A stretch of DNA of 64,000 nt from Mustelus asterias (lineage: Eukaryota), in assembly GCF_964213995.1 (NCBI RefSeq), contig NW_027590593.1:62001-126000 (forward strand). The letters are read 5' to 3'. Below the pieces are notes generated by a model. It made no database searches, was not told where the DNA came from, and was given only the letters and a program-made list of their open reading frames with translations. Below are positions 1 to 64,000 of this stretch, piece by piece; the first letter of the stretch is position 1, and each line of letters opens with the position of its first letter. Position numbers and translations under genes: made by a program.

Positions 1-141
1 AAATTCTATCACCATTCCTTCATTGTCATTGGAGTAAAATATTCACTCTTCCCACCTATCTCGAACATGACTGTACCTTTCGCAGACAGCATGGTGCAAG
101 GAGGTGGTTCTAAGATGACTAGTGCAGGACAAATTGCTCAC

Positions 142-1542
142 CTTTCTCTGTTCAAAGAACAAATATAATCAGTCTGGTAAGTGATCGGTTTGTGAAATAC
201 ATTTGATCTGCATCTGTTCATCACTGGTTCATAAGTCATTCTATACATGTGGTTGTGGGATGAATTTTCATCATTCTTTGAGTTCGTTTGTGAGGTTTTG
301 TCTCCTTCAATATCGGCTACTTTCTTTTCTGTCATTTTCTGGTATGTGTACATGAGTACAATTCAATATTAGATTGTCGCTGGGATGACTGCAACTAAAG
401 GATTCACGCTGTATGTTCTAGCTCATTGAGATGCACATGCATGAGATGTGTTCTGTATCTGTCACACTCATTTATGTTTTTGTGATTGTATGATTTATCT
501 CTATCTGTCAGTTTGGTACTTTGTGCACATATAGGATTCACTCTGCAGCACTCAGTCTCCAATCACAATGAATGAGAGATCAAGTTTTTTTCAGTCTCTT
601 ATCCTATGTGAATGTTGTTATCAATCTGTACCTTTCTGTAATTGTGATCTTCAGTCCTTGGGACACTGTTAGCGTGGCTCTCTATTTTTATCACTTCAAC
701 TTAAGGGTGTGAGTGTCATCTATTGCAGCTGTGTTGTTATGGCCTTAATTCTGCAAATGTTAGGCCCTCCATTGGAATGGGAGTGTGGTTTATATTCACT
801 ATCTTGTCCTGTACACCAGTATGGCCTATTTTCTCTTCCTGCCATTCTCTGTTAATAAATCTGAAAGCTGGTTTACTTCTGTACCTGTCAGTCCGTGTGC
901 TGTATGTGAAAGGTCTGTACATTATGTATAGTTTTCTCTATGATACAGTGTCTGAGATTGAGATGAGTTAAGTACCTGTTAGCCCATGGAATCAAATACA
1001 ATGTTGTGATCTATTATGCGTTGAAGTCTCCAACATTACAGGTGAATGTTACATTGTGAAACTTTCAGTGCCTGGAGGTGAGTGTGAGTTTAGTTCTACA
1101 TTAGTTCCACATTCATCAGTCATTACCCAGGTGCATGTGTGCCTGATTCATATATGTCTCTGCTACTGTATATAAATATTATTTACATTCTGGATCTCTC
1201 AGACATGGTACTGTGTATGAAAGCAGGAATAATCCTACACGGTTACTTTGTATTTCTCTATTGTGTCCATTACAGATTCATTTGGCTTCAATATTTCCTG
1301 TGTAAATGAGAGCCTTTGCGTTTCATTTGTCCTTTCTTTCAGCTTTCTCTGAAGTGTAAAATAGTCTGTAATTTTATTTTCCCATTTATTATGGATCTAA
1401 TGATCTGGTAGTATCGCTGTGCTTTGTGAGTCACACCCTACCTGCTGTGTGTTGGAACCAGCTCCCTGCACTTGTCCTTCTTTCAAGGTAGCATCTGCCT
1501 CAGCAATCATTTGTCATTTTTTTCCTTCCAGAGCTCCTAACT
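142..1542 (-). pseudogene. Possible decayed large exon of an unidentified gene
   Basis: Minus-strand acceptor TTCTTCAG| at 1543, donor AAG|GTGAG at 142/141, A-rich strand with short low-complexity ORF pieces (138..353, 737..922); many stops and no recognisable domain. Confidence 0.3.
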
Positions 1543-1937
1543 CTGAAGAATAGGCAAGCTGGAAGGCAGAAAAGTGATCAAAGAATTAATCATAATAGTA
1601 AAACCAGTTACAAATCAGTATCTGAGCCCACCACAGTACTACAGCAATCAGTTCCTGCTTCATCTGACATTCTTTGATGGGTGGGACTGAGAATCAGTCT
1701 TTCCAGCATACTGCTGCTTCATATGGGCTATCCAGATCAGGCTGAGATTTCAGCAAGAGTCAGATTTAACTTTGCAGCTCTCTTTTAACTAACTGTGCAG
1801 TAGGAAACAAGTCATAGTCAGAAAGTTAGAGTTTTATAGAACAGCTCGATGCCCTTCGGCCCATCGTGTCTGCACCAGCCATCAGGCGCCTGCCTATTCT
1901 AATCCCATTTTACAGCCCCTGCTCCATTGCCTTGCTT

Positions 1938-3572
1938 AGAACATAGAACATAGAAAAAATACAGCACAAACAGGCCCTTCGGCCCACAAGTTGCGCTGGT
2001 CATGTCCCGACCTACCTAGGCTTATATATAAGCTTACCTATAACCCTCAATCCTATTAAGTCCCATGTACTCATCCAGAAGTCTCTTAAAAGACCCTATT
2101 GAGTTTGCCTCCACCACCACTGATGGCAGCCGATTCCACTCACCCACCACCCTCAGAGTGAAAGACTTACCCCTGATATCTCCTCCGTACCTACTCCCCA
2201 GCACCTTAAACCTGTGTCCTCTCGTTGCAGCCATTTCAGCCCTGGGAAAAAGCCTCCCATAATCCACCCGATATATACTTCGCAACATCTTGTACACCTC
2301 TATCCCCTCTATCAGGTCACCTCTCATCCTTCGTCTCTCCAAGGAGAAAAGACCAAGCTCCCTCAACCTATCCTCATAAGGCATGCCAACCAATCCAGGC
2401 AACATCCTTGTAAATCTTCTCTGCACCCTTTCAATCATTTCCACATCCCTCCTGTAATGAGGTGACCAGAACTGAGCACAGTACTCCAAGTGGGGTCTGA
2501 CGAGGGTCTTATAAAGCTGCAGCATTATCTCCCGACTCCTAAACTCAATCCCTCGATTGATGAAGGCCAGCACACCATACGCCGCCTTACCCACCTCCTC
2601 TACCTGCGAGGCCGATTTAAGAGTCCTATGGACCCCGACCCCAAGGTCCTTCTGATCCTCTGCACTGCAAAGAGTCTTACCCTTGATATTATACTCCTTC
2701 ATCCCATTTGACCTACCAAAATGGACCACTACACATTCATTTGGGTTGAAGTCCAACTGCCACTTCTCCGCCCAGTCTTGCATCCTATCTATGTCATGCT
2801 GCAGCTTCTGACATCCCTCCAACCTATCCACAACACCAGCAACCTTCGTGTTGTCGGCAAACTTACCTACCCATCCCTCCACTTCCTCATCCAGGTCATT
2901 TATGAAAATGACAAACAGCAACGGTCCCAGAACAGATCCCTGGGGCACTCCACTGGTGACCGACTCCATTCAGAAAAAGACCCGTCTACAACCGCTCTCT
3001 GCCTTCTGCAGGCAAGCCAGTTCTGAATCCACAAGGCAACAGCCCCTTGGATCCCATGCCCTCTCACTTTCTCGAGAAGTCTTGCATGGGGGACCTTATC
3101 AAATGCCTTGCTGAAGTCCATGTAAACCACATCTACCGCTTTTCCTTCATCAATGTGTTTAGTCACATTTTCAAAGAACTCCACCAGGCTGGTAAGGCAC
3201 GATTTGCCTTTGACAAAACCGTGCTGACTACTTTTGAGCATACTAAACTTCTCTAAATGTTCATAAATCCTGTCCCTCAGGATCTTCTCCATCAACTTAC
3301 CAACTACTGAGGTTAGAGTCACCAGTCGGTAATTTCCTGGGCTATCCCTATTCCTTTTCTTGAACATAGGAACCACATCCGCAATCCTCCAATCCTCCGG
3401 AACCTCTCCCGTCTCCATCGATGACGCAAAGATCATCGTCAGAGGCTCTGTAATCTCTTGCCTCGCCTCCCACAGTAACCTGGGGTACATCCCATCCGGT
3501 CCCGGCGACTTACCTATCTTGATGCTATTCAAAGTTTCCAACGCATCCTCTTTCTTAAAGTCCACATTAATA
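1938..3572 (-). mobile_element. CR1 LINE, 5'-truncated ORF2 (RT) with 3' tail, frameshifted
   Basis: ORFs 2900..3565 and 2034..2969 give KSPGPDG, DFSKAFD, GVPQGSVLGP and FADN (catalytic DD altered); (GTTCTAT)n tail at 1938-1955; empty site in copy 2 near 26358. Confidence 0.95.
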
Positions 3573-3975
3573 CTTGCTATGATATTTCAGGTACTTATCT
3601 AAATGCTTCTTAAATGTTGTGAGGTTTACTTTCTCCACCATCCCCTCTGAATCACCTTCTCCTTAACTTAAATCTTTAACACTTATTATTGACCCATCTA
3701 CTCAGGGAAAATATTCCTTCTCTCTCTCCTATGTATGTCCCTCATAATTTTGCACACCTTGAAGTTTTACCCTGTTCAGCCTTCTCTGCTCTAAGGAAAG
3801 CAACCTAATTTCACAGCAGAAATGCACCAGTATAGGCAATCTCCTGGTGAATCTCCTCACAATATTTTCTGCTGTAATTACATCCTTCCCATAGTGTGGT
3901 GACCAAAACTGTGCACAGTACTCTAGGTGTGACCTAACCAGCATTTTACACTTCCACCCTAATCTCCCAATGTGT
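3573..3975 (-). mobile_element. Old CR1 3' fragment (continues at about 1830-1937, split by the younger CR1)
   Basis: HLEYCAQFWSPHY...RRFTR remnant in ORF 3729..4130; uninterrupted in copy 2. Confidence 0.75.
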
Positions 3976-3980
3976 ACATT

Positions 3981-4292
3981 GGGTGGCACAGTGTCTCGCA
4001 CTGCAGTATCACAGCACCAGGGACCTGAGTTCAATTCCGACCTTGGGTCACTATCTGTGTGGAGTTTGCACATTCTTACCGTATCTGCGTGGGTTTCCTT
4101 TGGGTGCTCCGGTTTCCTCCCACATTCCAAAGATGTGCGGGTTTGGTGGATTGGCCACGCTAAATTGACCCTTAATGTCAGGGAGATTTGCAGAATGAAT
4201 ACATGGGGTTACGCGGAAAGGGCCTGGGTGGGATTGTTGTCGGTGCAGGCTCGATAGGCTCAATGACCTCTCCCTGCACTGTAGGGATTCTA
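3981..4292 (+). mobile_element. tRNA-derived SINE (HE1/V-SINE-like)
   Basis: A-box-like TGGCACAGTG, B-box-like GAGTTCAATTCC, core GCGTGGGTTTCC...GGGTGCTCCGGTTTCCTCCCACA. Confidence 0.8.
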
Positions 4293-4296
4293 CTAC

Positions 4297-4536
4297 TGAC
4301 AATGGCATGGACCCGGGTTCAATTCTGGTCTCGGGTCACTGTCTGTGTGCAATTTGTATGTTCCCCTCGTGTCTACATGGCCTTTCTCCCACAGTCCAAA
4401 GATGTGCAGTTTAGGTTGATTGGCCATGCTAAATTGCCCCTTTGTGTTGGGTTACAGGGATAGAGCCTGGCTGGGGTTGTTGCCAGTGCAGGCTAGATGG
4501 GCGGAATGGCTTCCTTCTGCACTGTAGGGATTCTAT
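4297..4536 (+). mobile_element. Second, partial HE1/V-SINE-like SINE
   Basis: GGGTTCAATTC B-box, CCCACAGTCCAAAGATGTGCAG core, same CTGCACTGTAGGGATTCTA end as the preceding copy. Confidence 0.75.
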
Positions 4537-4802
4537 GCCTCAGTAAATAAAAGCAGGTGTTCCATTTGCTTACTTATCCACTTCTGGGATCTTCTACCAT
4601 GAACCCACAGGTCCCTCTGGTCTTCCGTACGTGCGAACGTTCTACTATTCATTGTGTATTATTTATTCAAAATTCAGGGTTAAATTCCACTTGCCACTGT
4701 TTTGCCCATCTGACCAGCCCATCTATATCATCTTGTAATCTAAGACTGCTGCACTAAGTTTCAAACCATTTGTAAAATTACTGATCATAGCATCTCCACC
4801 AT

Positions 4803-5682
4803 TGTTATGAAGTTGGATATATAAGGTTAAAAATGTGGTATTTTACAAATGTAAATATTGAAAAGAAATGCTAAGAAAACCAAAATAAATCATATAGCAT
4901 TGTCTCTTTAAAAAGCATGTGTCTTTATGCTTCGGATTTTAAACTGCAGGAAGCAGGCTGCAGAAGCAACACTTGTATCCAAAGCAGCAGCCAGAGTTCC
5001 AGCGAAGCAAAACAAGCTTTTCAATTGAACCAATGGGTTCAAGGCAAACACGCTGAGGCACAGAACCAATGGAATTCAAATGTAAGGTTTGTTGACAACC
5101 TTAAGCCATTCAAGTCACAGGAATACTGTGGGGTAATTCCAGGTATTTAAACCCAGACAAGGGGAGATGACAGTTAGAGCAACCTTGCCACCACTTTAGA
5201 TTGAAGGAGGGAACGGCGAGTCTCTCAAATGAAATCCTGCAGTAATATATATAGCTTCATCAAATCACCATCTAACTGGGAGAAACCAACTCAGAAAGCA
5301 TTCCAGACCAAAGCATCAGAAGAAAGTTCATACTTCCAACTGACGCCTAGTATTATATTATTTGAGAGTGACTATATTCTGCACTAGTCCTGAATGAGTC
5401 TTGTAATTGGAACAGCATTCTATTGGGGAATTTATTCAGTTTGCTAATTATTTTAATAATCTTGTCCCCAGTTCTAAAATAAAGACCTGTTAATTGTTCA
5501 TGATAGAGTGTGGCAGATCCTGCTTCAAGGTACCAAAACCAGTAGCTTCATACCATCTCTCGCACACTTCCTTAAGAATACGAGGTGAAGTACATCCCTT
5601 TTCGGGTGGGGGGTGGGTGGGGGGAGAGGGGGAGGGGCTTCCAAAGTTGCGCAGAGGGAAACATGACCTCCGCATCGTAACA
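4803..5682 (+). mobile_element. Solo LTR (880 bp) inserted in an old CR1 RT
   Basis: Termini TGTTATGA...TCGTAACA (TG..CA, 7/8 inverted match), CCAT target duplication at 4799-4802 and 5683-5686, AATAAA at 5478; joined flanks read NDLDMNGGDAMISNF on minus. Confidence 0.8.
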
Positions 5683-6012
5683 CCATTCATGTCCAGATCA
5701 TTAAAGTTCACTACAAACAACAAAGGATCCCACACCCACCCCTGTGGTGCACCACTGAACACAGGCTTCGAGTCACAGCAACAAGCTCAGACTATCACCC
5801 TCTGCCTCCTGCCCGAAGTCAATCTTGGATCCAAACTGCCCAGTACCCCATGTCTCCTACCTTTTTGATCTGAATTCCATGGAGGCTGCACTGGCCTCAC
5901 CTTAACACAGACTCACCTCTTTCTTGTGGGAACGCTGATGTCTCCCAAAGCTGCTGAAGGGAAGCCCACTCCCCTCACTGAGTGACACTGGGCAGTGTGG
6001 GGGAGACAGAGG

Positions 6013-6110
6013 CTGCACATGCGCGCTGAACCTCAATGTGACGTCTGGAAGGGGCGGGGCAAAGACTGCGCACGCGCAGATCTCGCCCCGTACTCAGCTT
6101 CCGGAAATCA
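6013..6110. promoter_or_regulatory. CpG-rich housekeeping-type promoter motif cluster
   Basis: CRE-like TGACGTC 6039-6045, GC box GGGGCGGGGC 6051-6060, NRF1-like TGCGCACGCGCA 6067-6078, ETS-like CTTCCGGAAAT 6098-6108. Confidence 0.55.
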
Positions 6111-6294
6111 ATGGGAATTTTCCCCATTTCCCTCTCATCAGACACACAGAGCAAAAGCTTCAAACCCCTGTTGTCCTGGTGTGTGGGGGGAGTGCTCGGT
6201 GGAGAGGCTGAGTGAAGCTATAGCGATTGAAGCTCTGTGTTTGTCCCAATTAGATATTCAATTTGCAGTCATTCCCTGTAGCTTGTTAATGTAA

Positions 6295-6606
6295 AGTTTA
6301 TTTAAAGTAAGGTTTATTTATTAGTCACAAGGAGGCTTACATTCACACTACAATGAAGTTACTGTGAAAATCCCCTCGTCTCCACAGTCTGGTGCCTGTT
6401 CGGCTAGCACTGAGGGACAACTCAGCATGGCCAATTCACCTAACCTGCACATCAGTGGACTGTGGGAGGAAACCGGAGCACCTGGGGGAAATCCACACAG
6501 AGATGGGGAGAAAGCGCAAACTCCACACAGACAGTGACCCAAGCCAGGAATTGAATCCAGGTCCCTGGCGGTGTGAGGCGGCAGTGTTAACCATTGTGCC
6601 AACCAC
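6295..6606 (-). mobile_element. tRNA-derived SINE (HE1/V-SINE-like)
   Basis: Reverse complement of the SINE head and core (GGACTGTGGGAGGAAACCGGAGCAC on +), with an A-rich tail. Confidence 0.8.
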
Positions 6607-6732
6607 AGTGTGTTTGTTGTCACACTGTGACCCATCCCGTCAAATTCAGAGATTCTGCAAACTAGAACTTTATTATTTGACTGAATTTTCACCCTTTTCC
6701 AATTGTAAATTGAATGAATAGGTAAATCACCT

Positions 6733-7490
6733 TGGTTCACACACTCCCCTGGTTTAGACACTCCCCTGGTTTAGACACTCCCCTGGTTTAGACACTCCCC
6801 TGGTTTACACACTCCCCTGGTTTACACACTCCCCTGGTTTACACAATCCCCTGGTTTACACACTCCCCTGCTTTACACACTCCCCTGGTTTACACACTCC
6901 CCTGGTTTACACACTCCCCTGCTTTACACACTCCCCTGGTTTACACACTCCCCTGGTTTACACACTCCCCTGGTTTACACACACCCCTGGTTTACACACT
7001 CCCCTGGTTTACACACTCCCCTGGTTTACACACTCCCCTGCTTTACACACTCCCCTGGTTTACACACACCCCTGGTTTACCCACTCCCTCTGTCTATAAA
7101 CTCGTCTGGTTCACACACACTCCCCTTTTTTACACACTCCCCTGGTTTGCACACTCCCAGAGTTTACACACTCCTCTGGTTTGCACACTCTCCCTGTTTA
7201 TACTCTCCCCTGGTTTGCACACTTCCCGCATTGACACATACCCTTGGATTTAACACTTCCCTGGTTCGTACTCTTCCCTCCTTGCACATAATCCTCTGGT
7301 TTACACACTCTCTCCTCTTACTCACTGTCCTGGTGTGCACATATCCCCAGGTATACATGTTCCCCCACTTTACAATTTCCTGCTTCACGCCACTGGTATA
7401 TGCACTTCCCTGGTTTCACAAACTCACTTAATGTTACACAGTCTCTGGTTTTAAACATCCTCTGGTATACACAGTCCCCTGTTTTACAAC
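6733..7490. repeat. 17-bp minisatellite, short array
   Basis: About 20 near-perfect CTCCCCTGGTTTACACA units to about 7082, then degenerate units to about 7490. Confidence 0.95.
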
Positions 7491-7705
7491 CTTCTCTAAT
7501 CTGTTCTATTTCCAAAGCAATTCTATTTCCCTTTGAGGATGTATATATGCTTTTGGCACAGTTTTGGATTGTGATATCTATGTATTCTAATGCTGTATTC
7601 ATACCGCATCTCACATCATCTGCTAATGCATGTGTTAGTGTAATATTGTTCTTCACTCTGATATTGACACAAAGCTGGGTACTGCAGTATTGAATCTTTT
7701 CTTCT

Positions 7706-9233
7706 ACATTTGGAATGCTGCATCCAGTTCTGGTCGCTGCACTACCAGAAGGACGTGGAAGCTTTGTAGAGAGTACAGAGAAGGTTTACCAGGATGTTGC
7801 CTGGTATGGAGGGTCTTAGCTATGAGGAGAGATTGATTAAACTGAGGTTGTTCTCCCTGGAAAGACGGAGGATGAGGGGCGACCTAATAGAGGTGTCTAA
7901 AATTATGAAGGGCATAGATAGGGTGAACAGTGGGAAGCTTTTTCCCAGGTCGGAGGTGACAAACACAAGGGGTCACGGGTTCAAGGTGAGGGGGCAAGGT
8001 TCAACACAGATGTCAGGGGGACGTATTTTACACAGAGGGTGGTGGGGGCCTGGAATGCACTGCCAAGCAAGGTGATTGAGGTGGACACGCTGGGATCATT
8101 TAAGACTTATCTAGATAGCCACATGAACAGACTGGGAATAGAGGGATCCAAAAGAATGGTCTAGTGGGCACATGTGCCCCAGGGATCTGTTCTGGGACCC
8201 TTGCTGTTTGTCATTTTCATAAATGACCTGGATGAGGAAGTGGAGGGATGGGTTGGTAAGTTTGCCGACGACACGAAGGTTGGTGGTGTTGTGGATAGGT
8301 TGGAGGCATGTCAGAAGCTGCAGCGTGACATAGATAGGATGCAAGACTGTGCAGGTGGACTTCAAGCAGGATAAATGTGTCGTGGACCATTTTGGCAGGT
8401 CAAATGGGATGAAGGAGTATAATATCAAGGGTAAGACTCTTTGCAGTGCAGAGGATCAGAAGGACCTCGGGGTCCGGGTCCATAGGACTCTTAAATCGGC
8501 CTCGCAGGTAGAGGAGGTGGTTAAGAAGGCGTATGGTGTGCTGGCCTTCATCAATCGAGGGATTGAGTTTAGGAGTCGGGAGATAATGCTGCAGCTTTAT
8601 AAGACCCTCATCAGACCCCACTTGGAGTACTGTGCTCAGTTCTGGTCACCTCATTACAGGAGAGATGTGGAAATGATTGAAAGGGTGCAGAGAAGATTTA
8701 CAAGGATGTTGCCTGGATTGGTTGGCATGCCTTATGAGGATAGGTTGAGGGAGCTTGGTCTTTTCTCCTTGGAGAGACGAAGGATGAGAGGTGACCTGAT
8801 AGAGGTGTACAAGATGTTGAGAGGTATATATCGGGTGGATTATGGGAGGCTTTTTCCCAGGGCTGAAATGGCTGCAACGAGAGGACACAGGTTTAAGGTG
8901 CTGGGGAGTAGGTACGGAGGAGATGTCAGGGGTAAGTCTTTCACTCTGAGGATGGTGGGTGAGTGGAATCGGCTGCCGTCAGTGGTGGTGGAGGCAAACT
9001 CAATAGGGTCTTTTAAGAGACTTCTGGATGAGTATGGGACTGAATAGGATTGAGGGTGATAGGTAAGCCTGTATGTAAGCCTAGGTAGGTAGGGACATGA
9101 CCGGCGCAACTTGTGGGCCGAAGGGCCTGTTTGTGCTGTATTTTTTCTATGTTCTATGTTCTATGAGCGGCGCAGGTTTGGAGGGCCGAAGGGCCTGTTC
9201 CTGTCCTGTATTGTTCTTTGTTCTTTGTTCTTT
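7706..9233 (+). mobile_element. CR1 3' fragment (host element), interrupted in its 3' UTR by a second CR1
   Basis: ORF 7794..8075 matches the CR1 ORF2 C-terminus; UTR resumes at 9166 and ends in (GTTCTTT)n; the same family is uninterrupted at 26988-27690. Confidence 0.85.
8172..9165 (+). mobile_element. CR1 LINE 3' fragment nested in another CR1
   Basis: PQGSVLGP...FADD (8174..8374), frameshifted continuation 8349..9047, (GTTCTAT)n tail; near-identical to the inverted copy within 1938-3572. Confidence 0.93.
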
Positions 9234-9429
9234 CTCTCTCTCGCTCGCTCTGTCTCAAATTCTGTGTGTCTCTCATTCATTTTATCTGTCTTTGGATGTC
9301 TCTCTCAAATTCTATCTCTCTCAATCTACTTCGCTTTCTGTGTCACTGTGCCGCCAATCTCAGTGTGACTCTCTATGTCTCTCTCTGCCTATTTCTTCCC
9401 ATCTCTCACTCTCTGTTTCTGTGTTACTG

Positions 9430-9589
9430 CAGTAAGAATTCTCACAACACCAGGTTAAAGTCCAACAGGTTTATTTGGCAGCAAAAGCCACTCGCTTTTG
9501 GAGCACTGCCCCTTCACCAGGGACTTTAACCTGGTGTTGTGAGACTTCTTACTGTGTTTACCCCTGTCCAACGCCGGCATCTCCACATC
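9430..9589. mobile_element. Short palindromic Penelope-like terminal remnant
   Basis: Inverted repeat 9430-9463 vs 9521-9554 sharing CAACACCAGGTTAAAGTCC with elements at 12411 and 13266; degenerate hammerhead core between the arms. Confidence 0.75.
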
Positions 9590-9948
9590 TGTGTTGCTGA
9601 GCAGTGCAAGAGGATAAACTCAAGGTTTAGTGAAGAGATCATTTGCATTTTCACCTTGAAGAAAGGTGCACAATCAATGTAATTTTATGAAAACACATCT
9701 GATTGTGATTGGCTGTTGCTGGGGAGTGAGGTTAACATACAATATGGGGGCAGAAAATACAGAGAGATGAACAAAGTGAATGGAGAATTTACGATTAACC
9801 AACATAACGTGGGATAAGTGTGGAAGAAAGCGACAATATGCCCTGGGAAGTTTGAATTGCAAAATCATTTTAGCCTGGGATTGTGTAGATGTGAATATTG
9901 TGCAGGAGAGAGTGTGTGATAGGGGCGGGGGAAACAGGAGAACATCAC

Positions 9949-10377
9949 TGTGTTTGTGTGTCCGTTCAGATCATGAGATCTCCGCATCATTCTTGCGTAA
10001 AATAAAAATATTTTTCAATCAAATTCTCCCCCTGTATCCCTCCTACTTCTCAAAGTTAGATTTCAATGCAATTTCTATGTCGGTTTCCAAATTTCAGTCG
10101 AAAAGTGAGGAAGATGACAGCGATGGGGTGAGAGAGCGCGAACAGTACAGCAGCGAAACGGGATTTAATCCCAAATGCAGCCTTCAATCCGGGTGAAATC
10201 TTTTCTACAACAGACATTAGGATGTCAGACACAGTGAGGATTGAACGTGGGACAGAGTGGAGTCGGGATTTGAGTGGAAATTGAGAGTTTGGGACGAGAG
10301 AGAAACACAGAGAAGGCAGCAGCAGCCTGGAGCTGACAGCAGCTTGTCTCCGCCCCGTCCGCTCGCTGCCTTTAAGT
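9949..10377 (+). promoter_or_regulatory. Histone H1 promoter (TG box, AC/H1 box, GC box, weak TATA)
   Basis: TGTGTTT 9949-9955, AAACACA 10303-10309, CCGCCC 10350-10355, TTTAAG at 10371. Confidence 0.7.
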
Positions 10378-10454
10378 TGCTCAGTGCCGCCTCCAGACGC
10401 TTCATTTCTCATCCAGTTCACATTGACGGAGAGATTTGGTGTAGAGTTCCGGAC

Positions 10455-11090
10455 ATGAGCGACAGTGCAGCCGCCGAAACGGCTCCTCCAGCCGCCGCCA
10501 CAGGCAAGACAGCCAAGAAGAAGAAGGCAGCGGCTCCCCGGAAGAAAGCAACAGGTCCCAGTCTGGGCGATCTGATCCTCCAGATCGTGGCGGAAAGCAA
10601 GGATCGCACGGGGATCTCCGCTGCCGCCATCAAGAAGGAGCTGCGGAGCAAAGGGGTGAATGTGGAGAAACGGGTGGCTCTGATCAGGCAAAGTTTAAGG
10701 AGGAATGTGGAAAATGGAAAGCTGATTCAGCTCCGTGGTACTGGCGCCTCCGGCTCCTACAGAATCGCTCAGAAAACAGCAGAGCGGAAAACTGTAAAGA
10801 AGGTAAAGTTAGGAGCGGCCAGGAAAACCCCAGTGAAGAAAGCGGTGGCCAAGAAAGCAACAAAGAAACCAGCAACAAAGAAACCAGCAGCCAAGAAACC
10901 AGCAGCCAAGAAACCAGCAGCCAAGAAAACAGTCAAGAAAACAACCAAGAAGGCGACAACACCAAAAAAGAGCGTGAAGAAAGTGACACCCAAGAAAAAG
11001 ATTGTTGTGAAGAAGGTCGCGAAGGGAAAGACATCAAAGGCCAAACCCAAGGCGGCTGCAGCAAAATCTAAGAAAGCAGGAAAGAAGTGA
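10455..11090 (+). CDS. H1: Linker histone H1 (211 aa), replication-dependent type
   Basis: ATG at 10455 within ORF 10257..11090; globular domain ending GTGASGSYRI, K/A/P-rich tail with TPKK sites, intronless, 3' stem-loop. Confidence 0.95.
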   Translation: MSDSAAAETAPPAAATGKTAKKKKAAAPRKKATGPSLGDLILQIVAESKDRTGISAAAIKKELRSKGVNVEKRVALIRQSLRRNVENGKLIQLRGTGASGSYRIAQKTAERKTVKKVKLGAARKTPVKKAVAKKATKKPATKKPAAKKPAAKKPAAKKTVKKTTKKATTPKKSVKKVTPKKKIVVKKVAKGKTSKAKPKAAAAKSKKAGKK

Positions 11091-11126
11091 AATACGCCGA
11101 GCAAATCCTAAACCTCTAAACCCAAA

Positions 11127-11167
11127 GGCTCTTCTCAGAGCCACCCACCTCTCTCAGGAATGAGCTG
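11127..11167 (+). terminator. Histone 3' stem-loop and downstream element (H1)
   Basis: GGCTCT-TCTC-AGAGCC then ACCCA, followed by purine-rich GAATGAGCTG. Confidence 0.92.
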
Positions 11168-11779
11168 AACTCCCCGCGGTCAATGAATCGCTGTCCCGGC
11201 GCTGGGAGCAGATTTCAGATAGAAATGTCAATCCAGTATTCCCGCTCACTCGCTGACATGTTCTAGACCCGGACCCCCCTCACACTCTGCACTCAAACAC
11301 AGGGATGTTGCTGCCTCTCCCTAACCCGGGAATGGCTCCAGGGGAACACTCACACTTTGTGTTAGTTTGTTTATTCACAGATTCAGGGTGTGGGTGTAAA
11401 AGAGGAATCCTGGCGGAGAAAGCCCACCTCACAATTCAAACCACAAACACATTTTATCAGCTGGGAGAGATCTGAATAAAATTCTGAACCCGTCTGGGAG
11501 AGGAGTTGTCGGGAATGGAGTCGGAGCTGGGACTGAAATGGGAGGAGGCAGTTCGACTGGTTATAGAAAGGATTGCACTGAGGCGGAATGTTACTGACAA
11601 GTCTGGATTGAATAGATCGGGTTCCTAACTAGCTTGTATCTGATATTCCAGTTTGTACGTTTTGTTCCTCGCGCTCTTTTCACTTCTGTTTGAATTTGAA
11701 TCAGAAATGTCGGTTCGAGCCGGCAGGAGGAGGAGCTGGATGGTGAAAGACATTTCACTGCTCTGTCTCTCAGTCTCCT

Positions 11780-11850
11780 TCCCGCCCCGCCTCTCTCTCT
11801 CTCTCTCTCTCGCTTTCTCAGTCAGGTCGGGGCGAGCTGTATAATAAAGG
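11780..11850 (+). promoter_or_regulatory. Histone H4 promoter
   Basis: CCCGCCCC GC box, (CT)n tract, site-II-like TTTCTCAGTCAGGTCGG, TATAATA 11840-11846. Confidence 0.6.
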
Positions 11851-11893
11851 AAGCTGCAGCAGCTCCTCTCTCATTCAGCAGCGATTTGACTGA

Positions 11894-12214
<321 letters not shown>

Positions 12215-12247
12215 ACAAATCCACCCAATTCTCACACAAAACTCAAA

Positions 12248-12263
12248 GGCTCTTTTCAGGGCC
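12248..12263 (+). terminator. Histone 3' stem-loop (H4)
   Basis: GGCTCT-TTTC-AGGGCC (one U-G pair), followed by GCCCA. Confidence 0.88.
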
Positions 12264-12410
12264 GCCCAAATCCTCACATTGAGAGCCCTGACCTCAATAC
12301 AGCAGCGGGCTGTTTCTCCATCTCGAATTTCATGCAGCTTTATCATCTCTTTAGGAATCGGACCATTCTGCATTATGCCTGTGACAATCCTGTTACACAA
12401 CAAACTAGAC

Positions 12411-13020
12411 TTTTAACAACACCAGGTTAAAGTCCAACAGGTTTATTTGGGAGCAAATACCATTAGCTTTTGGAGCGCTGCTCCTTCGTCAGATGGAGTG
12501 GAAATGTGCTCTCAAACAGGGCACAGAGACACAAAATCAAGTTACAGAATACTGATTAGAATGCGAATCTCGACAGCCAACCAGGTCTTAAAGATACAGA
12601 CAATGTGAGTGGAGGGAGCATTAAGCACAGGTTAAAGAGATGTGTATTGTCTCCAGACAGGAGAGCCCGCAAGTCCAGGAGGCAAGCTGTGGGGGTTACT
12701 TATAATGTGACATAAATCCAACATCCCGGTTTAGGCTGCCCTCATGTGTGTGGAACTTGGCTATCAGTTTCTGCTCAGCAACTGCGCTGTCGTGTGTTGT
12801 GAAGGCCGCCTTGGAGAACGCTTACCCGAAGATAAGAGGCTGAATGCCCGTGACTGCTGAACTGCTCCCCCACAGGAATATGTCATATTATCAGTAACCC
12901 TGAAGATCAGAACAGAATTCCCACTCACCTGAAGAAGGAGCTGAAGGCTCCGAAAGCTTGTGGCTTTTGCTACCAAATAAACTTGTTGGACTTTAACCTG
13001 GTGTTGTTAAACTTCTTACT
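12411..13020 (-). mobile_element. Penelope-like element fragment with inverted terminal repeats
   Basis: About 12700-12878 is the reverse complement of the GIY-YIG C-terminal region at about 13882-14064; ends 12411-12500 and 12910-13020 are inverted pseudo-LTR copies. Confidence 0.85.
12926..12962 (+). ncRNA. Minimal hammerhead ribozyme motif
   Basis: CAC-CTGAAGA-A-GGAGC(TGAAG)GCTCC-GAAA-GCTT-GTG. Confidence 0.7.
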
Positions 13021-13361
13021 CGGATAGAAAGACACAGTGGCTTTGAGATAGCAAAATAGTGAACAGAATGTGTCAGATTGGAAAACTTGCTGCAATTTCC
13101 TGTTAATCATTTATTACCATTAACATGTGTGGATATTTTAAGCTGATGTATCTTTTTATTCCATTCCTTCAGTCGGTCTGCTGCGATTTCAGTCCCTTCG
13201 ACCGTCGAAAGCTGTTTTTTAATCACTCCTTGAATCTACTGAATCCCTGCAGTGCAGAAAGAGATGATGTGGAGATGCCGGCGTTTTACTGGGGTAAACA
13301 CAGTAAGAAGTTTAACAACACCAGGTTAAAGTCCAACAGGTTTATTTGGGAGCAAAAGCCA

Positions 13362-13397
13362 CACAAGCTTTCGGAGCTCCAACCCCTTCTTCAGGTG
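13362..13397 (-). ncRNA. Minimal hammerhead ribozyme motif
   Basis: Minus strand CAC-CTGAAGA-A-GGGGTTGGAGCTCC-GAAA-GCTT-GTG. Confidence 0.62.
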
Positions 13398-14274
13398 AGT
13401 GGGAATTCTGTTCACAAACAGGGCATATAAAGACACAGACTCAATTTACATGAATAATGGTTGGAATGCGAATACTTACAGCTAATCAAGTCTTTAAGAT
13501 ACAAACAACGTACGTGGAGTGAGCCAAGGCCATCCCCACATCCCCACTTCTTGCCTTCAAACAACCGCACAACCTCAAACAGACCATTGTCCACAGCAAA
13601 CTACCCAGCCTTCAGGAGAACAGTGACCACGACACTACACAACCCTGCCACAGCAACCTCTGCAAGACGTGCCGGATCATTGACACAGATGCCATCATCT
13701 CACGTGAGAACACCATCCACCAGGTACACGGTACATACTCTTGCAACTCGGCCAACGTTGTCTACCTGATACGCTGCAAGAAAGGATGTCCCGAGGCATG
13801 GTACATTGGGGAAACCATGCAGACGCTGCGACAACGGATGAATGAACACCGCTTGACAATCACCAGGCAAGACTGTTCTCTTCCTGTTGGGGAGCACTTC
13901 AGCGGTCACGGGCATTCGGCCTCTGAGATTCGGGTAAGCGTTCTCCAAGGCAGCCTTCGCGACACACGACGGCGCAGAGTCGCTGAGCAGAAACTGACAG
14001 CCAAGTTCCACACACGCGAGGACAGCCTCAACCGGGATCTTGGGTTCATGTCACACTATTTGTAACCCCCACAGCGTGCCTGGACCTGCAGAGTTTCATT
14101 GGCTGTCTTGCCTGGAGACAATACACATCTTTTTAGCCTGTCTTGATGCTCTCTCCACTCACGTTGTTCGTATCTTAAAGACTTGATTAGCTGTAAGTAT
14201 TCACATTCCAAACATTATTCATGTAAGTTGAGTCTGTGTCTATATATGCCCTGTTTGTGAACAGAATTCCCACT

Positions 14275-14311
14275 CACCTGAAGAAGGGGCTTGGAGCTCC
14301 GAAAGCTTGTG
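14275..14311 (+). ncRNA. Minimal hammerhead ribozyme motif
   Basis: CAC-CTGAAGA-A-GGGGC(TTGGA)GCTCC-GAAA-GCTT-GTG. Confidence 0.7.
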
Positions 14312-14577
14312 GCTTTTGCTACCAAATAAACCTGTTGAACTTTAACCTGGTGTTATTAAACTTCTTACTGTGCAGAAAGAAGCCATCCTTCATGGTGAAG
14401 TGTGTGTGTGACTCTGTGTTTTGCGCCTATCACTGGGAGTTTGCTCCCAGCCTGTTCTGGCTCGATCACGGAATGAATCTGAATGTGTTCCTGGTGCGAA
14501 GGCAGTGAGGAAAAGTTTGCAGTGAAATTGGCGGTCTTTTTGGCGGTGAATTTTGAAAATCAGGCGCCATCCGAGCT

Positions 14578-15141
<564 letters not shown>

Positions 15142-15188
15142 ACTGCCCGGACCCACTATTGGCCTTTGAAATCCAAAAATAAACAAAA

Positions 15189-15227
15189 GGCTCTTTTCAG
15201 AGCCACCAAATCCATCAAAAGGAGCAG
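15189..15227 (+). terminator. Histone 3' stem-loop and downstream element (H3)
   Basis: GGCTCT-TTTC-AGAGCC then ACCA, followed by AAAAGGAGCAG. Confidence 0.93.
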
Positions 15228-15329
15228 TAATTGGCATGTTGTGCGTCTTCGGTTCAAGTGTACCTGGCATTTGCTAACTCCCAATCCGATTTTGCAGCTG
15301 TTGAATCCGAATAAGCCATTTTTACGTGA

Positions 15330-15655
15330 TTAATACGACAAGTGTGGGTATTTGGGCCTCGTTCTGCTGCCCGTCCAGCGATCTAGAAATGATTCCCGAT
15401 TCCCAAACCGCATGCAGGGGAAGGGCCTCTGTTTCTGCTGTGATATGGTTTCATTCATGGGCTGTGGGTTTCTCTGCGTTTCCGTTGTCCCAGATTGCAT
15501 GTCGGTTTGAAATTCATTTGGGTAAAGATAGTAGCTTCCCAAAAGGTATTTCGTTTTCTTAACCCATTCCATCGTCTGCGTGGTGGGATTCGAACCTTTG
15601 TGTTCTCCGGAGAATTATCATGGGTCTCTGTATTGCGCTCCGCTACTGCCTCCCT
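15330..15655 (-). mobile_element. Old tRNA-derived SINE remnant (possibly DeuSINE-like)
   Basis: B box GGTTCGAATCC on minus at 15586-15596 after a GGGAGGCAGTAGCG head; no cloverleaf; family assignment from memory only. Confidence 0.4.
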
Positions 15656-16042
15656 CTTCCACTCCAGTTACGGAGTTCACGTAATAAAAGATACCCTTCG
15701 AATATTGTCTGTGCGCGGCCACCCAGCACCTATACTTTCTAAACCGATTTTCCAACAATTAGCCTTGCTGGCTTGTTTGACTGTCATTCGTTTGGAGGTT
15801 GCGTATAAAATCTTGCTGTGCAGGTTCAAGCCATTCGGCTATTCGAGTCCGCAACGACAAAAGTTGTGCGAATTAGGAAGATTGCCCATTCGAAATTGCC
15901 CCTTGTCCGAGGAATTGGCAGGGTTCATACATGGGGTAATGGGGATCGGGGATCGATGAGCAGAATGGCCTCCTGCACTGCAGGGAGGAATCCCTGATCG
16001 AACATCTGCTCCATAATTCCACGTATTTACCCCGCTATTCCT

Positions 16043-16314
16043 CTACACATCTTGGATATTAGGCAGCACCCCGCCCTGAGCGATGGTCACCTCTCCCAGC
16101 AGCATGTTGTATCCTCGTCGTTGCGCACGGCCAGCTGGAGGTGTCTGGGGATGATGCGGCTCTTCTCCCGGGCCGCGTTGCCGGCCAGCTCCAGGATTTC
16201 AGCCGTCAGATACTCGAGCACTGCAGCCAAGTAGACCGGGGCTCCGGCACCCACACGCTCCGCATAGTTGTCCTTTTTCAGGAGCCTGTGAACACGGCCC
16301 ACCGGGAACAGCAG
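16043..16314 (-). pseudogene. H2A: Histone H2A pseudogene fragment
   Basis: [10 protein letters not shown]...[15 protein letters not shown] core present; N-terminal tail absent, 2-codon deletion at DNKK, 1-bp frameshift near 16110, TAG after GGVLPNIQDV, no stem-loop. Confidence 0.92.
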
Positions 16315-17027
16315 TATTTCTAAAAGAAAATTCACATCCAAAATAAAGGCGGCAACCTTGCGGAATCTAAACTTTTAAAGTAAACCGTCGATGTATTTGT
16401 AAGTTAAGGAACAAGTTACAAATGGAAATTAGTCCGTAGTTAAAATATTGAATGAACAAGATTTACACGGTCGTCCTACCTCTTTCGAATGGTCTAAATT
16501 TAGTCACAAATTCCAAGTTCATTTTTACAATCCGGAGTATGATCAAGATGAATCTGGCAATTGTTTAAACCTGTCTGACCAGGAGCCAGAATGTCTCATT
16601 CACCGCCCCCTGCAAATAGTCTAATGTATCCATTTTGTAATAGGCTACAAATTCAGTGTCAAAAGCGGAGTTTTCACTTTTGGTGCCAGCTTGCCAATAT
16701 GGAGACTGACGTTTCGACACCAGTAAGGTTGATGTTTAGCAAACTGAATGAGAGCATTCTTTAACTCAAAGAAACGGACGCATTTCCGATTTATTCGCTC
16801 TCTGTGCAAACCCAGCGACAAGGGCGGATATCAGAGCGCAGCCAGGGTCACCGAGCAGCCACTAAATGTAGCGACTTTACGAACAAAACACGAAGATCCA
16901 CGGGACTCATTCTGCATCACTCAATCCTCTGAAACACATCAGAAAATAAAGTTCAAAGTACATTATTATTGACGATAAAACATCAATTACTAAAAGTGGG
17001 CTTAGCTACTTCATAGAAGTTGTGGGT

Positions 17028-17043
17028 GGCTCTTAAAAGAGCC
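17028..17043 (-). terminator. Histone 3' stem-loop (H2B)
   Basis: Minus strand GGCTCT-TTTA-AGAGCC then ACCCA. Confidence 0.93.
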
Positions 17044-17075
17044 GTTGTGTATATTTTTCAGTGCATTGTGTAGTT

Positions 17076-17456
17076 TTACTTGGAGCTGGTGTACTTGGTC
17101 ACCGCCTTTGTCCCCTCCGACACGGCGTGTTTGGCCAGTTCCCCGGGCAGCAGCAGGCGCACGGCGGTCTGGATCTCCCGGGAGCTGATGGTGCTGCGCT
17201 TGTTGTAATGGGCCAGGCGGGAAGCTTCACCCGCGATGCGCTCGAAGATGTCGTTAACGAACGAGTTCATGATGCTCATGGCCTTGGAGGAGATGCCGGT
17301 GTCGGGGTGAACCTGCTTCATCACTTTGTAGATGTAGATGCCGTAACTCTCCCTCCTGGACCTCCTCTTCTTCTTGCCACTCTTGGTTGTCGGTTTCTTC
17401 AGGGCTTTCTTGCCGCCCTTCTTGGAAATTTGCTGCTGCTTCTTATCCTCACCCAT
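17076..17456 (-). CDS. H2B: Histone H2B (126 aa) with a non-canonical N-terminal tail
   Basis: ATG at 17456 (the track start at 17468 is TTG); [14 protein letters not shown]...AVTKYTSSK core. Confidence 0.97.
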
Positions 17457-17508
17457 TCTCGCCTTCAATTTCAGAAAAGCAATAACTGGAGCGGGCCCCA
17501 GAACTCAG

Positions 17509-17640
17509 TATTTATCGACTCAGACGCGGCCCAATGCAAATGAAGGATTGGGGAGGACAACTTTCCCCATTGGCTGATTCACAATGATGTCAAATCGCAA
17601 TGTTCTATCTGTCACTGATTGGTTACTTTCGATAGCCAAT
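17509..17640 (-). promoter_or_regulatory. H2B promoter with octamer and CCAAT boxes in both orientations
   Basis: ATAAATA (minus) 17509-17515, octamer ATGCAAAT 17534-17541, ATTGG at 17547, 17569 and 17618, CRE-like TGATGTCA at 17585, CCAAT 17636-17640. Confidence 0.85.
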
Positions 17641-18769
17641 CAGATTCACTGCTCGTCACAGCCACAATGTCAGAATGACAGAGGTTTGGCAGTGCAGTGG
17701 GCCATTCGACTCATCCTGTCTATACTGTCTCCGGATTTGCAACTCACTCAGTCCCCGTTCTCCTGCCTTCCCTTAGGAACATTGCACAATCTTTCTCTTC
17801 ACAGAACAGCTTATTCCAAATGTGAACTCTTTCTTTGAACCAGCCTCCATAATACTCTCGAGCGGGGCATTGCAGTCTGTAACCATCCCCTGCATCAAAA
17901 GATTTTTTCTTTCACATTGACAAGCAGTCATTTCGGTTCCGTGTTCCCACCTGCCTGATTATGTCATGCGGGGTGTAATTTCTCCAAATGAACTCAGCCC
18001 ATGCCCCTCAGGGGTTTGAGAGCCTCTATCTAATCTCCTCTCCGCTGTCACTTCTCCAAGGAAGTTTGGACTTGTCCATTTTATGCATCACAGAATCCCT
18101 TTTTTTAAACCCCATTCTTAAAGTTACAAAGCCAATACTGAGAGTGGACAGGACGGAATCATATCCATTCCTTGTGTGATGACACTGCACTACCAGTATG
18201 TTTTATGTTTAAGAGGGAGTGCTTTAACATTCAGTGTTTTGCTACGAATATTCGGCTTGTGTGAAAGAAATACAACAGATGCTGGAAAGCAGGATAAGTA
18301 TTCCTTTTCATCATGTAAGGCTTTATTTAGCAGGAGACTGAATGAGTTTGTTTACCAAAAGAGATGACCTTTTTTGGGCTTTGTTAATAGGGGCAGAGAG
18401 TAAAAGAACAATGGAGCTTTGTTCAATTTGCACAAGTCACCTGTATGCCTCAGCAGGAATGTAGGGTCCTGTTCGGTGCACCCGACATTAGAAAGGATGT
18501 GAAGACCTTGGAGGGATTGTGTTACAGGGTCATATAGTCATGTGATACGAGAAAAGGAAGGAGTTAGGTTTGTGCCTGAGAAAAATAGCTGTCTGAGTTC
18601 AGTTGCTGGAAAGGCCTGATAAAGTTAACAGCCTCCAAGCAACTCTCTCTTTACATAATCTCTCTGGAACCTTCAAAGCTGTGAACAAAGGTTAAGCAAG
18701 TTTGCATGGACGTCCAAACTATTTTAAGCAGGTTTTAAGTCTACAGCAAAAATAACCAGCACGTCTTTC

Positions 18770-18925
18770 AGACTGTGGGAGGAACCTGGAGCACCCGGAG
18801 GAAAACCACGCAGACACAGGGAGAACGTGCAGACTCCGCACAGACAGTCACCCAAGCCGGGAATTGAACACAGGTTCCTGGCACTGTGAGGCAGCAGTGC
18901 GAATCACTATGCCACCGTGTCGCTA
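18770..18925 (-). mobile_element. HE1/V-SINE-like SINE, 5' half
   Basis: GACTGTGGGAGGAACCTGGAGCACCCGGAGGAAAACCACGCAGACAC on + followed by the tRNA-like head. Confidence 0.78.
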
Positions 18926-19018
18926 CATCTTGAAGTTGTGCCCCGTACACCCAGTGTTGGTCATTATTATATACACATTATATATATTTCAAACAAACAA
19001 TAACACGGGTCCCTTATA

Positions 19019-19625
19019 AACATAGAAAATAGAAGCAGGAGCAGGCCTGTTGGCTCTTCGAGCCTACTCTGCCATTCATTATGATCATCAAATTCAACAT
19101 CATGAACCCACCTTTGCCCCCATATCCCTTGATCTATTTAGCCTGTAGAGCTATATCTATATCTTCTTGAAACCATACAATGTCTTGGCCTCAACTACTG
19201 CCTGTGGGAGTGCATTCCACACCTTTGCACTCTCTGGGTGAAGAAATTTCTCCTCAACTCAGTTCTAAAAGGCTTCCCCCTTAATCGTACACCGTGATCA
19301 CTAATTCTGGACACCCACACCATTGGGTACATTCTCTCTGAATCTACCCTGTCTAATTCTGTGAAAATGTTATAAGCTTCTATGAGATCCCCTCTCACCC
19401 TTCTGAACTCTGGTGATAGAATCCTAACAAACTTAATCACTCCTCATATGTCAGACCTGCTTTCACAGGAATCAGCCTGGTAAACCTTCGCTGTAGTCCC
19501 ACTACAGCAAAGAACTTCCTCCATCAGATAAGGACATCAAAACTGCACACAACATTTCAGGTGTGGCCTCACCAACCTATACAATTGCAGTAAAACATCC
19601 CGATTCCTACACTCAAATCCTCTTT
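19019..19625 (-). mobile_element. Older CR1 3' fragment
   Basis: ORF 19195..19440 has RGDLIEAY...RRNFFTQRV; microsatellite-like tail near 19020. Confidence 0.8.
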
Positions 19626-19695
19626 CTATCAAAAAAAAGTACAGAACAGGAACAGCTCCAAGTCTGTGCCAATCATGATGCCCAAACTAAGCTTA

Positions 19696-19775
19696 AAATA
19701 AACCTGTTGGACTTTAACCTGGTGTTGTGAGAATTCTAACTGTGACCACCCCAGTCCAACACCGGCATCTCCACA
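19696..19775 (+). mobile_element. Penelope-like terminal fragment
   Basis: AAATAAACCTGTTGGACTTTAACCTGGTGTTG...GGCATCTCCACA shared with 9521-9589 and 14324-14372. Confidence 0.75.
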
Positions 19776-20865
19776 ACATAGAGGATCATGGACAGTTGGT
19801 ACATGGAAATCACACCACATGCAAGTTCACCTCCAATTCAAAGACCACTATGACTTGAAATTATATCAATCACCATTCCTTCATTGTTATTGGAGTAAAA
19901 TATTCACTCTTCCCACCTATCTCGAACATGGCTGTACCTTTCGCAGACAGCATGGTGCAAGGAGGTGGTTCTAAGATGACTAGTGCAGAACAAATTGCTC
20001 ACCTTTCTCTGTTCAAAGAACAAATATAATCAGTCTGGTAAGTGATCTGTATGTGAAATACATTTGATCTGCATCTGTTCATCACTGGTTCATAAGTCAT
20101 TCTATATATGTGGTTGTGGGATGAATTTTCATCATTCTTTGAGTTCGTTTGTGAGGTTTTATCTCCTTCAATATCGGCTACTTTCTTTTCTGTCATTTTC
20201 TGGTATGTGTGCATGAATACAATTCAATATTAGATTGTCGCTGGGATGACTGCAACTAAAGGATTCACGCTGTATGTTCTAGCTCCTTGAGATGCACATG
20301 AATGAATGTGTTCTGTATCTGTCACACTCATTTATGTTTTTGTGATTGTATGATTTATTCTCTATCTGTCAGTTTGGTACTTTGTGCACATATAGGATTC
20401 ACTCTGCAGCACTCAGTCTCCAATCACAATGTACGAGAGATCAAGTTTTTTTCAGTCTCTTATCCTATGTGAATGTTGTTATCAATCTGTACCTTTCTGT
20501 AATTGTGATCTTCAGTCCTTGGGACACTGTCAGTGTGGCTCTCTATTTTTATCACTTCAACTTAAGGGTGTGAGTGTCATCTATTGCAGCTGTGTTGTTA
20601 TGTCCTAATTCTGCAAATGCTAGGCCCTCCTTTGGAATGGGAGTGTGGTTTATATTCACTATCTTGTCCTGTACACCAGTATGGCCTATTTTCTCTTCCT
20701 GCCATTCTCTGTTAATAAATCTGAAAGCTAGTTTACTTCTGTACCTGTCAATCCGTGTGCTGTATGTGAAAGGTCTGTACATTATGTACAGTTTTCTCTA
20801 TGATACAGTGTCTGAGATTGAGATGAATTAAGTACTTGTCAGCCCATGGAATCAAATACAATGTT

Positions 20866-23800
20866 AGAACATAGAACAGTACAGCACAGAACAGGCCCTT
20901 CGGCCCACGATGTTGTGCCGAGCTTTATCTGAAACCAAGATCAAGCTATCCCACTCCCTATCATCCTGGTGTGCTCCATGTGCCGATCCAATAACCACTT
21001 AAATGTTCCTAAAGTGTCTGACTCCACTATCACTGCAGGCAGTCCATTCCACACCCCAACCACTCTCTGCGTAAAGAACCTACCTCTGATATCCTTCCTA
21101 TATCTCCCACCACGAACCCTATAGTTATGCCCCCTTGTAATAGCTCCATCCACCCGAGGAAATAGTCCTTGAACGTTCACTCTATCTATCCCCTTCATCA
21201 TTTTATAAACCTCTATTAAGTCTCCCCTCAGCCTCCTCCGCTCCAGAGAGAACAGCCCTCGCTCCCTCAACCTTTCCTCATAAGACCTACCCTCCAAACC
21301 AGGCAGCATCCTGGTAAATCTCCTCTGCACTCTTTCCAGCGCTTCCACATCCTTCTTATAGTGAGGTGACCAGAACTGCACACAATATTCCAAATGTGGT
21401 CTCACCAAGGTCCTGTACAGTTGCAGCATAACCCCACGGCTCTTAGACTCCAACCCCCTGTTAATAAAAGCTAACACACTATAGGCCTTCTTCACAGCTC
21501 TATCCACTTGGAGTGGCAACCTTTAGAGATCTGTGGATATGGACCCCAAGGTCTCTCTGTTCCTCCACAGTCTTCAGAACCCTACCTTTGACACTGTAAT
21601 CCACATTTAAATTAGTCCTACCAAAATGAATCACCTCACATTTATCAGGGTTAAACTCCATTTGCCATTTTTCAGCCCAGCTTTGCATCCTAACTATGTC
21701 TTTGCAGCCTACAACAGCCCTCCACCTCATCCACTACTCCGCCAATCTTGGTGTCATCAGCAAATTTACTGATCCAGCATTCGGCCCCTTCCTCTAAGTC
21801 ATTAATAAAAATCACAAAGAGCCGAGGATCAAGCACTGATCCCTGTGGCACTCCGCTAGCAACCTGCCTCCAATCCAAAAATTTTCCATCCACCACCACC
21901 CTCTGTCTTCGATCAGACAGCCAGTTTCCTATCCAATCGGCCAACTTTCCCTCTATCCAACACCTTGTTTCATCATCGGGGACCTTATCAAATGCCTTAC
22001 TAAAATCCATGTATATGACATCAACTGCCCTACCTTCATCAACACACTTAGTTACCTCCTCAAAAAATTCTATCAAATTTGTGAGGCATGACTTGCCCTT
22101 CACGAATCCATGCTGACTATCCCGGATTAATCCGCATCTTTCTAAATGGTCGTAAATCCCATCCCTAAGGACCTTTTCCATCAATTTACCAACCACCGAA
22201 GTCAGACTAACCGGTCTATAATTACCAGGGTCATTTCTATTCCCTTTCTTAAACAGAGGGACAACATTCACCATTCTCCAGTCCTCTGGCACTATCCCCG
22301 TGGACAGCGCGGACCCAAAGATCAAAGCCAAAGGCTCTGCAGTCTCATCCCTTGCCTCCCAAAGAATCCTCGGATACATTTCATCAGGCCCAGGGGACTT
22401 ATCGACCTTCAGTTTATTCAAAACTGCCAGGACATCCTCCCTCCGAACATCTATTTCCTCCAGCCTATTAACCTGTAACACCTTCTCTTCCTCATAAACA
22501 TGGCCCCTCTCCTTGGTGAACACTGAAGCAAAGTATTCATTCATCACCTCGCCTATCTCTACTGACTCCATACACAAGTACCCACTACTGTCCTTGACCG
22601 GCCCTAACCTCACCCTGGTCATTCTTTTATTCCTCACATAAGAATAAAAAGCCTTGGGGTTTCCCTTGATCCGACCCGCCAAGGACTTCTCATGTCCCCT
22701 CCTAGCTCTCCTAAGCCCCTTTTTCAGCTCAATCCTTGCTAACTTGTAACCCTCAATCAAGCCATCTGAACCCTGTTTCCTCATCCCTACATAAGCTTCC
22801 CTCTTCCTTTTCACAAGACATTCCACCTCTTTCGTGAACCATGATTCCCTCACTCGGCCATTTCCTCCCTGCCTGACAGGGACATACCTATCAAGGACAC
22901 CCAGTATTTGTTCCTTGAAAAAGTTCCACTTTTCATTAGTGCCTTTCCCTGACAGTTTCTGTTCCCAACCTATGCCCCCTAATTCTTGCCTAATCGCATC
23001 ATAATTACCTCTCCCCCAATTGTAAACCTTGCCCTGCCGCACGGCCCTATCCCTCTCCATTGCAATAACAAAAGACACCGAATCGTGGTCACTATCTCCA
23101 AAGTGCTCTCCCACAACCAAATCTAACACTTGGCCCGGTTCATTTCCCAGTACCAAATCCAATGTGGCCTCACCTCTTGTCGGCCTATCCACATATTGTG
23201 TCAGGAAACCCTCCTGCACACACTGCACAAAATCTGCCCCATCTGAACTATTTGACCTACAAAGGTTCCAATCAATATTTGGAAAGTTAAAGTCCCCCAT
23301 GACAACTACCCTGTGACCCCCACACATATCCATAATCTGCTTAGCAATTTCTTCCTCCACATCTCTATTACTATTTGGAGGCCTATAGTAAACTCCTAAC
23401 AACGTGACCGTTCCTTTCCTATTTCTAACCTCAGTCCATATTACCTCAGTGTGCAGATCCCCCTCGAAGTGCCTTTCCACTGCCGTTAAACTATCCTTGA
23501 TTTACAATGCCACTCCTCCACCTCTTTTACCAGCTTCGCTACACTTACTGAAACATCTATACCCCGGAACATCCAACAACCATTCCTGTCCTTGTTCTAC
23601 CCACGTCTCCGTAATGGCCACAACATCGTAGTCCCAAGTACCAATCCACGCCCCAAGTTCATCTACCTTGTTCCGGATGCTCCTTGCATTGAAGTAGACA
23701 CACTTCAACCCACCTTCCTGTCTACCGGTACCCACCCTTGACCCTGATACCTTCCCCAATACCTCACCACCCTCACTGACTTCTGGACTACAACTCCTTT

Positions 23801-23927
23801 TCCCACTCCCCTGACAAATTAGTTTAAACCCCCCTGAAGAGCCGTATCAAATTTCCCTCCTAGGATATTGGTGCCCCTCTGGTTCAGGAGCACCCCGTCC
23901 TGTTTGTACAGGTCCCACCTTCCCCAG
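20866..23927 (-). mobile_element. CR1 LINE (3.06 kb): ORF1 C-terminal end plus disrupted ORF2 (APE endonuclease and RT)
   Basis: FNARS...VAITETW, GDFN, SDH, KSPGPD, DFSKAFD, FADD; AATGTT target duplication at 20860-20865 and 23928-23933; empty site near 1000-1005. Confidence 0.96.
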
Positions 23928-24360
23928 AATGTTGTGATCTATTATGCGTTGAAGTCTCCAACATTACAGGTGAAAGTTACATTGTGAAACTTTCAGTGCC
24001 TGGAAGTGAGTGTGAGTTTAGTTCTACATTAGTTCCACATTCATCAGTCATTACCCAGGTGCATGTGTGCCTGATTCATATATGTCTGCTACTGTATATA
24101 AATATTATTTACATTCTGGATCTCTCAGACATGGTACTGTGTATGAAAGCAGGAATAATCCTACACGGTTACTTTGTATTTCTCTATTGTGTCCATTACA
24201 GATTCATTTGGCTTCAATATTTCCTGTGTAAATGAGAGCCTTTGCGTTTCATTTGTCCTTTCTTTCAGCTTTCCCTGAAGTGCAAAATAGTCTGTAATTA
24301 TATTTTCCCATTTACTATGGATCTAATGATCTGGTCGCATCGCTGTGCTTTGTGAGTCAC

Positions 24361-25854
24361 TGGACTCTGGGGTCATGCCAGCTGATTGGAAAATGGCTAC
24401 TGTTACGCCACTGTTTAAAAAAGGAAGTAGACAAAAGACGGGTAACTACAGGCCGGTTAGCTTAACGTCTGTCGTTGGGAAAATGCTGGAATCCATCATT
24501 AAGGAAGAAATAGCAGGCCATCTGGATAAGAATGGTTCGATCAAGCAGACGCAGCATGGATTCATGAGAGGAAAGTCATGTTTGACGAACTTACTGGATT
24601 TTTATGAAGATGTGACTCGTGTGGTTGATGGAGGGGAACTGGTAGATGTGGCGTTTTTGGATTTCCAAAAGGCATTCGATAAGTTGCCTCACAAAAAGTT
24701 GCTGCAGAAGATTGGGGCACACGGAGTTGGGGGTAGGGTGTTAGCGTGGATTGGGGATTGGCTATCCAACAGGAAGCAGAGAGTTGGAATAAATGGGTGC
24801 TTTTCTGGTTGGCAGATGGTGACTAGTGGCGTGCCGCAGGGATCGGTACTGGGGCCTCAACTGTTTACTATTTACATAGATGATCTGGAGGAGGGGACTT
24901 TGTGTAGGGTAACAAAGTTTGCTGACGACACAAAGATAAGTGGAAAAGTGAATTGCATGGAGGAAGCGGAAGGTCTGCAGAGAGATTTGAATAGGCTGAG
25001 TGAGTGGGCGAGGATCTGGCAGATGGAGTATAATGTTGGCAAATGCGAGGTTATTCACTTTGGAAGAAATAATAGCAAATCGGATTATTATTTAAATGGA
25101 AAAAAGTTACAACATGCTACTGTGCAAAGGGACCTGGGGGTCCTTGTGCATGAGTCGTAAAAACTCAGTCTGCAAGTACAACAGGTGATCAAGAAGGCAA
25201 ATGGGATGTTGGCATTTATCACGAGGGGGATAGAATATAAAAGCAGAGAAGTCTTGCTGCATCTGTGCAAGGCATTGGTGAGGCCGCAGCTGGAATACTG
25301 TGTGCAGTTTTGGTCCCCTTACTTGCGAAAGGATATATTGGCCTTGGAGGGAGTGCAGAGAAGGTTCACCAGGTTGATACCGGAGATGAGGGGTGTAGAT
25401 TATGAAGAGAGATTGCGCAGATTAGGTTTGTACTCGTTGGAGTTTAGAATGCTGAGGGGTGATCTTATAGAGGCATATAAAATAATGAAGGGGCTGGATA
25501 GGGTAGAAGTGGAGAGATTCTTTCCACTTAGAAAGGAAACCAGAACTAGAGGCACAGCCTCAAAATAAAGGGGGGTCAGTTTAGGACAGAGTTGAGGAGG
25601 AACTTCTTCTCTCAGAAGGTGGTGAATCTCTGGAATTCTCTGCCCACTGAAGTGGTGGAGGCTACCTCGTTGAATATGTTTAAGTCACGGATAGATGGAT
25701 TTCTGATCGGTAGGTGAATTAGGGGTTATAGGGATCAGGCGGGTAAGTGAAACTGATTCACTTCAGATCAGCCATGATCTTATTGAATGGCGGGGCAGGC
25801 TCAACGGGCTAGATGGCCTACTCCTGCTCCTATTTCTTATGTTCTTATGTTCTT
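24361..25854 (+). mobile_element. CR1 LINE, 5'-truncated RT with an in-frame stop
   Basis: ORFs 24345..25160 and 25185..25568; (TTCTTATG)n tail; empty site GAGTCACACCC at about 1428-1438. Confidence 0.95.
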
Positions 25855-26805
25855 ACACCCTACCTGCTGTGTGTTGGAACCAGCTCCCTGCACTTGTCCT
25901 TCTTTCAAGGTAGCATCTGCTTCAGCAATCTTTTGTCATTTTTTTCCTTCCAGAGCTCCTAACTCTGAAGAATAGGCAAGCTCGAAGGCAGAAAAGTGAT
26001 CAAAGAATTAATCATAATAGTAAAACCAATTACACATCAGTATCTGAGCCCATCACAGTGCCACAGCAATCAGCTCCTGCTTCATCTGATATTCTTTGAT
26101 GGGTGGGATTGAGAATCAGTCTTTCCAGCATACTGCTGCTTCATATGGACTATCCAGATCAGGCCGAGATTTCAGCAAGGGCCAGATTTAAATTTGCAGC
26201 TTTCTTTTAACTAACTGTGCAGTGGGAAACAAGTCATAGTCAGAAAGTTAGAGTTTTATAGAACAGCTCAATGCCCTTCGGCCCATCGTGTCTGCACCAG
26301 CCATCAGGCGCCTGCCTATTCTAATCCCATTTTACAGCCCCTGCTCCATTGCCTTGCTTGCTATGGTATTTCAGGTACTTGTCTAAATGCTTCTTAAATG
26401 TTGTGAGGTTTACTTTCTCCACCAGCCCCTCTGAATCACCTTCTCCTTAACTTAAATCTTTAACACTTATTATTGACCCATCTACTCAGGGAAAATATTC
26501 CTTCTATCTCTCCTATGTATGTCCTTCATAATTTTGCACACCTTGAAGTTTTACCCTGTTCAGCCTTCTCTGCTCTAAGGAAAGCAACCCCAGCTGATCC
26601 AGCCTCATTTCACAGCAGAAATGCACCAGTATAGGCAACCTCCTGGTGAATCTCCTCGCAATATTTTCTGCTGTAATTACATCCTTCCGATAGTGTGGTG
26701 ACCAAAACTGTGTGCAGTACTCCAGGTGTGACCAAACCAGCATTGTACACTTCCAAGCTAATCTCCCAATGTGTACATTGTTGGGTGATCTCCACATCAT
26801 ACATT

Positions 26806-28066
26806 GGGTGGCACAGTGTCTAGCACTGCAGTATCACAGCACCAGGGACCTGAGTTCAATTCCGGCCTTGGTTCACTATCTGTGTGGAGTTTGAACATTC
26901 TTACCATATCTGTGTGGGTTTCCTTCGGGTGCTCCAGTTTCCTCCCACATTCCAAAGATGTGCGGGTTAGGTGGATTGACCATGCTATGTTGGCAGAGCC
27001 ATCAAGAGTATAGAAACACAGAGGGACCTAGGTGTGCAAGTCCACAAATCCTTGAAGGTGGTGAAGAAGGCATATGGTATGCTTGCCTTTATAGGACAGG
27101 GCATAGAGTATAAAAGTTGGAGTCTGATGATGCAGCTGTATAGAATGCTGGTTAGGCCACATTTGGAGTACTGCATCCAGTTCTGGTCGCCGCACTACCA
27201 GAAGGACATGAAGGCGTTAGAGAGAGTGCAGAGAAGGTTTACCAGGATGTTGCCTCGTATGGAGGGTCTTAGCTATGAGGAGAGATTGGGTAGACTGGGG
27301 TTGTTCTCCCTGGAAAGACGGGGAGTGAGGGGAGACCTAATGGAGGTGTACAAGATTATGAAGGGGATAAATAGGGTGAATGGTGGGAAGCTTTTTCCCA
27401 GATCAGAAGTGACGATCACGAGGTGTCATGGGCTCAAGGTGAGAGGGGCGAAGTATAACTCAGATATTAGAGGGATATTTTTTACACAGAGGGTGGTGGG
27501 GGCCTGGAATGCACTGCCAAGTAGGGTGGTGGAGGCAGACACGCTGATATCGTTTAAGACTTACCTGGATAGTCACATGAGCAGCCTGGGAATGGAGGGA
27601 TACAAACGATTGGTCTAGTCGGACCAAGGAGCGGCACAGGCTTGGAGGGCCGAAGGGCCTGTTTCCTGTGCTGTACTGTTCTTTGTTCTTTAAATTGACC
27701 CTTAATGTCAGGGAGATTTGCAGAATGAATACATGGGGTTACGGGGAAAGGGCCTGGGTGGGATTGTTGTCGGTGCAGGCTCGATGGGCTCAATGACCTC
27801 TCCCTGCACTGTAGGGATTCTACTACTGACAATGCCATGGACCCGGGTTCAATTCTGGTCTCGGGTCACTGTCTGTGTGCAATTTGTACGTTTCCCCCGT
27901 GTCTACATGGCCTTTCTCCCACAGTCCAAAGATGTGCAGGTTAGGTTGATTGGCCATGCTAAATTGCCCCTTTGTGTGGGGTTACAGGGATAGAGCCTGG
28001 CTGGGGTTGTTGCCAGTGCAGGCTAGATGGGCTGAATGGCTTCCTTCTGCACCGTAGGGATTCTAT
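26806..28066 (+). mobile_element. Tandem HE1/V-SINE-like pair (paralogue of 3981-4536), the first split by a CR1
   Basis: SINE 26806-26987 resumes at 27691 (TAAATTGACC); second SINE about 27827-28066. Confidence 0.8.
26988..27690 (+). mobile_element. CR1 3' fragment inserted in a SINE
   Basis: ORF 27034..27618, (GTTCTTT)n tail, empty site GCTAAATTG near 4159. Confidence 0.92.
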
Positions 28067-28361
28067 GCCTCAGCAAATAAAAGCAGGTGTTCCATTTGCT
28101 TACTTATCCACCTCTGTATCTGTCCTGCTGCCTTCTGGGATCTTGTAGCATGAACCCACAGGTCCCTCTGGTCTTCCGTACGTGCGGACGTTCTACTATT
28201 CATTGTGTATTATTTATTCAAAATTCAGGGTTAAATTCCACTTGCCACTGTTTTGCCCATCTGACCAGCCCATCTATATCATCCTGTAATCTAAGACTGC
28301 TGCGCTAATTTTCATGCCATTTGTAAAATTACTGATCATCGCATCCCCACCGCCCCCCCAT

Positions 28362-29221
28362 TGCTTTGAAGTTGGATATATAAGGTTAAAAATGTGGTGT
28401 TTTACAAATGTAAATATTGAAAAGAAATGCTCAGGAAACCAAAATAAATCACATAGCATTGTCTCTTTAAAAAGCATGTGTCTTTATGCTTCGGATTTTA
28501 AACTGCAGGAAGCAGGCTGCAGAAGCAACACTTGTATCCAAAGCAGCAGCCAGAGTTCCAGCGAAGCAAAACAAGCTTTTCAATTGAACCAATGGGTTCA
28601 AGGCAAACACGCTGAGGCACAGAACCAATGGAATTCAAATGTAAGGTTTGTTGACAACCTTAAGCCACTCAAGTCACAGGAATACTGTGAGGTAATTCCA
28701 GGTATTTAAACCCAGACAAGGGGAGATGACAGTTAGAGCAACCTTGCCACCACTTTAGATTGAAGGAGGGAACGGCGAGTCTCTCAAATGAAATCCTGCA
28801 GTAATATATATAGCTTCATCAAATCACCATCTAACTGGGAGAAACCAACTCAGAAAGCATTCCAGACCAAAGCATCAGAAGAAAGTTCATACTTCCAACT
28901 GACGCCTATTATTATATTATTTGAGAGTGACTATATTCTGCACTAGTCCTGAATGAGTCTTGTAATTGGAATAGCATTCTATTGGGGAATTTATTCAGTT
29001 TGCTAATTATTTTAATAAGCTTGTCCCCAGTACTAAAATAAAGATCTGTTAATTGTTCATGATAGAGTGTGGCAGATCCTGCTTCAAGGTACCAAAACCA
29101 GTAGCTTCATACCATCTCTCGCACACTTCCTTAAGAATACGAGGTGAAGTACATCCCTTTTCGGGAGGGGGAGGGGCTTCCAAAATTGCGCAGAGGGAAA
29201 CATCACCTCCGCATCGTAACA
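28362..29221 (+). mobile_element. Solo LTR, paralogue of 4803-5682
   Basis: TG...TCGTAACA ends, CCAT on both flanks, colinear with copy 1. Confidence 0.78.
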
Positions 29222-29254
29222 CCATTCATGTCCAGATCATTAAAGTTCACTACA

Positions 29255-29654
29255 AACAACTAAGGATCCCACACCAACCCCTGTGGTGCACCACTGAACA
29301 CAGGCTTCGAGTCACAGCAACAAGCTCAGATTATCACCCTCTGCCTCCTGCCCGAAGTCAATCTTGGATCCAAACTGCCCAGTACCCCATGTCTCTTACC
29401 TTTTTGATCTGAATTCCATGGAGGCTGCACTGGCCTCACCTTAACACAGACTCACCTCTTACTTGTGGGGACGCTGATGTCTCCCAAAGCTGCTGAAGCG
29501 AAGCCCACTCCCCTCACTGAGTGACACTGGGCAGTGTGGATCCAAGATTGACTTCGGGCAGGAGGCAGAGGGTGATAGTCTGAGCTTGTTGCTGTGACTA
29601 GAAGCCTGTGTTCAGTGGTGTACCACAGGGGTTGGTGTGGGGTCCTTAGTTGTT
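29255..29654. repeat. 129-bp inverted duplication
   Basis: 29526-29654 is the reverse complement of 29255-29383; absent in copy 1. Confidence 0.9.
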
Positions 29655-29699
29655 GGGGGAGACAGATATTCAATTTGCAGTCATTCCCTGCAGCTTGTT

Positions 29700-30010
29700 A
29701 AAGTAAAGTTTATTTAAAGTAAAGTTTATTTATTTATTAGTCACAAGGAGGCTTACATTCACACTACAATGAAGTGATTGTGAAAATCCCCGAGTCGCCA
29801 CAGTCTGGCGCCTGTTCGGCTAGCACTGAGGGACAACTCAGCATGGCCAATTCACCTAACCTGCACATCAGTGGACTGTGCGAGGAAACCAGAGCTGGGG
29901 GAAATCCACGCAGACATGGGGAGAAAGCACAAACTCCACACAGACAGTGACCCAAGCCAGGAATCGAACCCAGGTCCCTGGCGCCGTGAGGCCACTGTGC
30001 CACCCACGGT
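29700..30010 (-). mobile_element. HE1/V-SINE-like SINE, paralogue of 6295-6606
   Basis: Colinear with the copy-1 SINE. Confidence 0.78.
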
Positions 30011-30132
30011 GTGTTTGTTATCACACTATCACCCATCCCGTCAAATCCAGAGATTCTCCAAACAAGAACTTTATCAGTTGACTGAATTTTCACCCTTTTC
30101 CAATTCTAAATTGAATGAACAGGTAAATCACC

Positions 30133-30545
30133 TTGGTCCACACGCTCCCCTGGTATACGCATTCCCCTGATATATGCACCTCCCTGGTTTGTGTACCTCC
30201 CTGGTTTGCACACTCCCCTGGTTTGCACACTCCTCTCATTTGTGCATTCCCCTGGTTTGCGCAGTCCCCTGGTTGCGCACTACCCAGGTTTGCGCACTCC
30301 CCAGGTTTACGCACTCCCCAAGTTTGTGCACTCCCCTGGTTTGTGCACTCCCCTGGTTTGTGCATTCCCTTGATTTACACACTCCCCTGGTTTGCATGCT
30401 CCCCTGGTTTATGCGCTTCCCTGGTTCATGCACTCCCTGGGTTTGCGCACTGCTGGGTTTGCGCACTCCCCTGGTTCACACAGTCCCCAGGTTTGTGCAC
30501 TCCCCAAGTTTCCATGCTCCCCTCGTTTGCACACTCCCCTGGTTT
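30133..30545. repeat. Degenerate 17-bp repeat (left edge of the satellite)
   Basis: About 24 diverged units, often with TTTGCGCA or TTTGTGCA variants. Confidence 0.9.
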
Positions 30546-31675
30546 TGATTTGATTTGATTTACTATTGTCACATGTATTAACATACAGTGAAAAGTATTG
30601 TTTCTTGTGCACTCTACAGACAAAACATACCGTTCATGGAGAAGGAAATGAGAGAGTGCAGATTGTAGTGTTACAATCATAGCTAGGATGTAGAGAAAGA
30701 ACAACTTAATGCAATGTAAGTCCATTCAAAAGTCTGACAGGAACAGGGAAGAAGCTGTTCTTGAGTCAGTTGGTACATGATTCGGTTGTATATTTTTCCC
30801 GAAGGAAGATGGTGGAATAGCGAATGTCTGGGATGCATGGCGTCCGTAATTATGCTGGCTGCTTTGCCGAAGCAGCAGGAACTATAGACAGAGTCAATGG
30901 ATGGGAGGTTATTTTGTGCGATGGATTGGGCTACATTCATGACCTTTTGTAGTTCCTTGCGGTCTTGGGCAGAGCAGGAGCCCATACCAAGCTGTGATAC
31001 AACCAGAAAGAATGCTTTCTATGGTACATCTGTAAAAGTTAGTGAGATTAGTAGCTGACATGCCAAATTCCCTTAGTCTTCTGAGAAAGTAGAGGCGTTG
31101 GTGGGCTTTCTTAACTATAGTGTCAGCATGGGGGGACCAGGACAGGTTGTTGGTGATCTGGACACCAAAAAATGTGAAGCTCTCGACCTTTTCTACTTCA
31201 TCCCCGTTGATGTAGACTGGGGCACGTACTCCTTTACACTTCCTGAAGTCGATGACAATCTCCTTCATTTTGTTGACATTGAGGGGGAGATTATTGTTGC
31301 TGCACCAGTTCACCAGATTCTCCATCTCATTCCTGTACTCTGTCTCGTCATTGTTTGAGATCCGACCCACTACGCTGGTGTCGTCAGCAAACTTGAAAAT
31401 CGAATTGGAGGAGAATTTGGTATATAAGGAGTATAGTAGGGGGCTGAAAACACAGCCTTGTGGGGCGCTGGTGTTGAAGATGATCGTGGACGAGGTGTTC
31501 TTGCCAATCCTTACTGACTGTGGTCTGTGAGTTAGGAAGTTCAGGATCCAGTCATAGAGGGAAGTTCCGAGGCCCAGGCCACGGAGTTTGGAGATGAGTT
31601 TTGTGGGAATAATTGTGTTGAAGGCTGAGCTGGAGTCAATAAATAAGAGTCTGACATAGGTGTCCTTGTTATCTA
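30546..31675 (-). mobile_element. Non-LTR retrotransposon RT fragment, Rex1/Babar-like, 5'-truncated
   Basis: [48 protein letters not shown]; (TCAAA)n tail; GGTTT on both flanks (30541-30545, 31676-31680). Confidence 0.85.
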
Positions 31676-34600
31676 GGTTTGCACACTCTCCTGGGTTAAT
31701 ACACTCCCCTGATTTACACACTCCCCTGGTTTACACACTCCCCTGGTTTACACACTCCCCTGGTTTACACACACCCCTGGTTTACACACTCCCCTGGTTT
31801 ACACACTCCCCTGGTTTACTCACTCCCCTGGTTTACTCACTCCCCTGGTTTACTCACTCCCCTGGTTTACACACTCCCCTGGTTTACTCACTCCCCTGGT
31901 TTACTCACTCCCCTGGTTTACACACACCCCTGGTTTACTCACTCCCCTGGTTTACTCACTCCCCTGGTTTACTCACTCCCCTGGTTTACACACTCCCCTG
32001 GTTTACTCACTCCCCTGGTTTACTCACTCCCCTGGTTTACACACACCCCTGGTTTACTCACTCCCCTGGTTTACTCACTCCCCTGGTTTACACACTCCCC
32101 TGGTTTACTCACTCCCCTGGTTTACTCACTCCCCTGGTGTACACACACCCCTGGTTTACACACTCCCCTGGTTTACACACTCCCCTGGTTTACTCACTCC
32201 CCTGGTTTACACACACCCCTGGTTTACACACTCCCCTGGTTTACACACTCCCCTGGTTTACACACTCCCCTGGTTTACACACTCCCCTGGTTTACTCACT
32301 CCCCTGGTTTACACACACCCCTGGTTTACACACTCCCCTGGTTTACACACACCCCTGGTTTACACACTCCCCTGGTTTACACACTCCCCTGGTTTACACA
32401 CACCCCTGGTTTACACACACCCCTGGTTTACACACTCCCCTGGTTTACACACTCCCCTGGTGTACACACTCCCCTGGTTTACACACACCCCTGGTTTACA
32501 CACTCCCCTGGTTTACACACACCCCTGGATTACACAAACCCCTGGTTTACACACTCCCCTGGTTTACACACTCCCCTGGTTTACACACACCCCTGGTTTA
32601 CACACTCCCCTGGTTTACACACTCCCCTGGTTTACACACTCCCCTGGTTTACACACTCCCCTGGTTTACACACACCCCTGGTTTACACACTCCCCTGGTT
32701 TACACACCCCCCTGGTTTACACACTCCCCTGGTTTACACACACCCCTGGTTTTCTCACTCCCCTGGTTTACACACTCCCCTGGTTTACACACTCCCCTGG
32801 TTGACACATTCCCCTGGTTTGCACATTCCCCTGGTTTACACACTCCCCTGGTTTACACACACCCCTGGTTTACACACTCCCCTGGTTTACACACTCCCCT
32901 GGTTTACACACACCCCTGGTTTACACACTCCCCTGGTTTACACACACCCCTGGTTTACACACTCCCCTGGTTTACACACTCCCCTGGTTTACACACACCC
33001 CTGGTTTACACACACCCCTGGTTTACACACTCCCCTGGTTTACACATTCCCCTGGTTTACACACTCTCCTGGTTTACACACTCCCCTGGTTTACACACAC
33101 CCCTGGTTTACACACACCCCTGGTTTACACACACCCCTGGTTTACACACTCCCCTGGTTTACACACTCCCCTGGTTTACACATTCCCCTGGTTTACACAC
33201 TCTCCTGGTTTACACATTCCCCTGGTTTACACACTCTCCTGGTTTACACACTCCCCTGATTTACACACACCCCTGGTTTACACACTCCCCTGGTTTACAC
33301 ACACCCCTGGTTTACACACACCCCTGGTTTACACACTCCCCTGGTTTACACATTCCCCTGGTTTGCACATTCCCCTGGTTTACACACTCCCCTGGTTTAC
33401 ACACTCCCCTGGTTTACACACTCCCCTCGTTTACACACACCCCTGGTTTACACACTCCCCTGGTTTACACACACCCCTGGTTTACACATTCCCCTGGTTT
33501 ACACACTCCCCTGGTTTACACATTCCCCTGGTTTGCACACTCCCCTGGTTTACACACACCCCTGGTTTACACACACCCCTGGTTTACACACTCCCCTGGT
33601 TTACACATTCCCCTGGTTTACACACTCTCCTGGTTTACACATTCCCCTGGTTTACACACTCTCCTGGTTTACACACTCCCCTGATTTACACACACCCCTG
33701 GTTTACACACTCCCCTGGTTTACACACACCCCTGGTTTACACACACCCCTGGTTTACACACTCCCCTGGTTTACACATTCCCCTGGTTTGCACATTCCCC
33801 TGGTTTACACACTCCCCTGGTTTACACACTCCCCTGGTTTACACACTCCCCTCGTTTACACACACCCCTGGTTTACACACTCCCCTGGTTTACACACACC
33901 CCTGGTTTACACATTCCCCTGGTTTACACACTCCCCTGGTTTACACATTCCCCTGGTTTGCACATTCCCCTGGTTTACACACACCCCTGGTTTACACACA
34001 CCCCTGGTTTACACACTCCCCTGGTTTACACACACCCCTGGTTTACTCACTCCCCTGGTTTACACACTCCCCTGGTTTACACACTCCCCTGGTTTACTCA
34101 CTCCCCTGGTTTACACACACCCCTGGTTTACACACTCCCCTGGTTTACACACTCCCCTGGTTTACACACTCCCCTGGTTTACACACTGCCCTGGTTTACA
34201 CACTCCCCTGGTTTACACACACCCCTGGTTTACACACTCCCCTGGTTTACACACTGCCCTGGTTTACACACTCCCCTGGTTTACACACTCCCCTGGTTTA
34301 CACACTGCCCTGGTTTACACACTGCCCTGGTTTACACACTCCCCTGGTTTACACACTCCCCTGGTTTACACACTGCCCTGGTTTACACACTCCCCTGGTT
34401 TACTCACTCCCCTGGTTTACACACTGCCCTGGTTTACACACACCCCTGGTTTACACACACCCCTGGTTTACACACTCCCCTGGTTTACACACTGCCCTGG
34501 TTTACACACTCCCCTGGTTTACTCACTCCCCTGGTTTACACACTGCCCTGGTTTACACACTCCCCTGGTTTACACACTCCCCTGGTTTACACACTGCCCT

Positions 34601-37600
34601 GGTTTACACACTCCCCTGGTTTACTCACACCCCTGGTTTACACACTGCCCTGGTTTACACACTGCCCTGGTTTACACACTCCCCTGGTTTACACACTCCC
34701 CTGGTTTACACACTCCCCTGGTTTACTCACTCCCCTGGTTTACACACTGCCCTGGTTTACACACTCCCCTGGTTTACACACTCCCCTGGTTTACACACTC
34801 CCCTGGTTTACACACTCCCCTGGTTTACACACTCCCCTGGTTTACTCACACCCCTGGTTTACACACTGCCCTGGTTTACACACTGCCCTGGTTTACACAC
34901 TCCCCTGGTTTACACACTCCCCTGGTTTACACACTCCCCTGGTTTACACACTCCCCTGGTTTACTCACTCCCCTGGTTTACACACTGCCCTGGTTTACAC
35001 ACTCCCCTGGTTTACACACTCCCCTGGTTTACACACTGCCCTGGTTTACACACTCCCCTGGTTTACACATTCCCCTGGTTTACACACTCCCCTGGTTTAC
35101 ACACTCCCCTGGTTTACTCACTCCCCTGGTTTACACACTGCCCTGGTTTACACACTCCCCTGGTTTACTCACTCCCCTGGTTTACACACTGCCCTGGTTT
35201 ACACACTCCCCTGGTTTACACACTCCCCTGGTTTACACACTGCCCTGGTTTACACACTCCCCTGGTTTACACATTCCCCTGGTTTACACATTCCCCTGGT
35301 TTACACACTCCCCTGGTTTACACACTCCCCTGGTTTACACACTCCCCTGGTTTACACACTCCCCTGGTTTACTCACACCCCTGGTTTACACACTGCCCTG
35401 GTTTACACACTGCCCTGGTTTACACACTCCCCTGGTTTACACACTCCCCTGGTTTACACACTCCCCTGGTTTACACACTCCCCTGGTTTACTCACTCCCC
35501 TGGTTTACACACTGCCCTGGTTTACACACTCCCCTGGTTTACACACTCCCCTGGTTTACACACTGCCCTGGTTTACACACTCCCCTGGTTTACACATTCC
35601 CCTGGTTTACACACTCCCCTGGTTTACACACTCCCCTGGTTTACACACACCCCTGGTTTACACACACCCCTGGTTTACACACACCCCTGGTTTACACACA
35701 CCCCTGGTTTACACACACCCCTGGTTTACACACACCTCTGGTTTACACACACCCCTGGTTTACCCACACCCCTGGTTTACACACTCCCCTGGTTTACACA
35801 CACCCCTGGTTTACACACTCCCCTGGTTTACACACTGCCCTGGTTTACACACACCCCTGGTTTACACACTCCCCTGGTTTACACACACCCCTGGTTTACC
35901 CACACCCCTGGTTTACACACTCCCCTGGTTTACACACACCCCTGGTTTACACATTCCCCTGGTTTACACACTCCCCTGGTTTACACATTCCCCTGGTTTA
36001 CACACTCCCCTGGTTTACACATTCCCCTGGTTTACTCACTCCCCTGGTTTACACACTGCCCTGGTTTACACACTCCCCTGGTTTACACACACCCCTGGTT
36101 TACACACTCCCCTGGTTTGCACACACCCCTGGTTTACACACTCCCCTGGTTTACACACACCCCTGGTTTACACACTCCCCTGGTTTACACACACCCCTGG
36201 TTTACACACTCCCCTGGTTTACTCACTCCCCTGGTTTACACACTCCCCTGGTTTACACACTCCCCTGGTTCACACACCCCTGGTTTACACACTCCCCTGG
36301 TTTACTCACTCCCCTGGTTTACACACTCCCCTGGTTTACACACTCCCCTGGTTTACACACTCCCCTGGTTCACACACCCCTGGTTTACACACTCCCCTGG
36401 TTTACACACTCCCCTGGTTTACACACTCCCCTGGTTCACACACCCCTGGTTTACACACTCCCCTGGTTTACACACTCCCCTGGTTTACACACTCCCCTGG
36501 TTCACACACCCCTGGTTTACACACTCCCCTGGTTTACACACTCGCCTGGTTTACACACTCCCCTGGTTTACACACTCCCCTGGTTCACACACCCCTGGTT
36601 TACACACTCCCCTGGTTTACACACTCCCCTGGTTTACACACACACCCCTGGTTTACACACTCCCCTGGTTTACACACTCCCCTGGTTTACACACACACCC
36701 CTGGTTTACACACTCCCCTGGTTTACACACTCCCCTGGTTTACGCACTCCCCTGGTTTACACACTCCCCTGGTTCACACACCCCTGGTTTACACACACAC
36801 CCCTGGTTTACACACTCCCCTGGTTTACACACTCCCCTGGTTTACACACTCCCCTGGTTTACACACACCCCTGGTTTACACACTCCCCTGGTTTACACAC
36901 TCCCCTGGTTTACACAGTCCCCTGGTTTACACACTCCCCTGGTTTACACACACCCCTGGTTTACACACTCCCCTGGTTTACACACTCCCCTGGTTTACAC
37001 ACTCCCCTGGTTTACACACACACCCCTGGTTTACACACTCCCCTGGTTTACACACACCCCTGGTTTACACACTCCCCTGGTTTACACACACACCCCTGGT
37101 TTACACACTCCCCTGGTTTACACACTCCCCTGGTTTACACACTCCCCTGGTTTACACACACCCCTGGTTTACACACTCCCCTGGTTTACACACTCCCCTG
37201 GTTTACACACACCCCTGGTTTACACACTTCCCTGGTTTACACACACCCCTGGTTTACACACTCCCCTGGTTTACACACTCCCCTGGTTTACACACACCCC
37301 TGGTTTACACACTGCCCTGGTTTACACATTCCCCTGGTTTACACACTCCCCTGGTTTACACATTCCCCTGGTTTACACACTCCCCTGGTTTACACACACC
37401 CCTGGTTTACACACTCCCCTGGTTTACACACACCCCTGGTTTACACACTGCCCTGGTTTACACACTCCCCTGGTTTACACACTCCCCTGGTTTACACACT
37501 CCCCTGGTTTACACACTCCCCTGGTTTACACATTCCCCTGGTTTACACACTCCCCTGGTTTACACACTCCCCTGGTTTACACATTCCCCTGGTTTACACA

Positions 37601-40600
37601 CTCCCCTGGTTTACACATTCCCCTGATTTACACACACCCCTGGTTTACACACTCCCCTGGTTTACACACTGCCCTGGTTTACACACACCCCTGGTTTACA
37701 CACTCCCCTGGTTTACACACACCCCTGGTTTCCCCACACCCCTGGTTTACACACTCCCCTGGTTTACACACTCCCCTGGTTTACACACACCCCTGGTTTA
37801 CACACTCCCCTGGTTTACACACTCCCCTGGTTTACACACACCCCTGGTTTACACACTCCCCTGGTTTACACACACCCCTGGTTTACACACTCCCCTGGTT
37901 TACACACTCCCCTGGTTTACACACACCCCTGGTTTACACACTCCCCTGGTTTACACACACCCCTGGTTTACACACACCCCTGGTTTACACACTCCCCTGG
38001 TTTACACACACCCCTGGTTTACACACACCCCTGGTTTACACACACCCCTGGTTTACCCACACCCCTGGTTTACACACACCCCTGGTTTACACACTCCCCT
38101 GGTTTACACACTCCCCTGGTTTACACACACCCCTGGTTTACACACTCCCCTGGTTTACACACACCCCTGGTTTACACACTCCCCTGGTTTACACACACCC
38201 CTGGTTTACACACTCCCCTGGTTTACACACTCCCCTGGTTTACACACACCCCTGGTTTACACACTCCCCTGGTTTACACACACCCCTGGTTTACACACTC
38301 CCCTGGTTTACACACTCCCCTGGTTTACACACTCCCCTGGTTTACACACTGCCCTGGTTTACACACTCCCCTGGTTTACACACTCCCCTGGTTTACACAC
38401 ACCCCTGGTTTACACACTCCCCTGGTTTACACACACCCCTGGTTTACACACACCCCTGGTTTACACACACCCCTGGTTTACACACTCCCCTGGTTTACAC
38501 ACTCCCCGGTTTACACACACCCCTGGTTTACACACTCCCCTGGTTTACACACACCCCTGGTTTACACATTCCCCTGGTTTACACACACCCCTGGTTTACA
38601 CACTCCCCTGGTTTACACATTCCCCTGGTTTACACACACCCCTGGTTTACACACTCCCCTGGTTTACACACACCCCTGGTTTACACATTCCCCTGGTTTA
38701 CACACTCCCCTGGTTTACACATTCCCCTGGTTTACACATTCCCCTGGTTTACACACTCCCCTGGTTTACACATTCCCCTGGTTTACACACTCCCCTGGTT
38801 TACACACTCCCCTGGTTTAGACACTCCCCTGGTTTACACACTCCCCTGGTTTACACACACCCCTGGTTTACACACTCCCCTGGTTTACACACTCCCCTGG
38901 TTTAGACACTCCCCTGGTTTACACACTCCCCTGGTTTACACACTCCCCTGGTTTAGACACTCCCCTGGTTTACACATTCCCCTGGTTTACACACTCCCCT
39001 GGTTTACACACTCCCCTGGTTTACACATTCCCCTGGTTTACACACTCCCCTGGTTTACACACTCCCCTGGTTTAGACACTCCCCTGGTTTACACATTCCC
39101 CTGGTTTACACACTCCCCTGGTTTACACACTGCCCTGGTTTACACACACCCCTGGTTTACACACTCCCCTGGTTTACACACACCCCTGGTTTACACACTC
39201 CCCTGGTTTACACACTGCCCTGGTTTACACACACCCCTGGTTTACACACTCCCCTGGTTTACACACACCCCTGGTTTACACACTCCCCAGGTTTACACAC
39301 TCCCCTGGTTTAGACACTCCCCTGGTTTACACACACCCCTGGTTTACACACTCCCCTGGTTTACACACTCCCCTGGTTTACACACACCCCTGGTTTACAC
39401 ACTCCCCTGGTTTACACACTCCCCTGGTTTACACACTCCCCTGGTTTACACACACCCCTGATTTACACACTCCCCTGGTTTACACACTCCCCTGGTTTAC
39501 ACACTCCCCTGGTTTACACACTCCCCTGGTTTACACATTCCCCTGGTTTACACACTCCCCTGGTTTACACACTCCCCTGGTTTACACACACCCCTGGTTT
39601 ACACACTCCCCTGGTTTACACACTCCCCTGGTTTACACACTCCCCTGGTTTACACACACCCCTGGTTTACACACTCCCCTGGTTTACACACACCCCTGGT
39701 TTACAAACTCCCCTGGTTTACACACTCCCCTGGTTTACACACTCCCCTGCTTTACACACTCCCCTGGTTTAAACATTCCCCTGGTTTACACACTCCCCTG
39801 GTTTACACACTCCCCTGATTTACAAACTCCCCTGGTTTACACACTCCCCTGGTTTACACACTCCCCTGGTTTACACACTCCCCTGGTTTACTCACTCCCC
39901 TGGTTTACACACTGCCCTGGTTTACACACTCCCCTGGTTTACACACACCCCTGGTTTACACACTCCCCTGGTTTACACACTGCCCTGGTTTACACACTCC
40001 CCTGGTTTACTCACTCCCCTGGTTTACACACTGCCCTGGTTTACACACTCCCCTGGTTTACACACTCCCCTGGTTTACACACTGCCCTGGTTTACACACT
40101 CCCCTGGTTTACTCACTCCCCTGGTTTACACACTGCCCTGGTTTACACACTCCCCTGGTTTACACACTCCCCTGGTTTACACACTGCCCTGGTTTACACA
40201 CTCCCCTGGTTTACTCACTCCCCTGGTTTACACACTGCCCTGGTTTACACACTGCCCTGGTTTACACACTCCCCTGGTTTACACACTCCCCTGGTTTACA
40301 CACTCCCCTGGTTTACTCACTCCCCTGGTTTACACACACCCCTGGTTTACACACTCCCCTGGTTTACACACACCCCTGGTTTACACACTGCCCTGGTTTA
40401 CACACTCCCCTGGTTTACACACTGCCCTGGTTTACACACTGCCCTGGTTTACACACTCCCCTGGTTTACACACTCCCCTGGTTTACACACTCCCCTGGTT
40501 TACACACTCCCCTGGTTTACACATTCCCCTGGTTTACACACTCCCCTGGTTTACACACTCCCCTGGTTTACACACACCCCTGGTTTACACACACCCCTGG

Positions 40601-43600
40601 TTTACACACACCCCTGGTTTACACACACCCCTGGTTTACCCACACCCCTGGTTTACACACTCCCCTGGTTTACACACACCCCTGGTTTACACACTCCCCT
40701 GGTTTACACACACCCCTGGTTTACACACTCCCCTGGTTTACACACACCCCTGGTTTACCCACACCCCTGGTTTACACACTCCCCTGGTTTACACACACCC
40801 CTGGTTTACACATTCCCCTGGTTTACACACTCCCCTGGTTTACACATTCCCCTGGTTTACACACACCCCTGGTTTACACACTCCCCTGGTTTGCACACAC
40901 CCCTGGTTTACACAGTCCCCTGGTTTACACACACCCCTGGTTTACACACTCCCCTGGTTTACACACACCCCTGGTTAACACACTCCCCTGGTTTACTCAC
41001 TCCCCTGGTTTACACACTCCCCTGGTTTACACACTCCCCTGGTTCACACACCCCTGGTTTACACACTCCCCTGGTTTACTCACTCCCCTGGTTTACACAC
41101 TCCCCTGGTTTACACACTCCCCTGGTTTACACACTCCCCTGGTTCACACACCCCTGGTTTACACACTCCCCTGGTTTACACACTCCCCTGGTTTACACAC
41201 TCCCCTGGTTCACACACCCCTGGTTTACACACTCCCCTGGTTTACACACTCCCCTGGTTTACACACTCCCCTGGTTCACACACCCCTGGTTTACACACTC
41301 CCCTGGTTTACACACTCCCCTGGTTTACACACTCCCCTGGTTTACACACTCCCCTGGTTCACACACCCCTGGTTTACACACTCCCCTGGTTTACACACTC
41401 CCCTGATTTACACACACACCCCTGGTTTACACACTCCCCTGGTTTACACACTCCCCTGGTTTACACACACACCCCTGGTTTACACACTCCCCTGGTTTAC
41501 ACACTCCCCTGGTTTACACACTCCCCTGGTTTACACACTCCCCTGGTTCACACACCCCTGGTTTACACACACACCCCTGGTTTACACACTCCCCTGGTTT
41601 ACACACTCCCCTGGTTTACACACTCCCCTGGTTTACACACACCCCTGGTTTACACACTCCCCTGGTTTACACACTCCCCTGGTTTACACACACACCCCTG
41701 GTTTACACACTCCCCTGGTTTACACACACCCCTGGTTTACACACTCCCCTGGTTTACACACACACCCCTGGTTTACACACTCCCCTGGTTTACACACTCC
41801 CCTGGTTTACACACTCCCCTGGTTTACACACTCCCCTGGTTTACACACTCCCCTGGTTTACACACACCCCTGGTTTACACACTTCCCTGGTTTACACACA
41901 CCCCTGGTTTACACACTCCCCTGGTTTACACACTCCCCTGGTTTACACACACCCCTGGTTTACACACTGCCCTGGTTTACACATTCCCCTGGTTTACACA
42001 CTCCCCTGGTTTACACACTCCCCTGGTTTACACACACCCCTGGTTTACACACTCCCCTGGTTTACACACACCCCTGGTTTACACACTGCCCTGGTTTACA
42101 CACTCCCCTGGTTTACACACTCCCCTGGTTTACACACTCCCCTGGTTTACACATTCCCCTGGTTTACACACTCCCCTGGTTTACACACTCCCCTGGTTTA
42201 CACATTCCCCTGGTTTACACACTCCCCTGGTTTACACATTCCCCTGATTTACACACACCCCTGGTTTACACACTCCCCTGGTTTACACACTGCCCTGGTT
42301 TACACACACCCCTGGTTTACACACTCCCCTGGTTTACACACACCCCTGGTTTCCCCACACCCCTGGTTTACACACACCCCTGGTTTACACACTCCCCTGG
42401 TTTACACACTCCCCTGGTTTACACACACCCCTGGTTTACACACTCCCCTGGTTTACACACACCCCTGGTTTACACACTCCCCTGGTTTACACACTCCCCT
42501 GGTTTACACACACCCCTGGTTTACCCACACCCCTGGTTTACACACACCCCTGGTTTACCCACACCCCTGGTTTACACACACCCCTGGTTTACACACTCCC
42601 CTGGTTTACACACTCCCCTGGTTTACACACACCCCTGGTTTACACACTCCCCTGGTTTACACACACCCCTGGTTTACACACTCCCCTGGTTTACACACAC
42701 CCCTGGTTTACACACTCCCCTGGTTTACACACTCCCCTGGTTTACACACACCCCTGGTTTACACACTCCCCTGGTTTACACACACCCCTGGTTTACACAC
42801 TCCCCTGGTTTACACACTCCCCTGGTTTACACACTCCCCTGGTTTACACACACCCCTGGTTTACACACTCCCCTGGTTTACACACTCCCCTGGTTTACAC
42901 ACTCCCCTGGTTTACACACTCCCCTGGTTTACACACTCCCCTGGTTTACACACTGCCCTGGTTTACACACTCCCCTGGTTTACACACTCCCCTGGTTTAC
43001 ACACACCCCTGGTTTACACACTCCCCTGGTTTACACACACCCCTGGTTTACACACACCCCTGGTTTACACACACCCCTGGTTTACACACTCCCCTGGTTT
43101 ACACACTCCCCGGTTTACACACACCCCTGGTTTACACATTCCCCTGGTTTACACACTCCCCTGGTTTACACATTCCCCTGGTTTACACACACCCCTGGTT
43201 TACACACTCCCCTGGTTTACACACACCCCTGGTTTACACATTCCCCTGGTTTACACACTCCCCTGGTTTACACATTCCCCTGGTTTACACATTCCCCTGG
43301 TTTACACACTCCCCTGGTTTACACATTCCCCTGGTTTACACACTCCCCTGGTTTACACATTCCCCTGGTTTACACACTCCCCTGGTTTACACACTCCCCT
43401 GGTTTAGACACTCCCCTGGTTTACACACTCCCCTGGTTTACACACACCCCTGGTTTACACACTCCCCTGGTTTACACACTCCCCTGGTTTAGACACTCCC
43501 CTGGTTTACACACTCCCCTGGTTTACACCCTCCCCTGGTTTAGACACTCCCCTGGTTTACACATTCCCCTGGTTTACACACTCCCCTGGTTTACACACTC

Positions 43601-46600
43601 CCCTGGTTTACACATTCCCCTGGTTTACACACTCCCCTGGTTTACACACTCCCCTGGTTTAGACACTCCCCTGGTTTACACATTCCCCTGGTTTACACAC
43701 TCCCCTGGTTTACACACTGCCCTGGTTTACACACACCCCTGGTTTACACACTCCCCTGGTTTACACACACCCCTGGTTTACACACTCCCCTGGTTTACAC
43801 ACTCCCCTGGTTTACACACACCCCTGGTTTACACACTCCCCAGGTTTACACACTCCCCTGGTTTAGACACTCCCCTGGTTTACACACACCCCTGGTTTAC
43901 ACACTCCCCTGGTTTACACACTCCCCTGGTTTACACACACCCCTGGTTTACACACACCCCTGATTTACACACTCCCCTGGTTTACACACTCCCCTGGTTT
44001 ACACACTCCCCTGGTTTACACACACCCCTGATTTACACACTCCCCTGGTTTACACACTCCCCTGGTTTACACACTCCCCTGGTTTACACACTCCCCTGGT
44101 TTACACATTCCCCTGGTTTACACACTCCCCTGGTTTACACACTCCCCTGGTTTACACACACCCCTGGTTTACACACTCCCCTGGTTTACACACTCCCCTG
44201 GTTTACACACACCCCTGGTTTACACACTCCCCTGGTTTACACACTCCCCTGGTTTACACACACCCCTGGTTTACAAACTCCCCTGGTTTACACACTCCCC
44301 TGGTTTACACACTCCCCTGCTTTACACACTCCCCTGGTTTAAACATTCCCCTGGTTTACACACTCCCCTGGTTTACACACTCCCCTGGTTTACAAACTCC
44401 CCTGGTTTACACACTCCCCTGGTTTGCACACTCCCCTGGTTTACAAACTCCCCTGGTTTACACACTCCCCTGGTTTACACACACCCCTGGTTTACACACA
44501 CCCCTGGTTTACACACACCCCTGGTTTACACACTCCCCTGGTTTACAAACTCCCCGGGTTTACACACTCCCCTGGTTTACAAACTCCCCTGGTTTACACA
44601 CTCCCCTGGTTTACACACACCCCTGGTTTACACACACCCCTGGTTTACACACTCCCCTGGTTTACACACACCCCTGGTTTACAAACTCCCCTGGTTTACA
44701 CACTCCCCTGGTTTACACACTCCCCTGGTTTACACACTCCCCTGGTTTGCACACTCCCCTGGTTTACAAACTCCCCTGGTTTACACACTCCCCTGGTTTA
44801 CACACACCCCTGGTTTACACACACCCCTGGTTTACACACTCCCCTGGTTTACAAACTCCCCGGGTTTACACACTCCCCTGGTTTACAAACTCCCCTGGTT
44901 TACACATTCCCCTGGTTTACACACTCCCCTGGTTTACACAATCCCCTGGTTTACACACTGCCCTGGTTTACACAATCCCCTGGTTTACACACTCCCCTGG
45001 TTTACACAATCCCCTGGTTTACACACTCCCCTGGTTTACACACTCCCCTGGTTTACACACTGCCCTGGTTTACACAATCCCCTGGTTTACACACTCCCCT
45101 GGTTTACAAACTCCCCGGGTTTACACACTCCCCTGGTTTACAAACTCCCCTGGTTTACACACTCCCCTGGTTTACACACACCCCTGATTTACACACACCC
45201 CTGGTTTACTCACTCCCCTGGTTTACACAATCCCCTGGTTTACACACTCCCCTGGTATACACAATCCCCTGGTTTACACACTGCCCTGGTTTACACAATC
45301 CCCTGGTTTACACACTCCCCTGGTTTACACAATCCCCTGGTTTACACACTCCCCTGGTTTACACACTCCCCTGGTTTACACACACCCCTGGTTTACACAC
45401 TCCCCTGGTTTACACACTCCCCTGGTTTACACACACCCCTGGTTTCCACACTCCCCTGGTTTACACACTCCCCTGGTTTACACACACCCCTGGTTTACAC
45501 ACTCCCCTGGTTTACACACACCCCTGGTTTACTCACTCCCCTGGTTTACACATTCCCCTGGTTTACACACTCCCCTGGTTTACACACTCCCCTGGTTTAC
45601 ACACTCCCCTGGTTTACACACTCCCCTGGTTTACACAATCCCCTGGTTTACACACTCCCCTGGTTTACACACTCCCCTGGTTTACACACTCCCCTGGTTT
45701 ACACAATCCCCTGGTTTACACACTCCCCTGGTTTACACACTCCCCTGGTTTACTCACTCCCCTGGTTTACACACTCCCCTGGTTTACACACTCCCCTGGT
45801 TTACAAACTCCCCTGGTTTACACACTCCCCTGATTTACAAACTCCCCTGGTTTACACACTCCCCTGGTTTACACATTCCCCTGATTTACAAACTCCCCTG
45901 GTTTACACACTCCCCTGGTTTACAAACTCCCCTGGTTTACACACTCCCCTGGTTTACACACACCCCTGGTTTACACACTCCCCTGGTTTACACACTCCCC
46001 TGGTTTACAAACTCCCCTGGTTTACACAATCCCCTGGTTTACACACTCCCCTGGTTTACTCACTCCCCTGGTTTACACACACCCCTGGTTTACACACTCC
46101 CCTGGTTTGCACACTCCCCTGGTTTACAAACTCCCCTGGTTTGCACACTCCCCTGGTTTACTCACGCCCCTGGTTTACACACTCCCCTGGTTTACACACT
46201 CCCCTGGTTTGCACAGTCCCCTGGTTTGCACACTCCCCTGGTTTACAAACACCCCTGGTTTACACACTCCCCTGGTTTACAAACTCCCCTGGTTTACACA
46301 CTCCCCTGGTTTGCACACTCCCCTGGTTTACAAACACCCCTGGTTTACACACTCCCCTGGTTTACAAACTCCCCTGGTTTACAAACTCCCCTGGTTTGCA
46401 CACTCCCCTGGTTTGCACACTCCCCTGGTTTACAAACTCCCCTGGTTTACACACTCCCCTGGTTTGCACACTCCCCTGGTTTGCACACTCCCCTGGTTTA
46501 CAAACACCCCTGGTTTACACACTCCCCTGGTTTACACACTCCCCTGGTTTACAAACTCCCCTGGTTTACAAACTCCCCTGGTTTGCACACTCCCCTGGTT

Positions 46601-49600
46601 TACACACTCCCCTGGTTTACACACTCCCCTGGTTTACACACTCCCCTGGTTTGCACACTCCCCTGGTTTACACATTCCCCTGGTTTACACACACCCCTGG
46701 TTTACACACTCCCCTGGTTTACACACTCCCCTGGTTTACACACTCCCCTGGTTTACACATTCCCCTGGTTTACACACTCCCCTGGTTTACACACTCCCCT
46801 GGTTTACAAACTCCCCTGGTTTGCACACTCCCCTGGTTTGCACACTCCCCTGGTTTACAAACTCCCCTGGTTTACACACTCCCCTGGTTTACACACTCCC
46901 CTGGTTTACACACTCCCCTGGTTTACTCACTCCCCTGGTTTACACACTCCCCTGGTTTACACACTCCCCTGCTTTACAAACTCCCCTGGTTTACACACTC
47001 CCCTGGTTTACACACTCCCCTGGTTTACACATTCCCCTGGTTTACACACACCCCTGGTTTACACACTCCCCTGGTTTACACACTGCCCTGGTTTACACAC
47101 ACCCCTGGTTTACACACACCCCTGGTTTACACACTCCCCTGGTTTACACATTCCCCTGGTTTACACACTCCCCTGGTTTACACACTCCCCTGGTTTACAC
47201 ACTCCCCTGGTTGACACATTCCCCTGGTTTACACACTCCCCTGGTTTACACACTCCCCTGGTTTACAAACTCCCCTGGTTTGCACACTCCCCTGGTTTGC
47301 ACACTCCCCTGGTTTACAAACTCCCCTGGTTTACAAACTCCCCTGGTTTACAAACTCCCCTGGTTTGCACACTCCCCTGGTTTACACACTCCCCTGGTTT
47401 ACACACTCCCCTGGTTTGCACACTCCCCTGGTTTACACACTCCCCTGGTTTGCACACTGCCCTGGTTTACACACTCCCCTGGTTTACACACTCCCCTGGT
47501 TTACACACTCCCCTGGTTTCCACAATCCCCTGGTTTACACACTCCCCTGGTTTACTCACTCCCCTGGTTTACACACTCCCCTGGTTTACACACTCGCCTG
47601 GTTTACAAACTCCCCTGGTTTACAAACTCCCCTGGTTTACACAATCCCCTGGTTTACACACTCCCCTGGTTTACTCACTCCCCTGGTTTACACATTCCCC
47701 TGGTTTACACACTCCCCTGGTTTACACACTCCCCTGGTTTACACAATCCCCTGGTTTACACACTCCCCTGGTTTACACACTCCCCTGGTTTACAAACTCC
47801 CCTGGTTTACTCACTCCCCTGGTTTACACACTCCCCTGGTTTACCCACACCCCTGGTTTACACAATCCCCTGGTTTACACACTCCCCTGGTTTACACACT
47901 CCCCTGCTTTACACACTCCCCTGCTTTACAAACTCCCCTGGTTTACACACTCCCCTGGTTTGCACACTCCCCTGGTTTACACACTCCCCTGGTTTACACA
48001 CTCCCCTGGTTTACACAATCCCCTGATTTACACATTCCCCTGGTTTACACACACCCCTGGTTTACACACTCCCCTGGTTTACACAATCCCCTGATTTACA
48101 CATTCCCCTGGTTTACACACTCCCCTGGTTTACACACTCCCCTGGTTTACACACTGCCCTGGTTTACACACTCCCCTGATTTACACACTCCCCTGGTTTA
48201 CACACTCCCCTGGTTTACACACTCCCCTGGTTTACACAATCCCCTGGTTTACACACACCCCTGGTTTACACACTCCCCTGGTTTACACACTCCCCTGGTT
48301 TGCACACTCCCCTGGTTTACACACACCCCTGGTTTACACACACCCCTGGTTTACACACTCCCCTGGTTTACACACACACCCCTGGTTTACACACTCCCCT
48401 GGTTTACACACTCCCCTGGTTTACACACTCCCCTGGTTTACACACTCCCCTGGTTTACACACTCCCCTGGTTTACACACACCCCTGGTTTACACACTTCC
48501 CTGGTTTACACACACCCCTGGTTTACACACTCCCCTGGTTTACACACTCCCCTGGTTTACACACACCCCTGGTTTACACACTGCCCTGGTTTACACATTC
48601 CCCTGGTTTACACACTCCCCTGGTTTACACACTCCCCTGGTTTACACACACCCCTGGTTTACACACTCCCCTGGTTTACACACACCCCTGGTTTACACAC
48701 TGCCCTGGTTTACACACTCCCCTGGTTTACACACTCCCCTGGTTTACACACTCCCCTGGTTTACACACTCCCCTGGTTTACACATTCCCCTGGTTTACAC
48801 ACTCCCCTGGTTTACACACTCCCCTGGTTTACACACTCCCCTGGTTTACACATTCCCCTGATTTACACACACCCCTGGTTTACACACTCCCCTGGTTTAC
48901 ACACTGCCCTGGTTTACACACACCCCTGGTTTACACACTCCCCTGGTTTACACACACCCCTGGTTTCCCCACACCCCTGGTTTACACACACCCCTGGTTT
49001 ACACACTCCCCTGGTTTACACACACCCCTGGTTTACACACTCCCCTGGTTTACACACACCCCTGGTTTACACACTCCCCTGGTTTACACACTCCCCTGGT
49101 TTACACACACCCCTGGTTTACCCACACCCCTGGTTTACACACACCGCTGGTTTACCCACACCCCTGGTTTACACACACCCCTGGTTTACACACTCCCCTG
49201 GTTTACACACTCCCCTGGTTTACACACACCCCTGGTTTACACACTCCCCTGGTTTACACACACCCCTGGTTTACACACTCCCCTGGTTTACACACACCCC
49301 TGGTTTACACACTCCCCTGGTTTACACACTCCCCTGGTTTACACACACCCATGGTTTACACACTCCCCTGGTTTACACACACCCCTGGTTTACACACTCC
49401 CCTGGTTTACACACTCCCCTGGTTTACACACACCCCTGGTTTACACACTCCCCTGGTTTACACACTCCCCTGGTTTACACACACCCCTGGTTTACACACT
49501 CCCCTGGTTTACACACTCCCCTGGTTTACACACTCCCCTGGTTTACACACTCCCCTGGTTTACACACTCCCCTGGTTTACACACTCCCCTGGTTTACACA

Positions 49601-52600
49601 CACCCCTGGTTTACACACTCCCCTGGTTTACACACACCCCTGGTTTACACACACCCCTGGTTTACACACACCCCTGGTTTACACACTCCCCTGGTTTACA
49701 CACTCCCCGGTTTACACACACCCCTGGTTTACACATTCCCCTGGTTTACACACTCCCCTGGTTTACACATTCCCCTGGTTTACACACACCCCTGGTTTAC
49801 ACACTCCCCTGGTTTACACACACCCCTGGTTTACACATTCCCCTGGTTTACACACTCCCCTGGTTTACACATTCCCCTGGTTTACACATTCCCCTGGTTT
49901 ACACACTCCCCTGGTTTACACATTCCCCTGGTTTACACACTCCCCTGGTTTACACATTCCCCTGGTTTACACACTCCCCTGGTTTACACACTCCCCTGGT
50001 TTAGACACTCCCCTGGTTTACACACTCCCCTGGTTTACACACACCCCTGGTTTACACACTCCCCTGGTTTACACACTCCCCTGGTTTAGACACTCCCCTG
50101 GTTTACACACTCCCCTGGTTTACACCCTCCCCTGGTTTAGACACTCCCCTGGTTTACACATTCCCCTGGTTTACACACTCCCCTGGTTTACACACTCCCC
50201 TGGTTTACACATTCCCCTGGTTTACACACTCCCCTGGTTTACACACTCCCCTGGTTTAGACACTCCCCTGGTTTACACATTCCCCTGGTTTACACACTCC
50301 CCTGGTTTACACACTGCCCTGGTTTACACACACCCCTGGTTTACACACTCCCCTGGTTTACACACACCCCTGGTTTACACACTCCCCTGGTTTACACACT
50401 CCCCTGGTTTACACACACCCCTGGTTTACACACTCCCCAGGTTTACACACTCCCCTGGTTTAGACACTCCCCTGGTTTACACACACCCCTGGTTTACACA
50501 CTCCCCTGGTTTACACACTCCCCTGGTTTACACACACCCCTGGTTTACACACACCCCTGATTTACACACTCCCCTGGTTTACACACTCCCCTGGTTTACA
50601 CACTCCCCTGGTTTACACACACCCCTGATTTACACACTCCCCTGGTTTACACACTCCCCTGGTTTACACACTCCCCTGGTTTACACACTCCCCTGGTTTA
50701 CACATTCCCCTGGTTTACACACTCCCCTGGTTTACACACTCCCCTGGTTTACACACACCCCTGGTTTACACACTCCCCTGGTTTACACACTCCCCTGGTT
50801 TACACACACCCCTGGTTTACACACTCCCCTGGTTTACACACTCCCCTGGTTTACACACACCCCTGGTTTACAAACTCCCCTGGTTTACACACTCCCCTGG
50901 TTTACACACTCCCCTGCTTTACACACTCCCCTGGTTTAAACATTCCCCTGGTTTACACACTCCCCTGGTTTACACACTCCCCTGGTTTACAAACTCCCCT
51001 GGTTTACACACTCCCCTGGTTTGCACACTCCCCTGGTTTACAAACTCCCCTGGTTTACACACTCCCCTGGTTTACACACACCCCTGGTTTACACACACCC
51101 CTGGTTTACACACACCCCTGGTTTACACACTCCCCTGGTTTACAAACTCCCCGGGTTTACACACTCCCCTGGTTTACAAACTCCCCTGGTTTACACACTC
51201 CCCTGGTTTACACACACCCCTGGTTTACACACACCCCTGGTTTACACACTCCCCTGGTTTACAAACTCCCCTGGTTTACACACTCCCCTGGTTTGCACAC
51301 TCCCCTGGTTTACAAACTCCCCTGGTTTACACACTCCCCTGGTTTACACACACCCCTGGTTTACACATTCCCCTGGTTTACACACTCCCCTGGTTTACAC
51401 ACACCCCTGGTTTACACATTCCCCTGGTTTACACACTCCCCTGGTTTACACACACCCCTGGTTTACACACTCCCCTGGTTTACAAACTCCCCGGGTTTAC
51501 ACACTCCCCTGGTTTACAAACTCCCCTGGTTTACACATTCCCCTGGTTTACACACTCCCCTGGTTTACACAATCCCCTGGTTTACACACTGCCCTGGTTT
51601 ACACAATCCCCTGGTTTACACACTCCCCTGGTTTACACAATCCCCTGGTTTACACACTCCCCTGGTTTACACACTCCCCTGGTTTACACACTGCCCTGGT
51701 TTACACAATCCCCTGGTTTACACACTCCCCTGGTTTACAAACTCCCCGGGTTTACACACTCCCCTGGTTTACAAACTCCCCTGGTTTACACACTCCCCTG
51801 GTTTACACACACCCCTGATTTACACACACCCCTGGTTTACTCACTCCCCTGGTTTACACAATCCCCTGGTTTACACAATCCCCTGGTTTACACACTCCCC
51901 TGGTTTACAAACTCCCCGGGTTTACACACTCCCCTGGTTTACAAACTCCCCTGGTTTACACACTCCCCTGGTTTACACACACCCCTGATTTACACACACC
52001 CCTGGTTTACACACTCCCCTGGTATACACAATCCCCTGGTTTACACACTGCCCTGGTTTACACAATCCCCTGGTTTACACACTCCCCTGGTTTACACAAT
52101 CCCCTGGTTTACACACTCCCCTGGTTTACACACTCCCCTGGTTTACACACACCCCTGGTTTACACACTCCCCTGGTTTACACACTCCCCTGGTTTACACA
52201 CACCCCTGGTTTCCACACTCCCCTGGTTTACACACTCCCCTGGTTTACACACACCCCTGGTTTACACACTCCCCTGGTTTACACACACCCCTGGTTTACT
52301 CACTCCCCTGGTTTACACATTCCCCTGGTTTACACACTCCCCTGGTTTACACACTCCCCTGGTTTACACACTCCCCTGGTTTACACACTCCCCTGGTTTA
52401 CACAATCCCCTGGTTTACACACTCCCCTGGTTTACACACTCCCCTGGTTTACACACTCCCCTGGTTTACACAATCCCCTGGTTTACACACTCCCCTGGTT
52501 TACACACTCCCCTGGTTTACTCACTCCCCTGGTTTACACACTCCCCTGGTTTACACACTCCCCTGGTTTACAAACTCCCCTGGTTTACACACTCCCCTGA

Positions 52601-55600
52601 TTTACAAACTCCCCTGGTTTACACACTCCCCTGGTTTACACATTCCCCTGATTTACAAACTCCCCTGGTTTACAAACTCCCCTGGTTTACACACTCCCCT
52701 GGTTTACACACACCCCTGGTTTACACACTCCCCTGGTTTACACACTCCCCTGGTTTACAAACTCCCCTGGTTTACACACTCCCCTGGTTTACACAATCCC
52801 CTGGTTTACACACTCCCCTGGTTTACTCACTCCCCTGGTTTACACACACCCCTGGTTTACACACTCCCCTGGTTTGCACACTCCCCTGGTTTACAAACTC
52901 CCCTGGTTTGCACACTCCCCTGGTTTACTCACGCCCCTGGTTTACACACTCCCCTGGTTTACACACTCCCCTGGTTTGCACAGTCCCCTGGTTTGCACAC
53001 TCCCCTGGTTTACAAACACCCCTGGTTTACACACTCCCCTGGTTTACAAACTCCCCTGGTTTACACACTCCCCTGGTTTGCACACTCCCCTGGTTTACAA
53101 ACACCCCTGGTTTACACACTCCCCTGGTTTACAAACTCCCCTGGTTTACAAACTCCCCTGGTTTGCACACTCCCCTGGTTTGCACACTCCCCTGGTTTAC
53201 AAACTCCCCTGGTTTACACACTCCCCTGGTTTGCACACTCCCCTGGTTTGCACACTCCCCTGGTTTACAAACACCCCTGGTTTACACACTCCCCTGGTTT
53301 ACACACTCCCCTGGTTTACAAACTCCCCTGGTTTACAAACTCCCCTGGTTTGCACACTCCCCTGGTTTACACACTCCCCTGGTTTACACACTCCCCTGGT
53401 TTACACACTCCCCTGGTTTGCACACTCCCCTGGTTTACACATTCCCCTGGTTTACACACACCCCTGGTTTACACACTCCCCTGGTTTACACACTCCCCTG
53501 GTTTACACACTCCCCTGGTTTACACATTCCCCTGGTTTACACACTCCCCTGGTTTACACACTCCCCTGGTTTACAAACTCCCCTGGTTTGCACACTCCCC
53601 TGGTTTGCACACTCCCCTGGTTTACAAACTCCCCTGGTTTACACACTCCCCTGGTTTACACACTCCCCTGGTTTACACACTCCCCTGGTTTACTCACTCC
53701 CCTGGTTTACACACTCCCCTGGTTTACACACTCCCCTGCTTTACAAACTCCCCTGGTTTACACACTCCCCTGGTTTACACACTCCCCTGATTTACACAGT
53801 CCCCTGGTTTACACACTCCCCTGGTTTACACATTCCCCTGGTTTACACACACCCCTGGTTTACACACTCCCCTGGTTTACACACTGCCCTGGTTTACACA
53901 CACCCCTGGTTTACACACACCCCTGGTTTACACACTCCCCTGGTTTACACATTCCCCTGGTTTACACACTCCCCTGGTTTACACACTCCCCTGGTTTACA
54001 CACTCCCCTGGTTGACACATTCCCCTGGTTTACACACTCCCCTGGTTTACACACTCCCCTGGTTTACAAACTCCCCTGGTTTGCACACTCCCCTGGTTTG
54101 CACACTCCCCTGGTTTACAAACTCCCCTGGTTTACAAACTCCCCTGGTTTACAAACTCCCCTGGTTTGCACACTCCCCTGGTTTACACACTCCCCTGGTT
54201 TACACACTCCCCTGGTTTGCACACTCCCCTGGTTTACACACTCCCCTGGTTTGCACACTGCCCTGGTTTACACACTCCCCTGGTTTACACACTCCCCTGG
54301 TTTACACACTCCCCTGGTTTCCACAATCCCCTGGTTTACACACTCCCCTGGTTTACTCACTCCCCTGGTTTACACACTCCCCTGGTTTACACACTCGCCT
54401 GGTTTACAAACTCCCCTGGTTTACAAACTCCCCTGGTTTACACAATCCCCTGGTTTACACACTCCCCTGGTTTACTCACTCCCCTGGTTTACACATTCCC
54501 CTGGTTTACACACTCCCCTGGTTTACACACTCCCCTGGTTTACACAATCCCCTGGTTTACACACTCCCCTGGTTTACACACTCCCCTGGTTTACAAACTC
54601 CCCTGGTTTACTCACTCCCCTGGTTTACACACTCCCCTGGTTTACACAATCCCCTGGTTTACACACTCCCCTGGTTTACACACTCCCCTGCTTTACACAC
54701 TCCCCTGCTTTACAAACTCCCCTGGTTTACACACTCCCCTGGTTTGCACACTCCCCTGGTTTACACACACCCCTGGTTTACACACTCCCCTGGTTTACAC
54801 ACTCCCCAGGTTTACACAATCCCCTGATTTACACATTCCCCTGGTTTACACACACCCCTGGTTTACACACTCCCCTGGTTTACACAATCCCCTGATTTAC
54901 ACATTCCCCTGGTTTACACACTCCCCTGGTTTACACACTCCCCTGGTTTACACACTGCCCTGGTTTACACACTCCCCTGATTTACACACTCCCCTGGTTT
55001 ACACACTCCCCTGGTTTACACACTCCCCTGGTTTACACAATCCCCTGGTTTACACACACCCCTGGTTTACACACTCCCCTGGTTTACACACTCCCCTGGT
55101 TTGCACACTCCCCTGGTTTACACACACCCCTGGTTTACACACTCCCCTGGTTTACACACTCCCCTGGTTTACACACTCCCCTGGTTTACACACTCCCCTG
55201 GTTTACACACTCCCCTGGTTTACACACACCCCTGGTTTACACACACCCCTGGTTTACTCACTCCCCTGGTTTACACACACCCCTGGTTTACACACTCCCC
55301 TGGTTTACACACACCCCTGGTTTGCACACTCCCCTGGTTTACACACTCCCCTGGTTTGCACACGCCCCTGGTTTACACACTCCCCTGGTTTACACACTCC
55401 CCTGGTTTGCACAGTCCCCTGGTTTGCACACTCCCCTGGTTTACAAACACCACTGGTTTACACACTCCCCTGGTTTACAAACTCCCCTGGTTTACACACT
55501 CCCCTGGTTTGCACACTCCCCTGGTTTACAAACACCCCTGGTTTACACACTCCCCTGGTTTACAAACTCCCCTGGTTTACAAACTCCCCTGGTTTGCACA

Positions 55601-58600
55601 CTCCCCTGGTTTGCACACTCCCCTGGTTTACAAACTCCCCTGGTTTACACACTCCCCTGGTTTGCACACTCCCCTGGTTTGCACACTCCCCTGGTTTACA
55701 AACACCCCTGGTTTACACACTCCCCTGGTTTACACACTCCCCTGGTTTACAAACTCCCCTGGTTTACAAACTCCCCTGGTTTGCACACTCCCCTGGTTTA
55801 CACACTCCCCTGGTTTACACACTCCCCTGGTTTACACACTCCCCTGGTTTGCACACTCCCCTGGTTTACACATTCCCCTGGTTTACACACACCCCTGGTT
55901 TACACACTCCCCTGGTTTACACACTCCCCTGGTTTACACACTCCCCTGGTTTACACATTCCCCTGGTTTACACACTCCCCTGGTTTACACACTCCCCTGG
56001 TTTACAAACTCCCCTGGTTTGCACATTCCCCTGGTTTGCACACTCCCCTGGTTTACAAACTCCCCTGGTTTACACACTCCCCTGGTTTACACACTCCCCT
56101 GGTTTACACACTCCCCTGGTTTACTCACTCCCCTGGTTTACACACTCCCCTGGTTTACACACTCCCCTGCTTTACAAACTCCCCTGGTTTACACACTCGC
56201 CTGGTTTACACACTCCCCTGATTTACACAGTCCCCTGGTTTACACACTCCCCTGGTTTACACATTCCCCTGGTTTACACACACCCCTGGTTTACACACTC
56301 CCCTGGTTTACACACTGCCCTGGTTTACACACACCCCTGGTTTACACACACCCCTGGTTTACACACTCCCCTGGTTTACACATTCCCCTGGTTTACACAC
56401 TCCCCTGGTTTACACACTCCCCTGGTTGACACATTCCCCTGGTTTACACACTCCCCTGGTTTACACACTCCCCTGGTTTACAAACTCCCCTGGTTTGCAC
56501 ACTCCCCTGGTTTGCACACTCCCCTGGTTTACAAACTCCCCTGGTTTACAAACTCCCCTGGTTTACAAACTCCCCTGGTTTGCACACTCCCCTGGTTTAC
56601 AAACTCCCCTGGTTTACACACTCCCCTGGTTTACACACTCCCCTGGTTTACACACTCCCCTGGTTTGCACACTCCCCTGGTTTACACACTCCCCTGTTTT
56701 GCACACTGCCCTGGTTTACACACTCCCCTGGTTTACACACTCCCCTGGTTTACACACTCCCCTGGTTTCCACAATCCCCTGGTTTACACACTCCCCTGGT
56801 TTACTCACTCCCCTGGTTTACACACTCCCCTGGTTTACACACTCCCCTGGTTTACAAACTCCCCTGGTTTACACACTCCCCTGGTTTACACAATCCCCTG
56901 GTTTACACACTCCCCTGGTTTACTCACTCCCCTGGTTTACACATTCCCCTGGTTTACACACTCCCCTGGTTTACACACTCCCCTGGTTTACACAATCCCC
57001 TGGTTTACACACTCCCCTGGTTTACACACTCCCCTGGTTTACTCACTCCCCTAGTTTACACACTCCCCTGGTTTACACAATCCCCTGGTTTACACACTCC
57101 CCTGGTTTACACACTCCCCTGCTTTACACACTCCCCTGCTTTACAAACTCCCCTGGTTTACACACTCCCCTGTTTTGCACACTCCCCTGGTTTACACACA
57201 CCCCTGGTTTACACACTCCCCTGGTTTACACACTCCCCTGGTTTACACAATCCCCTGATTTACACATTCCCCTGGTTTACACACACCCCTGGTTTACACA
57301 CTCCCCTGGTTTACACAATCCCCTGATTTACACATTCCCCTGGTTTACACACTCCCCTGGTTTACACACTCCCCTGGTTTACACACTGCCCTGGTTTACA
57401 CACTCCCCTGATTTACACACTCCCCTGGTTTACACACTCCCCTGGTTTACACACTCCCCTGGTTTACACACTCCCCTGGTTTACACAATCCCCTGGTTTA
57501 CACACACCCCTGGTTTACACACTCCCCTGGTTTACACACTCCCCTGGTTTACACACTCCCCTGGTTTGCACACTCCCCTGGTTTACACACACCCCTGGTT
57601 TACACACTCCCCTGGTTTACACACTCCCCTGGTTTACACACTCCCCTGGTTTACACACTCCCCTGGTTTACACACTCCCCTGGTTTACACACACCCCTGG
57701 TTTACTCACTCCCCTGGTTTACACACACCCCTGGTTTACACACTCCCCTGGTTTACACACACCCCTGGTTTGCACACTCCCCTGATTTCCACACTCCCCT
57801 GGTTTGCACACTCCCCTGGTTTACACACTCCCCTGGTTTCCACACTCCCCTGGTTTACACACTCCCCTGGTTTACACACTCCCCTGGTTTGCACACTCCC
57901 CTTGTTTACACACTCCCCTGGTTTGCACACTGCCCTGGTTTACACACTCCCCTGGTTTACACACTCCCCTGGTTTACACACTCCCCTGGTTTCCACAATC
58001 CCCTGGTTTACACACTCCCCTGGTTTACTCACTCCCCTGGTTTACACACTCCCCTGGTTTACACACTCCCCTGGTTTACAAACTCCCCTGGTTTACACAC
58101 TCCCCTGGTTTACACAATCCCCTGGTTTACACAATCCCCTGGTTTACACACTCCCCTGGTTTACTCACTCCCCTGGTTTACACATTCCCCTGGTTTACAC
58201 ACTCCCCTGGTTTACACAATCCCCTGGTTTACACACTCCCCTGGTTTACACATTCCCCTGGTTTACACACTCCCCTGGTTTACAAACTCCCCTGGTTTAC
58301 TCACTCCCCTGGTTTACACATTCCCCTGGTTTACTCACTCCCCTGGTTTACACACTCCCCTGGTTTACACAATCCCCTGGTTTACACACTCCCCTGGTTT
58401 ACACACTCCCCTGCTTTACACACTCCCCTGCTTTACAAACTCCCCTGGTTTACACACTCCCCTGGTTTGCACACTCCCCTGGTTTACACACTCCCCTGGT
58501 TTACACACTCCCCTGGTTTACACACTCCCCTGGTTTACACAATCCCCTGATTTACACATTCCCCTGGTTTACACACACCCCTGGTTTACACACTCCCCTG

Positions 58601-61600
58601 GTTTACACAATCCCCTGATTTACACATTCCCCTGGTTTACACACTCCCCTGGTTTACACACTCCCCTGGTTTACACACTGCCCTGGTTTACACACTCCCC
58701 TGATTTACACACTCCCCTGGTTTACACACTCCCCTGGTTTACACACTCCCCTGGTTTACACACTCCCCTGGTTTACACACTCCCCTGGTTTACACAATCC
58801 CCTGGTTTACACACACCCCTGGTTTACACACTCCCCTGGTTTACACACTCCCCTGGTTTGCACACTCCCCTGGTTTACACACACCCCTGGTTTACACACT
58901 CCCCTGGTTTACACACTCCCCTGGTTTACACACTCCCCTGGTTTACACACTCCCCTGGTTTACACACACCCCTGGTTTACACACACCCCTGGTTTACTCA
59001 CTCCCCTGGTTTACACACACCCATGGTTTACACACTCCCCTGGTTTACACACACCCCTGGTTTGCACACTCCCCTGGTTTACACACTCCCCTGGTTTGCA
59101 CACGCCCCTGGTTTACACACTCCCCTGGTTTACACACTCCCCTGGTTTGCACAGTCCCCTGGTTTGCACACTCCCCTGGTTTACAAACACCCCTGGTTTA
59201 CACACTCCCCTGGTTTACAAACTCCCCTGGTTTACACACTCCCCTGGTTTGCACACTCCCCTGGTTTACAAACACCCCTGGTTTACACACTCCCCTGGTT
59301 TACAAACTCCCCTGGTTTACAAACTCCCCTGGTTTGCACACTCCCCTGGTTTGCACACTCCCCTGGTTTACAAACTCCCCTGGTTTACACACTCCCCTGG
59401 TTTGCACACTCCCCTGGTTTGCACACTCCCCTGGTTTACAAACACCCCTGGTTTACACACTCCCCTGGTTTACACACTCCCCTGGTTTACAAACTCCCCT
59501 GGTTTACAAACTCCCCTGGTTTGCACACTCCCCTGGTTTACACACTCCCCTGGTTTACACACTCCCCTGGTTTACACACTCCCCTGGTTTGCACACTCCC
59601 CTGGTTTACACATTCCCCTGGTTTACACACACCCCTGGTTTACACACTCCCCTGGTTTACACACTCCCCTGGTTTACACACTCCCCTGGTTTACACATTC
59701 CCCTGGTTTACACACTCCCCTGGTTTACACACTCCCCTGGTTTACAAACTCCCCTGGTTTGCACACTCCCCTGGTTTGCACACTCCCCTGGTTTACAAAC
59801 TCCCCTGGTTTACACACTCCCCTGGTTTACACACTCCCCTGGTTTACACACTCCCCTGGTTTACTCACTCCCCTGGTTTACACACTCCCCTGGTTTACAC
59901 ACTCCCCTGCTTTACAAACTCCCCTGGTTTACACACTCGCCTGGTTTACACACTCCCCTGATTTACACAGTCCCCTGGTTTACACACTCCCCTGGTTTAC
60001 ACATTCCCCTGAATTACACACACCCCTGGTTTACACACTCCCCTGGTTTACACACTGCCCTGGTTTACACACACCCCTGGTTTACACACACCCCTGGTTT
60101 ACACACTCCCCTGGTTTACACATTCCCCTGGTTTACACACTCCCCTGGTTTACACACTCCCCTGGTTTACACACTCCCCTGGTTGACACATTCCCCTGGT
60201 TTACACACTCCCCTGGTTTACACACTCCCCTGGTTTACAAACTCCCCTGGTTTGCACACTCCCCTGGTTTGCACACTCCCCTGGTTTACAAACTCCCCTG
60301 GTTTACAAACTCCCCTGGTTTACAAACTCCCCTGGTTTGCACACTCCCCTGGTTTACAAACTCCCCTGGTTTACACACTCCCCTGGTTTACACACTCCCC
60401 TGGTTTGCACACTCCCCTGGTTTACACACTCCCCTGGTTTGCACACTGCCCTGGTTTACACACTCCCCTGGTTTACACACTCCCCTGGTTTACACACTCC
60501 CCTGGTTTCCACAATCCCCTGGTTTACACACTCCCCTGGTTTACTCACTCCCCTGGTTTACACACTCCCCTGGTTTACACACTCCCCTGGTTTACAAACT
60601 CCCCTGGTTTACACACTCCCCTGGTTTACACAATCCCCTGGTTTACACACTCCCCTGGTTTACTCACTCCCCTGGTTTACACATTCCCCTGGTTTACACA
60701 CTCCCCTGGTTTACACACTCCCCTGGTTTACACAATCCCCTGGTTTACACACTCCCCTGGTTTACACACTCCCCTGGTTTACAAACTCCCCTGGTTTACT
60801 CACTCCCCTGGTTTACACACTCCCCTGGTTTACACAATCCCCTGGTTTACACACTCCCCTGGTTTACACACTCCCCTGCTTTACACACTCCCCTGCTTTA
60901 CAAACTCCCCTGGTTTACACACTCCCCTGTTTTGCACACTCCCCTGGTTTACACACACCCCTGGTTTACACACTCCCCTGGTTTACACACTCCCCTGGTT
61001 TACACAATCCCCTGATTTACACATTCCCCTGGTTTACACACACCCCTGGTTTACACACTCCCCTGGTTTACACAATCCCCTGATTTACACATTCCCCTGG
61101 TTTACACACTCCCCTGGTTTACACACTCCCCTGGTTTACACACTGCCCTGGTTTACACACTCCCCTGGTTTACACACTCCCCTGGTTTACACACTCCCCT
61201 GGTTTACACACTCCCCTGGTTTACACACTCCCCTGGTTTACACAATCCCCTGGTTTACACACACCCCTGGTTTACACACTCCCCTGGTTTACACACTCCC
61301 CTGGTTTGCACACTCCCCTGGTTTACACACACCCCTGGTTTACACACTCCCCTGGTTTACACACTCCCCTGGTTTACACACTCCCCTGGTTTACACACTC
61401 CCCTGGTTTACACACACCCCTGGTTTACACACACCCCTGGTTTACTCACTCCCCTGGTTTTCACACACCCCTGGTTTACACACTCCCCTGGTTTACACAC
61501 ACCCCTGGTTTGCACACTCCCCTGGTTTACACACTCCCCTGGTTTGCACACTCCCCTGGTTTACACACTCCCCTGGTTTCCACACTCCCCTGGTTTACAC

Positions 61601-64000
61601 ACTCCCCTGGTTTACACACTCCCCTGATTTACACACTCCCCTGGTTTACACACTCCCCTGGTTTACACACTCCCCTGGTTTGCACACTCCCCTGGTTTAC
61701 ACACTCCCCTGGTTGGCACACACCCTGGTTTACACACACCCCTGGTTTACATACACCCCTGATTTACACACACCCCTGGTTTACACACTCCCCTGGTTTA
61801 CACACTCCCCTGGTTTACACACTCCCCTGGTTTACACACACCCCTGGTTTACACACACCCCTGATTTACACACACCCCTGGTTTACACACTCCCCTGGTT
61901 TACACACACCCCTGATTTACACACTCCCCTGATTTACACACTCCCCTGGTTTGCACACTCCCCTGGTTTACACACACCCCTGGTTTACACACACCCCTGA
62001 TTTACACACTCCCCTGGTTTACACACTCCCCTGATTTACACATACCCCTGGTTTACACACTCCCCTGGTTTACACACTCCCCTGGTTTACACACTCCCCT
62101 GGTTTACACACTCCCCTGGTTTACACACTCCCCTGATTTATACACTCCCCTGGTTTACACACTCCCCTGGTTTAGACACTCCCCTGGTTTACACACACCC
62201 CTGGTTTACACACTCCCCTGGTTTACACACTCCCCTGGTTTACACACACCCCTGGTTTACACACTCCCCTGGTTTACACACTCCCCTGGTTTACACACAC
62301 CCCTGGTTTACACACTCCCCTGGTTTACACACTCCCCTGGTTTACACACTCCCCTGGTTTACACACACCCCTGGTTTACACACTCCCCTGGTTAACACAC
62401 TCCCCTGGTTTACACACACCCCTGGTTTACACACTCCCCTGGTTTACACACTCCCCTGGTTTACACACTCCCCTGGTTTACACACTCCCCTGGTTTACAC
62501 ACACCCCTGGTTTACACACTCCCCTGGTTTACACACTCCCCTGGTTTACACACACCCCTGGTTTACACACTCCCCTGGTTTACACACACCCCTGGTTTCC
62601 ACACTCCCCTGGTTTACACACTCCCCTGGTTTACACACTCCCCTGGTTTAGACACTCCCCTGGTTTACTCACACCCCTGGTTTACACACTCCCCTGGTTT
62701 ACACACTCCCCTGGTTTAGACACTCCCCTGGTTTACACACACCCCTGGTTTACACACACCCCTGGTTTACACACTCCCCTGGTTTACACACTCCCCTGGT
62801 TTAAACACTCCCCTGGTTTACACACTCCCCTGGTTTACACACTCCCCTGGTTTACACACACCCCTGGTTTACACACACCCCTGGTTTACACACTCCCCTG
62901 GTTTAGACACTCCCCTGGTTTACACACTCCCCTGGTTTACACACTCCCCTGGTTTACACACACCCCTGGTTTACACACACCCCTGGTTTACACACTCCCC
63001 TGGTTTACACAATCCCCTGGTTTACACACTCCCCTGGTTTACACACTCCCCTGGTTTACACATTCCCCTGATTTACACACTCCCCTGGTTTACACACACC
63101 CCTGGTTTACACACTCCCCTGGTTTACACATTCCCCTGATTTACACACTCCCCTGGTTTACACACTCCCCTGGTTTACACACACCCCTGATTTACACACT
63201 CCCCTGATTTACACACTCCCCTGGTTTACACACTCCCCTGGTTTACACATTCCCCTGATTTACACACTCCCCTGGTTTACACACTCCCCTGGTTTACTCA
63301 CTGCCCTGGTTTACACATTCCCCTGATTTACACACACCCCTGGTTTACACACTCCCCTGGTTTACACACACCCCTGGTTTACACACTCCCCTGGTTTACT
63401 CACTCCCCTGGTTTACACACTCCCCTGGTTTACACACTCCCCTGGTTTACAAACTCCCCTGGTTTACACACTCCCATGGTTTACACACTCCCCTGATTTA
63501 CAAACTCCCCTGGTTTACACACTCCCCTGGTTTACACATTCCCCTGATTTACACACACCCCTGGTTTACACACTCCCCTGGTTTACACACTCACCTGGTT
63601 TTCACACTCCCCTGGTTTACAAACTCCCCTGGTTTACACACTCCCCTGGTTTACACATTCCCCTGATTTACAAACTCCCCTGGTTTTCACACACCCCGGG
63701 TTTACACACTCCCCTGGTTTACACACTCCCCTGGTTTACACACTCCCCTGGTTTACACATTCCACTGGTTTACACACTCCCCTGGTTTACACACTCCCCT
63801 GGTTTACAAACTCCCCTGGTTTGCACACTCCCCTGGTTTGCACACTCCCCTGGTTTACAAACTCCCCTGGTTTACACACTCCCCTGGTTTACACACTCCC
63901 CTGGTTTACACACTCCCCTGGTTTACACACTCCCCTGGTTTACACACTCCCCTGGTTTACTCACTCCCCTGGTTTACACACTCCCCTGGTTTACACACAC
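31676..64000. repeat. 17-bp satellite array of at least 32.3 kb (about 1,900 monomers), running off the window
   Basis: Uninterrupted head-to-tail CTCCCCTGGTTTACACA with recurrent single-base variants and occasional 15-, 16- and 19-bp units. Confidence 0.99.

Follow-up and report, generated by a model that had tools for sequence, protein, structure and literature searches.

Minimal hammerhead motifs in a histone H4-H3 spacer of Mustelus asterias lie within truncated Penelope-like insertions

Hammerhead motifs between H4 and H3

The spacer between the histone H4 and H3 genes of Mustelus asterias contains several sequences resembling minimal hammerhead ribozymes, which raises the question of whether they act on RNA made at this locus or were merely carried there by a mobile element. 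To answer it, we analysed a 64-kb stretch of DNA around the spacer (the window) and surveyed the genome, 3.68 Gb in 5,313 contigs. We put at about 90% the probability that these sequences represent minimal type I hammerheads carried in the pseudo-LTR ends of 5'-truncated copies of a very abundant Penelope-like element, which are likely neutral in the spacer and predicted to leave any RNA made there uncut.

The histone cluster consists of the open reading frames of H1 (10455-11090, 211 aa, with a canonical stem-loop), H4 (11903..12214, 103 aa) and H3 (14731..15141, 136 aa) on the plus strand, and of H2A and H2B on the minus strand. The H2A-like sequence (16071-16330), located between H3 and H2B, is a broken fragment with frameshifts and without its N-terminus, while the H2B frame (17076-17456) has an unusual N-terminal tail and is possibly a variant. 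Four further stem-loop motifs occur within 10 kb upstream of the cluster. A 17-bp tandem repeat array (about 31700-64000 and 6730-7490) fills half of the window, in which CR1-like LINE fragments are also present.

The sequence-only reading had placed four hammerhead cores in the spacer, and all four were located at the positions it gave. Two on the plus strand are intact, one at 12926..12962 (C3 at 12929, N17 at 12959, predicted cut between 12959 and 12960) and one at 14275..14311 (C3 at 14278, N17 at 14308, predicted cut between 14308 and 14309); their measured spacing of 1,349 bases agrees with the 1.35 kb given before. The third, also intact, lies on the minus strand at 13362..13397 (C3 at 13394, N17 at 13365) and is antisense to the plus-strand copies in plus-strand RNA. 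The fourth, at 12460..12496 on the minus strand (C3 at 12492, N17 at 12464; stem I CCAU/AUGG), does show the described change of GAAA to AAAA, that is G12>A, and is predicted to be inactive because G12, described as the general base in hammerhead catalysis (PMC6155905), has become A. The decayed fifth motif suspected near 9488 was found at 9488-9520 on the minus strand with three core changes (A6>G, G12>A and U16.1>G) and without the 5' strand of stem I. The core CUGANGA ... GAAA ... UH is therefore complete in three of the five window copies.

All four spacer copies have an extra A between A9 and G10.1, a G10.1-C11.1 pair, a 5-bp stem II, and AGCU (15.1-16.1) in place of stem III. The short palindrome proposed as a reduced stem III is thus real, but its common form is AGCU and not AAGCUU, which takes in A14 and N17 and reads AAGCUA in the 12460 copy. 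Stem II does pair beneath different loops, as proposed; among the four copies this amounts to an A-U/G-U change and altered loop letters, with no two-sided change. Stem I does covary, pair 2.1:1.1 being the only one of the four-copy comparison to change on both sides. A model search with Rfam, suggested as a check, recovered no hammerhead family in the window: three hits reached the gathering score over its full length and 11 were returned for 9000-15500 at E<=10, none of them to a hammerhead family. The mir-3015 hits of Rfam at 9440-9544 were set aside, being the fold-back stub of a Penelope-like element described below.

Penelope-like insertions in the spacer

Self-comparison of the spacer revealed repeats far longer than the hammerhead motifs. 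The sequence from 13263 to 14369 is one insertion flanked by identical 11-bp target-site duplications (13252..13262 and 14370..14380). It begins with an inverted, 5'-truncated arm of pseudo-LTR on the minus strand (13263..13524; 94% identical to 14148-14372), whose tail of about 36 bp lies at 13263-13298; this is followed by the C-terminal 180 aa of a Penelope-like open reading frame (13523..14062, plus strand, with no start and no reverse transcriptase), which holds the end of a GIY-YIG domain, and by a 3' pseudo-LTR of subfamily A (14148..14369, plus strand). Accordingly, although the four motifs are real, they are not independent, since 13362(-) and 14275(+) are the two arms of this one insertion.

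The remaining two spacer motifs lie to its left. A 5'-truncated copy of subfamily B on the minus strand (12412..12878), comprising the end of the GIY-YIG frame and a pseudo-LTR, is 82% identical to 13881-14360 and has sister copies 99% identical to it elsewhere in the genome, and a short pseudo-LTR fragment of subfamily A occupies 12910..13020 on the plus strand. No target-site duplication was found around the composite 12407-13021. The decayed fifth motif is held by a fold-back stub of the same element family (9430..9589), bounded by a 10-bp duplication with one mismatch (9420-9429/9590-9599). A further stub of this family (19696-19779) matches the element only in the tail and in the part that follows the hammerhead.

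The GIY-YIG end encoded in the window scored 22.5 bits against PF01541 (E 1.4e-4), just under the cut-off of 22.6. The 180-aa peptide possesses a CX4CxxC linker at residue 42, two Cys between its VVY and YIG motifs, and EH at 108 and 124. It is identical at 165 of 180 positions to a sister copy (L095) in which RVT_1 (E 1.2e-9) lies upstream of a GIY-YIG domain scoring above the cut-off, in a broken frame. The GIY-YIG end, inverted arm, tail and target duplication in the window, together with the reverse transcriptase and GIY-YIG of this sister copy, uphold the earlier attribution of the motifs to minimal type I hammerheads of Penelope pseudo-LTRs. By architecture and motif, the window copies are shown to be pseudo-LTR hammerheads of 5'-truncated Penelope-like insertions, which is a matter of identity and not of cleavage.

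Minimal hammerheads in Penelope pseudo-LTRs are already known, and the window copies are another instance. As described for metazoan Penelope-like elements (PMC4209133), they are of type I without helix III, with a palindrome at 15.2-16.2, an extra base between 9 and 10.1, a G10.1-C11.1 pair and a short helix I, and the described copies are likewise mostly dispersed and truncated, with opposite-strand pairs 100-700 bp apart. Helix II differs, having 5 bp here and 7-8 bp in the Schistosoma families of that report. We found no cartilaginous fish named among its hosts, though its supplements may list some.

The coding remnants can be compared with endonuclease-containing Penelope-like elements of the Neptune/Nematis type, for which PMC8557442 describes a reverse transcriptase followed by GIY-YIG, a CX2-5CxxC linker before the endonuclease and two Cys between the GIY-like and YIG motifs. 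Truncation at the 5' end, an inverted 5' copy, a one-sided tail of 30-40 bp and a target duplication are likewise shared with such elements (PMC8557442, PMC3846280). By its linker and CCHH motif alone the element would fit the Neptune/Nematis type, a placement by motif in a window that, unlike the elements described, holds 3' fragments only. The PAc element, a Poseidon of Anolis (PMC11167929), also carries a pseudo-LTR hammerhead upstream of the tail that marks insertion 3' ends; Poseidon is described as lacking a zinc finger in the linker (PMC8557442), whereas the window element has one. Non-LTR retrozymes (bioRxiv 10.64898/2026.07.22.740005), reported in one chondrichthyan genome, have type I hammerheads related to those of Penelope pseudo-LTRs; they are ORF-less head-to-tail tandem units, a definition that the window copies do not fit, as they stand head to head and retain GIY-YIG coding remnants.

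By analogy with such systems, two motif copies of the parent element would pair via the AGCU palindrome, swap stem I strands and cut after N17, and work on other Penelope-like elements suggests that the element's protein probably assists this dimer cleavage. In the scheme we propose, insertion leaves a forward truncated copy head to head with an inverted one, a one-sided tail and a target duplication, the arrangement observed in the spacer. Donor-like GTAAGT sites and an AG at 14194-14265, immediately 5' of the hammerhead, may delimit a short intron in the pseudo-LTR; introns are described in some Penelope-like pseudo-LTRs (PMC4209133, PMC6765202).

Predicted behaviour of RNA made in the spacer

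Histone mRNAs normally end via U7-directed cleavage 3' of a stem-loop. The H4 stem-loop (12248..12263, plus strand) contains one G-U pair and is followed by GCCCA rather than ACCCA, and its Rfam Histone3 score of 18.2 bits is below the gathering score of 34 and well below those of the H1, H3 and H2B stem-loops. Since it is slightly off the consensus, some read-through is possible, and this would favour the earlier proposal that, within a read-through RNA from H4, the two plus-strand copies form a dimer and cleave it upstream of H3, which would insulate H3. Neither plus-strand core is decayed, the two have the AGCU palindrome in common, and an active dimer of them, taken in isolation, has a favourable computed energy of -17.1 kcal/mol; however, they can also adopt an inactive fold of lower energy, -28.2 kcal/mol.

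In the context of the spacer, folding argues further against this proposal. The minimum-energy fold of 12265-14380 pairs 33 of 37 bases of the first plus-strand motif and 30 of 37 of the second with antisense copies, which are thus predicted to sequester both. The antisense duplexes are calculated at -129 (the subfamily B copy with the pseudo-LTR of the 12926 motif), -182, -370 and -675 kcal/mol, and enforcing the active dimer costs 276 kcal/mol in 12265-14380 and 76 kcal/mol in 12900-14380; these values come from minimum-energy, nearest-neighbour folds of 1.5-2.1 kb that are crude at that length and ignore proteins, kinetics, A-to-I editing and hammerhead tertiary structure. The 12926 copy would also meet the antisense subfamily B copy before the 14275 copy has been transcribed. 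RNA transcribed across the insertion would hold both the forward motif and, in the inverted arm, its complement, and is therefore predicted to form a long hairpin and not a ribozyme. A domesticated host ribozyme would be expected to be transcribed, to fold in its context and to be conserved at the orthologous site; of these three marks, the second is argued against by the predicted folding.

Three further observations weigh against cleavage of a read-through transcript. An AATAAA in the pseudo-LTR (12976..12981, plus strand), which may be a poly(A) signal for read-through RNA, precedes the second plus-strand copy. A second assembled copy of the region, on C5 and either an allele or a recent duplicate, is 99.5-99.7% identical over 7601-31000, with identical letters in the H4 stem-loop region (12248-12268), yet carries a 2.1-kb CR1-like LINE fragment at window position 12780, inside the subfamily B copy (G000:C5:146096701-146098800), a single event. 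Finally, such dimers are reported to have low activity in vitro (PMC4209133), and the Anolis element is described as inactive without its protein (PMC11167929). We therefore consider cutting of an H4 read-through transcript by a plus-strand dimer extremely improbable.

Abundance, covariation and 5' ends across the genome

A search of the genome with one tight pattern returned 103,027 exact core matches (51,452 and 51,575 on the two strands), and the reversed-pattern control returned none, which excludes the motif as a chance event. This number is more than ten times the largest counts of PMC4209133 (about 9,000 in Xenopus tropicalis and 4,000 in coelacanth), which were obtained by different methods. 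At one match per 35.7 kb, a stretch of 64 kb should contain 1.8; this window contains three by that pattern and is therefore not unusually rich. Among the first 100 matches listed, neighbours stood no more than 2.5 kb apart in 25 of 99 cases, comprising 18 head-to-head (minus-plus), one plus-minus and six same-strand pairs. A local cluster of motifs such as the one in the spacer is thus explained by the paired, head-to-head arms of insertions, and the locus itself, with ordinary transposon remnants in a histone cluster, carries little weight.

The G12 change of the 12460 copy is common. G12>A was found in 9,915 matches (9.6%) and G12>C or T together in 396, a 50-fold excess per change, while about 93,000 pattern matches keep G12. 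This excess fits decay of methylated CpG, given the standard vertebrate mutation bias, and the proposed scheme accordingly has landed copies decaying mostly at CpG, as the matches show. We rejected the idea that the change to AAAA is a deliberately inactivated form, since it follows the CpG transition bias and is found in both subfamilies.

The abundance of matches with G12 and a common palindrome invites another possibility, namely that a spacer transcript pairs in trans with other AGCU-core RNAs as part of a weak genome-wide cleavage network, in which any two copies whose stem I agrees might in theory dimerise. The intermolecular helices, however, would be only 3-4 bp, the antisense arms in cis are predicted to dominate at the locus, and Anolis RNA-seq is reported to hold no reads starting or ending at the cut site (PMC11167929), all of which makes such a network very unlikely.

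Covariation was examined by core-anchored counts in 30 position-ordered loci of the core pattern, in which stem I and N17 were left free. Stem II, the palindrome, the extra base and the G10.1-C11.1 pair were fixed by this pattern and provide no evidence in this set. At pair 2.1:1.1, 16 of the 30 copies have C-G and 14 have U-A; the first three pairs of stem I hold in 30, 27 and 29 copies and the fourth in 17, and N17 is never G. Another hammerhead family (3,691 matches, control 29) has ACGU as its palindrome; the letters of both stems are different there as well, and pairing is kept in 21-30 of 30 copies per pair. With the extra base after A9 left free, it is A in 26 of 30 copies of this family. 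Between the two families, A-U/C-G changes occur at 2.2:1.2, C-G/G-C at 2.3:1.3 and G-C/U-A at 10.4:11.4. Similarity among ACGU copies seems to start only about 4 bases before the core.

Comparison of these two sets of 30 loci reveals covariation in helices I and II, its counts reflecting a few subfamily changes and not independent events, which suggests selection on active elements rather than on the window copies. A MAFFT alignment of 19 motifs was set aside, as six ACGT rows were one column out of register around GAAA; it had given 79.9% paired, with its covariation score reached by 0 of 500 shuffles and its number of two-sided pairs by 394 of 500.

If the parent RNA is cut after N17, copies reverse-transcribed from the product would start at 1.1. 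We counted starts in the GTGTGG subfamily with patterns requiring two non-element bases before a given start, and compared three neighbouring positions, keeping in mind that junction microhomology can shift such calls. There were 1,594 starts at 1.1, 425 at 17, 422 at 16.1 and 415 at 1.2 (622 when scaled to allow for a stricter pattern), and none in the controls. Assuming 28% T in the flanks, about 3,075 GTGTGG copies are estimated to start at 1.1, and chance matches from these copies, 484 by themselves, would cover the count at 17. None of 20 fetched loci starting at 1.1 has a hammerhead upstream; 18 join an inverted copy and two join flanking sequence.

We lean, by somewhat more than an even chance, to interpreting the GTGTGG copies that start at 1.1 as a germline fossil record in which ribozyme-cleaved RNA served as the template for reverse transcription. 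If this is true, it would count as in vivo evidence for cutting by the minimal hammerheads of Penelope elements as they transpose, and it concerns the family and not the H4-H3 spacer. Such evidence is stated to be absent in PMC4209133, and a search by title and abstract start found no published report of a 5'-end footprint of this kind; the supplements of PMC4209133 and of 10.64898/2026.07.22.740005 may list cartilaginous-fish motifs. The pile-up makes the question of in vivo cutting testable from genomes alone, and more than 100,000 cores are a very large natural sample of minimal hammerheads. It also differs from the situation reported for PAc, with no reads at the cut site and cleavage unneeded in vitro (PMC11167929), in that 5' ends accumulate at the predicted cut in one subfamily here.

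A competing explanation is that the motif is kept for a non-catalytic role, either protein binding or a fold at which reverse transcriptase stalls, and that no cutting takes place in the parent element either. We regard this as unlikely, because the core is preserved letter for letter between families whose helices are all different, and because the Anolis motif is reported to cleave in the presence of its protein and to lose this activity with C3 or G8 changes (PMC11167929). The same report nevertheless describes catalytic mutants that left insertion of the Anolis element in vitro unaffected. Moreover, the AAGCUU palindrome of subfamily A ends at U17, and a polymerase stalling there would therefore mimic cleavage by likewise yielding copies that start at 1.1. 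Subfamily B, in which a clear peak is missing, also speaks for a non-catalytic role: its 1,410 footprint matches formed no sharp peak, and the first 30 loci comprised four full motifs with internal changes, six copies starting after 1.1, seven that started at 1.1 and were preceded by C or G, and 13 whose start could be assigned to either 1.1 or 17.
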